Position numbers and translations under genes: made by a program
Assembly (NCBI GenBank): GCA_951406725.2
Contig: OX597822.1
Location: forward strand, 67,332,001 to 67,396,000
Length of the DNA: 64,000 bases
Direction: 5' to 3'
DNA from: Octopus vulgaris
Lineage: Eukaryota
In this document: one piece after another, positions 1 to 64,000 of the stretch
How the letters are laid out: each line of letters begins with the position of its first letter
Numbering within the stretch: the first letter of the stretch is position 1
The notes under the pieces: generated by a model
The model's input: only the letters and a program-made list of their open reading frames with translations
Told to the model about the DNA's origin: nothing
The model's database searches: none

Positions 1-60
1 AAGGCATGATGTGTGTGTGTGTGTGTGCGTGTGTGTGTGTGTGTTGTGTGTGTGCGTGTG

Positions 61-1218
61 TGTACGTGATTGTAATTTAAGCACGTCCACAAATTAGCAC
101 GCATGTCGCTCCAATTGTAGGGGGACATTCGTCAACACGCTACCAGGATTTTGTCAACTTATTTTTTTCCCGAGGCACCCGCGGATAGCGGTAAATATCT
201 ACTTTCAGCCATAGCTTTTACCAATTTTGAAGTTTGCTAACACGAGTTAAGTCCCTTCTAGCCATAGCCAAGCAAATGTGTATGAGGGAGAGAGAGAAGT
301 TTTGTGTTGATGTATGTGTGTTTGTGTGTGTGAGGGAGAGAGAGCGTTTCACAATGTCTAACAAAAAAAGTAAAGAAAAAGTATGTGTAAGGAAGAGTGG
401 GAGATAGTTTGACAGCGTCTAACAAAAAAAATAAGGTAAAGAAAAGTGGAAGAGAGGTAGAGTAATTGACAGCGTCTAACAAAAAAAAAACGGTAAAGAA
501 AAGGTGAGAGAGAGAAAGAGGGGGAGAGTTTGACAGCGTTCATAAAAATACAATGTAAAACGTTTTGTTTTTTCTAAAACATGATTGTTCAAATTTAGGA
601 TGTTTTTGAAAGACACTATATTTTATAATCAGATTATATATACTTTCTCACACAACAATTACAATATATTTATTTTAAATCATTTATTTATTTTAAATCG
701 TTCATCTTTCTCCTCTCTCTCTTATTCACACACATTACTTTGGGTGCGAAATAGTTTTGTTTTTATTTTACGCTGAGTAAAAAAGTGTTTTCTTGAGAAT
801 CCATTTATTTAACAACAAAGAAAGAAAGAGATATGTAACAGTTTGTCAATGAATTACACAGTATAAATGGGTACGATTTCCGAGGCTTCCACCACACCAC
901 ACCCCCTTTTACGGACCACAAAAAGGGTTTTGTAGCATATTAGGAAGACAGAGTAGTTGAATCCACGCAAAAAAAAAAAGATTTTTTTTCTTAATGAAAA
1001 TCGTGCGAGTGTTGATCTACAAATTTACCAACATTTTTCCCAATCATTTCTGTTTATGAACATGTATGCGTGCAAAAACCATATGCAATATATATAAATC
1101 AATTTCAACGAATTTCGCCCAAATCTGACGTCGATATTACTTAGTTTGGTTTGAAATAAAACTTGATTAGCTTTATAATCGTAACTTAATCCCGGGCAAG
1201 GCCGGGTTATACTGCTAG
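61..1218 (+). mobile_element. Non-autonomous Helitron-like element, 3' part (5' boundary not identified)
   Basis: GC hairpin CCCGGGCAAGGCCGGG (1191-1206) followed by CTAG (1215-1218) then T, the canonical Helitron 3' end. Carries internal ~60-bp tandem units. Confidence 0.65.
330..545. repeat. ~60-bp imperfect tandem repeat, about 3.5 units
   Basis: Recurring GAGAGTTTGACAGCGTCTAACAAAAAAA..GTAAAGAAAAG motif at about 345, 405, 465 and 525. Confidence 0.8.
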
Positions 1219-1452
1219 TCATAAATATAGTGCTGAAATCAGACGGAAAATTTCAAATGTTAACTTACAACAAGAATCAAGGAAATTTTTAATAAATGTG
1301 TTTACAAGAACATACACAACTTTTTAATATGTTACTCAGTCAATTGAATAATTAATTAGAAGCATACATTCATTAATTTATGCTTGTCAGATCCAAAACA
1401 TTACAAGCGGATAAGATAATAATAGTAACAAGTAGAATCTTTCTACCTGATA

Positions 1453-1496
<44 letters not shown>

Positions 1497-1713
1497 GTAG
1501 GTATGCTGTTGCAAACAGGAAAGATAGAACTCAAAATATGAGTATATGTATGTTTTTATTAATATTTAGTAGAAACAACAGTTTGATAAGAGCCAACACA
1601 CGAAACACTCCCATCTCGAGTCACGCTGTTGCTTCTGCTAAATATTAATATATATGCTTTAGAAGCGTTCAGATGTTTTAGAAAGTTAAAGAAGTGATTG
1701 CAGAAAAAAGTGT

Positions 1714-1792
1714 TGGCGGCCGGCTATGAGACTCGAACTCACACCTCCGTGATTACGCGTCGCGGCGCTCTGAACCATTAAGCTAAACTGCC
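1714..1792 (-). pseudogene. Degenerate tRNA-like sequence, anticodon CGT (Thr-like)
   Basis: Minus strand GGCAGTTTAGCTTAATGGTTCAGAGC-GCCGCGA-CGCGTAA-TCACGG-AGGT-GTGAG-TTCGAGT-CTCAT-AGCCGGCCGCCA has A and B boxes, D and T arms, and a T6 run just downstream. Stem mismatches, G at position 33 and a 4-nt insertion argue against function. Confidence 0.7.
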
Positions 1793-2050
1793 CACAACAC
1801 AAGTTCTTTCTCAAATTTAAGATATATAGAAATCTCGCTTTATGAGACGCTATCATACGTTAAATTCAAATTACGAAAAACATAATCAAAAGCTAATCAT
1901 GAAATACGAAAAAATGAAAGATAATGATTTAGCCGTGGCTATGAGAAAATCTTGTATTCTCTTTAAATAGCCGAAAAAGTGATTCAAAATGACAAAAAGT
2001 GACAACGACGAAATGAAAATCTTGTCATCGTAAGAGTAATATAGAACGAT

Positions 2051-2433
2051 GGAGGCGCAATGGCCCAGTGGTTAGGGCAGCTGACTCGCGGTCATAGGAT
2101 CGTGGTTTCGATTCCCAGACCGGGTGTTGTGAGTGTTTATTGAGCGAAAACACCTAAAAGCTCCACGAGGCTCCGGCAGGGGATGGTGGTGATCCCTGCT
2201 GTACTCTTTCACCATAACTTTCTCTCACTCTTACTTTCTGTTTCTGTTGTACCTGTATTTCAAAGGGCTAGCCTTGTCACTCTCTGTGTCACGCTGAATA
2301 TCCCCGAGAACTACGTTAAGGGTGCACGTGTCTGTGGAGTGCTCAGCCACTTACACGTTAATTTCACGAGCAGGCTGTTCCGTTGATTCGGATCAACCGG
2401 AACTCTCGTCGTCGTAACCGACGGAGTGCTTCC
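2051..2433 (+). mobile_element. tRNA-derived SINE, family A (head A + tail 1), full length
   Basis: Head TGGCCCAGTGG (A box) and TTTCGATTCC (B box). Perfect 13-bp TSD AATATAGAACGAT (2038-2050 / 2434-2446). Near-identical copy at 53095. Confidence 0.92.
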
Positions 2434-2799
2434 AATATAGAACGATTTTAACAGGGACATAATTCATAGGTTAAAACTCATCGCAGTCGTGAACAATGCA
2501 ATTGTAGAGAGGATGCAGAAATAGCTACGTAAATATATATATAATTAGTGAATTCTTGTACAATTAATGAAGACTAGGACACCTTTTTAAAAATGTATTT
2601 TGCTTGTTACCTTGCCAACAAGTAGATGCTCGGTGAAAATATGATCTAATTTATATTTTCGATACAGAAGAGAAATCATGGATAGAAAAATTATATACAT
2701 ACATCTATACCCGCATATGCATACGTATGTCTATATAGACATACAGACTTACATAAACTCATATCAACAGAGAAATTTAACTATATTGTGACCTTTGTG

Positions 2800-3070
2800 T
2801 CAATAGAATATTTGTGAAACTGAAAATAGCCACTATGTTAAAGATAAGCCAGCCACTTATTGGTGTGTAGGAGCAGAAGTATAACATACGCTCTGTTGCA
2901 GAAGTCAGCGGGCTTCTAGATATTTTGTCATAAGCATACGGGAGAAAGAAAGTATCTATGTACGTTTGATACGGAGCTTGCAAATCGGGGTCCTCAATAT
3001 ACACTTTCAGTTTCATACCTATTATCATTGGGGAAACAAGGTACATGCCAACCAGACTAGAGCAAAGAAT
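2800..3070 (+). mobile_element. Highly decayed RLE-type non-LTR retrotransposon C-terminal fragment
   Basis: Manual translation gives ..SVAEVSGLLDI.. and YTFSFIPIIIGETRYMP, resembling the restriction-like endonuclease end (EVSCP.D / IPIIIGA.G), with stops. Confidence 0.45.
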
Positions 3071-3619
3071 GGCTTAATTGAGATTCTTGAGAAGAGAATT
3101 CATGCACTACAAATGATTACGATGTCAAGGACAATCTGAAAAATTCTTCAGATTTAAAGAGTGTGGAATCAAATGATGCGTTTTCTTCGCAACCATGCTT
3201 CTTCGTAGAATGCTGGTCATATTTAACTTTAAATTAAAAGAGAAAATAAAACAGACATATATAAGCAGCGATGCACCTTATAGCGGAAATGCAGAGTGTA
3301 AGGAAAATCGAAAATATCTAGCCGAAATAATGAAGAACCTAAAGATAATTTACCTGAAGTCTAACTTCAGATTATGCCTTTAATTTTGGCTCTCTAGGAT
3401 TGACAATACCTTGTGAAGCTCAGTTTAAAAGAAAAATTAGAATAGACACAGCTAATTAAAAGCAAATAACTTATAATTTACAAATACTTATATTTTCTAT
3501 AAATCATTCAATAATTATCTTGTAATGAATGCATGAATATACGTATAGATATACGAACAAATAGTATGTATATGTATACATACATAAATATATGCGTACA
3601 GATATACAGATATACCTTG

Positions 3620-4215
3620 GGTCTGACTTTAAACTGCATCCAGCGATGGTTGTTCCTTGGTTTTGAGCAGTGCGGAACCCTCTTAGCCACTATTATGCCC
3701 AAGTTTACATTGAAACTGGAGTAGTCAGAATCCCATCTGTGGGTTAATGTCATGGAATTGCTTCGAGAAGAAACCATTCGCACACGCATCAGCGTACACA
3801 GGGCAGTTGAAGCCCTTCAGATGATCAGCTGCTAATCTAAGAGAAGGTAACCCTATATAAATCCTGTATCCCGATGATCACTAAGCTCGTGACACTTGTT
3901 CTAACAGGCCAGTAGAAGAAGAGAAGATGAGACAGGCTCTGCACAAGCCATGACCACTATGATAGTATTAATGGCGCACTTTGTTCAGTTGACAAAGACA
4001 TCAGCACCAACACTGTAACGTTTTCTTTATAATGGCAGTAGCGATGAGCCGATAGACAACAGGTTTTGTTAAAGGGTGTAATTGGAAATCTTCAGTTTCG
4101 ACTCTGCATTCAGCGAGGCATAGAATGATATTGGATCCAATGTCCGTCGAAGTGACGGACGAGTCCACACAATGCGTACACACATATATAAAGAATGCCC
4201 ACTCGTCTAACGAAT
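3620..4215 (+). mobile_element. Decayed RTE-like LINE 5' / AP-endonuclease remnant
   Basis: Broken frames read FLYNGSSDE..TGFVKG..VSTLHSARHRMIL, resembling the AP endonuclease N-terminus. GC is higher than in the flanks. Confidence 0.35.
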
Positions 4216-5267
4216 ATGATTGCCATTGACCATAAGAAATTCAGCTGTTTGCAATAACCGAGCGAATTTGAGCATAGCTTGCACAAAGTGATAGTGATTT
4301 ACATTGTCCAAGATGAGGAGGAAAGACAAGACGGAGGCCGAAAATAGATCTATATCACAGCAATATCAATGCATTTTATAACAAAGCAGTTGCCCACCAG
4401 ACATATTATATAATTGAATGGTCTTAAAGTGTGCCAACCATCAGCATTCCTACACGTACATACACTGATACATATCTGCATAGGTATGTAGATCTCAATA
4501 TATAGAGATATAGCTATACGCATATAGACACATTTGCAAGCAATCTGAGAACAAAAGATTTTAATTTCACGTGAATTTATGATACGTTAATAGTTTCTAA
4601 TATAATATGAGGAAACAAAGGCAATATCACTGTTAAAATGGCCAATTATTTGCGCAAGTTTAGGCAATATATCGGATTTCATTAATCAACGCACATCTTC
4701 TCTCGAAGTTAGCGGTGAATCTAAAGTTATTAGATTCTAAAATCGAATTGCATAATAAAATGTTAATGAGGAGAGAAACTTCTTAACAACTCCAGAATAA
4801 TTCGTTCGATATTCATATTTTATATTTCACGTGGTAGTGAATTAATTATTCAAAACCAAGGTATCAGACATACTGCTTGCTTCAATTAGCAGGCTAAATG
4901 AGAAGATAATTAAGAAATGTTCGTTCCAGACATATTAACCATTAATGAGTGATAATAATGTAATGCTGCAAACACCTGCTTCACAAATCTATGGAAATTC
5001 AGTTAAAGAAATTGCGACAAAATACGCATTCTTTCTTTAATATGGAAGCGTTCTGCAAATTTCTTTACATTTTCTGTCAATATTTTTATGAAACGCTATT
5101 TCACGGGAATATTAAAAGCAGTATTCACTGGCTTAACTATTCATTATATTCCTTAATGCTGTCATCTTCACATGCTTAGAATTATCATAATCAGCATTGT
5201 ACTCATTACGATAATTGTATAATTAATATCGGCGAAAAATGATTAAAATATTTACCATTCGCCAAAA

Positions 5268-5271
5268 ATAT

Positions 5272-5362
<91 letters not shown>

Positions 5363-5365
5363 TAT
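5268..5365. repeat. (TA)n microsatellite
   Basis: Directly visible. Confidence 0.95.
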
Positions 5366-5756
5366 ATTAAAATGTATATATTAAAATATATTATTAATTG
5401 TTAGAAATCAATCAAATCACATTGAGTTGAGGCTGTAAGTGCAGAACTATAGAAATATTCCTTCTACTTGTGCCAGGTAATGCGCCAACCTCATAATTTT
5501 CATCTAACTCTCGGCGTATTCTTTAGTGTTATATCACAGTCCAACTCATGCTCTTTCACCTCACGTTATATTGACATCTTGTTAAGGCATCACAGTTGTT
5601 CTTAGAGGTTGTAAACCATTGTGCAGAGTGAGACGACAGAATCACTTCATTTTGGCAACAGACAGAAGATATGAATGCATTGTAAAGTGCCAACAGTTTC
5701 TTCTTAAAATTCTTTTTAGTTTGTAAAAATATTCAAAATAGAAAAATCAACTAATA

Positions 5757-6168
5757 GGCGTAGGAGAGGCTGTGTGGTAAGTAGCTTGCTTACCAACCAG
5801 ATGGTTCCGGGTTCAGTCCCACTGCGTGGCACCTTGGGCAAGTGTCTTCTACTAAAACCTCGGGCCGACCAAAGCCTTGTGAATGGATTTGGTAGACGGG
5901 AACTGAAAGAAGCCCGTCTTGTATATGCATATATGTTTGAATGTATGTGTATATGTTTGTGTGTCTATGTTTGTCCCCCCAACAACGCTTGACATGTGAT
6001 GCTGGTGTGTTTACGTCCCCGTAACTTAGCAGTTCAACAAAAGAGACCGACAGAATAAGTACTAGGCTTACAAAGAAAAAGTCCTGGGGTCGATTTGGTC
6101 GACTAAAGGCGGTACTCCAGCATGGTCATAGTCGCATGACTGAAACAAGTAAAAGAGTAAAAGAGTAA
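5757..6168 (+). mobile_element. tRNA-derived SINE, family K (internal microsatellite, TAAAAGAG tail)
   Basis: Head GGCGTAGGAG.GGCTGTGTGG..GGTTCAGTCCC, internal TA/TG tract and 3' GTAAAAGAGTAAAAGAG. At least 8 homologues in the window. Confidence 0.9.
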
Positions 6169-6423
6169 TGCTGCAATTGATGATAATAATGACAATAATA
6201 GTAGGAAGAGCAGTAGAGAATTATGAGAAATAAAAGTGAGGCTGGTTTAAATGATTTTGTAGCATATTTGTGCCAGAGATTATTTCTCATCACTATTTTG
6301 GTACCGCCTATTAAGAAAGACTTAGAAACCAGAAACGCATCTCGGAGTCCGAAGAAGTTTGACACCATATTACAAGCAGTAAAATTTCAAATGAAGTTAA
6401 CGGTCACTGCGTTGACTAGAAAC

Positions 6424-6553
6424 GTATACATACAAATACATACGTACATGCATACATGCATACATACATACATACATACATACATACATACATACATACA
6501 TACATACATACATACATACATACATACATACATACATACATACATACATACAT
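6424..6553. repeat. (CATA)n microsatellite
   Basis: Directly visible. Confidence 0.95.
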
Positions 6554-6565
6554 GGTGTTTGTCTA

Positions 6566-6901
6566 GGCGCATGGCTCAGTGGTTAGAGCGTCGAGCTTAC
6601 GATCGTGAGGTTGTGAGCTCGAATCCCGGACCGGGCTGCGTGTTGTGTTCTTGAGCAAGGCACTTTATTTCACGTTGCTCCAGTTCACTCAGATGTAGAA
6701 ATGAGTTGCGACGTCACAGGTGCCAAGCTGTATCGACCTTTGTCTTTCCCTTGGATAACACTGGTGGCGTGAAGAGGGGAGGCCGGTATGCATGGGCGAC
6801 TGCTGGTCTTCCATAAACAACTTTGCCCGGACTTGTGTCTAGGAGGGTAACTTTCTAGGTGCAATCCCATGGTCATTCATGACCGAAGGGGGTCTTTACC
6901 C
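6566..6901 (+). mobile_element. tRNA-derived SINE, family B (core B + tail 3)
   Basis: TGGCTCAGTGG A box, GCTCGAATCC B box and central GTGTTCTTGAGCAAGGCACTT. Homologous to 43789-44140. Confidence 0.88.
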
Positions 6902-8397
6902 TATGCAGAGTTTGACCACCTCCTGCACCTACACCTCAGCACCATTATGGCATCTAATGTGACTTTTTTTAAATAACACAATGTTCTGAAAAGACACCCA
7001 CATAGATTGCAAATCCGATTTGGCCCACCGAGAGCTGCAGATAAGCTATGATCGTTGTGGATCTTAAAATGTCTTTTTACATACATACCCGGATATCATT
7101 AATACTTATATGAAAGGAACAACTTCTATTTATGAAGCAAAATGTGTGGGCATTCGTCTTGCTGGAAATAGCAAACAAAACCCCGTCTATGTTTGTGCTT
7201 TAAAATATATGACGTCTAAAACTACATTTGATAAGGTAGCATTAGGCACAGGATACAAAAAATAAGACAAGGTGAGCATGGCTTGGAAAGCTTTAGATAT
7301 TTTCGTGTGATCGGAACCAGAAGTAAGTCATATCAATAGCATTGAGAGTTACATTAACCTAAACGGCACCTTAAGAAAACCAAATATAGTATGTTTGTCA
7401 GAATAAAAAGTAAAATGGAAAAGTAGAAATATATCAAATTGCATACATTGATGCAATGATTATGGCTCACAGATAAATGCCAAGAAATAACAGACCAAAA
7501 GGATAGAAGTAGTAAAGTGTCGCCTGATCTGTTAAATATATGGTATACGTAAATAGGAAGGCTTCGTTGGGTAATCTAGTCCTAGACATACTGTTTGAAT
7601 AAAATATCTGATATTCACGGCTGGACTCCATTTTATTTGATGCAAACTTGGTTAGTGGTGATCTGGAGCTGAATAAGAACAATCGCAACAAATGCAAGAG
7701 GCGACGCAAACTTCAGATACAAATTACGTCATAATGCCGCTAATATTTTATTTAAATACATGGAACAATACCATTTCTAGATGATGTAAAAATCGAACAC
7801 CATAGAATTCTAATGAGCAAAATAAAGAATTGGTAAAATGAATCTATGAAAAATATATTATCTATTGACCGTCTGTGTTACATAGAATAAACATTCGAGT
7901 AAAATGAAAATAGAAAATAGTTAATACATACGGAGAAGCTAATAACAATTACACAAGCATTCAAAAGTATAAAGATACTTTGAAATTGAAGATAAATATA
8001 TTAGATGATAAAAAATTTTGATAAATTAAAGAAATAATTTATTGAGTACCAAGTAATTTCAGAATCTATTTTAAGGCGAATTATTGACAGATCAATTCCC
8101 ACATGAGGTATGGAATGACCATGACATGAAACCGTAATAGTACGTATAGATCCTCATGTTTTGCAGTTATGACTCTTGAAGTCATAACAGGAATATCGAA
8201 TGTGGAGTAATATGCTTTTCATTAAAATAGAAAAGATCTTTAAAAACAGATACTCAGAGTTTCTGTTACCGCTGATCGGAGACCTTAGATTGTACTAAAA
8301 TTAAAATATCATGTTACATATCCCATCACAGTCTTTTTTCTATTTTAGTATGATCACAACTATCCGATAAACAGTTATCGCTTTAAATAAAAAGAAA

Positions 8398-8445
<48 letters not shown>

Positions 8446-8447
<2 letters not shown>

Positions 8448-8652
8448 CGGGAAGCTTTATGAAAATAAACAAAAGACGAAGGCAGGTGGAATACAAACAA
8501 ACAATTGTATTAGTATGGCGCTCAGGAATATAAATAAAACAAGTCTTTTACGTTTCGAGCCTACGCTCTTCAACAGAAAGATACAGAGAAAAGAAACACA
8601 GAGAGAAACAAGGAGAGAAAGAAAATGCGTGCAGAAGCTAGCGAATCAACAT
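8446..8652 (-). mobile_element. Penelope-like pseudo-LTR fragment with minimal hammerhead-like motif (8544-8581)
   Basis: Minus strand TCTTT-CTGTTGA-A-GAGC-GTAG-GCTC-GAAACGTA-AAAGA: perfect stems I and II and a palindromic ACGT stem III. The core is the variant CUGUUGA. Confidence 0.6.
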
Positions 8653-8745
8653 GCATATTAGTGTGTGTGTGTGCGTGTAGGCAATTTGGGAAAGTGCCTC
8701 TACTATAACCTCAGGCCGACCAAAGTCACATGAGTGGATTTGGTC

Positions 8746-8793
<48 letters not shown>

Positions 8794-9250
8794 TTGTATG
8801 TGTTGTAAATAAAACCATGTCTAATTGATTGCAAGATGTTGTTAACCCATTCACACGCAGCCTCTATAGAAGGCGACAACAAACGGCATGTGTTTCTGCA
8901 ACATTTTCTTAATCCAGTAAAATTCCTTTCATGACAAACAGAATTTGTGAATACACCGTTAACCTTCTGCAACTCTTCGTCTGCCAAGGAAGGAAAGTTT
9001 AACTTCAATGTGTTCCTAACATATTTTATACTTCTTATAGCAGAAATTGTATGAAGATTTTCAAAACGAAAACATGATCTCTAAAAAGTTATAACGAATC
9101 ATTAATTAACCTTATGAAAAATCAATGTATTCACATGACTTCCAATTAATACGGTTTTCATAAAAAATGTTACCAACGAAATCAGACAGTTTTCTCTAAT
9201 TGTTGCTCACTTTTAGCTAGGTTTATTTATGTTTGGCTCAATATTTGTTA

Positions 9251-9566
9251 GGTGGAGGCACAATAGCCCAGTGGTTAGGGCAGCGGACTCGCAGTCGGAG
9301 GATCGCAGATTCGATTCCCAGACCGGGCGTTGTGCGTGTTTATTGAGCGAAAACACCTAAAAGCTCCACCATTCTCCGGCAGGGGCGGGGCGACCCCTGT
9401 TATACTCTTTCGTCACAACTTTCTTCAACTCTGTCTTTCTGTTTCTTGAGTAACGCTGCGATGAACTGGCGTCCCGTCCAGCAGGGAGGAACACATACGC
9501 CACAGAAACGGGGAAACCGGGCCCATGAATCTGACTAGGCTTGAAAAGGGCGACGTTTATCGTTTT
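9251..9566 (+). mobile_element. tRNA-derived SINE, head A + tail 2 (chimeric relative to 2051)
   Basis: First ~190 nt match 2051, while the 3' part matches the tail of the SINE at 21406. 11-bp TSD AATATTTGTTA (9240-9250 / 9567-9577). Confidence 0.88.
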
Positions 9567-9582
9567 AATATTTGTTAACGCC

Positions 9583-10458
9583 AAGGCAACAAGCTGGCAG
9601 AAGCGTTAGCACACCGGGCGAAATACTTTGCGGTCTTTATATTCTGAGTTCAAATTCCACCGACTTGCCTTTCATCCTTTCGGGTTCGATAAATTAAGTA
9701 CCACTTACGTACTGGGGTCGATCTAATCCACTGGCCCCCTTTCCCCACCAAAATTCGGGCCTTGTACCTAGAGTGGACACGAATATACATTTGATATAAG
9801 GCGACGAGCTGGCAGAAACGTTAGCATCCCGAGCGAAATGCATAGCAGTACCTCGTCTGTCTTTACGTTCTGAGTTCAAATCCTGCCGTGGTCGACTTTG
9901 CCTTTCATCCTTTCGGAGTCTATAAATTAAGTACCAGTTACGTACTGGGGTCGAGCTAATCGACTGGCCCCTCCTCAAAAATTTCGAGCCTTGTACCTAG
10001 AGTAGAAAAGAATACTTGCTAGTACCAATGTGGCGAGCTGGCAGAAACGTTAGCACGCCGGGCGAGGTGCTTAGCCGTATTTCGTCTGTCTTTATGTTCT
10101 GAGTTCAAATTCCGCCGAGGTCGACTTTGCCTTTCATCCTCTCGGGGTCGATAAATTAAGTACAAATTACGTACTGGAGTCGATATAATCGACTTAATCC
10201 CTTTGTCTGTCTTTGTTTGTCCCCTCTATGTTTAGCCCCTCGTGGGCTATAAAGAAATAAGAAACGTGAGCACACCGGGCGAAATGCTTTGCGGTATTAT
10301 GTCTTTCTTTGCGTTCTGAGTTCAAATTCAACCGAGGTCGACTTGGCCTTTCATCCTTTCGCGGTTGATAAATTAAGTAACAGTTGCGTCCTGGGGATCG
10401 ATTCAATTGCCTGGCCCCCTCCCCGAAAATTTCGGGCCTCGTGCCTAGAGTAGAAACG
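9583..10458 (+). mobile_element. Tandem cluster of short SINE family S: two monomers (9583-9785, 9798-10013) and a dimer (10030-10458)
   Basis: Repeated GGCGAGCTGGCAGAAACGTTAGC..GAGTTCAAATTCC..CCTTTCATCCTTTCGGGGTCGATAAATTAAGTACCAG..CCTAGAGTAGAAAAG. Confidence 0.9.
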
Positions 10459-11313
10459 AATATTTGTTAGCACCAGTCTTATATAGCGAATGAGGTTCGA
10501 TTCCATTCTATTTCTAGCCATAATTCTTATATGCAATTAAGTAGAAATTTAATGCATCTTCATAGATTTAAGATACATGTTCTACAAGTGTAGAATTATT
10601 GATTCTACATCTGTATTTGCGAGTTGAGATTTCGTCTTAGTTGAACATTTTACATCATAAACGTATATTATCATATGTCGTATAACATTATTAACATCTA
10701 ACAATGACTCACTTGCATTAACTGCCTTTCCATGTCTTACTATTAGCGCAGCAAAAACAATATATCCAAGTCTGATAAATATGTAACTGCCTGCATTGTA
10801 CATAGCAGCTAACATAAAATTTAACTTGGTTTTCTTGTAAAACATTAGTCAATACAGATTTATTGCAAAAGTCATCCGAATTGTCAAAAAAACGTATCTC
10901 AGATACTATCTTTAAAATGTCGCTGTATTTATCGCCAAAAGCTAGCTAAAATTATTGTGATGATTAATTGAAATTACACTTCACTCAATATAAATGCCAA
11001 ACCGAATGAGCGACAATGTTCCTGGCCACCGTTGAAGTTGGCTCGTTTAACTGAGGAAGCCTCATAACACGGATACCTGGCTTGCTTTATCATCAGTTAT
11101 TGCAAAGACAAGAGTGACAGTCATTCGATCTAACCTTATGACTTTACCGTAAGTTGATTAAAATTTCAGTGGTTCAGTCTCTTAAAATTACTAGTAACGA
11201 AATTCTTTAAGGCTAGTATCTTTCCTAGCGTCAATATTGAAATTTCCTTTGAATAAAAGCATATTACTCTCCAATTAGCCCTTGTAGCTATTCAGATGGT
11301 ATTGTTGATACAT

Positions 11314-11315
<2 letters not shown>

Positions 11316-11352
<37 letters not shown>

Positions 11353-11385
11353 TACACACACACACACATACATGCATACACAAAC

Positions 11386-11418
<33 letters not shown>

Positions 11419-11575
11419 AACACACACACTCACACACATACACACACGCACACACACACCTCCAAATACACACACACATATATATATAGAAAGAGAGATA
11501 GAGAGAGATACACAGAAACACACACACTCACACACACACACACATATATATGTATGTATGCACACATATATACGT
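11316..11575. repeat. Compound (CA)n/(TA)n/(GA)n microsatellite
   Basis: Directly visible. Confidence 0.95.
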
Positions 11576-12491
11576 GTATACCTCTATTTATGTAAATGCA
11601 TTATGAATATCACCTCAAGTTTATTCCCAGCTCGTCATCTCATTATTTAGAACTCCTGAGCCGCGGGGAAATCTTATGATGGCAAAGTTAAGAGGGAAGG
11701 CTCCATCAATTCAGATTCATCTGCTTTATGAACTGATAAAATTATGGCGTGGCGGCGTTGTGTATCTTGCTGATTAATGTGTCTCGTTAGTATGTTTTGT
11801 TTTAATTAAAAATATGATTTCTGAAAATTAATTCAAATTTCCTGTTCGAAATATCTATTGTATTAATTAATATTTCGAATTTTACCACAATATATGATTG
11901 CTGGCATTCCTTCCGTTTCTGTTTGCGGTGCCGTGGGCGAAAACTAGGCAATTGGATTTTTAAATTTCTGCGATTCTTCTATATTTTACCTTATACATCT
12001 TACCACGTGTTTCTGTGTGTGAATCTGCATCAGAGACATAGCGTCGGTTTTGATAGCCGTGTGCGGTAGAAAAGTTGGTCGTTTATATTTTAAACGTTAA
12101 GTAATTTCGACTGAAGCGAAACACACGTGTATAACCCGGTTGCTCTGTGCGGTCCGCACACCTCACTCGAGATGCCATTGTGAGTGATATATCTGCGAAA
12201 AATGTATGTGTGTGTGTCTGTCTGTCTATGTACGTGTGAGGATGTATACGTATATAGATTTACATACGTGTGTGTATGTATGTATCTATCTAGCTATGCA
12301 TGCATGTATGTATGTGTGTGCATATACACGTGATCAGGTGACTTATTCATTGCAATGTCTCCGGCTTTGAGTAACAGGTGCGGCTCTTTCCTTACTCGTT
12401 CTGCCTTTGTCGAGGTCTTTTTCTTTGTTTAATTTAATTTTTTTTTTTTGCAGTTCCTTAAATTAAATCCCAAGCAAATAACGAAATTAAT

Positions 12492-12492
12492 G

Positions 12493-12538
<46 letters not shown>

Positions 12539-12539
12539 G

Positions 12540-12597
<58 letters not shown>

Positions 12598-12630
12598 GTC
12601 TGTCTCTCTGTCTCTCTGTCTATATATATA
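12492..12630. repeat. Compound (CT)n/(TATC)n microsatellite
   Basis: Directly visible. Confidence 0.95.
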
Positions 12631-12631
12631 A

Positions 12632-13024
12632 CAAGCAGTATCGCCCGGCGTTGCTCGGGTTTGTAAGGGAAATAACTATACAGCATTTTTAGAGAGTTAT
12701 AGCCAAAAATTAGCCAAAAAATGCATTAAAAATGGAAAAAATATGATGGTAAATTTTTTTTTAAATCGTTGACTCATCGTAGACATTTTTAGAGAGTTAC
12801 TTCCCTTTAAAAAAATATGCATGAAAATGGAAAAAATGATGGTAAATTATTTTTAAAATCGTAGACTCATCGTAGACGCGCGCTAATACCCAGAAGGGCT
12901 CGATATGAATCACGACTATAAGATACCCGGTTTTGGTTAAACTGCACCGCAAAATGTGGGAGTAGTTAGGAATCTAAATCGAAGGGGACAGACACTCACA
13001 CAACTACAGTTTTATATATAAAGA
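12632..13024 (-). mobile_element. Complete 393-bp non-autonomous Helitron
   Basis: Minus strand starts TCTTTATATATAAAA and ends with hairpin CCCGAGCAACGCCGGG then CTTG (CTAG variant). Inserted between A and T without TSD. Contains an internal ~95-bp duplication. Confidence 0.85.
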
Positions 13025-13066
13025 TTATAAGGCACAAAAAGAAAATGACTCTCCCCAGACACAACA

Positions 13067-13111
<45 letters not shown>

Positions 13112-13181
13112 CACATGCATATACATATATATATCAGTTTACTTCTCTCTCTCGCTCTCTTTCTCTCTCTCTCTTTCTCTC

Positions 13182-13760
13182 TGTTCTTGATTCGACGGTC
13201 ATTCGGAATGCTCACAGCAGCCATATTCCTACCACTCTATGTCACACTGGTGAGACCCATATTGGAGTATGGGATTCAAGCCTCTTCTCCTTATCTCCTC
13301 AAAGACGTACAGCATCTCGAAAGAGTCCAGAAGCTGGCTACCCGCATGGTTCATGGTCTCAAAAATTTGTCCTACGAAGAAAGGCTGAGGACGCTCGACC
13401 TTTATTCTCTTGAAAAACGCCGCCGCCGTGGTGATCTCATTCTCGCCCACAACATCATAAGCGGAAAGTGTAACCTCTCGAAAGAGCTGTTCTTCACTCC
13501 TGCTCCAGAGCGTCGGCTGCGGGGTCATTCCGAAAAGCTCTACCTGCGACGATTTCATCTCAATCGAAGGAGAGGAGCTTTCTCCGTCCGGGTTGCGGAT
13601 CCGTGGAACAAGCTGCCAGACGAGATGGTGAAGATGCCGACGACCGCTTTGTTCAAAGCCTCCCTGGACCTCAAGTGGCCTGAACTCTTTACATGAACAC
13701 CACCCTGTACTTAACTCCATGTCCCCCTACATGGCCTTGCTATTTGCTTTTGAGCCAAAT

Positions 13761-13797
<37 letters not shown>
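13182..13797 (+). mobile_element. 5'-truncated CR1-type LINE: RT C-terminus (open to stop at 13696), 3' UTR and (TAAC)n tail
   Basis: ORF 13115..13696 reads LPLYVTLVRPILEYG..LERVQKLATRMV.GLK.LSYEERLR.LDLYSLEKRRRRGDLI..RGHSEKL..FSVRVADPWNKLP, typical of CR1 ORF2. Tail TAACTAAC at 13761-13797. Confidence 0.92.
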
Positions 13798-14287
13798 CTC
13801 TCCCTCTTTCCCTTTCTCTTTCTTTCTCCCTTTGTTTCTTTCTTTCTCTGAACGTTCAAAATCGGCTTCTGCATGTTATCAAAGGATTATAGGAAACAAT
13901 ACACACCGACGATTTCCTGAACAAAAACAGAGGTTTGCTGATTGAGGGATTCACACAGCCCATGCCATCTAATATGCTAGAAAAATTATCCGAAATCACT
14001 AAACGTGAACACGTAGATGGCCAGTTCAGCAAGAAATGATTAATCTAAACGATATAGTTATACGGAAGCCTCGGTGCGTGTATGTTTGTGTGTGTGCCTA
14101 GTCACAATTACAATAATATGTTAATAGCAGTAATTGTAACAGAGAATCTTCACCCTCTTTTCCCAGTGTTCTGCGTGCCTCATTACAATAATGACTGTTC
14201 TTTGAAAAATAGGACTTGTATGGGCACAGAGGTCCTATATTTAAATTTTAAGCATTAATATATGTAATGGTTAACAAATTATTTAGA

Positions 14288-14561
14288 CATTATTTACATT
14301 ATTTACATTTGACGGACATTTGTTCTCATCTTGTTTGTTGTTAACACAACGTTTCGGCTGATATACCCTTCTGACTTCATCAGGTGTCTTGAGGAAATTT
14401 CGAACCTGGGAATGAGAACGCAGGTTCGAAATTTCCCCAAGACACCAATGATTTCCCCAAGAAACGTTGTGTTAACAACAAACACGATGAGGACAAATAT
14501 CCGTCAAATGTAAATAATGTAAATAATGTACATAATTCCTCATCTCTTGAATATAGAACTG
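14288..14561. mobile_element. Short palindromic Penelope-derived element (inverted pseudo-LTR arms) with hammerhead-like motif
   Basis: Arms 14288-14408 and 14422-14529 are reverse complements. 12-bp flanking direct repeat AAATTATTTAGA (14276-14287 / 14562-14573). Same sequence family as the terminus of the GIY-YIG element at 36970-37090. Confidence 0.85.
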
Positions 14562-14656
14562 AAATTATTTAGAGATGTGTACTAGGAAAAAGATATAGTG
14601 ATAGAAAGAAATTATGTAAGCAGAAAAGCTATGAGAAAAAAAAAGTTTTTAAAAAA

Positions 14657-14867
14657 TTACCTTCTCGAATCATGCTGACATATAAGGACCGGTTTCCCGG
14701 GGTTAGAAACTCCTCACCCGGACAGGACGCCGGTCAGTCCATGATTAGGACTGTAGAAACGTGAAAATAAAATGTTTTGCTTCAGAACACAACGCGCCGC
14801 CCAGTCCAGGAATTGAAACCACAATCTTACGATCATGAGTCCAATACCCCAAACACTAAGCCACGCG
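14657..14867 (-). mobile_element. Degenerate or internally deleted SINE related to 21406
   Basis: Reverse complement of head CGCGTGGCTTAGTG..GTTTCAATTCCTGGAC and tail GGGAAACCGG. Confidence 0.7.
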
Positions 14868-14944
14868 GTATGAGAGATAGGGAGCAATTAGAAAGACAAA
14901 AATAAGTGAAACGGAATAATAAAGAAACGTAATATTGATCAATA

Positions 14945-15196
14945 CAGTAATTCCTCGATTATTGCGGGTGTTACATCCCAAACCCACCACGATAAGGTTA
15001 AAATCCACGATAGGTTAAAATCCGCGATAGGTGAAAATCTGCGAAGTATAAAAAGGACTGTATTTTTTTTGTTAATATTTTTATAAATTGTGTATATATA
15101 TTTTATTCTAAATGCAAAACAATACCACGGAGGAATCGACGTAAGCTTAAATAATAAATCACGATAGGTGAACAACGATATGGCAAGGGGTTACTG
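14945..15196. mobile_element. pogo/Tigger-type MITE
   Basis: TA-CAGTAATTCCTCG ... CAAGGGGTTACTG-TA imperfect TIRs with TA duplication. Subterminal AAAATCCGCGATAGGT repeats. Confidence 0.8.
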
Positions 15197-15279
15197 TAGT
15201 TCTTTTGTAGGACTGCAATAACAGTAGAAACAACCTTTTTGGAGAAAGATTGCGTTTAATAGCAGGGAGGATGAAAGCA

Positions 15280-15980
15280 AAAACAAAAAAAAAAATTGTT
15301 GAAGTCTTATGGTTATGTATGTATCTTAGTGAACGTGGAAGGAAAGAAACAGCATTGAGTGGAAGATAGTTGAAATTGCAATTTGAGTATTTGGATAAGT
15401 AATAAATAGAAAGTGGCTGTGCTTGTTAACCCGTGGACTTGAAACACAAGAACGAAAGAGTATGTTTATTGCTTAAGCAATAAGAAAGCGTAATCTGTGT
15501 TTCAATAACTCTTGTGAGAGAGTGAAATAAAATGAAATCGGAATAAACGTTACTGAATATATACAACTTATTAATAATGATAAAAGAAATAAGAAATAGA
15601 ATGAATTGAAAGAAATAATCGGAGCACTAGCAAAACACAGCAGCAACAGCTAGTGTGCAAAGGAAAACGAAAGAACAAAGAGAAAGAAAAATAGAAGAGA
15701 TTTGGCAAAGAAGGCCAATAATACGAGTCGTATTTGCTATGAGTCAAGAGTAAAGTAACTAATGTATTGATGATCTAAGACAAAGAGCTGTTACAAGATT
15801 AGCAAATGAAACTGGAGAACAAAGAACTGCACGGGGAACAAAAGATGGCATAAGAGCCGCTGAGAGAACATAAAATGAAACAGAAGTGACATAAGTATCA
15901 CGAGATAACGTAATATTGTGAATATGAGTCAAGCACGATATAGCCAGAAGGGAGATGTAATAGAGAAATAACAATTTCTG
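15280..15980 (+). mobile_element. Possible very old Dong/R4-type LINE N-terminal remnant
   Basis: Purine-rich, coding-like tract with broken frames. Resemblance by eye only. Confidence 0.3.
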
Positions 15981-16139
15981 AATCAAATACTGAATATCAT
16001 TCTTTGATTAGAATTTTTAATAAGTCAGTTTTCTGAAACAAAGCTCTGAAACATCGTATTTAAAAATTGCTGTCATGCGAAATAAAGTACAGAACCTTCA
16101 TCAACGAGGTTTCTTGAAGTAGCTTAACGTAAGCCTTTC

Positions 16140-16540
16140 AGGGATCCACGTTATATCAATTTTGTATAGTTTGCCCACACAGTCGAGTTATGTTTTGGTT
16201 AAAAGTATATGGGCAGATTCGGCATAGCATTTCTGTTAAGCAACAATTGAAGAAAGCGAAAGATAATTTACGCAAGTTAGTTTCATTGATTCAGTAAAAA
16301 GTGGAGAAACTGGGCATAGTCACCAAGCTAGTGTCAGCTGCATTCCAAAATGTAGAGCCTATCTTTGTGCGATTAGATGAGAAACTAATAATAGTTAAAT
16401 GGAAGTGATGGTGAAACAAACACGAAAGGAATATAGACAAGACCCAACAGTTTACAAGAAATCGGTTTGTCGATGGGATATGCTTTAATTTATCAATAGT
16501 AGACGAAGGAGCTGTGCTGTTTCGTACTATTTGGTTGAGA
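16140..16540 (+). mobile_element. Decayed RTE-type reverse transcriptase remnant
   Basis: Broken frames LYINFV*FA.. and EKLGIVTKLVS.. resemble the RTE RT segments (LYIAFVDF.KAFD; LGIP.KLV). Confidence 0.4.
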
Positions 16541-16595
16541 CTTCCCTGTTTATTCAAGAAATCTGTCTTACTTTTAATATCATGGGAGAAAATTA

Positions 16596-16750
16596 AGGTG
16601 AGCTGGCATAATCTTTAGAGCACTGAGAAAACTGCTTAGCAGTATTTCGTCCTTTTTTTTACGTTCTGAGATAAATTCTACCGAGGTCAACTTTGCTTTT
16701 CAGAGTCTATAAAATAAGTTGAATACTGGGGTCGATGTAACCGATTTAGC
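16596..16750 (+). mobile_element. Degenerate family S SINE
   Basis: AAGGTGAGCTGGCA..ACGTTCTGAG..CCGAGGTCAACTTTGC..CTGGGGTCGATG. Confidence 0.75.
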
Positions 16751-16925
16751 CTCACCCAATACTATCAGTGCAAATTTGGTTACCACATCTTATAACGTGT
16801 TAAATTCATATCACCATATTATTATGAACGAGTCAGCCAAGTCGATGTACTAGTTACTGGATGAAGAATAATTGGATATAGATGAAATATGGTTACAGTG
16901 CTGCAAAACAAAATGTCAATAACAA

Positions 16926-17141
16926 CTTTTACTCTTTCACTTGTTTCAGTCATTTGACTGTGGCCATGCAAGAGCACCGCCTTTAGTCGAGCAAATCGAC
17001 CCCCAGGACTTATTCTTTGTAAGCCTAGTACTTATTCTATCGGTTTCTTTTGCAGAAACGCTAAGTTACGGTGATGTAAACACACTAGCATCGGTTGTCA
17101 AGCGATTTTTGAGGGATAAACACAGACACAAAAACATATAC

Positions 17142-17202
<61 letters not shown>

Positions 17203-17376
17203 TACGACGGGCTTCTTTCAGTTACCGTCTACAAAATTCACTCACCAGGCTTTGGTCGGCCTGAGGCTATAGTAGCTATAGTAGAAGACACTTGCCCAAG
17301 GTACCACGCAGTGGGACTGAACCCAGAACCATGTGGTTGGTAAGCAAGCTACTTACCACACAGTCACTCCTACGCC
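16926..17376 (-). mobile_element. Family K SINE, full length
   Basis: Reverse complement of the 5757 element with an internal (TA)n tract. Confidence 0.9.
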
Positions 17377-17388
17377 TATATGTGTGAT

Positions 17389-17500
17389 GTTTACAGCATC
17401 TAGGTTTCCCAAGCGGTCACCCATCTAAGTACTAACTAGTCTCGACGTTGCTTAACTTCGGTGATCGGACGTGAACCGGTGCTTTCAACGTGACATAGCC
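17389..17500 (-). pseudogene. 5S rRNA pseudogene
   Basis: Minus strand GGCTATGTCACGTTGAAAGCACCGGTTCACGTCCGATCACCGAAGTTAAGCAACGTCGAGACTAGTTAGTACTTAGATGGGTGACCGCTTGGGAAACCTAGATGCTGTAAAC matches metazoan 5S. It lacks the first ~6 nt, has helix-breaking substitutions and has no T-run terminator. Confidence 0.9.
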
Positions 17501-18887
17501 AGTCCTCGACTGCATGGCGGCAACAATGGACAGTGGACAACTACTTGCAGATAGAAGAAAATAAATTAAACTGTATCAGATTCAGAGTTTTAAAAAAAAA
17601 ACGTTTTTTGTAACGCTACACGAAGCAAAAGTTAGGTTCACGATTATATTGCTATCTTAATTTCAGTGGGAACACCTCGTTACACGGAAGAGCGTTATCA
17701 CGAGGTAATAGCAAAGGAGAAAAAATCCTGACCGTTTTAGTGAAGTTTCTTTTAATCTATTTTGGCCAGAAATAAATAACCATACCCTGCGGCAACGTTT
17801 CTCAGATCGCCTTGATTTAGTTACTCAAGTTTTGATGCAGACAAAAACGTTAATAATCAAATACTTGGATAGCATGAGGTCGATGTCCTGTAACCTGCAA
17901 TGTATAAGATATTTGGATAATGTTGTCAATATTTCATATAAACTCCAATCTGCATCAAATTATATGTTGTACATATTACTGTAAACAACACTTTATATCA
18001 TGCTGTGAAATAATCTAACTGTTGATTAAAAAAAAACTGTGAAATAGTATAAAATACAGAGATTACTGGAAATCGAAACTCTATCGGATTATGAATAAAT
18101 GCGGCAATATCATATTATGAAACAGGATACTACATTACTGCATACTGCGATCAGTATCATGATATGAAATACAAATATTTCTGAATATTACAACGTATAT
18201 ATTTCTATAAAATGAAAACATGATTTTTCATTGCAGCCTGTCGTATATTACTTAACATAAAATGTTATATGAAAATAAAGCTTAACCATATTGTATAATG
18301 CTGTTTTCTTGCTCTATCTCTCATTCCTAAGTTTCATTCAGTATCTGCCTGCCTTTCTTTTATCTCACACTTTCTCTCTTACATGTTCTTCTTCTCTCTC
18401 GATCAATCCAGCTTTTTCCAATGTCCGATATCTCTTGCGTTTACAATATCCAAACAAAAGAAAAGGCTTAGATACAAATACTCTATACTCTGGCGTACTA
18501 TCATAGGGAATTGCAGATATTGACATAAACTACAATGTTTTCAGGCTGCATATTATTTTCCACGTTTGTACATAAATTAGCGATTATCAATGTAGGATTG
18601 ACGATTTCTTCATTACCGTGTAATACCATAAATATTTTCATTATTATATTAATTGGCGTATAAAATATACATGGAAAATGAAGGCCTCATTAAAGTGATA
18701 TGAAAAGGTCTTTACAAAATGTCATTGAAGGCCTTCATTTTCTAGTACCGTCCACTCAAGAATATCTATCTATCTATTGATAAGACAAGAGGGGAAATAG
18801 AACTTAATACAGGAGTATATAGTTTTTCTCTATTTAATCGATAGTAAGTTGCAAAAATTCAAGTCTCAGGAGACGAAAGTGTCGAGT

Positions 18888-18914
18888 ATATACATACATA
18901 CATACATACATACA

Positions 18915-18986
<72 letters not shown>

Positions 18987-19005
18987 TGCCTGTGTGTGTG
19001 TGTGT
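18888..19005. repeat. (CATA)n/(GT)n microsatellite
   Basis: Directly visible. Confidence 0.95.
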
Positions 19006-19014
19006 TTCATAATA

Positions 19015-19190
19015 TAACTACGTGAGGATCGTTGGCGATTTTTTCCTCCGCCTTCCTTTTCTCTTGGACTTTGCTCTGTTTCCTGTTTCTGAAGAAGAGC
19101 TTTGCTCGAAACGTAAACCTACCCTGAGCGTCTGTTAATAATTTGCATGTACCACGCTCTCACGTTTTTTACTTGTGTTTTGGATAAATT
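19015..19190 (+). mobile_element. Penelope-like pseudo-LTR fragment with minimal hammerhead motif (19085-19118)
   Basis: GTTT-CTGAAGA-A-GAGC-TTT-GCTC-GAAACGTA-AAC. Stem I is short and imperfect. Confidence 0.6.
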
Positions 19191-19419
19191 ATATACATAA
19201 ATATAGATAGATACATATATACCCACATATATGTATGCATACATATGCATATATATATGTGTATTCATCAGGCAAAATAATAGACGATTTTACGCTGTAC
19301 AGGCAGCAAAATTCCACCAGAATAAAACTAAATTTTAAAAAACAGGGAACTGAAAATACAAGAATTATCCCATACGTTCTAATAGAAACACCGGAAACAG
19401 CAACCATTCAATAAAAGCG

Positions 19420-20373
19420 TGGTGTGCTGGAGGTGACAATATGTCCAGATTAGATCGATCCTGTCCATGCAGACATGACACATAGAGCGTCAGCCCCGGA
19501 CGTGTCATTTGACGTTGAGTATGTCGATGAATTCAACCGTCTGAACGATGCCCAACACGCAGTAATCCAGTTGCTACTTCAAATCCAGAAAACTATAAGT
19601 CCGTGTGTTGCTTTTGGTCATATAGTTTGACCGACTTGCTCTGTCATGCAGGTTATCAACTGTAATTTCCTCATCAGTTAGTATGTGCACCTGATATCGC
19701 AGTTGAGCCACATTTCTCATACTGCACTGTGCCACTGGAGCTTCCCACCATCATCCGCGAACGATGTGCTGAATTGTTGTAGATGATGTTTCAACCATAC
19801 TGCTGGAGTTCGAACATTTTGAAGACGTTTGGTGGTCAAGAAATACATATTTCATTGGAAACCTTCAAATCGTTCCTTATCCTGAACACGATGGTAACAG
19901 TGATGCACAAGAAACCAACGTTTGATGCTTCATAGTTGTAACTAGTGCCACAATCCATTTCTAGTATCAGATATGTATTGCTATATTCATGGTGTCAGAA
20001 ATACTTTTCTATACTTTGCTCTATTTTGCTATGTTCATGCTGTCAGATCTGTTTTTCTATGTTTTGCTCTGTTTTGCTATGTTCATGATGTCAGATAAGT
20101 TTTGCTATGTTTTGCTATGTTCATGGTGTCAGATATGGTTTTCTCTATTTTGCTATGTTCATGCTGTCACATCTGTTTTTCTATGTTTTGCTCTGTCTAG
20201 CTATGTTCATGGTGTCAGATACGTTTTGTTATGTTTTGCTACGATTATGTTGTCCATATCTTTATAAATGTAAACGAGAAATGATAAAGTTCAAACTTGG
20301 AGCATGCTGACATTAGGTGAAGTTGTTTTCCATTTATGACCAGCTAAAATTAGATCTACCCCGTACACCCTGC
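19420..20373 (-). mobile_element. Decayed Tc1/mariner-like remnant with internal minisatellite
   Basis: TIR-like CAGGGTGTACGGGGTAGAT on the minus strand near 20372. Broken minus frames at 19430-19840 resemble the transposase HTH region. Confidence 0.45.
19965..20245. repeat. Minisatellite of 38/48-bp units built on a 10-bp TTTTGCTATG subunit
   Basis: TGTCA(G/C)A anchors at 19993, 20041, 20089, 20127, 20165 and 20213 (spacings 48, 48, 38, 38, 48). Confidence 0.9.
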
Positions 20374-20961
20374 AGTCGTTTGTAATAACTCTTAGAAGTA
20401 ATCCGTTAATTCTTCAATCTGTATTACATGATATTATGTAAATCTGATGATTACATGTCTATTGTTGGAGATTTTCTCTTTTCAAATATCTAAATTACCA
20501 GCATTCAGTTTTAAGCAAATCAGAATGCATCTAATTTGCCATTCCCTTCTTGTATTTATCAGCTGTGCATTGATATCTTCCATTGAAGTTGGAATACTCG
20601 CTGGTGCCTATTCTAAAGATTTATGCTACATCTTACGAATCACCACTATATTAAATAACTAATAGTGGTTTTCCTGTATTAAATAATTGTAATTTCTCCC
20701 AGGTATAGTGATTTTAATGCTTGACGCTGAAATTCGATCAACCGAAATGTAGGGATATGAAAGGATATAAAATGTTATTTACAAATTCCGCCATTTCAAT
20801 GCCTCTTTAAATTTTGTGAAATATCAGATTCCTATTTATCTTGTTTGATGAGGTAAATTAAATGTGTCCGATTCAATGACCACACATGCTAATGTTAACT
20901 TGTATATGTCTCCACTTCCTAAAGTTTTCCATAAAACAGAATCTTAATACAGCTTTCCATA

Positions 20962-21129
20962 GGCACAGGCGTGGCTGTTTGGTAAGAAGCTTGCTCCCCA
21001 ACCACATGGTCCCGGGTTCAGTTCCACAGCACTGCATGGCACCTTGGGCATGTGACTTCTACAATAGCATTGGACCGTCCGAAGCCTTGTGAGTGGATTT
21101 GGTAGATGGAAATTGAAAGAAGCCACCTG

Positions 21130-21160
<31 letters not shown>

Positions 21161-21382
21161 ATGTAGGGGTGTGTGTGTGTCTGTGTGTCTGTGTTTGTTC
21201 CCCCAACCATCGCTTGACAACTGACGTTGGTGTATTTACGTCCCCGTAACTTAGCAGTGCAGCAAAAGAGTCTGATTGAATAGGCTCTAGGCTGACGAAG
21301 AATAAGTCCTAGTGTCCATTTGTTCGACTAAAGGCGGTGCTCCAGTTTGGCCGCAGTAAAATTACTGAAACAAGTAAATAAA
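20962..21382 (+). mobile_element. Family K SINE
   Basis: Colinear with 5757, with an internal TA/TG tract. Confidence 0.88.
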
Positions 21383-21405
21383 TATGATAAGTATATCAAG
21401 TTGAA

Positions 21406-21667
21406 ATAAAATATATAAATGCGCCCTTTTAAAGCCTAGCCAGGTTCATGGGCCCGGTTTCCCGGTTTCTATGGTGTATGTGTTCCCCAGCTGGACGTGA
21501 CGCCAGGCCATCGCAGCGTTACTCATTTTTGCCAGCTGAGTGGACTGGACCAACGTGAAATGAAGTGTTTTGCTTAAGAACATAACGCGTCGCCCGGTCC
21601 AGGAATCGAAACCACAATCTTACGCTCATGGTGCTGACACCCTAACCACTAAGTCACGCGCCTCCAC
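21406..21667 (-). mobile_element. tRNA-derived SINE, core B + tail 2
   Basis: 14-bp TSD TATATCAAGTTGAA (21392-21405 / 21668-21681). Core is shared with 6566 and tail with 9251. Confidence 0.9.
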
Positions 21668-23374
21668 TATATCAAGTTGAACCTATCTATAAATAATGGA
21701 CATATGCTACAACTCTTCTACACGACTTTATTACACATTCCCCTGGGAAAGTGTTAACAAGTGAAATAAAATATGCTTTCTAGTTATGTAGTGTGACCGT
21801 GGTAGTACTGTTATTGTTATACTAAATATACGCAAACTCATACGACTGTATGGCCAAAACCTATTTTATTGCGATTCTCATAAAATGAACGTAATACAAC
21901 ACAGTTAATCAGTGAAACACTAATCTATTTACAAAGGTGCCTAAACTTTAAACCATGTTCAGAGACGTATCTACAGCTATGTAGCTAGGCAGCAGTATAA
22001 TGCCTTTTGGGGCTGCATATACAGTATAATGCCAAGGATGAGATAAGAGCTGGTCCATTCTGAAATCTGCGTAGTTGTAAATGGTTACACTGAAGTTATA
22101 TTCCATGAGCATCAAAAATATAATAACAATATGGCGGAAGTGGATATGTATTCACTCTCCGACATTTGATAGATAAAGACTTCTACATTTCTTAAGTTTA
22201 ACTTCGCACATAATATTTATCTTCAAGAATCATTTCCATAGATTTGTGAAGATAGGAATATGAAAGACAAAATAAGAAATAAGAAATGTCTTCGGGATCA
22301 TCACATATTTAATTCATATTCGTCTGAAATCCACTGAGACGCTTCCAAATGATCTAATTTCTGTAGTTTATATTCCATGCGATTATTAAATGATTCCACC
22401 ATAAACGTTATAATGGCTTCGCATCAAAATTGTAGAGTTTGCCGTGGTATATACACCGTAGGTTCCTTATCTAAGCATAGCTTATTTCGTCCAAAAAGTG
22501 AAAAGCGAATTAACGTAATTCTAAACTTCTGTTTTATCGATACCAGAATGGATGGGAAACACAATTGGGCTGGCTGCGTAGGATTTGAACTCCGAGCGCA
22601 GAGCATCACTGGAAATCTACATGGAAATGTCTGCATTCTTGTGATATTATCGAGTCACGGCTTTAGAATTTTAGCCAAAATTTTCCTCCTCCTCCTCCTT
22701 CTTCTTCTTCTTCTTCGTCGCCTTTCAATGTTTCACTTGATTCTGAATTGCATAACACTCCGTCCTGATACATTTCTGATGCGTATCAGATTTCATTTTC
22801 AATCTATGAAAATTGATTGCTAACCCCTCGCTTAACTTTTCTCCATATCTTGAGAAAAGGGGCATGTAAGTGACGACGCCCACAATGCTTCTCACAGCAA
22901 AACATTATACATGTTGTTACAGCAGCAGCAGCAGCAGCAATAGTAGTGATAGTAGTAGTAGCAGCTGTTGTTCTTGCTGTTGTTGATGGTGGTGGTGGTG
23001 GTGGTACTGGTTTTGGTGGTGGTATGTAGGTGGTGGGGCTTCTAAGCGTCTTACATTACATTTAAAACTGAAAACCCTGTGGCCGAAATATTAAGATTCT
23101 GATACTGAAAATAATAAATAATATTGCTATAGAAAATATGTTATTGTCAAATGGACACTTTTGTTATCATGATATACGTGCTTTTACGCTGATGTACAAG
23201 TTAACAATGTAACATTAGATATATATTGCTATTGAGCTATATATGATTATTTCTATTATCATTAATGTTTCCATTGTTAATGGTATTATTGTTGTTGTTG
23301 TTGTCGTTGTTGTTGCTATTGTTGGTGTTGTTATTGCTACTGCTATTGTTGTCATTGTTCTTGTTGTTGTTAAG

Positions 23375-24620
23375 CAACAAGACAGGTAAGGGTGATTAGG
23401 TAATGGTCTAGGGCATAGGGGCAGGAGACCCCAGACCTTGGGAAAAAAACTTTGGTCGTGTTGTTGTAATCGAGGGATCTTCGTTGACGCCCGACACCAC
23501 TGAGAGGTGGCCCTCGAAGTCGCTGGAAATGGAGATCTCCAGGTCCAAATTCTTGAACGGCTGTCATTGTTCTTGTAAGAGTGTCGGACAAAATATTTTG
23601 CTGCAATTCATTTGGAAACTTAACGTTTTAATTTCAAATCCTACCGAAGTCAACTTGCATGTCATCCATCTGGGGTTGATAAGAGAAAATAACATTCAAA
23701 TAACATTCAAATAACATTCACCCTCCACTCAAAATTGCTAGCCCTATTCCTAAATTAGGGACCCTGGAACCTGGGATGTCGTGAGGCGCTCATAGTCTTC
23801 TACCAGTCAAGAAATGCGGTCGGTAGAGGCTCTACATTAGCAATATATACAGACTTCGTTTAGGATAAGAGTGAAGAGTGGTCGGAGAAACGTTGGGCAT
23901 CGAAGAGGGCGAACTAACCTATCTGTTTCGGAAGAATTGAGAGCTGGAAACTAACACGGATCAGTCCTAAATTGCCAGTGTTACCGAGTAGGAAGTGGAC
24001 ATTGCTGGTTTCAGGTAAGATCTAGAGGCACGGAGGTGCCGCTGGGTTGAAGGGAGCGCAGAGCGAGTAAGCCGTGATACAATCACTTGTGAAGTATCCG
24101 AGCACTTTTGCTATGTTGATTTATTTCGGAATGTCGTTGTTACGATACCACCTACCTTGGGACAGGTGGCAACCACCTCTCTAAAACCTATCGCAAGAGG
24201 TTGTGTGGTGGATGAAGCTAAAAGGATCGAGGAAAGAAAACTTACTAGGCAAGCCTTCATCGGCTTTTATAACTTTCATTTGGAAAGGTGAGTGAACGTG
24301 GAGAGGGAAATGCTCTTTTCCGGTGAATTTGTAAAAACGAGTGACCGCAGCAAAAATATATAGGATAAATATATCCATTTTACGCATGCGCCTGTAGTGT
24401 GGAGACCAACATTATAAGAGGGCTCGAAATTTTGGTGGTTAGAAAGATTCTGGATCAGTAGGGTACTTTTTCTGGCCCTAGTTGGAAGTTATCCTGAATC
24501 AGGAGGACTGTATTATTTATGCGTTCCCATATTTTGTATACCATATATGCTTTTATCTTATTTCACCCCTCTTTCCCTTTCTATCCCCTTATATTTATGG
24601 AAGGCCCCACACATAACTGT
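23375..24620 (-). mobile_element. GC-richer decayed retroelement, possibly Penelope-like, interrupted by a family S relic (~23600-23760)
   Basis: Coding-like composition and a partial hammerhead-like CCGATGAAGGCTTGCCT at 24247-24263 (minus). No clean motif. Confidence 0.3.
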
Positions 24621-24745
24621 AAATGTTACCGTCTTCTCTGGTCTCCATAGTTAATAAAGAAATCATTAACATCATCATCGTTCCCATCATCATCATCGTA
24701 ATTTTCGTCGTCGTTGTCGTCGTTATTATTATTATTATTATTATC

Positions 24746-24816
<71 letters not shown>

Positions 24817-25097
24817 CTCTTTATCACACGTTTTGTAGGAGCTCCCGGAGTCTGGCATGTGTAGCGGGCTTACTACCAGCAGCCTATGGTTCCATGCTAT
24901 TCGCTCTTTTCAGCTATCTAACCTGATCATTCTTGCCGTGCCAAAGAGGCAAGTCTTTTGAAGCAGCTTTACTGGGCACTCTATTTCAAATTTCCCTTAT
25001 ATTCTTCTTGATGCCTTCTGATACTGTTCCCAAGGACCCAACAATAATTGACACTATCTTCACCTTCTTCATTTTCCATAGCCGGGCTAATTCATAC

Positions 25098-25098
<1 letters not shown>
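24817..25098 (-). mobile_element. 5'-truncated Dong/R4-type LINE 3' end inside a (TAA)n array
   Basis: KYELARLWKMKKVKIVSIIVGSLGTVSEG..LGTARMIR (RLE C-terminus) plus 3' UTR. (TAA)n lies on both sides (24724-24816, 25099-25147). Confidence 0.85.
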
Positions 25099-25147
<49 letters not shown>

Positions 25148-25424
25148 TAAATAGCGTTGGCAGGATATAGATTTTCTCATCATTAGACATGTTACTATTA
25201 TTGTACTAGTGTTATCATAGACTGGAATCTGAATGCTACTAAAATATTCAGCTAATATGATTAACAGTTTGCACTTTGAGGGCGGATGAGCGTGGAAACC
25301 CTGGAGGCAACATCCTTTCTGTGAGTCGTAGTGGCCCGTGGTATTATTAGGTTTCGTAAGACATAATTATGGGACGATGCTACAGAAATCCTATAATTTA
25401 CGACGTTCATGTTAAGCGGGTGGA

Positions 25425-25850
25425 AGAGGTTGAGGAGGAAGAGGTGAGCAGCAACAATAAGAAGATAATGATGATGATGATAATCATCATGATAATGATC
25501 ATGATGATCATGACGATGATGATCGTGATGATGATCATGATGATGATGACGATCATGATGATGATGAAAAAAGAAAAATGAGGAAGAAGAAAATGATGGT
25601 GATGAGGATGATGATGATGATGATGATGATGAAAAAAGAAAAATGGGGAAGAAGAAGAAGAAGAAGAAGAAGAAGAAGAAGAAGAAGAAGAAGAAGAAGA
25701 AGAAGAAGAAGAAGAAGAAGAAGAAGAAAATGAAAATGATGGTGGTGATGGTGGTGATGATGATGATGATGATGAGGATGACAACGACAGCAAGACGATA
25801 GTCATGATTATGACACTGAAAACGATGATGGCGGTGATAATGAAGTTCCA
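25425..25850. repeat. Compound (GAT)n/(GAA)n trinucleotide tract
   Basis: Directly visible. Confidence 0.95.
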
Positions 25851-26029
25851 CATGATCATTGACGATAGCCTAACCCTAATCCTAACCCTATGCCCAATCG
25901 CACTTCCTTGACAAAAGGATTTCACCTTTCATAGTAAATATCGGCCGTCAAATGTAACGAAATGATTGAAAGAAATATGATTTTAACGAGCATCTTATGA
26001 ATGATGAATTCGAATCTACTTTCGATATT

Positions 26030-26142
26030 TACTTGTGGGTCGTCCGTCTTTCCGTTCTGAGTTCAAATGTCGCCGGATTCGACTTTGCCTTTCATCTCTT
26101 CAGGATCGATAAAATAAGTACCAGTTGAGCACTGGGGTCGAA
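26030..26142 (+). mobile_element. Family S SINE fragment
   Basis: CGTTCTGAGTTCAAAT..GACTTTGCCTTTCATC..GATAAAATAAGTACCAGTTGAGCACTGGGGTCGA. Confidence 0.75.
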
Positions 26143-27057
26143 GTATTCTTCCTCTCTTTGGTGATGAAGTCTCCATTAATTTAAGCAATTTATAAAAAAA
26201 AAAATTATACATACATCCAATATATCAATTCTTGAAAATGAGACTGAATATGTGGAAACATCTCGAATATAACTTTAGAAACTTCTTTCTTCAAAGCCGA
26301 CTGTGAGAATAAAGCAAAAAGTCTAATATAAAAACAATACGAAGATATTAAAAGGTATTTCTTGTCTTAAATGCAGCCGTCGAGTTCTGAACTAATGACG
26401 AAAACCCATCACATGAAGAAACAAATGAAATCTTGAAAATCCTGGAAACTATACTCAAAACTGAGCTGTTATAGTAAGATGGTAAGAAATAAATTAACAT
26501 GGTTAATACATGATAAAACTGAACAGTGTACAAGGGAAAGATCACCACTCTGTCTAAAAGCTACAAGAGGCGAAAATATGATTGAAGTATATCTGAAAGC
26601 GGTGTATTAAACCATGCGTGCTAGTAATCAAGCCGAATCCATTAACTAACTGTAGAATATGTGAATATTGGCAAAATTGTTATTGTGCCGGACAAAACGC
26701 TCAGCGGCCTTTTTCCTGGCTTTTTACATTCTGGATTCTAAAGACACTGAGATTGACTTTACTTTTGAGTCTTTCGAGACCGATAAAATGAATAATAGTT
26801 GAGCACTGAGGTCCATGAAATCGACTGGCACATTCTACTACAATAATATTACTTGCATTATGCTAAAATTTGAAACAAGTATTTCTAGTCGCTCAGTCGT
26901 AGTCAAGAAAAACACATCTACACTGGAAAGTACTGAGATGCTTAGTTACCAGCCAGAAAGGTGTGAAATCAAAATATTAAAATACTGATCTCAAAGGAAA
27001 ATGATTAAATGAGCACACTATGATATATTGCAATCCCCATAGACTGGAAGCAAAATA

Positions 27058-28314
27058 CGGGGTGTGGACTGTATTTGAGGAGAGATTTATGGGTTCTTTT
27101 AAATGCCTAGATAATAAGAGAAAAAATGTATTTCTATAAAAATAACATAAACATAAAGCTAAATTATCAGTTTAATAATTTCATTCAAGGAAACCACCAT
27201 AGATATCAGTAACTACCTCTACACAGGGTCAAAATCGTTTACATGCTCGGATTAAGCGGTCCTTGTTCGTATCGGACATGACTTGAACTCTAGTGGCTTT
27301 CAAAGAATCTGTGGTGCTTTGGGGGTGTTCATTGACATTTTTCTCAATGGTACTCCACGCATATTAGTCCAGTGGATCGATATCTGGGGAATTAGGCGGT
27401 CAAATGTTGGGGTGATGTGATCATGCAAATTGTCAGCCACCATTCTTGTGTGATGGAGCAGAACCTTATTGAAAGACACAAGGTCTTCTATTGAATACAC
27501 TGTTGATCCAAGGCTTAACAACTTTATTCAGAATGTCAATATACGTAGCAGCATTCACCCTAAGGCCTTGCGGAAAAAAAGTGAGGAGGCATCACATGTC
27601 CTTCATTGCCAACAACACCTACAACCATGACACTTGCAGGAAATGTTGTGTAAATCACACTTGGAACCTCAGAAAATTCTGCACATAGCCACCTGTCATT
27701 TCTTCTGTTAGTTTTCTGGTCCTTGTCAAAGATTTTTCTTATTTGAGAAAAACCAAATCATACTATCTTCTGATGGATTTTTGAAATTGTTCAAATGTCT
27801 TTTGGATCTGATTAAACAGTTTTCTTATGTTTTTTGGGTTTTTTTCTGACATGAATTGACCTCTTGTCATCAAAGATTTGTATCTGATGTCTTCATGCAC
27901 AACATTTCCGATTTTTGTTTTTTCTGGCCCTCGAAAGTTTTGTACAGTTGACCTCATTGTTTTTCCTGGATTGTCTTCAACGTTTTTTCTTAACTTCCTC
28001 AACAAATCCAGGTGTCCTGTCTGAATCAAAACATTTGGAATGTTTTACATTTTTATACAGAAAATACGCTTCCATTTCCTTTCTCTAACTCACACCGAAT
28101 CTTGAGGGCAAAAAATCAAACAGCTTTCAGAAAGCAAGAAATTTCTAAACCACAATGCGTAGCCTTCAAAGCCACAATCACAGCATGCCTTTTCATTTCA
28201 TTAGTAAACATTGAGCTAATCATTGTTATTTTCTGAAATAGAAGTTCTTTAAAAATTAGTCAAATAAAATAATGACTAAAAATACACGAGTCTTTAAATA
28301 CCCTCCGCACCCTG
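27058..28314 (-). mobile_element. Full-length decayed Tc1/mariner (maT/DD37D-like) transposon
   Basis: TA-flanked imperfect TIRs CGGGGTGTGGACTGTATTT / CAGGGTGCGGAGGGTATTT. Minus frames give VFQ*GSAPSH, *PPNSPDIDPLD*YAW and an HTH segment (ORF 27763..28029). Confidence 0.85.
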
Positions 28315-28415
28315 TATAATTAAAATAGGTATTGTTATGAAGGAATCCTACAATCGGGCGTTGTTCCAAGCCAAAGTATTAATCCCATGTCTTATGTAAT
28401 GGAAATGTATCGCTA

Positions 28416-29032
<617 letters not shown>

Positions 29033-29129
29033 CTATATTTGACTAAATTTTCCACTTCCTTGTGAAATACGTTACACTCCGTTGCTACTGATATTCGTTT
29101 AGGAGGCAATAATGATAATCAGCGATGTT

Positions 29130-29404
29130 ACCTGGGAATAAAGAGAAACCAGAGCTTGAGGTCTGCAAGGACAAACAATCCTCGTAATAACAGTAGCATG
29201 GGAATGATTGAAAGATTAAAAGCATGCTGCTAGATACCTTACACAATATACAAAAATTAGCACCAGTAGGCACCGCACACATATTTTGTAGAGTTGAGTG
29301 AATTCAATAGAAAATACAAAATCGAACCGAAACACTGCACATACCCAAGTCCCGAGAGACACTCTTGGCAGTGCACAGAAAGAGGCATTGATAAAATGAC
29401 AACC

Positions 29405-29491
<87 letters not shown>

Positions 29492-29500
29492 TGATAATAA
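29130..29500 (+). mobile_element. Decayed Dong/R4-type LINE 3' end with (TAA)n tail
   Basis: LHNIQKLAPVGTAHIFCRV resembles the family C-terminus (IQK.ALLGTA.ILR.V). (TAA)n at 29407-29500. Confidence 0.65.
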
Positions 29501-30086
29501 TATGATGAACAAAGGGAAAAACAATCATATTAATAGTTAGTCTCAACGTAAACACTTATTGCTAGAATATGATAGGGAAACTATAAACATGAAATGAAAT
29601 TACAAAGAATTTATAAAACCGAATACGACCATAATACAATATGATAAAGGAATTTCGTAACCGAAAACAAAAAGCAATAAAATACAAAAAGAAAATTAAT
29701 AACTGTAACAACAAAGACCATATGAACACCCTCTACCTGTCTTTCTCTCTCTGAATCTCTTTCTTTCTCTCTCTCTCTCTCGATTTCTTTCGCTCTCTCT
29801 CTATCTCCCTCTTTCGTTCTTTCTCTTTCTGCCTTCAACTTCGGTTCATGAAAGAACGAAATGTCGGACTTATATTGATTATTCTTGTTTCTATTTGTTT
29901 AATGAAGTACAAAGGTTCTCTGTCTGCCAAAATACAGCAATACCCGATTGCGTCCACAGGTAGAGACGCTCTTTATTGTAATGTAGCATTATATCCGATA
30001 GTCTACTTATGGCAGCATAGAAATTCGCACAAAAGCACCCTGTTATAAAATGATGATGATGAATAGCACAACAACAACAACGACAC

Positions 30087-30112
30087 ATTATTATTATTAT
30101 TATTATTATTAC

Positions 30113-30181
<69 letters not shown>

Positions 30182-30192
30182 CATCATCATCA

Positions 30193-30244
<52 letters not shown>

Positions 30245-30279
30245 CATTATTATTATCATCATCATCATCATCATCATCA

Positions 30280-30320
<41 letters not shown>
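30087..30320. repeat. (TTA)n/(TCA)n microsatellite
   Basis: Directly visible. Confidence 0.95.
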
Positions 30321-30931
30321 GCTTTATTTTTTTTTATATTTATTGAATTTCGAGAGAACGAGCCTCCATCTCAAAGTTCTCGTAAAAAAAAATAATAATA
30401 ATTTTTAACCGAATTATCTAATGAATTTTCCTTTTTTTCTTTTCTTCTCTTTTTTTTTTTTAGTCTTTTGTCGTTCCTGCTTTTCATTGAAATTCTAACA
30501 AAAGGCTCTCGGAATATTTAACGTTCCACCCCATTTCCTTACGTGGTAAATGGCTTGTCCTTAGAGATTTCAATAGTGTTATACATTCCAGAGGACTCCA
30601 ATGAGCATAGCTAAATGTTTAAGAAGTTCCTATAGATACTATGGGGTGCTGAGATCCATCCCAATTTGTGGCACCTTTAGCTCACGTCAATTTCCAATCT
30701 TGCGTGGGAAATTTAATGGAACAGGTACCGTATGAAAGTACCTCCAATGGATTGTACCGGTAATATTAATGTCCAGCTTACTCACAGAACTGGGCCTGAC
30801 AATTCATTTGAAGATTTTAAGAATACAGATATATGTGAATTACTCATCGTTTTAAACGTTAATTAAAAGAGTAGGTCAATCTTTCGCTGAATAAATGAAA
30901 GTTTATCGGGAAAGTTGACGGAAAATCCATT

Positions 30932-31118
30932 CTTTTACTCTTTTACTCTTTTAATTGTTTCAGTCATTTGACTGTGGCCATGCTAGAGCACCGCCTTTAG
31001 TCGAGCAAGCCGACCACAGAACTTATTCTTTCAGTCTCTTTTGTCGAACCGCTAAGTTACGGGGAAGTAAACTCACCAGCATCGGTTGTGGGGGGTCAAC
31101 ACAGACACACAAACATAT

Positions 31119-31177
<59 letters not shown>

Positions 31178-31547
31178 TATACGACGGGCTTCTTCCAGTT
31201 TCCGTGGCACCTTGGGCAAGTGTTTTCTACTATAGCCTTGGGCCGACCGAAGCCTTGTGAGTGGATTTTGTAGACGGAAACTGAAAGAAGCACGTCGTAT
31301 ATATGTGCATATATATATATGTATGTGTGTGTATATGCTTGTGTGTCTGTGTTTGTCCTCCCAACATCGTTTGACAAGCGATGCTAGTCTGTTTACGTCA
31401 CCGTAACTTAGCCATTCGGGAACAGAGACCGACAGAATAAGTACCAGGCTTACAAAGAATAAGTCCTGGTGTCGATTTGCTCGACTAAAGGCTGTGCTCT
31501 AGCATGGCCGCAGTCAAATGACTGAAACAAGTAAAAGAGAAAAGAGT
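30932..31547. mobile_element. Two headless family K SINEs fused in inverted orientation (minus 30932-31203, plus 31204-31547)
   Basis: TTTTACTC tail at left and AAAAGAG tail at right. Junction CAGTTTCCGTGGCACC. Confidence 0.88.
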
Positions 31548-31896
31548 GATATTGGTGTATATCTGCTAAGCCAATAAAGAAACGGGCTGTTATGTATTTA
31601 CCCCTGAAAGAAGAATTGCTGTGATAGTAGGTGATGTGTTGCGTCTCGACTGATGCAACATATTTGGAAGCGAGTGCGTGTTATTTAGACCTGAGCACGA
31701 GATAAATAAGCAGGCAGGAGTAATTTAAAATATTGGAGACAGTGCAGAGCCTGGGTCCGAGGTCAGGTTTCGATACAGCTAGACTGTAATCAGGAATAAC
31801 ATGTTACCCGACGGTCTCGAAGACTACATAGCTATCCAAAAAAATATATATGAGTGGATTTGGTAGATGGAAACTGAAAGCAGTCACTCGTATATC

Positions 31897-32120
31897 AAGG
31901 CAACACAGCGGAACAGAGACATCCTTACAATCTCTGAGGCCATCCTCATCCACCGAAAGAAACCTAAGATCAAGAATAGAAGGGAGTTACAGGAAGCTAG
32001 CTGGTTGCTATAGCAACACCCTTCTGCGCATGTCCACCCCACACACGCTCACAGACACGCATATCGGCAACATTCGTCAATTTCTTGAGAATGGGGCAAT
32101 AAGCCCGAAATATTGTTACA
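31897..32120 (+). mobile_element. Penelope-like 3' fragment, copy 1
   Basis: RNRDILTISEAILIHRKKPKIKN resembles the PLE GIY-YIG C-terminus. Followed by a hammerhead-like relic TTGAGAATGGGGC-AATAA-GCCC-GAAA. Duplicated at 33222. Confidence 0.6.
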
Positions 32121-32739
32121 AAGAGGAGGTGAATCAAATTGAAAGCGCAGGGCAATAACTCAAGTTGTTACAAGAGATACAGTGAAAGTTGCGAGAGAGA
32201 TATCTGCGTAGAATAGATTAAAAAGCAAAACAAGAGACTCTGGTAAGCGGCAACGGGGGTGAGAAAACAACAACAGATTGATTTTATTTCTGTCATTGCT
32301 TTCATAGCCTCGACATCAATGACCCATTGCTACGAAGGCGACGCAGCTTTAAGGATAATGAAAGCAAAGACAAATGGCAATGAGTCATACTCTTTGTTTA
32401 TACATCAGGAGCCGATCATTTTGGGCACAGAGAACCTAAAAGGTTTCCTAGCAGCCTCTCTACAGCAATCAGCCCTGCGGCAATGAGTAAAATGTAGAAC
32501 TCGCAGGAAGTCGTGGGGTCGTTCGGCATAATAAGAAAAGAACAAAAAAATAATGACATGGAGCGATCTAAAGCGTTCGTCTAAGGCTCTCAGTCGTCAG
32601 CTTCTGTTACTTACTGAATGGGCGATAGAACAAAAGCGATTCTATGCCGAATGAAGGAACCTGGGACTAATACGTCGAACACCGGAATTATAGTCATATA
32701 AGGTAATAGCTCAACTCATTATAATTTCACCTAAATAAG

Positions 32740-32950
32740 GCAACCTGCTCGCAGAATCGTTACCGCGTCGGACAAAACATTTTGCGGTATTTCGGCCATG
32801 TTTATATTCTGAGTTCAAATTCCGCCGAAGCTGACTTTACCTTTCAACATTTCGGTGTCGATAAAATAAGTAGGAGTTAAGCACTGGTGCTGATGTAATC
32901 GACTTATTCCTCCCAAAATTGTTGGTCTTATGCCAAAATATGGAACCAAT
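32740..32950 (+). mobile_element. Degenerate family S SINE
   Basis: TTCTGAGTTCAAATTCCGCCGA..TCGATAAAATAAGT. Confidence 0.75.
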
Positions 32951-33059
32951 ATTTTTTCTATTGAATGTTGATCTGTGTACGAGATTCATAGGACAAATTT
33001 TACCATGGCAAGGTGGCATTTAACAATACTATTCGTAAGGTTTAAGAAGTGTATTGTGA

Positions 33060-33810
33060 AGGCGTGGCTGGGTGGCAAGCAGCTTGCTTCCCAACCACGT
33101 AATTCCGGGTTCAGTCCCACTGCACGGCAACTTGGGCAGGTACCTTCTACTATAGCCTCGGGTCGACTAAAGCTTTGTTAGTGGATTTGTGATGGAAACT
33201 GAAAGAAGTCACTCGTATATCAAGGCAACACAGCGGAACAGAGGCAACCTTAGAATCTCTGAGGCCATCTTCATACACCGAAAGAAACCCAAAATCAAAA
33301 ATAGAAGGGAGTTACAGGAAGCTAGCTGGTTGCTATAGCAACACCCTTCTGCGCATGTCCACTCCACATACGCTAACAGACACGCATATCGGCAACATTC
33401 GTAAATTTCTTGAAAATGGGGTCATAACCTCGAAATATTGAATACAAGGTAAGTCTACATTAATTCACATACTTGTTTTCTTGTGGTTTACCTTGCGTTT
33501 ACTTCGCATTGTTTTGGCCTTACCCACGATCTTTTATACAACATAAATATATATATATGTGTGTGTATGTATGCATATATTTGTGTGCATGTGCCTGTTT
33601 GTCTCCCCATCACCACCACCACCATCTCTTGACAACCTATGTTAGTATGTTTACGCCCCCGTAACTTAGTATTTCGGCAAAAGAGACCGATAGAATAAGT
33701 ACCAGGCGTACAAAGAATAAATCCAGGGGTCGCTTTCTTCAAATAAGAGCTGGTGCTCCAGCATGGCCACAGTCAAAATGATTCAAACAAGTGAAAGAAT
33801 AAAAGAATAG
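33060..33810 (+). mobile_element. Family K SINE interrupted by Penelope-like fragment copy 2 (33222-~33530)
   Basis: Family K head 33060-33215, then an insert homologous to 31897-32120, then family K tail 33545-33810. Confidence 0.8.
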
Positions 33811-34287
33811 ATGATATTACGATGTTCCTTTTACCCTTAAATAGATGTCCTTATTATCCTTGAAACTGCCAACATCTAATATTGCAGATTTCGATTTTCG
33901 ATACGGAGCCACAGCGTTGCAGATTTCAATTTTTGATTGTAGGCGAGAAATGTTTCGCCATTATTTTAAAATTTACTTTGAAAAACCTTATCTGGTTTCA
34001 TATGATTGATTCTAGTTTCAGCTCACGAGCTGTGACCATGCTGGGGCACCGCCATATATGTAAGATTTTCATTATTTTCAATATGGTTTTTATTTTCCAA
34101 TGGTGAATTTAAGGTAAATTTTTAAGTTTAAAATACTTATTTATATTATCAAAATTATTTTTAGACCGAAAATATTAAAGATGTTAATGTCCACTGGCAT
34201 GCACGAATGTAGCCACCTTGTCATCTCTGTAAAAGCCTGTTGTTTTGATTTTCGTCAGTGCTCAAAATGTATATATAATGTACATTG

Positions 34288-35016
34288 TTTTCTAATCTAG
34301 GCACAAGATCCGAAATTTTAGAGGCGGAACCAGTCGATTAGATCGACCCCAGTGTGCAACTGGTATTTAATTTATAGACAGCGAATGGATGAAAGGCAAA
34401 TTCGACCACGGCGAAATTCAGAACGTAGCGGTAGACGAAACACGTATTTCTTTATTACCCACAAGGGGCTAAACACAGAGAGGACAAACAAGGACAGACA
34501 AACGGATTAAGTCGATTACATCAGACCCAGTGTGTAACTGGTCCTTAATTTATCGACCCCGAAAGGATGAAAGGCAGAGTCGACCCTGGCGGAATTTGAA
34601 CTCAGAACGTAAAGACAGACAAAATACCTATTTCTTTACTACCCACAAGGGGCTAAACACAGAGGGGACAAACAAGGACAGACAAACGGATCAAGTCGAT
34701 CACATCGACCCCAGTGCGAAACTGGTACTTAATTTATCGACCCCGAAAGGATGAAAGGCAAAGTCGACCTCGGCGGAATTTGAACTTTCATTATTACCCA
34801 CAAGGGGCTAAACATAGAGGGGACAAACAAGGACAGACATAGGTATTAAGTCGATTACATCGACTCCAGTGCGTAACTGGTACTTAATTTATCGACCCCG
34901 AAAGGATGAAAGGCAAAGTCGACCTCGGCGGAATTTGAACTCACAACGTAACAGCAGACAAAATACCGCTTAGCGTTTCGCCCGGCATGCCACCGTTTCT
35001 GCCAGCTCACCGCCTT
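34288..35016 (-). mobile_element. Family S SINE tetramer with repeated linker module
   Basis: Four GGATGAAAGGCAAAGTCGACC cores separated by ACCCACAAGGGGCTAAACA.AGAGGGGACAAACAAGGACAGAC, with a single head and a single tail. Confidence 0.9.
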
Positions 35017-35405
35017 TATATTAAATGTATATTAAAGCAGAGAATATTATACCACCACGTGACGAATCAGTCGGTAGTTATTTAGAAACGCAATCAAACT
35101 CTTTTTGCTTCCCTCATTAAATTTAATTATGAAACACTCCAACTCTCTCATTTATCTCTTTGTTTACATTTATGCAGTTAACCCTTGCTCTGCAACTCAC
35201 TATAACATTCATACACATTGATATTTTCTTAACACCAAGTCATTAACTTTCTATACACACCATCATTTACTAGTTCTTATAAAAGCACTTTAAACTGCAT
35301 CGTGCTTCACGGGTCCTTCAGTTTCATTATTTCAAACCAAACATAGGACAATAACACACCAAAACAATAAAATGTATTATTTATTTCCTGTTACATACCC
35401 TTTCT

Positions 35406-35411
<6 letters not shown>

Positions 35412-35472
<61 letters not shown>

Positions 35473-35473
35473 T
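35412..35473. repeat. (CT)n microsatellite
   Basis: Directly visible. Confidence 0.95.
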
Positions 35474-35559
35474 TAATAGCTTCATGTCCATAATGCACGA
35501 ACAAACAGGGAACAATTTTTCAGATACTTTCGAGTAAGGAATAATATAATTTAATTCCA

Positions 35560-36950
35560 ATTGCCTCAGAAGAAGATTTTAACGGGATTTCCTCTCTGCA
35601 CTCCTTCTCTGCTTCGTGTTAATGCCTTCAAACAAATTCCTAAACAGAACTGCTCAAGGCGGCGAGCTGGCAGAAACGTTTGCACATCGGAAGAAATTCA
35701 TAGCAGTATTTCGACTGCCGCTACGTTCTGAGTTCAAATTCCGCCGAGGTCGACTTAGTCTTTCATCATTTCGGGGTCTATAAATTAAGTACCAGTTACG
35801 CACTGGGGACGATGTAATCGATTTAATCCCTTTGTCTGTCCTTGTTCGTCCCCTCTATGTTTAGCCCCTTGTGGGCAATAAAGAAATAAGAATTGCTCCC
35901 AGATTCAAGAGCTGTAGCAGGACAATCAACTATCCTTTTCTTATGGACAACCATATGTTACTCATGCAGATGATAAACAACTACAAAAACCGTTTCATGC
36001 AACAGGTGGGCTACCTAAAAGAATATATGAGATTCGGAAGAGAAAAATGCTACATGATAAGAAAGGAAAATCAATTCAGAGCACTAATATCCTGCTGGAT
36101 GAAGAAACAACAAGAGAACTACGGCGAACAAAGACAAACACTTAACGATCAATGAACTAGACAAAGTACAATACATACAAATGAAAGAAAAATTAGAACA
36201 GAATATTACAGACCAACTGAATTAATACTTCAAACAGAGCTAAATGCAGAAAATAAGGTAATATGCATCAATACTCTAGCTGCTTCAGAAATAATTTATA
36301 GTCATACTATTCTCAAATGAACACTATATGAACTAGCGAGACTAAACATAAAAGTATAGACCTGAACTCGAATACGCAAAATCTGGCACAGAAATTATAT
36401 TTACTATTAATTCCTGGGTGTTGTCGTTTTATACAACCGAACAAATATCCACGGCAGATCAATACAAATCTAATGGGAAAAGCTACAAAACACGAGCAAA
36501 GCAAATAGAAAAAAATCTGTTTCCTGTCATGAAGGAACCAACAAATACAAACCAATAGGTGAAATCACAGGCAAAAAGTGGAACCAGCAACAGAAATTAT
36601 GAAAATACTAAAATAGTAAGCTAAAAATGAGGTTACATTGTGAATGGTAACGCGATGGCAATAGAAGCCGTAATATATACAATATCTCAACAGACAAAGC
36701 AGAGTGTCAGCAGAAAGGTTGCCAAGTTGGCTGAGAAGATACAGACGTTAAAGGGGAGACTGAAATTTTGTCGAACGTATCATAGGATCAAATTCTACCG
36801 ATCAGACTTCATTAAGAATATATAGGATATCATGGTGGGCAACGAACAGTTAACCATATTGTGTCAGGTTGCCAAGTCTTAGTGAAAAAGAATACAACAG
36901 GCATGGCAGTGTTGGGGCTTTCATTCACTATACCAGCATTATGAAATACA
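35560..36950 (+). mobile_element. Decayed Dong/R4-type LINE (RT to zinc knuckle), with a family S insertion at 35656-35891
   Basis: INYPFLMDN (decayed HL.YMDD), LILQTELNAENKVICINTLA and TVNHIVSGCQVL..RHG.VG. The inserted SINE is flanked by GAA(C/T)TGCTC. Confidence 0.75.
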
Positions 36951-36968
36951 AATGAATAAAATAAAGTA

Positions 36969-37918
36969 CAGTTCTATATTTAAGAAATAAGGAATTATGT
37001 ACATTAGATGGATATTTGTCCTCATCTTGTTTGTTGTTAGCACATATACCCTCCAGCCTTCATCAGGGGGAAATTTCGAACCTGAGTTCTCATACCTAAG
37101 GTATTTTTCGATGTTATTATTATTATTATTCAGGTCACTGCATGGAATCGAGCCTCGAATCTTGGGGCTAGTAGCCCGCGCTCATAACCACTATGCCATA
37201 TGACCGTGGGCAATGACAGAGTGAATTTTAGGACTTATAAATCTAATATTCTCCTATCCTTCCTTAATACCAGTTCCCATATGCTGCTCATATATGCATT
37301 CGGTCTGCTTAGAAGGTTGTTGTGTCCTAGCATATGTGCTACTTCTTTAGTTTTCGTATTTTCCAGTGGTGTTCTTTGTCTATTATTTTAACTTCATCCC
37401 AGAGGGGGAAGTGGTCGCCAATTTTTCCATACATGATCAGCTATACCCGATTTATGAATATCTCTTTTGCGATGTTCTTCTACTCTTATTTTGAGGGGGC
37501 GGCATGTTTTGCCTTTGTATAACCTACCACAGCTGCAGGGGATGGAGTACACGCAGTCTTTGGTCATATTCTCTTCTATTGGTGGTTTTACTCGAAGGAG
37601 ATATTTGCGAAGTGTTGTATTACTCTTGAGTACTGTCTTGATGTCATATGGGCCGCATATCTTTTGTATCTTTTCGGAGAGACCATTCACATAGGATAGA
37701 CAGACTGTGAACATTTCATTGGCTTCATCCTCTCTCTTCTTCATAATTGGAGTGGATCGTATAGTTTTGGGGTAGTTGTTGCTTAACAGATCGTTATTGA
37801 GCCTGATCATTTCTTCGTGGTGTATATCACGACCGCTACTTATATTCTTTGCACGATGTTTTAGGCACTGAGCAATCCCTCTCTTTACACTGTCCGTTTT
37901 CTGACTACTGTAATCCAC
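36969..37918 (-). mobile_element. 5'-truncated Penelope-like element: RT C-terminus, GIY-YIG endonuclease and pseudo-LTR
   Basis: ORF 37394..37918 reads CVYSIPCSCGRLYKGKTCRPLKIRVEEHRK..SGIADHVW and LSYVNGLSEKIQKI. The terminal region matches 14288 and 56311. Confidence 0.9.
37133..37205 (-). other. 73-nt tRNA-like cassette inside the Penelope 3' region
   Basis: GGTCATATGGCATAGTGGTTATGAGCGCGGGCTACTAGCCCCAAGATTCGAGGCTCGATTCCATGCAGTGACC: acceptor GGTCAT/GTGACC, A box TGGCATAGTGG, B box GGCTCGATTCC. Confidence 0.7.
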
Positions 37919-38159
37919 AAAAATGCGCGGATCAAGGCCTCATCGACTGGATATTTTACCGAAGGAATACGAAGAGATGATGTAAAATTAAAATATCAGT
38001 CCATATTGCTTCACGCAAGTATCACGCTAATTCACGATAGCGAAAGGTCGCGTGGAACGACAGAAACACAAACTCATACAATCCAATACAAACGAAAAAT
38101 GAATAGATGCATACACCTATGTACACTTATGCAATACTACTAATATAAAAACGATGGTA

Positions 38160-38208
38160 ATGGGGGGATAAACGCATACACAAAGATACACAAACATAAA
38201 TCCATACA

Positions 38209-38253
<45 letters not shown>

Positions 38254-38415
38254 ATATACGACGGACTTTTTTCAGTTTCCGTCTGACAAATCCATTCACA
38301 ATGCTTTGGTCGGTCCGAAGCTAGAGTAAAAGACAACTGCCCAAGGTGCTATGCAGTGGGATTGAACCCAGAAACGTGTGCGGTTGGAAAGAAAGCTTCT
38401 TAACACAGTCACGCC
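38160..38415 (-). mobile_element. Partial family K SINE
   Basis: Head and (GT)n internal tract present. Tail missing. Confidence 0.8.
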
Positions 38416-38434
38416 TTGATCGTTTTAATATGCA

Positions 38435-38970
38435 AGGCGGCGAGCTTGGCAGAAAAGTTAGCACGCCGGGCGAAATGCTTGAGGTCGACTTTGCCTTTCG
38501 TCCTTTCGGGGTCGATTAAATAAGTACCATTTACGCACTGGGGTCGATATAATCGACTTAATCCGTTTGTCTGTCCTTGTTTGTCCCCTCTGTTTAGCCC
38601 TTTGTGGGTAATAAAGAAATAGGTACTTCGTCTGCCGTTACGTTCTGAGTTCAAATTCCGCCGAGGTTGACTTTGCCTTTCATCCTTTCGGGGTCGATAA
38701 ATTAAGTACCAGTTACTCACTGGGGTCGATATAATCGACTACTTAATCCGTATGTCTGTCTTTGTTTGTCTCCTCTGTGTTTAGCCCCTTGTGGGATAGT
38801 AAAGAAATAGGTATTAGGTCAGCTTTACGTGATGAGTTCAAATTGCGCCGAGGTCAGCTTTGCCTTTCATCGTTTCGAGGTCGACAAATTAAGTACCAGC
38901 TGCGTTCTGGTGTAGATCTAATCGACTGGCCTCCTTCCCCAAAAATTGGGCCTTGTGCCTAGAGTAGATA
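38435..38970 (+). mobile_element. Family S SINE trimer with linker module
   Basis: One head AAGGCGGCGAGC, three cores, two linkers and one tail CCTAGAGTAGA. Confidence 0.88.
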
Positions 38971-39809
38971 AGAGAGAGATCTTTTAAACATGCTTATTTA
39001 TGTTTACCCTCAAAATAAAAGCAACGCTTGGCTGTATCTCCAGATATCTTGGCTGTATCTCCAGACATTCTCGAATTAAGGCATTCTGTCTCACAGACAG
39101 GCGAATTTTATGCAGTCTAAATGTATAGAATTCTATGCATATACAATTTTTTCTACATTATATTCATATGCCAACTACTGTAAGAGGCTGTAGTCATACC
39201 AGGTTTACACTAAGGCATTCACTTATAAACGAATAAAGTATAAAGCTCTAACATTACACCATGTCCTATGCGGCATTTCTCTATATATCACAGTCTGTGT
39301 AATCCTCTAATTATACACGAGATACTAGCCAACATCATCATTTGACAACGGGAGCATGGTATATGATCACATACCTTATACTGTGCAGCAGTCTATGCAT
39401 ATACACATAAGGTGTACAGTATACACACTATGCTTACCTGCCACAGGCTATACGATAATCTATACTTTTAACACTTGTTCCACAGCCCTTTGCTTATCTA
39501 CTGCTTTCTCTAGAACGCTCAACTCACACGGTTTACTTCGCTGTTCAATTTAAACATCGTTTACGCAAAAATATTCAAAGCATACCGATTCACTTTCAGT
39601 AACTCTACACGGATACCACCGGTTGCTGTATAAATGCTGTGTGAGTCTATTAACCGACAAACATCATTTACACAAATACCATTCCGCTTTGTGATTCACC
39701 ACCATACTACTCACAAACTGCGAATACATTCACAGCTACCCGAAAGCTATAACAATCAGAAATTTACATAGACCAATAACAATAGCATCGCATGCATTAT
39801 TTACAAGCG

Positions 39810-39895
39810 TATACATACATATATATATATATATATGTTTACAACCCCGTATATATATTTATATATACAGATGTATATATATATATGTGTGTATG

Positions 39896-39927
<32 letters not shown>

Positions 39928-40052
39928 CATACATATATATGCATACATATATATACACATATATATATATATATGCATACATATATACATACATACATAC
40001 ATACACATATACATACTTATATACATACACATATACATACATATATACATAC

Positions 40053-40128
<76 letters not shown>
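39810..40128. repeat. (TA)n/(CATA)n low-complexity tract
   Basis: Directly visible. Confidence 0.95.
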
Positions 40129-40132
<4 letters not shown>

Positions 40133-42509
40133 GGCATTAGGTGTGAACATATGATTTGGAACATTAAGAGTGTACCTATGTAACTATAAACATTGTTAAC
40201 ACAGATATCCATACACATACATACATACACACATATATAGACTTTGTAAACGTCTGTTAGACAAATATTTACAGTTAAATATAAACACGAGCGAACACTC
40301 CTTTTTACACTTTTTCACATACAAAAATACACCCTTCCATAAATATACACAGACACGTGCTTTTGAAAACATTTTACGCACACATATAGATACCGCTAAC
40401 GTATGCACTTTCCTACACCTATGCATATATACACTATCCCAACTGGCTTGATATATATTTTATATCATAGCTATAACTGTAAAATTCTCTACTGAATATT
40501 GCTATGCATTAGACAACGTCAATACCTTTAATTTCAAAAAGACTCATGAATTTTTGAATACCCAACTGTTTGCATTTATATGAGAGAACATTCTAGATTT
40601 CATTACGATACCAATAATTATATTGCTGGATATGGTTCTTTGAAACCAATAATACTTGCTCTGTAACAAAACAAATATTTGGAATTAACACAAGCATGGT
40701 CTAAGGAGAATTTTTATTTCCATTATACTGTGTGATTGGTTAGATTCTATTCAAAATCTATGCAAATATAATGGATATTTGCTGGAAAAAATACGAATAC
40801 ATGGAGACATATTGGGGATTGTAGAAATAATAATGTTTTATATGCATGACATAAAAGTTATCGTAAGAGAACAACAATAATATTTGTTCATTTGTGATTA
40901 GTATGAATGTCATTGGTAAGTTAGAGTCTGTTGAATTGAAAAAAAAAACAAGACAAAGAAACAAATATAATTATTGTGTGTGAAACACCGGATGTTAACA
41001 CCTGGTTTTCTTTCAGAATTTAGAATGTATAGGGAATGTTAGTCAATATTTTGATATTTTCTCAAAAGAAAATCCTATAAATTTCTATAGTCGTCTATTG
41101 TTGAAAGAATTTTAAAACAGAGTGTAACGCCCAGAGTAGGAAACAGATTCAACATTCGGTATATTTATGAACTTCCCCGTGGCACGTCCCCGCTCTCATT
41201 GAATCAGGTAATAAATGAAAGATAATCTTCATCCATCCACCAATTCAAACAAAAGATTTAAAAAATCGATATCGAAACATGAATCATTTGCTTTAAATTG
41301 TAAATATAATAAAATGAGGTGAACAAATCTTCAATAGAATTGATGACCAAACTTTCTTTTACAACATCAGGTTGTTGGAAAATATTTCTTTTGTACCAAA
41401 TATTGACAATGCTTTACGTTATTTAGTCTCACCTCTTAACATTTGAAGTTCAAATACAACTCAATATTATTTTGGCTTTCATTCTTCCAGGATAAATACG
41501 GTATACACCAGCGAACCGTCCACACCTCCTACCAAATCTGTATTCCGGTGCTAAATTACGGATGATTTTTATAATGAAGAACGTTCCAACTGACTACACC
41601 ACTTCTACAAAACCCAAAATTGGCTTAGCGCCTATTATAAAGATTCCCTATATCATTATAGATATTTGTAAATATCAAATTATACATCAATGAGGAGAAT
41701 GAAGAAACCTTACATCATAAGTTCAATCTATTGTCGCCAAAGATTGCAAATAACGAATTACTAATTACATAACTTCAAATGATATAAAACCGAACTCCTG
41801 TTTGATATTGTCGCAATTAATATCAAATTATATATGGCCGGCCATATTGCAGTATATAATATCAAATTTTATATCTCTACTTATATATTTAAAATCAAAT
41901 CATATATCATGATTGATATTACTTTATATAATAGCTAACTATATATTGCTAGTGATATTGTCTGGGGTAAGTATCAAACAATTTGAATGAGACATGAAAA
42001 CTTTGGTCCTCAGTTCTATAGAATAACTATGTCCAATGATATTTTCTATGTCACCAGTACTTTATTGTCTGCATTCGAAACGCTGTTTTTAAACAATACT
42101 TGACTTTACATAGAAGGACTATCGGACAACCCAAGTAGTTTTTAAATAATTTAATGGATTTGGAAGGGAAATGAAAAAGATAGCAAAGCGAAGAAAAATA
42201 ACCAGTGACACGGTCAAATATGTAAAAGGAACATGTCATTTACATATGCCATAAAATTTACAGTAATGGAAGATAATAGGAAAGAATGATCCAGGAGAAA
42301 CTGACTCAATGATGTTAAGATGTTAACCAAGGTGGTTGGAAAAGATCGGTGAAAATTATTCAGATACTCCAACCGCAGAAAACTCTGACTCAATATATTT
42401 AGCGTAAGTTTAGAAGCAACTCGCCTCTTGAAGCAACGATATCCTTTTTAAAAATGCATTAGTGTTTTAAGCGATAAACTCCTTTTGTGGGTCTGATTAG
42501 GATAATAAT

Positions 42510-42950
42510 CTTTTCTACTCTAGGCACAAGGCCCAAATTTTTTTTCTTGTCGGGCAGGGGTGCGGAGTCCATTAGATAGACCTCAGTACGCAACTGGTAC
42601 TTAAATTATCGACGCCGAAAGGATGAAAAACAAAGTCGATCTCGGCGGAATTTGAACTCAGGACGTAAAGACAGACGAAATCCCGTTGAGCATTTCGCCC
42701 GGCGTGCTAACGTTTCTTATTTCTTTATTGCCCACAAGGGGCTAAACATAGAGGGGACAAACAAGGATAGACAAACGGATTAAGTCGATTACATCGACCC
42801 CAGTGTGTAACTGATACTTAATTTACCGACCCCGAAAGAATGAAAAACAAAGTCGATCTCGACGGAATTTGAACTCAGGACGTAAAGACAGACGAAATCC
42901 CGCTGTGCATTTCGCCCGGCATGCTAACATTTCTGCCAGCTCGCCAACTT
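42510..42950 (-). mobile_element. Family S SINE dimer with linker, inserted as one unit
   Basis: 16-bp TSD TGATTAGGATAA(T/C)AAT (42494-42509 / 42951-42966). Confidence 0.9.
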
Positions 42951-43788
42951 TGATTAGGATAACAATGGGAACCAGAAGGCTTACATTCAACTCTACTCCT
43001 TAAAAGGTAGATGTTTAATTAGCCAATGCCCTCTGTAATTGAGGACCACTTACTATCACGTACCACACACTCCCTTGATTAACAAAAGGAAATCACTAGA
43101 GTTAATCACTCGCTGATATCGTCCGCCCGAAAAACATATATTAACTAAAGTAGTTATCATATTCAATGTAGTGAATATAAACTAATTTGTAATATTTAAT
43201 TGATTAAAGCTTAATAATATTTCAATTTATTTATTTCATGTAGGTGACAACACCTGATAGAACATATAAATTCATTTTAGTTAAGCCTAGCCTTTACTAT
43301 ACTTGCTGAAAAACTGTTTCGTCGTTTCATAAGTTCATTTCATAAGTTCCTGTAAAGTATTAAATATTATAAACAGAAATTTGAGAGACAGTCCCACTGA
43401 GAGCATTTTAACTAAATATAAATCGAATACCATATGACTACACTACCTATTACATTAGATATTATCTGACAAAGAGTAATATTTAATAAGATCACCGTCT
43501 AAGTGACGGATGCTTAGTCCGAGTCTCAGGAATAGATCTGTTGCTCTAAATTACAAAGCATTAAGTGAATCTGAGGCGAAGTTACTGTCAAAGGAAATTA
43601 TGTTTTTAACATTAAAATTATGACACATCTTTTTTTTTTCTTAGTTTTTTTCCTCCTCCCATTTCCCTTTCTATGAACTGATATTTACATGTTTTTCACA
43701 GTTTATTTCTCCTCTGTTAAGACACTGCCAACAATCGTGTTATTTTGGATATCAAGAATATATAAGGAGTGATCAATACTGGGTGAAG

Positions 43789-44140
43789 GGGCGTGGCTCA
43801 GTAGTTAGAACGTCGAGCTCACGAACGTGAGGTTGTGAGTTCGATTCCCGGACCGGGCTGCGTGTTGTGTTCTTGAGCAAGGCACTCTATTTCACGTTGC
43901 TCCAGTTCATTCAACTGTAGAAATGAGTTGTGGTGTAACTGGTGCCAAGCTGTATCGGCCTTTGCCTTTCCCTCGGAAAACATCGGTGAGCGGAGGCTGG
44001 TATGCAAGGGCGTCTACTGGTCTTCCATAAAAACAACCTTAGGTTGTCCGTTCGCCGGTGAAGCGATTTTCCACCCAGACTTGTATCCCGCAGGGGGAAC
44101 CTCTTAGGTTCACCCATGGTCATATGTGACCGACGGAGTC
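43789..44140 (+). mobile_element. Family B SINE
   Basis: Colinear with 6566, with a ~30-bp insertion near 44040. Confidence 0.87.
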
Positions 44141-44321
44141 GTTCGATCAATACTGTAAGCATATAATTCGATTCTCCACGTCTCCTCATAGGATTTATTT
44201 CTCCCTCTTTTTTTTTTTCAGTTTCCATTTTAGTATCAAAACCCGACATAGTAATATTTCTAGTTACAAATCGACAACTTACGGATATTGATGCCAAACA
44301 TATGAGCGGACGAGTGAAGAT

Positions 44322-44623
44322 GCGGGGCTTAGTGTTTTAGGTGTTCGGCTTACGGTATTAAGGTCATGAGTCTAATTCCCTGCAATTCGCTGTGTTCTTC
44401 AGCAAGACACTTTGTTTTACATTGCTCCAGTCCAATTACTATTTAATGAGTAGTGAGTGCATTTGAAAGGCCCAGCTCTGTTGCATTCTATATCACACTG
44501 AATTTCCCTCAGATCTACGTTAAGTGTATGTGTGTCTATAGCTGACTCACTTTAATTTCCCGAACAGGCTTTTCCATGCTCGGATCGATTGGAGCTCTCT
44601 TCATCGTTACTAACGGAGTACCA
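44322..44623 (+). mobile_element. Old SINE, core B + tail 1
   Basis: TGTGTTCTTCAGCAAGACACTT core followed by a decayed match to the 2051 tail (CTACGTTAAG..AACGGAGTACCA). Confidence 0.65.
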
Positions 44624-45729
44624 GCTAATGTAATGCAAATGTGTTATTATATTCTTCTTACTGCATTATGGGGTTTCACTTAAGTGATATTTAATTCTGA
44701 TATGTAATGTAAGGGAGATTTTAAAACATAACTCAAATGTTAAAATGCTAGTCTATCACGAATAGCTTTCCAAAGGAAATTATTTGATTTACTTCGCAAA
44801 TTTAAAGTAAACCTCAGTAATCCTATTCTGATCTTTATGCTTATTACTGTCGAACTTTTTTTTCCTCACCAGTACCAAATTTCGTTTGTGTAGGCTGAGC
44901 CATTTGTTGTTACTTGGTTTCGCAATAACTCCTCAGAGCATCAAGCCAACATCAGGATCTAAGTTAACTAGACGAAGAGATGTTGCACAATAGTCTATCA
45001 ACAGGGTTATATACTGCTATGGCATTTTATCTCCATAGAATAAAAGACAAGCTATCCGGTTGAGATTTGCTTGAAATCACGCGGAAAGTTACATTGAAAA
45101 TCAAAGATATTCGAAAATAAGAAAGAAAACAAACAGAAATACCTGAAAGGCTAAATGCAACAGTTTCATGAAGAATAAGGAAAATAACAAAACCAATACG
45201 ATACAATGAGATTTATGTAAATGATGGAACTTGTCTTGCTTAAATGTTGTCTTCTAAATTGATGTTCTAGCTAAATTCATTTGGGTAGCTTATATAGTAA
45301 TTCATTATCTTCCTCAATGCTACAAGATTCTACTTCCTGACCTACAGCAATTCTTCAGCGAAGAAAATCAATGACACTAATTCCAGTGGGCTTGCTATCC
45401 ACAATAGATATGTTAAGTATGGTCAGACGATTTTCTTCTTCAGCACTGATATATAATCGAGGCATTAATCGTATAATGTCCCTGATCAACAGACGGATGT
45501 AATACTATCCGTTCCGTTGGTAAAATGAGAATGTCCCTTACAAAGGTTTCTTTCAATATAGCTTGTTCTTCTGTCAATAGTCATTGTTTAATAGTTGTGT
45601 TAGATTACACTGTAACAGCCACATTGTCCCGCTCACTGAATTGTTCCTTCACTAGTCAGTTTCTGCAATACATAAATACATATATAGTTACTATATTCGC
45701 ATGTAATACAGTATTTATATAGTCATTTG

Positions 45730-45910
<181 letters not shown>

Positions 45911-45936
45911 CAAGTGATGCTTATCGCCAATCAAAT

Positions 45937-46514
45937 ATAGCTGTTCCGTAGGTACCGACGTTACTGCTATTTTTAATCCCTGGAGGATAGCTGGTTATTC
46001 GATGCAATCTGCACCCGATATATATTACAGGCAAGAGAGTGAATCTTCCGGCAACGAGACCACCGGACCGTCCGTTTTCGACCTCTTTGTGTTCATCCTC
46101 GGCGCTTGATACACGTCCTCTAGAGATACCAATAGTTCGCTCCAACTGACAATATATCGACATCCAGTAACACACAGTCACCAATGAGCAAGTTAGAAAA
46201 TCTCTATAGTGGACGGAAGCAGTAACTATACTGCGAAGTAATCCTTATAAACACTTAAGCATGGCTGTTCCGCTGGAACCGACGTTACTGCTATTTTTAA
46301 CCCCAGCAGGACAGCTGGTTATTCGATGCAATCTGCGCCCAATATATATTAGAAGCAAGAGAGTGAACCTCTACCACCTTCCGTCCGCGAATCCACCAGA
46401 CAGTACAGTTTCGACCTCTATGTCGTCAACCTCGGTGGTGGAGTCTCGTCCGCTAGAGATAGTAGTAGTTCACTCCAGCTAGCAATATATAGAGAACAAG
46501 TGACACACAGTCAC
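45937..46514. repeat. Diverged direct duplication of a ~245-bp unit (45937-46181 / 46261-46514)
   Basis: Both units begin GCTGTTCCG..ACCGACGTTACTGCTATTTTTAA and end ACACACAGTCAC. Confidence 0.88.
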
Positions 46515-46569
46515 TGATCTTCTAAAACATATATTCTACTGCTTCTTCACCTCACGTAATACCTCGTAG

Positions 46570-47235
46570 GAAGGTTGGCTATAAAGCCTGGCATGATTGA
46601 GACCTTAGTCAATTTAGATCAGTCGAAAGCTTTCGATAGGTTTGACTGCGATAGATTTGCTGCTGTCCTCACCACGGCTGCTTTCAGTGCCGTCAAAGAG
46701 GGTGCATCGCTGCAATCTTCATCGACATCTGCTCGTTAGTCAGAGTGAATAGCTATCTTACGGAATTGTTCAACATCAGACGCTTGGTCCGTTCAAGTTT
46801 TCCCCTGTGACCTTGCTGAACGCTGTGGCGATTGGGTCACCACTGCAGAAGCTGGAGATTTCGAGAGGTATTCCGCGTACCTCAAGATGATGGAGAGATA
46901 TGTCAGCATATGTGATTGATATCATGGAAATGGTGTCAGACATCAAATACATCGATATGATTCACATTCTCAGAGGGAATACGAAACAGTGACATGAGAC
47001 AAAACTTACAACTAAAAGCCCATAGCATATAACAGCGTTTCTTAAACTGCTTGTGTTCTGGTTTGATCCAGATCTCCAAGTGGATAAGAACTGGAGCGAG
47101 AAGACGAGCAAGGTGGTGGATCTCATAAAGAAAAGCTCCGTGAGGTAGCTATCTGTCGAAGATCGGTTGGCGATAATAAACGCCTTCATTGCATTCGTCA
47201 TCTATTCCAGCCTAAGAGTCGCGCCATGTTCTGTT
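46570..47235 (+). mobile_element. Decayed Tx1/L1-type reverse transcriptase fragment
   Basis: LVNLDQSKAFDRFD, RVNSYLTELFNIRRLVR, SAYVIDI (decayed YADD) and LAIINAFIAFVIYS. Confidence 0.8.
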
Positions 47236-47644
47236 CCACTCACGCAGATATCCTCACGGCTTCGATAATAGATTTCTTCAACTTCAAACAGGAGTGACAT
47301 TGAGATAAGTAATAACGTAATCGTTCAACAAAATTTACAGCCATCATTCCCAGCAGCAGCAGCAGCTTCAACGTTAGGCGCCAATCATCATTACTGCTAC
47401 CATGGACCACGCCATCATTCAGGATTTCCTATCGTTACATCTCAGAGGAAACAAAAAGCAAGGTGTGCATTGTGTAATTTATGTTATAGCTATTGATTAC
47501 TGATGTAATAAAACTCTGGGCAGGTTCATTTCACTAAGCGCTAGAGATTATTTTATTAGTATTGTGTTTTTGTTTTGTTTTTTCTTACATGTTTTATAGA
47601 CACAGAAATACTTACGTATCTATACATATTCGTTTATAAATGTA

Positions 47645-47744
47645 CATATATATATATATATAGATTTGTATATGTGTGTGTATATATATGTGTATATATG
47701 TGTGTATATAAATTATATATGTGCAGATATGTGTGTATAAATGC

Positions 47745-47795
<51 letters not shown>

Positions 47796-47991
47796 GTATA
47801 TATATATATATATATATACATATGTATATAAATATGTATATATATATATATATGTGTGTGTATATATTTATATGTATATATATGTATGTATATAAATGCA
47901 TATATATATATACATTTATATCTGTACAATATATACATATATAATCATATATACGTATTCATATATATGTGCATTTATATATCTATCTATC

Positions 47992-48025
<34 letters not shown>

Positions 48026-48155
48026 CATGCATGTATATATTTATAGATGCATACGTATATGTAGAGATATGTACACATGTATATATGTATTCATGCATGC
48101 ATGTATGTAAGTATGTATATATGTATATACGTATGTATAGACATATATACGCATA
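47645..48155. repeat. (TA)-rich low-complexity tract
   Basis: Directly visible. Confidence 0.95.
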
Positions 48156-48379
48156 TATCTGTTGCTGTTTCCAATTTTGTGTTTTGTGTTTTAATTTATG
48201 AGTAAGTTATTTCCCCCTTCTCATCATAAAACTCTCTTCTGTCAACAATTCCAATTTTAAAAAACATCATTCTCTATTACCCATCGGATTTACAATACTA
48301 TATTGTCATGAAATAGATTTCTGTTTTTTCTTCTTCTTAGCTAACAATTACCACATCACCTTACAAATCTGCTTCCACA

Positions 48380-48459
48380 TCTCTTTCTTCATTATCATTC
48401 TTCTTCTTCTTCTTTTTCTTCTTCTTCTTCTTCTTCTTCTTCTTCTTCTTCTTCTTCTT

Positions 48460-48510
<51 letters not shown>

Positions 48511-49001
48511 TTTCCCCTTCTTCTTCTTCACCTTCTCCTTCTCCTTTCTCTTTTTCATCTCCTTCTTTCTCTTTTTCTTCTTCATTTTTCTTCTTCATTT
48601 TTTGTTCTCCTCCTTCTTTCTCTTTTTATCTTCTCCTCCTCCTTCTTCCTCTTTTTCATCTTCTTTCTTTTTTCTTCGTCTTCTTTATCTTCTTTTTTCT
48701 TCTTCATTTTCTTCTTCACCTTCTCCTCCCTCTTCTTTCTCCTTTTCATATTCATCTTAATCATCTCCTTTCTCTTTTTCTACTTTTTCCTCTTTTTTTC
48801 TTCTTCATTTTCTTCTTCTTCTCCTCTTTCTCTTCTTTCACTTTTTCATCTTCATCTTAATCATCACCATCATCATCATCTTCTTCGTCTTCTTCTTTTT
48901 CTTCTTCTTCGTCTTCTTTTTCTTCTTCTTTCTTCTCCATCTTATTCTCCTACTACTCCTGCTTCTTCTTCCTCTACTACTATTACTACTACTACTACTA
49001 T

Positions 49002-49035
<34 letters not shown>

Positions 49036-49036
49036 G
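48380..49036. repeat. Pyrimidine-rich (TTC)n/(CTA)n tract
   Basis: Directly visible. Confidence 0.95.
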
Positions 49037-49247
49037 CGATGTTACCCTCACAAAATATATTTGTTAACGTTGTTACAGGTATTGTTGCAGCTTAAGTTGT
49101 TTCAACAGTGCTATCAACAGTAGCTCCAAATATCATCATCATCATCATCATCATCACCATTAACATTCTCTGCAGAAACAAGTATATCGACAAGAATAAA
49201 AATAATAGCAACAAAAACAAATAATAATAATAATATTGATGATGATG

Positions 49248-49301
<54 letters not shown>

Positions 49302-49307
49302 GTAATT

Positions 49308-49482
49308 TCAAATTCTGGCACAAGACCAGCAATTTCGGAGTACGAGATAAGTAGTTTGCATCGACCTCAGCGTTCAAATGGTGTTTATTTTATTGATCTC
49401 AGGAGGATGAAAGGCAAAATCGACCTCAGCAGGATTTGAACTGCTATGCATTTTGCCCGGCGTACTAAAGATTCTGCTAGCA
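49308..49482 (-). mobile_element. Degenerate family S SINE between (TAA)n tracts
   Basis: GGATGAAAGGCAAAATCGACCTCAGCAGGATTTGAAC. Confidence 0.75.
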
Positions 49483-49529
49483 ATAATAATAATAATAACA
49501 ATAATAATAATGATAATAATAACAAGAAC

Positions 49530-49802
49530 AACAAGAGCACTCAGAGAGCACAAACCTCCGCCAACGTACTCGCAACGATTAGCCAGAGATGGTTTTTAAA
49601 ATGAGCATATCTGAAATAAACTCGATTGCTCTCACAAACGAGAATACTAAAATGAACCCGACCACTCTCAAAAATTAAATTTTAAAAAAAACAGGAAAAA
49701 TAATCCAGAATCCTTGTCCAGTACCGGATCGATCCCAAAATCTAATCACTTCCTGCCAGTCACGAGGCCAATCATTCCTGAAAGTTTCATTCGAATCCAT
49801 CC
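49530..49802 (+). mobile_element. Probable Helentron/DINE-like non-autonomous element, truncated
   Basis: Starts AACAAGAGCACTCAGAGAG..CCTCCGCCAA and carries CCAAAATCTAATCACTTC..AAGTTTCATTCGAATCCATCC, motifs I associate with this group. Second terminus not seen. Confidence 0.5.
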
Positions 49803-51033
49803 AAAGATTGAAGTTATCAACATCTGGGTGTCTTCACTCCTTAGATACGGAGCAGGAGTAATCGCGTGGACAGTAGACGAACTAAACAGCTTAGACAGAA
49901 AGACAAGGAAGTTGCTAACTATATATTTGACAATCCACCCAAAAAGTGACACAGACAGACTGCATGTCCCAAGAAAAAGAGGGTATAGAGGACTGATTGC
50001 ATGCGAATGCAGCATTAGAGCAGAAGAAAACAACATAGAACAAAGAAATGCTCCGAGAGGTAGCTATCCGTAAAACATCGGTTGGCGATAATAAAGCCAA
50101 CCGTTGTTTTGCTATTATTGGACGTAAGAAGGTCATGCTTGTGTAGGATGGGAGATTGTAAAGATAAAGCACTGTACAAGCACTTGAGAATGAATTAGGT
50201 GGATAAAGAAAAGAATGCATGGACAATTTCATATAGATGTTGAAGATAAGACAGATAGAGAAAAAAGATGGCTATGGATGACTAAAAGTGATTTAAAACC
50301 GGAAGCCGAGGCTCTGATTTGTGCTGCCCAAGAGCAAGCATTAAGAACTAATTACATCAACTACAGAATAGACAACACATCAAAAGTGATAAGTGCAGAA
50401 TTTGTGGACAAAACGGTGAATACGTATGGCATATTACCAGTCAAAGCCTAGAAAGAATATAAGAGACGTCATGACAACATAACCAGGATTGTCCATTGGA
50501 CACTTTGCAACAAGTATGGACTTCACAGAGGAAAAAAATGGTACGAACATAAAGCCGAAAACATCATTAAAAATGATAATGCAAAGATCCTATGGGATTT
50601 TATGATGCAGTGTGACCATGAGATAGAGAATAGGAAACCAGACATAGTATTCATTGAGAAAGAAAGCAAATGATTCTGTATCATAGATATAGCATGCCCA
50701 ACTGACAACAAGGTATGCGATATGGAAGAAAGAAAAGTTGAGAGATATGACATGTAGGCTTGGTAGTTTAAGCGGTTGTATTCACTGAAAAAGATGGCAG
50801 TAGAACTAATAATTGTCGGAGCCCTGGGAACATTGAGGAAAAATATTGAAAATTACATGGAACAAATAGGGGCTGCAATAAAGGTGGAGCACTTGCAGAA
50901 AACAGCACTGCTTCTACCGCTCAAATACTCCGGATTGTGCTCGAAAAGCAAGGGGTGTTACCTTAGTTCACAGGTGGTGAACAGCTGACACTGTAGTACA
51001 TCTCCAGCGTTAGAAGCTCCGCAAAGACAATAA

Positions 51034-51102
<69 letters not shown>
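49803..51102 (+). mobile_element. Dong/R4-type LINE 3' half (post-RT, CCHC knuckle, RLE) with (TAA)n tail; pseudogenised
   Basis: LDRKTRKLL..HPKSDTDRLHVPRKRGYRGL, MHGQF..LKPEAEALICAAQEQALRTN, EYKRRHDN, KILWDF..RKPDIV..IIDIACP and IIVGALG. (TAA)n at 51035-51102. Confidence 0.92.
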
Positions 51103-51103
<1 letters not shown>

Positions 51104-51740
51104 TACATTGTTTTGGCTTGGTATAAAAAGGTGGGCTAGTTATTATTCTGCTCAATACCACAGATTTGCTTGTCAGTTATTTGAACTTAACCAGTTGAGC
51201 ATGTTCATTAGTGACTGACTATATGCGTATCTCTGATCACGAGCAGAAGTAGTGGGGAGGGGGGCATCATAGCCATGTGTTGAGAGGGATTCTTTAAGGT
51301 TTGGATAATTCACTTTTGGAAACATGGATGTCTCTTTCAACATCCTGAAACAACCCTTATTCAGGGACCTCTGAGCAAGATGGGTTCCTCGACCTGAAGA
51401 AAATTCTAACTGGGGCCCACCTGCAAGGTCATGCACTGTTTATCTTAATATGAGAACTTGCTTTTCAACTCATGACTGTTCCTCTCTCAAAGAGTTAAAT
51501 CTTGTCAAACAAACGATGGCCAAATCTTTCAGGATCTTCATCATTGATGATTCTCTAAAGTTGCTTCTGTGTGCACTTTAGCAAGATTAGCCACGACAAC
51601 CCAAAATTCCTAAAACAGTTATTTGCAGCGAATGATGTTCTCGACCAGTGGAACCAAATTTTTCTGCAAGAAATAAAGAACATATATTACATTCTTGTAA
51701 GATGTTTAGTTGAGTTAAACAGGATGATTAGACGGACGTA

Positions 51741-52262
51741 TTGGGTTGTCTGGAACGTTCATGCCAATTTATAGTAGCTTACCTTTCAATGTTTTTTAGA
51801 ACATGGTTGAGTCCATAAAATAGGATTTGACTACACCTCCATTTAGAGCACAGCTTAAGCTATCTTTTCGTGGAAGACGATTTATGTTCCTGTAAACATT
51901 TAAAATGGAAGATAAGAAAGCTCATTTGGGAACCAGACAAAAATTGCTGCAGCTTGGCTGGGATGTGTTACCCCACCCTCAATATTCACCAGATATTGCT
52001 CCTTCGGATTTCCACTTATTCAGGTCTCTGCAGAATGGTAAAATTTCAGTTCCTTGGATGACGTAAAAATATACCTTGATGAATTTCTTTGTCATGAAAC
52101 CACCTCAATTCTGGGAAGATGGTATTTTCAAGTTAAAGGAAAGATGGAGATGCATTGTGCAACAAAATGGTTTATATTTGGTTGATTAAAACTGTAATGG
52201 CATGTATTTATTGTCCTTTTTCTTTCCTTTAAAAATCGGCATGAACTTTCCGGACAACCCAA
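51741..52262 (+). mobile_element. Internally deleted mariner (DD34D-type) element with both TIRs
   Basis: TA-TTGGGTTGTCTGGAACGTTCATGCCAATTT ... AAATCGGCATGAACTTTCCGGACAACCCAA-TA. Encodes DVLPHPQYSPDIAPSDFHLFRSLQN. Confidence 0.92.
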
Positions 52263-52269
52263 TATACCA

Positions 52270-52735
52270 CCGCAATGGTTCAGATGTTAGCTACGTTCGT
52301 CCGACTTCTCAGGCTTTCATAGTAAGGCTGCTCCACTTGATGCTAAATATTTCCGCCTGACCTCTCAGCCCTTATTTACACTGCTCAACCTCCCTTCACA
52401 AGACTGTATCCCAATACTTATATACGTGGAGGTTTGCTATCAACCAGATTTAAATATCTCAATCTCGTCGTTGGTCCTGCGGCACAAGCCACATTTACCT
52501 ATGGAATTACTCCTCTCGATGCCTAGTTACAAGCTCACTGACTTGTTACGCTTAATATGTATTCCCGTTACCTTCTCAAACTCCTTTAGAATTGTGCTTA
52601 CCACTTTGATTTCCGATGTGTCTAATACTGTGATGATGATCACCTTGTCCTTATATTTAGAATTGGCGTTCCTGTGCTGCAGGTCGACAAGAATGCTCTT
52701 AAAAATCACTACCCTCCGCAGCAAAATTATCACAT
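52270..52735 (-). mobile_element. Decayed Tx1/L1-type RT fragment
   Basis: ORF 52527..52733 reads IITVLDTSEIKVVSTILKEFEKVTGIHIKRNKSVSL, like the post-YADD segment (F..VSG..IN..KS). Confidence 0.65.
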
Positions 52736-53094
52736 AGAGAATAAATGATAAAATGAGTCCTTGGCAAACAAATCACCGGTTACGAAACAATATTGTTAGA
52801 TGGTCGTTTATTTTCCATCACGGAACAAATGCCCCAACGCAATGTAGTGATTCGGCTTCTAGAGACGAACCGAAATTGGCTTCTCTAATGACAATCACCC
52901 GTTAGCAGTAACCGATCCTGACGGACGATTCATAAGGAACTAGTTGCGTGTTTCAATTAATACCAGTTTTCGATTTTTGTTTCATTTCGGGCTCCAAACG
53001 TTCAGACCTTGGAATTTGTTCTATACCATCGGTTTCAACTTTGTTTATATCTCTCCTTGAGCATCAATTTGCCATCGTATAGCCGCCCCAAAGT

Positions 53095-53483
53095 GGAGGC
53101 GCAATGGCCCAGTGGTTAGGGCAGCGGACTCGCGGTCATAGGATCGCGGTTTCGATTCCCAGACCGGGCGTTGTGAGTGTTTATTGAGCGAAAACACCTA
53201 AAGCTCCACGAGGCTCCGGCAGGGGATGGTGGTGATCCCTGCTGTACTCTTTCACCACAACTTTCTCTCACTCTTACTTCCTGTTTCTGTTGTACCTGTA
53301 TTTCAAGGGGCCGGCCTTGTCACTCTCTGTGTCACGCTGAATATCCCCGAGAACTACGTTAAGGGTGCACGTGTCTGTGGAGTGCTCAGCCACTTACACG
53401 TTAATTTCACGAGCAGGCTGCTCCGTTGATTCGGATCAAGCGGAACCCTCGTCGTCGTCGTAACCGACGGAGTGCTTCCATCC
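53095..53483 (+). mobile_element. Family A SINE, full length
   Basis: Near-identical to 2051-2433. TSD AGCCGCCC(C/T)AAA (53081-53092 / 53484-53495). TCCA tail repeats. Confidence 0.92.
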
Positions 53484-54319
53484 AGCCGCCCTAAACGATT
53501 ATTTAAATCGGTTATTCGCAGTACCAATATGATGAAGAATTGCGTCATTGGTGTAGAAATACAACAGAGTCTAAATAGACATCGAAGTCCGTCGCTCCAG
53601 GCGCGGAGTTCTTTGCTAGGAGACCACTGTTGTTTTTTTCTCTCGTACCTTCCTTATTTGTTCACTTCACTAATTTTTTGGCTCCTATTTAAAGGACGCT
53701 TTCTGGTCGTTATCAACAGCTCATTTATTTGTAGGATCGGACGTGATTGAACTTACATATGCATTTTCTGACATATCTTAAAATTTTCGTTTTCGCTTGA
53801 GTGGTTTCTCAATCAGACCCTTAGTATACATGTCTGTAGTAATATCGCTGCTGCTGTTGTTGTTGTTGTTGTTGTTGTTGCGTCGTGGTGGTTGGGGGTA
53901 GGAGGGGGCATGGCTTCTTTTATTGCTAAGCTTGACTCTGTAGTTGACGACGCCGAAGATGGGGGATTTTGGTAAAAGCAGCGGAGAGATGCTTACAGAA
54001 CACGTCACCTCTTTCGTGACAACAGCAACTTACACAACCCCAATTTATGCAATGGACACACAATGATATAACATAATCCACACAGCAAACATGGGGAAAA
54101 AAATCACCCAACAAAATAACACATCTCGAATCATACATATACTACACAAGAAATGAATGGCGAAAAATAGCGCAAAATCACACAACAAATCTCACAGCAA
54201 GGCAAAGCAGATGTAATGAACAAACATTATTCAGCATCCCAAAAGACAATGCTACACGCATCTCAGAAATACATGATGATGCAGTAGAAAATCACATAAT
54301 ACTGTTGAAAACATGAGGA

Positions 54320-54735
<416 letters not shown>

Positions 54736-56293
54736 TCACATGAAAGAACAAAAGAAAACGCTTGGAAGTAGGCACTGGAGTGCGTTGATATCATTATTTG
54801 ACGTTTCGAAAGACTGTAATTGTATTTGATAATGGCCATCTTCTCTGCAAATAGTCAAAGAATGTGGGGTCATTAGTAATGTTAATCGGATTGGCGTCCA
54901 AGTATTGAGACCTTCAACATGGGCTTTAGTGGAAAGAAACACACGCCGACATTGTCCGTTTTCTTTATCTCATAAATAATCGATCTGCTCAAGCAAAGAA
55001 AAACTGTACCTTTCTTTATTTGTATATTCCATCTACAGTCACTTCGTCGCAAAGTTGCGAGCCGTTCTCCAACTATTTCTGCAGAATGGATATCTGTGTG
55101 AGTAGTTAACCATCATCATCTTATTTAGAAACGTGTCTGTCTTTGTCCAATGGAAAATACAATTTTCCTTGTGATTCTAGATAGTTTGCCCAGCTGTATG
55201 GTACAGAACAGTGTATGCTCTCTATTAGGTTATGTATATGATCTCAATAAATGTACAATATGTAAATGATATACGCACACATACACAGTAGTGAAAACGT
55301 AGATTAATGTATATTAAAGTCACTTTCATGGTTAATACAGCACCAAGAGAAAATACCATTTTAATCTGTTTTGCTGGGTTTACGCCTAACAGGCCATTCG
55401 GTTGAGCATCACTTCCTGTAAGGGGGTTCGATCCTGGCAAGAACTAGCATAAGGGCACACATTCATGGATATACATTAGTTTGAAATGCAACATTCACGC
55501 GCGCTTTGCTTTGCATGTATTATTAGCAAAATAACTTTCTGAATACAATATGTTTATCAGTGTCAAGTCTCCACTAAGTAGAAGTCAGACTGACATTTAG
55601 TGCCTCCGGTGGTAGCCCTACAGGGAGGCATATATTTTAGTAACTTCTTCATTCACCCTCCACGTTCGGATCTTGGGGTCCCAGTCTTATGAACAGGGAC
55701 TTTGAAATGGACCACTTGAGTATTTTGAGGAGATGGTTCGAATGAGTGCTTCTGTCAAAATCCAAGAAGCAGCCTTAGCTTCATGCCATACACGTCCATC
55801 GCTCCAATCATTTTTGACTCACTAAAAATCCTATCATGAAACAGCCGAGCAGCACAGGGACACGGGTGCACTTAATATAACTCGCAGAGAGAATCAACGT
55901 GATAAAGTGTGTGACAAGGCTAGAATTGTTGTCTTAACTGATAGAATAATCGTGATGGTCTTCTTATAAGTTTCTGTCATTCTAATAGTAACAAAATCTA
56001 CAATTACCAAAGTTTCTAGGTGGTTCGGGCTAACTGCGATTTCGTCATTGCGATGCGAACTTCATCATTTGCTCATATTGCCCCGAAAATAGAAATACAT
56101 TAGTAATTTAGTTCGTAATACAAATGCACAAACCCTGTAAGGGATCTCTAAACTAAGGTTCACGCACCTCTTAGAATTAGTAATAAACGTAATTTATTAA
56201 AATTCAGAATACATTTAATAATTATTACGAATGGGTTTGTTATATTAAGCACAAGAAGAAATGCATTGCTCCGCATTATTATATGTAATTCTG

Positions 56294-56421
56294 AGGCGGC
56301 GAGCTGGCAGGTTCGAAATTTTCCCAAGACACCTGATGAAGGCTGGAGGGTATATCAGCCGAAACGTTGTGTTAACAACAAACACGATGAAGACAAATAT
56401 CCGTCAAATGTGAATAATGTA
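56294..56421 (+). mobile_element. Family S SINE 5' end fused to a Penelope pseudo-LTR segment
   Basis: AGGCGGCGAGCTGGCAG joined at CAG to GTTCGAAATTTTCCCAAGACACCTGATGA.., which matches 14422-14529. Confidence 0.8.
56328..56373 (+). ncRNA. Minimal type I hammerhead ribozyme motif (Penelope-associated)
   Basis: Stem I GACAC/GTGTT, core CTGATGA plus an extra A, stem II GGCTG/CAGCC, then GAAAC-GTT with a palindromic ACGT stem III. Predicted cleavage after GUU (56368). Confidence 0.7.
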
Positions 56422-56949
56422 GATAATAATATATTAGTTACCAAGAAAATTGAGATTTTCATCTTATCCTCTGATACTACTATTGCAAGGGGTGAGCAAA
56501 AATTAAATCAGACAGTTCCTCTGGGTGCATGGCATAATAAGCTTAGGGAATCACTGCCCTTGTAATGTTAGAGGATTTTCATCAGTAACTTTGTAATAGT
56601 AAGGAATTATTCATCTTTTTAAGGGTAGTGTACGCGTAATTTCTTAATGCCAGTATTCAAATCATTTCACTTTAGTTGAATTAACGCTTGTACCATGTGG
56701 TTATTGACTGTTTCAATCTCATCATCACGGTGACTAATTACGTGAACACTGTTGAGAATTAAAGACAGTAGGAAATTGTGCAGTCATTTTGATGCTGGCA
56801 ATGCTGACTCATAATATTTAAAGTAAAAGACTCAGTATATGATTAAAACAATGGTGTTTCTGCGTTCACGGCAATGTAAATCGGTGAAAGATGCCCCCAC
56901 ACAAAATCCACATGTATATCTGTGTATGTTTTCTATGTATATGTCTACC

Positions 56950-56955
56950 AGTCTG

Positions 56956-57038
<83 letters not shown>

Positions 57039-57240
57039 GTCTGTCTGTCTGTCTGTCTGTCGGTCGGTCGGTCTGTCTGTCTGTATGTATGTATGTATGT
57101 ATGTATGTATGTCTAACTATGAATCTATCTATCTATCTGCCTATCTATCTATCTACCTATCTGTCTGTCTATCTCTCTAACTATCAATCAATCTATCTAT
57201 CTATCTACCTATCACTCTATTTTGTCTTTCTCTCCATCAG

Positions 57241-57303
<63 letters not shown>
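56950..57303. repeat. Compound (TATC)/(TGTC)/(TATG)/(CT)/(TA) microsatellite
   Basis: Directly visible. Confidence 0.95.
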
Positions 57304-57305
<2 letters not shown>

Positions 57306-57337
57306 CAATTTAGGAGTGGCCTTAACAGGCCATTCGT

Positions 57338-57493
57338 CGCAGGAGTGGCTGTGTAGTAAGTAGCTAGCTTACCAACCACATGGTTCCGGGTTCAGTCCCA
57401 GTGCGTGGTACCTTGGACAAGTGTCCTACTATAGCATCGGGCCGACCAAAACCTTGTGAGTGGATTTGGCAGACGGAAACTGAAAGAAACCCG

Positions 57494-57544
<51 letters not shown>

Positions 57545-57570
57545 CATACATACATACATATGTATGTATG

Positions 57571-57603
<33 letters not shown>

Positions 57604-57818
57604 TTGTTTGTATTCTGTGTTTGTTCCCCCACCATCGCTCGACAACTGATGCGGGTGTGTTTACGTCCCCGAAACTTACCGGTTCGGCAAAAGGTGGCCG
57701 ATAGAATAAGTACTAGGCTTACAAGGAATAAGTCCTGGGGTCGATTTGCTCGACTAAAGGCGGTGCTCCAGCATGGCCGCAGTCAAATGACTGAAACAAG
57801 TAAAAGAGTAAAAGAGTA
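57338..57818 (+). mobile_element. Family K SINE, full length
   Basis: Colinear with 5757. Tail GTAAAAGAGTAAAAGAG. Confidence 0.9.
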
Positions 57819-57900
57819 CGTGTATATACTTACACACGTGCACATTTATGTAATGAATTATATTTACAAGCAAATCTCTCTCTTTCTCTCTTTGTATGTA

Positions 57901-57931
<31 letters not shown>

Positions 57932-58569
57932 CATACACGCATACTTACATACACACACGGTCACTAACACACGCACACATTGCTTAACCCCAATAGCATA
58001 GTTAGTAGACTTGATATTTTATAGTTGTTTAACTGTGTAATGAATGTATGCGGGCTGTTTGTGCCTAAAGAAATAAGGAACGTTAATGCCTGCAAGGTTG
58101 TTCACCGTACATGTACTCAACGAGGGTAAACCTTAGCAAAAAAAGAAAAAACAAGAACAAATATAACATCATTGTCGCGTCTACTAAAATCATTACGACA
58201 TCACCACCACAACCTCAAACGCAGATAACTATTGCGTTCATAAAGGAGGCTCCATGCAGTGACTGACCGAGCTGGAAATAGCACGATGATCTCCTTCAAG
58301 CTACGCGATAATAACTTTATAATAAAACAATGACAAAACTAATAGAGATGATCATAGGTCTTTCAGATGAGGGTTGTCTTTGGGCTAAGCAAAAAATAGC
58401 AATAAAAAAGAAACAGTTGTGGAAAAACAATATAGATTCGAATACTTTTAAGTCAGTTCACTGGTATCATATAGAAAATCGATAACAATTTGGCTAATAT
58501 CCACAAAATTATTCATAAGGGAATATTCAGAAATATTGTAACAGCTTGCTTTCAGTACATAAATGCAAA

Positions 58570-58585
58570 CATATATATGTATATG

Positions 58586-58627
<42 letters not shown>

Positions 58628-58628
58628 C

Positions 58629-58662
<34 letters not shown>

Positions 58663-58764
58663 GTATATATATATATATATATATACATACATATATATAT
58701 ACATATATATATTTATACGTGCATATATATATACATATATATATGTGTGTGTACATATATATAT

Positions 58765-58805
<41 letters not shown>

Positions 58806-58811
58806 CGTGCA

Positions 58812-58844
<33 letters not shown>

Positions 58845-58897
58845 GTACATATATATATATATATACATATATATATTTATACGTGCATATATATATA
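58570..58897. repeat. (TA)-rich tract with recurring TTTATACGTGCA interruptions
   Basis: Directly visible, with three interruptions. Confidence 0.95.
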
Positions 58898-59599
58898 ATG
58901 CTCCATTAACAACAACACTAATGACACCAGAATAATGAAGGAATGTAAGAACAACAACAACACAATTGTACAAAGGATATTAATGGAAGGCCGCCCTTTA
59001 CCATTTCTTGTCATATGAGAATATTTTATATGCAGATTTCCTTGTGAAATTCTCAGCGAACGAATGGTTCCATAACTAATTGTGATAGAAATGTCAGCAC
59101 TTGAATTTCAGCACTCTTTGAAAGAGAAAACAATTGATGTCGCACAGTCTTTTAATTGGTATCTCTTTCTGAATGATCAGGCATTTATTGTAGTTGTTTA
59201 CGTCATTTAATTACCAAATTGATTCTCATTTTCTTCAGAAGTGTTCCTTCCAAGTTGGCAATGGATATTGTTTTGAAGTGGAGATTGAAACAATGTTATT
59301 TCATAATCTTTCCACAAACATAATTTCTTTTTTTTCTTTTTCTTTGTTATGTTTTTCCTTCATATTTTGTTAAAAGCACTTTTTAAGTGTTACTATGACA
59401 ATTTCTCACGAATGGATATCTTGGATACATTTCAATGATGCATTATTTTCATTTTTATTTGACTCTAATTAATCTGACAGACCTTCCAAAAAAAAACATA
59501 AATGGTAAATTGTGTTTTTTCTCTCTTTTCATTTTCATACTACACACACGCAAACCTCTGACTGAACATTATTAACAATAGAATTAATTAATATTGATA

Positions 59600-59805
59600 T
59601 CAAATTTTGGTAGGAGACCAGTAATTTCGGAGTAGGGGGTAAGTCGATTACGTCGACCCCAGCGTTCAGCTGATACTTACTTTATCGACCTCGAAAGACA
59701 AAAAGGCAAAGTTGACCTTCATGAAAGCTAAACTCAGAACCTAAAGCCGAACGAAGTGCGATTAACCATTTAGCACGGCGCGGTAACGATTCAGACATCT
59801 CGTCT
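59600..59805 (-). mobile_element. Degenerate family S SINE
   Basis: AAGTCGATTACGTCGACCCCAG..TTTATCGACC..AAAGGCAAAGTTGACC. Confidence 0.75.
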
Positions 59806-59809
59806 CATC

Positions 59810-60150
59810 TAGGTCGTCCCATAGGACGCCCCTTCATAGGGGTTTCGGTTGCGCATACTGTAGGAGTCACAGGGCGCTGCGCCATGTGGTCCCGCAGTTT
59901 CCATCTACCTACCAATATTAGAGGTTTCATCCATTGTCTTGTATTTAAGATCCTATGCTGGTTCAAAGCCGGGAAACCGATCTAAATCCATGCGCTGCTG
60001 TCGACGCTTCGATTTATTGTCGTTAAGGTTTTGTCTGTCTGCTACCCTTCGACCTGTTTGACCTGGTAAGACCTGCTTGAAGATTTCTCTCCCTTCAGCA
60101 TAGCTCTCCAGGTCAACGGAGCACACAGGCACTTCACGATGACAAGGTAC
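59810..60150 (-). mobile_element. RTE-type LINE 5' UTR remnant
   Basis: Minus strand ACCTTGTCATCGTG..GTGTGCTCCGTTGACC.GGAGAGCTATGCTG..GGTCTTACCAGGTCAAACAGGTCGAAGGGTAG.AGACAGACAAA resembles RTE 5' leaders, from memory. Confidence 0.55.
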
Positions 60151-60441
60151 TTGTTGAATTGGCCGGTTACTACACAGTAATTCTTCCGCCTCTCGCATGG
60201 TCGGATCGTCGACGACTAAACCGGCGACCCCATCAAGCTCGCTTAATGAGGAGGGTGATTGTTGGACGACCTGCTGAACAAAGAATAAGACGATTCAGAC
60301 AGTTCGCCGCCTTAGGAATTAATTAATAAAGTTCTACAATATTTTATTATCAGTGTTATTTTTCATGAATTAACAGATATTTTACTTGCAATAATATATA
60401 TTTTGAATTAATAAACTTCCTTAAATAAAGACATATACATA

Positions 60442-60611
60442 GGCGCAAGAGTGGCTGTGTGGAAAGAAGCTTGCTTCGCAACCACATAGCTCCGGTTCGG
60501 TCCCACTGCTTGGAACCTTGGACAGCTGTCTTCTATTATAGCCATGGCCCAACCAAAGCCTTGTGAGTGGATTTGGTAGACGGAAACTGAAAGAAGCCCA
60601 TTGTGTATACA

Positions 60612-60642
<31 letters not shown>

Positions 60643-60870
60643 GTATGCATGTATCTGTGTGTGTGTCTGTGTTAGTCCCTCCACCACCACTATCGTTTCA
60701 CAACCGATGTTGGTGTGTTTACGTCCCCGAAACTTAGCGGTTCGGCAAAAGGGACCGATAAAATAACTACTAGGCTTACAAAGAATAAGTCCTGTTGTCA
60801 ATTTGTTCGACTAAAGGTGATGCCTCAGCATGGTCGCAGTCAAATGATTAAAACAAGGTAACGAAAAAGA
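60442..60870 (+). mobile_element. Family K SINE
   Basis: Colinear with 5757, with an internal (CATA)n tract. Confidence 0.88.
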
Positions 60871-60901
60871 AGAAGAAGACTGCTGGAGGCAGACGGAGAC
60901 A

Positions 60902-60949
<48 letters not shown>

Positions 60950-62899
60950 TGTATTTTTATATGGTGACATCAGTCTGCTAGTGTGTGCGTGTACTTGACG
61001 TTTGGTTGCGTGTAATGGGGCGTGAGTGTTTATCTACTGCCTCTGGGTTTATGTCTGTTTATGTGCGCACATACGTGTGCCATTGTATTTGTGTGATTAT
61101 GCATGTGTTTGTATCTGGTGTTTGTGAACCTGCCTGCGTTCTAATGGTAACTGCCTCTCTTTGGTATCTCTTCCTGCGGAAATCATAACGAGCCAGAAAT
61201 GCATCTCGTGTTCAAGAGAGAATGCTATTGAGCTGATAATGGTGTGCTTACTCATTACCATAAGCAAGAACTTTTTTCCTCCGCGATAAACTGCATTGAA
61301 ATTACTTGTAGAAACCAAAATATATCACAGACATATTTGAGCCATGCAACACACAATTTGAATTAATGTTCTTGCAGTCATTTCACCTGCTAGACATATC
61401 AACTAAGTTATAATAAAACGGTTGCCTGCTCTCTAAAATATATCATGGGCACATTGAGTAGTGTTGATATAAAAACTGTATCTCCAAAACAAAATATGAT
61501 GGCATGACCTCGAGGAGAACACTTTAATTGGATCAGGGACTAAACAATAAAAGCATTACTGTGCTCGCCTCACACGAAATTGCGTTGCGGAATGGTTGAC
61601 ATTACACGAGATTCTACCGTAAGGAGAAATCTTGTATGTACCACAATTGACTGGCTTGCATTTAAAAGACGTCAAGGACAAACTGGTTGGCAATCTTCCA
61701 AACACTAGGTTTTCCCTTTCAGAATGAAAACCCTACTTTTCCTCTTTCAGCAAGTGAAATTGCTGAAAATAATGGCGCTCTTGTGGATCCAAATATTTCG
61801 AGATGAACATGATTTTTTTTATAACATACATCGGACGGGTATGTGTGTTGCCGCGTGGAGTTCCTCACTTGAAGTGGAAACCATATGTCTACCAGTGGAA
61901 ACCATATGTCTAGGAAACACCAATGGCATTGTTAAGATAATGCATGCTTATCTTTGGTTATACAGGTGACATAAATAATTACTGTTATTGCAATTCACTG
62001 CTGTAGAGGGATTATGACATATCGGCAAATCATTCTAACGTCCTGCAAAATATAAACACATACATACATTCATATATACATACATATATACACAAAAAGA
62101 GCACATCATATACGCAGCTATGCACACTTATAAATGTTTGATGATACGCCATTATGCATGTTTCTATATTTATATGTATACAAGAGCGTATATTTTTTCA
62201 GAAGTGATCGATTTTTAACCGTAACCTGTGCAAATATTTTTAAATATGTCTTTACATTTATATGCACATGGTTTTACACACACACACACACTGACACAAA
62301 CAGTCGCTCACTCAAGCACACATTCGCACAAACACACACTCACAAAAACATACATTGACACAAACACGCACACACACATACACACCCACATGTATATGTA
62401 AATGTCTGTTTATGTATGTTCATGTGCATCTATACATTAAAGTGATCACACATGTGCCTATGCATAATTATGTGTGATTTCCTGGCATTTAATGGAGTGA
62501 ACGCAATGCTAGAAAACTATTCCCCCATCTCATTCCAATGAAGCGATGATGGATTTCCATGGTACAACCGGAAACACGCATTGTTTACCACCTTAGCTTA
62601 TATTAAAAGTTATATGGAATAAAGTTACAATTTCCTATGACGTAACAACTGTTTCGGTGCTTGTTTAGAAATTCATGTTGTGTAATAACTATCGGGGAAG
62701 AACGCCTACAGATTTATTTCTGTGACGTCAAATTTTTGTCCAAGTTAATTACAATTTCTTACAATGCTATGTTCATCTAGCACCGACTTTGGCATCGTAT
62801 ATTTCGGAAATTGCATGCAGCTTCCTTATTTGTTAAGTGTATTTAAGCGCCACCATGTTTAATCATAAATGCAAACAACTGCACACACGCAGACATATT

Positions 62900-63031
62900 A
62901 TCGTATGAATATATGTATCCGTGAGTTTGCATACATATGTGTATGAATGTGTGCGTGTGTGTATGCATACATACATATTTACACATATATATAAATATAT
63001 ATCCATACATTAATATATATATATATATATA

Positions 63032-63087
<56 letters not shown>

Positions 63088-63214
63088 TACATGTATATTT
63101 ATAGATACATATAAATATATGTATCCATCCATATAAATATATATATATTTGTATGTATAAATGTATATATATATATATATATGAGTACATCTCCGTAACA
63201 CCTTCCACGCTGCA

Positions 63215-63247
<33 letters not shown>

Positions 63248-63465
63248 TGCACATACACACACAGAAGTACGCATGTGGTTATATATATGTTTATGTGCGG
63301 TTATGCGCGCGTGTGCGTACGTGTATGTTTGTGCATGTGTATGGTGTGCATGTGTATGTGTGTGTATCTGTGTGTGTGTGTGTGTGTGCGTGAATTTTAT
63401 CTCTGTGTTTGCGTGTGTCTCTGTGTGTATATGAGTGCATGTCCTTGTGTCTGTGTGCGTGTGTC
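62900..63465. repeat. (TA)n/(TG)n low-complexity tract
   Basis: Directly visible. Confidence 0.93.
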
Positions 63466-64000
63466 TAAAGTGAACATTTTCAATGCTGTTTGGAAATGAG
63501 TGTTCCAAGTTTCACTCAAACTTATTTTTCGGAGAACCAGTAAAGTATTTTTTTTTTTACTGCTTTCTTACACTATAACACAATAAACACTATAGAGAAT
63601 GGAAGGAAAAGTCAGAGAACTACTTATTACACTGAAATGAGTTGGGGAAGTGGTCATACTAAAAAAAAGGAGTACCCGGAAGCAAAAACAAAATGATTCG
63701 TGTAGAGGCGAACTTAGACCCGGGAAGATAATATGGATAAGAAGATTGGATGTAATTCGAACCACAAGCATATAAGAAATATACAAACACCTGTTGTATT
63801 CTTTGAATACAACTCGTTTTATTCTGCTGCAACGATGTAGTGAAAGTTCGATATTTTCAGATATACCCACCTTTATATAGGCAACCCAACTATTCTGATA
63901 GGATATGCTAATGCCACGAAATTAGCGAAAGCAATCGAGATACCTGTTTGTATTACACACCTACAATAAGACCTAAATGCAAGAGCCAAGCGGCCTCTGG

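Follow-up and report, generated by a model that had tools for sequence, protein, structure and literature searches.

The closest described systems are Penelope-like elements (PLEs). In Poseidon of Anolis carolinensis, as described in the sections of the report used here (Frangieh 2024, PMC11167929), reverse transcription starts inside the ORF at two sites and needs the first 172 nucleotides (nt); the hammerhead is cut 26 nt after the start codon, and cleavage is dispensable in vitro. For Penelope of D. virilis, the corresponding sections describe a TATA-less, LINE-like internal promoter and an intron (Schostak 2008, PMC2377424). We analyzed a PLE copy in a 64,000-nt stretch of Octopus vulgaris DNA, which as a whole is called the window. 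This copy contains a tRNA-Arg-like cassette with A and B boxes. We consider it somewhat probable that the cassette served the element as its own Pol III promoter, with transcripts running from position −6 through an ORF that is free of T runs.

The copy occupies positions 37893-36967 of the minus strand, the strand of all its parts given below. By sequence inspection, it consists of a frameshifted ORF end, a tRNA-like head, (AAT)5, and a damaged minimal hammerhead, and similarity to other copies of the family begins at 37893. The ORF remnant (37235..37893), which ends with the stop codon TAA (37237-37235), is the 5'-truncated and frameshifted 3' part of a PLE ORF. It comprises the end of the reverse transcriptase (RT) region, known from longer family copies in which RVT_1 scored above the cut-off, and a GIY-YIG-type endonuclease. 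Pfam GIY-YIG gave no match on the 181-aa frame of the window; the frame aligns into the GIY-YIG region of the PLE protein P0066, which matches PF01541 (E 1e-12). The stop codon is followed by a short linker (37212..37234), which contains a degenerate, inverted version of the first ~17 nt of the head, and by a segment (37206..37211) with a small palindrome, at which short copies end and fold back. This segment also contains the G at −6, the RNA start predicted from copy ends. The head itself (75 nt, 37205-37131) is tRNA derived and has decayed stems; its A box (37198-37188) is intact, and its B box (37153-37144) has one mismatch private to the window copy. The 5' UTR includes (AAT)5 (37130-37116), an array of variable length among copies. 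The coding part of the pseudo-LTR (36967..37093) comprises the ATG (37093-37091) and the first ORF codons, including the damaged hammerhead and a PLE tail of ~33 nt (about 36999-36967). The hammerhead core starts ~50 nt past the AAT repeat (37066-37060), and the motif has lost GAAA/stem III as well as the 5' arm of stem I. This is the layout given in an earlier note on this DNA, namely, a GIY-YIG-type ORF remnant, an A/B-box cassette, an AAT/TAA repeat, and a partly deleted hammerhead. The feature is real, and the element, a PLE truncated at its 5' end in this copy, is of a known kind with an unusual putative promoter.

In the complete unit of the family, head, (AAT)n, ATG, hammerhead (codons 11-24), an RT/endonuclease ORF of ~840 aa, a linker of ~30 nt, and the next head follow one another. 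The unit is ~2.55 kb long and has ~150 nt of non-coding sequence; the cassette is placed ~50 nt upstream of the start codon. The reading frame opened by the ATG spans both the hammerhead, with its predicted cut site after nt 70, and the tail; 3 of 76 tail matches continue into the RT ORF. At locus L239, the head is immediately followed by a frame that leads into the ORF and has no stop in the 100 codons read. A head or head remnant also stands before the ORF in L226, L229, L231, and L039, and L226 and L231 are ORF-linker-head-ORF tandems. The earlier note had assigned the cassette to the 3' terminus of the element. This placement is not correct: the head is the 5' end of the element, and the ATG and the frame into the RT-endonuclease ORF come after it.

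A majority frame, built from a MAFFT alignment, was open over 787 codons and contained the DKG and YVDD motifs. As in EN+ PLEs, there is a single ORF with RT followed by a C-terminal endonuclease region that aligns to a PF01541-bearing PLE but in the longer copies, too, gives no Pfam GIY-YIG match, and partial-tandem pseudo-LTRs, inverted 5'-truncated copies, and a 30-40 nt tail were found. Relatives (P0001-P0022) were 57-75% identical, and P0019 (57%) has the same hammerhead-encoded N terminus. A genome search with P0019 recovered, as far as inspected, only the head-bearing family, so that no close headless sister was at hand as a control. A metagenome scan yielded one distant relative (35% identity). 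Copy 3' ends fall into two classes, which in L102 lie 123 and 154 nt past the ATG. A 9-nt unit located at the proximal one is repeated 0-4 times among copies (e.g., L094, L098, and L101), a variation that could reflect template re-alignment at the RT start, recalling telomerase repeat addition. LINE ORFs that we take to be R4/Dong-like adjoin the AAT array in L044, L051, L059, L111, and L119, which suggests that the array is a target of a microsatellite-seeking LINE.

Minimal hammerheads are expected in PLE pseudo-LTRs, and one is present at 56328-56373 of the plus strand, while the copy at 37066 is damaged. As previously noted, the motif at 56328 is intact; it is of type I, and its predicted fold includes stems I and II. 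Rfam made no call on it. It is contained in a headless, extremely 5'-truncated copy (56308..56418, plus strand). Positions 14288..14561 hold a back-to-back inverted pair of headless truncated copies with a junction near 14408 and mutations in both hammerheads. The copies at both sites begin at or just after the ATG. They had been proposed to be short products of the Pol III cassette (at 14288 and 56311), an origin that we rejected because both lack the head. An exact 29-nt hammerhead segment was found 2,454 times in the genome and its reversed control 0 times, showing that the hammerhead is not a chance match. From 9 of 89 exact matches, the family size was roughly estimated at ~24,000 hammerhead ends. 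Judged by its sequence, the hammerhead is an ordinary PLE dimer-type motif.

The A box (head positions 8-18) and the B box (53-62) fit what we take to be the Pol III type 2 consensus across 218 heads, and T is found at head position 54 in 98% of the aligned heads. In the majority letters of these heads, pairs are left at 2 of 7 positions of the acceptor stem and at 3 of 5 positions each of the anticodon and T stems; the head thus does not have the paired acceptor, anticodon, and T stems of a tRNA gene. At default settings ARAGORN did not call it, and neither did Rfam RF00005, indicating that the head is tRNA derived but not a tRNA; relaxed ARAGORN (90%) made 13 'Ser(act)' calls on heads. The Infernal check that had been suggested returned, at threshold, neither the head nor the hammerhead from Rfam. 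Among 30 genomic tRNA matches, a sample that misses many isotypes, the nearest was tRNA-Arg (46 and 45 of 73 positions identical), and the head of a sister subfamily was, by eye, even nearer to Arg(TCT). The SINEs OR1 and OR2 are of tRNA-Arg origin. In the main subfamily, an ATG-codon-stop mini frame lies in the A box (window 37199-37191, minus strand); the sister subfamily does not have that ATG.

This sister subfamily (L412-L441, L323, and L040) is ~87% identical to the main majority over the ORF. It has kept the head and the hammerhead, lacks the AAT array, has a different UTR, and shows an in-frame 27-nt insertion, corresponding to nine extra codons after the ATG. Both boxes are retained although the adjoining UTR was replaced. 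Head and ORF are also present in contigs of organisms A, C, and D. Family copies are ~94% identical to the majority sequence, no intact copy was seen (the best unbroken RT frames have ~570 aa), and the family looks old.

The head is a trait of the family. When only the ORF tail was used as a query, 30 loci were obtained, and the head was present, whole or in part, in 29 of the 29 loci other than the window copy; these are best matches, and headless distant kin would be missed. With the head alone as a query, 29 other loci were obtained and read by eye: the ORF lies upstream of the head in 5 of them, the other 24 start with the head, and no alternative shared tail was noticed. The downstream ATG/hammerhead block was carried by 56 of 59 ORF-linked heads and by 57 of 66 unlinked heads. 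No target-site duplication framed the head in ORF-linked copies. Among the copies compared, the cassette is neither missing from most nor, where it is ORF-linked, equipped with a target-site duplication of its own, two of the observations that had been named as speaking against the proposal. An independent SINE insertion into the window copy alone was ruled out, the head being family-wide.

Random sampling of the genome (20 x 10 kb) yielded 0 copies, and for this reason copy ends were mapped on hammerhead-picked loci. Used were 90 loci from the first 92 listed of the 2,454 exact matches, all on contig C1 and enriched for little-mutated copies. The head segment was absent from 23 loci, 12 ended inside the head, and 55 reached the head start or beyond. 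Of these 55, 41 ended at −8..+4 and 14 continued upstream; 8 of the 41 scored further upstream solely through a fold-back arm. The end rate was 0.105 per nt at −8..+4 and 0.003 per nt on either side (~30-fold lower), which points to an RNA start in this interval. The start was intact in 106 heads, of which 57 continued into the linker and 49 did not. Of the latter, 18 stopped at −6 or −7 and 3 matched the linker beyond −7. This distribution fits an RNA beginning at approximately −6, and the palindrome located there may add to the peak: the ends pile up on it and 14 of the 49 short heads have a fold-back arm, suggesting that structure contributes. The pile-up marks an RNA end and not which polymerase made it. 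In L187 (near 1320-1335), the sequence at a fold-back junction immediately upstream of the head shows approximately two telomere-like repeat units.

Structure could also account for the ends without any promoter. The element would then be copied from read-through transcripts, and a hairpin of linker and head would stop RT and fold it back, mimicking a start. The hairpin across the junction amounts to −13.4 kcal/mol (natural copy L069), the fold-back arms agree with it, and inversions are typical of PLEs in the part of the literature used here (PMC8557442). However, a stall would be expected at the 3' foot of the hairpin (about +17), whereas the ends were concentrated at −7..+4 and broke off sharply at −7. 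Fold-back is missing from many ends, and the 14 of 55 loci that continue upstream pass through the hairpin. Neither the conservation of the boxes nor the lack of TTTT described below is explained in this way, and we regard this origin of the ends as rather improbable. Alternatively, the RNA could be freed at +1 from a longer transcript of Pol II, in which RNase P would cut the tRNA-like fold. In line with this, 14 of the 49 short heads have no linker match upstream of +1. The poorly paired acceptor stem and the missing default ARAGORN and Rfam calls speak against a substrate of this kind, as do the 18 short heads that extend to −6 or −7, and processing by RNase P seems to us hardly credible.

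RNA reads from three runs of one related organism were equal on both strands and followed the copy-number profile. Their depth approximately doubled at the head and fell from ~950 to ~15 after the tail, as this profile predicts, and no sharp RNA start was seen in these reads. They weigh on neither side of the question of Pol III transcription.

If Pol III reads through the element, the ORF should be free of TTTT (T4), the Pol III stop. This prediction was recorded before testing. T4 was absent from the head, the UTR, and the first codons. In the near-full copy L202, 0 T4 runs were found in the sense ORF, vs 31 A4 runs. The majority sense frame contained 0 T4 in its 787 codons at 21.6% T. Expected T4 numbers were 2.7 by own-codon shuffling (P0 = 0.040), 4.5 under a third-position null (P0 = 0.005), 4.2 under a fourfold null (P0 = 0.009), and 3.9 by base shuffling (P0 = 0.018). 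Phe codons of the majority frame were TTC:TTT 13:6, vs C:T 84:88 at other twofold sites. In 149 decayed segments, 62 scattered T4 were counted in 166 kb (0.37/kb); simulated decay from a T4-free ancestor gave 0.59/kb. The sister majority had 0 T4 in 944 nt despite 63 differences; contrary to the prediction, the sister segment L443 had 4 T4 in 2 kb. Of the 30 genomic tRNA matches, 23 are followed by T4 or longer within 30 nt, with exactly T4 as the first run in 9.

Frames of other elements served as controls, with up to four scored per cluster. In a young intact PLE of the same genome with 21-22% T, frames of 781 codons had 9 and 8 T4 (4 T5 each), and six non-family PLE frames together had 25 T4 in 2,551 codons. 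In six LINE frames, which we take to be R4-like, 6 T4 were found in 2,212 codons vs ~10.5 expected, a number that is also somewhat low. The T4 evidence is moderate, coming from one lineage with P = 0.04 under the strictest null. The young PLE (L361 and L362 on contig C16, and about 18 listed matches with 781-aa frames) has RVT_1 and GIY-YIG. It shows a second open frame of 330-400 aa upstream and is possibly a two-ORF PLE. Its repeat contains tandem boxes and a motif that we assume to be CCAAT/CRE-like and TATA-like, respectively.

The RNA could start at the head and still be made differently. Pol II would make the long coding RNA, the cassette being exapted as, or overlapping with, a TATA-less promoter, or Pol III would make short runs, and the lack of T4 would be due to chance and A-rich coding. 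Such an origin would remove the translation problem discussed below, and the LINE-like, TATA-less promoter of a known PLE, as described in the sections used (PMC2377424), provides a precedent. The P0 of 0.04 and the mildly T4-poor R4-like frames are also compatible with it. It does not account for the conservation of both boxes in two subfamilies in which stems and UTR change, nor for the difference between 25 T4 in the other PLE frames and 0 in the majority frame. We judge it unlikely, and among the readings other than a Pol III promoter of the whole element it is the one to be taken most seriously.

The earlier note had suggested that the family captured an internal Pol III promoter that makes a short self-cleaving RNA independently of the ORF, in a SINE- or retrozyme-like system. 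The capture agrees with the data, a tRNA-derived A/B-box cassette being linked to the hammerhead throughout the family. The independence from the ORF does not: the hammerhead lies within the first codons, and no TTTT follows the head. A self-propagating unit of head and hammerhead, as in schistosome Sm-alpha, was nevertheless weighed. Among hammerhead-picked loci, short head-to-tail copies outnumber ORF-linked ones ~3:1, and SINE-like repeats with a Pol III promoter and a hammerhead are known in schistosomes, as far as described in the sections used (PMC6765202). However, no non-CpG variant was private to the short copies (59 ORF-linked vs 66 unlinked heads). A hammerhead core variant occurred as T:A 33:16 in long and 35:17 in short copies, and both linked haplotypes were present in both classes. 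There is no terminator, and the apparent tail is the 5' end of the ORF. The 3' ends of short copies also coincide with the inferred RT start sites and lie short of the region on which the activity of Poseidon depends. Thus, the suggested count of copies with and without the ORF did reveal many ORF-less copies that start at the head, but they do not form a lineage of their own. CpG sites were less decayed in short than in long copies; this could hint at later activity of the short ones, but the picking method would also produce it, and as proof of SINE activity it was rejected for ascertainment. An ORF-independent SINE or retrozyme appears to us very improbable.

The reading that we prefer, a Pol III promoter at the head of an autonomous PLE, can be put together as follows. 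Pol III would start 6 nt before the head and read through the whole ORF. By analogy with the anole Poseidon, RT would start at two sites, ~123 and 154 nt into the ORF. From a start in the first pseudo-LTR of the RNA, RT would reach the RNA 5' end after ~280 nt and leave a short copy extending from head to tail, in many cases with a fold-back at the small palindrome. A start in the downstream pseudo-LTR would yield long, randomly truncated copies such as the one in the window. Short copies would be one-way by-products and dead ends rather than a SINE lineage, because they lack the ORF sequence beyond the RT start that the protein needs.

A more far-reaching version is possible, although we would not call it probable. 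An autonomous PLE would have exchanged its Pol II promoter for one captured from a tRNA-Arg and cleared its 2.5-kb ORF of every Pol III terminator. The Pol III transcript would be both uncapped mRNA and template, with tens of thousands of SINE look-alikes as by-products. Weighing against a Pol III mRNA, the uncapped 2.7-kb RNA needs a route to translation, and in the main subfamily the two-codon upstream frame in the A box would precede the start codon. Engineered Pol III transcripts can be translated; our literature search on this point returned nothing relevant. Read-through transcription by Pol II is another possible source of the protein.

The RNAs made by Pol III are generally regarded as short and non-coding, and transcription of autonomous retroelements is attributed to Pol II, or to Pol I in the case of R2. 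If the preferred reading is true, a PLE lineage of ~24,000 ends would offer a natural experiment on the translation and mobilization in cis of a long Pol III RNA. It would also illustrate how SINE-like units can originate from within their partner element, and entries listed as 'tRNA SINEs' in repeat libraries could in some cases be PLE ends. Among the papers listed by our searches of the openly accessible literature, none was seen to describe such a promoter in a PLE; the family might already be contained in the consensus files of PMC13282606 or PMC8557442.

Other features were also seen in the window. Another abundant tRNA-headed repeat (53104-53162 and 9263-9321, plus strand) is 64-66% like the PLE head and has an unrelated body. 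A 5S rRNA-like sequence (17388-17507, minus strand) scored 87 bits with Rfam. ARAGORN called a tRNA-Thr(CGT) at 1714-1793 of the minus strand (Rfam, 33 bits), which could represent the head of a SINE. Another high-copy repeat forms tandem units of ~160 nt at about 38480-38960, upstream of the PLE copy, and at 34300-34850.

Comparison with tRNA-derived SINEs, a group that includes octopus OR1 (named in PMC4824008), shows a decayed tRNA head, intact A and B boxes, and a 5' end, predicted in the PLE, a few nt before the head as common features. Unlike tRNA SINEs, the octopus PLE has no separate body or LINE-type tail, and its own UTR and ORF follow the head. With the SINE-like repeats Sm-alpha and Sj-alpha of schistosomes, as far as described in the sections used (PMC6765202), it shares a Pol III-type promoter, putative in octopus, followed by a hammerhead. 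These repeats are non-coding tandem repeats with canonical hammerheads, whereas the octopus cassette is the 5' end of an autonomous coding element. Minimal type I hammerheads of metazoan PLEs, according to the part of the paper used (Cervera and De la Pena 2014, PMC4209133), have the same 5-bp stem I, unpaired base before stem II, and palindromic minimal stem III, and they also occur as single or opposite-strand copies from truncated PLEs. The terms 'tRNA' and 'polymerase III' are absent from the main text of that paper.

The octopus PLE bears a resemblance to Penelope/Poseidon-type elements, and this resemblance lies in the layout alone. In common with Poseidon of Anolis, in the sections of the report used (PMC11167929), are a single ORF with RT and then GIY-YIG, a pseudo-LTR that runs into the ORF, a hammerhead that overlaps the ORF start, and truncated copies in tandem or inverted arrangement. 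Both elements also have two 3' ends separated by ~31-33 nt (123 and 154 nt after the ATG in octopus; PAc 111-118 plus 30-40 in Poseidon). No tRNA-type promoter is described for Poseidon in these sections; in octopus, half of the ~150 nt of non-coding sequence is the A/B-box head, and the ORF is T4-free. The octopus PLE differs from Penelope of D. virilis, in the part of that report used (PMC2377424), by its A/B-box head and by having no intron evident in the genomic sequence. It shares with Penelope the position of the promoter, putative in octopus, in the pseudo-LTR, so that in tandems the end of the upstream copy serves the downstream ORF.
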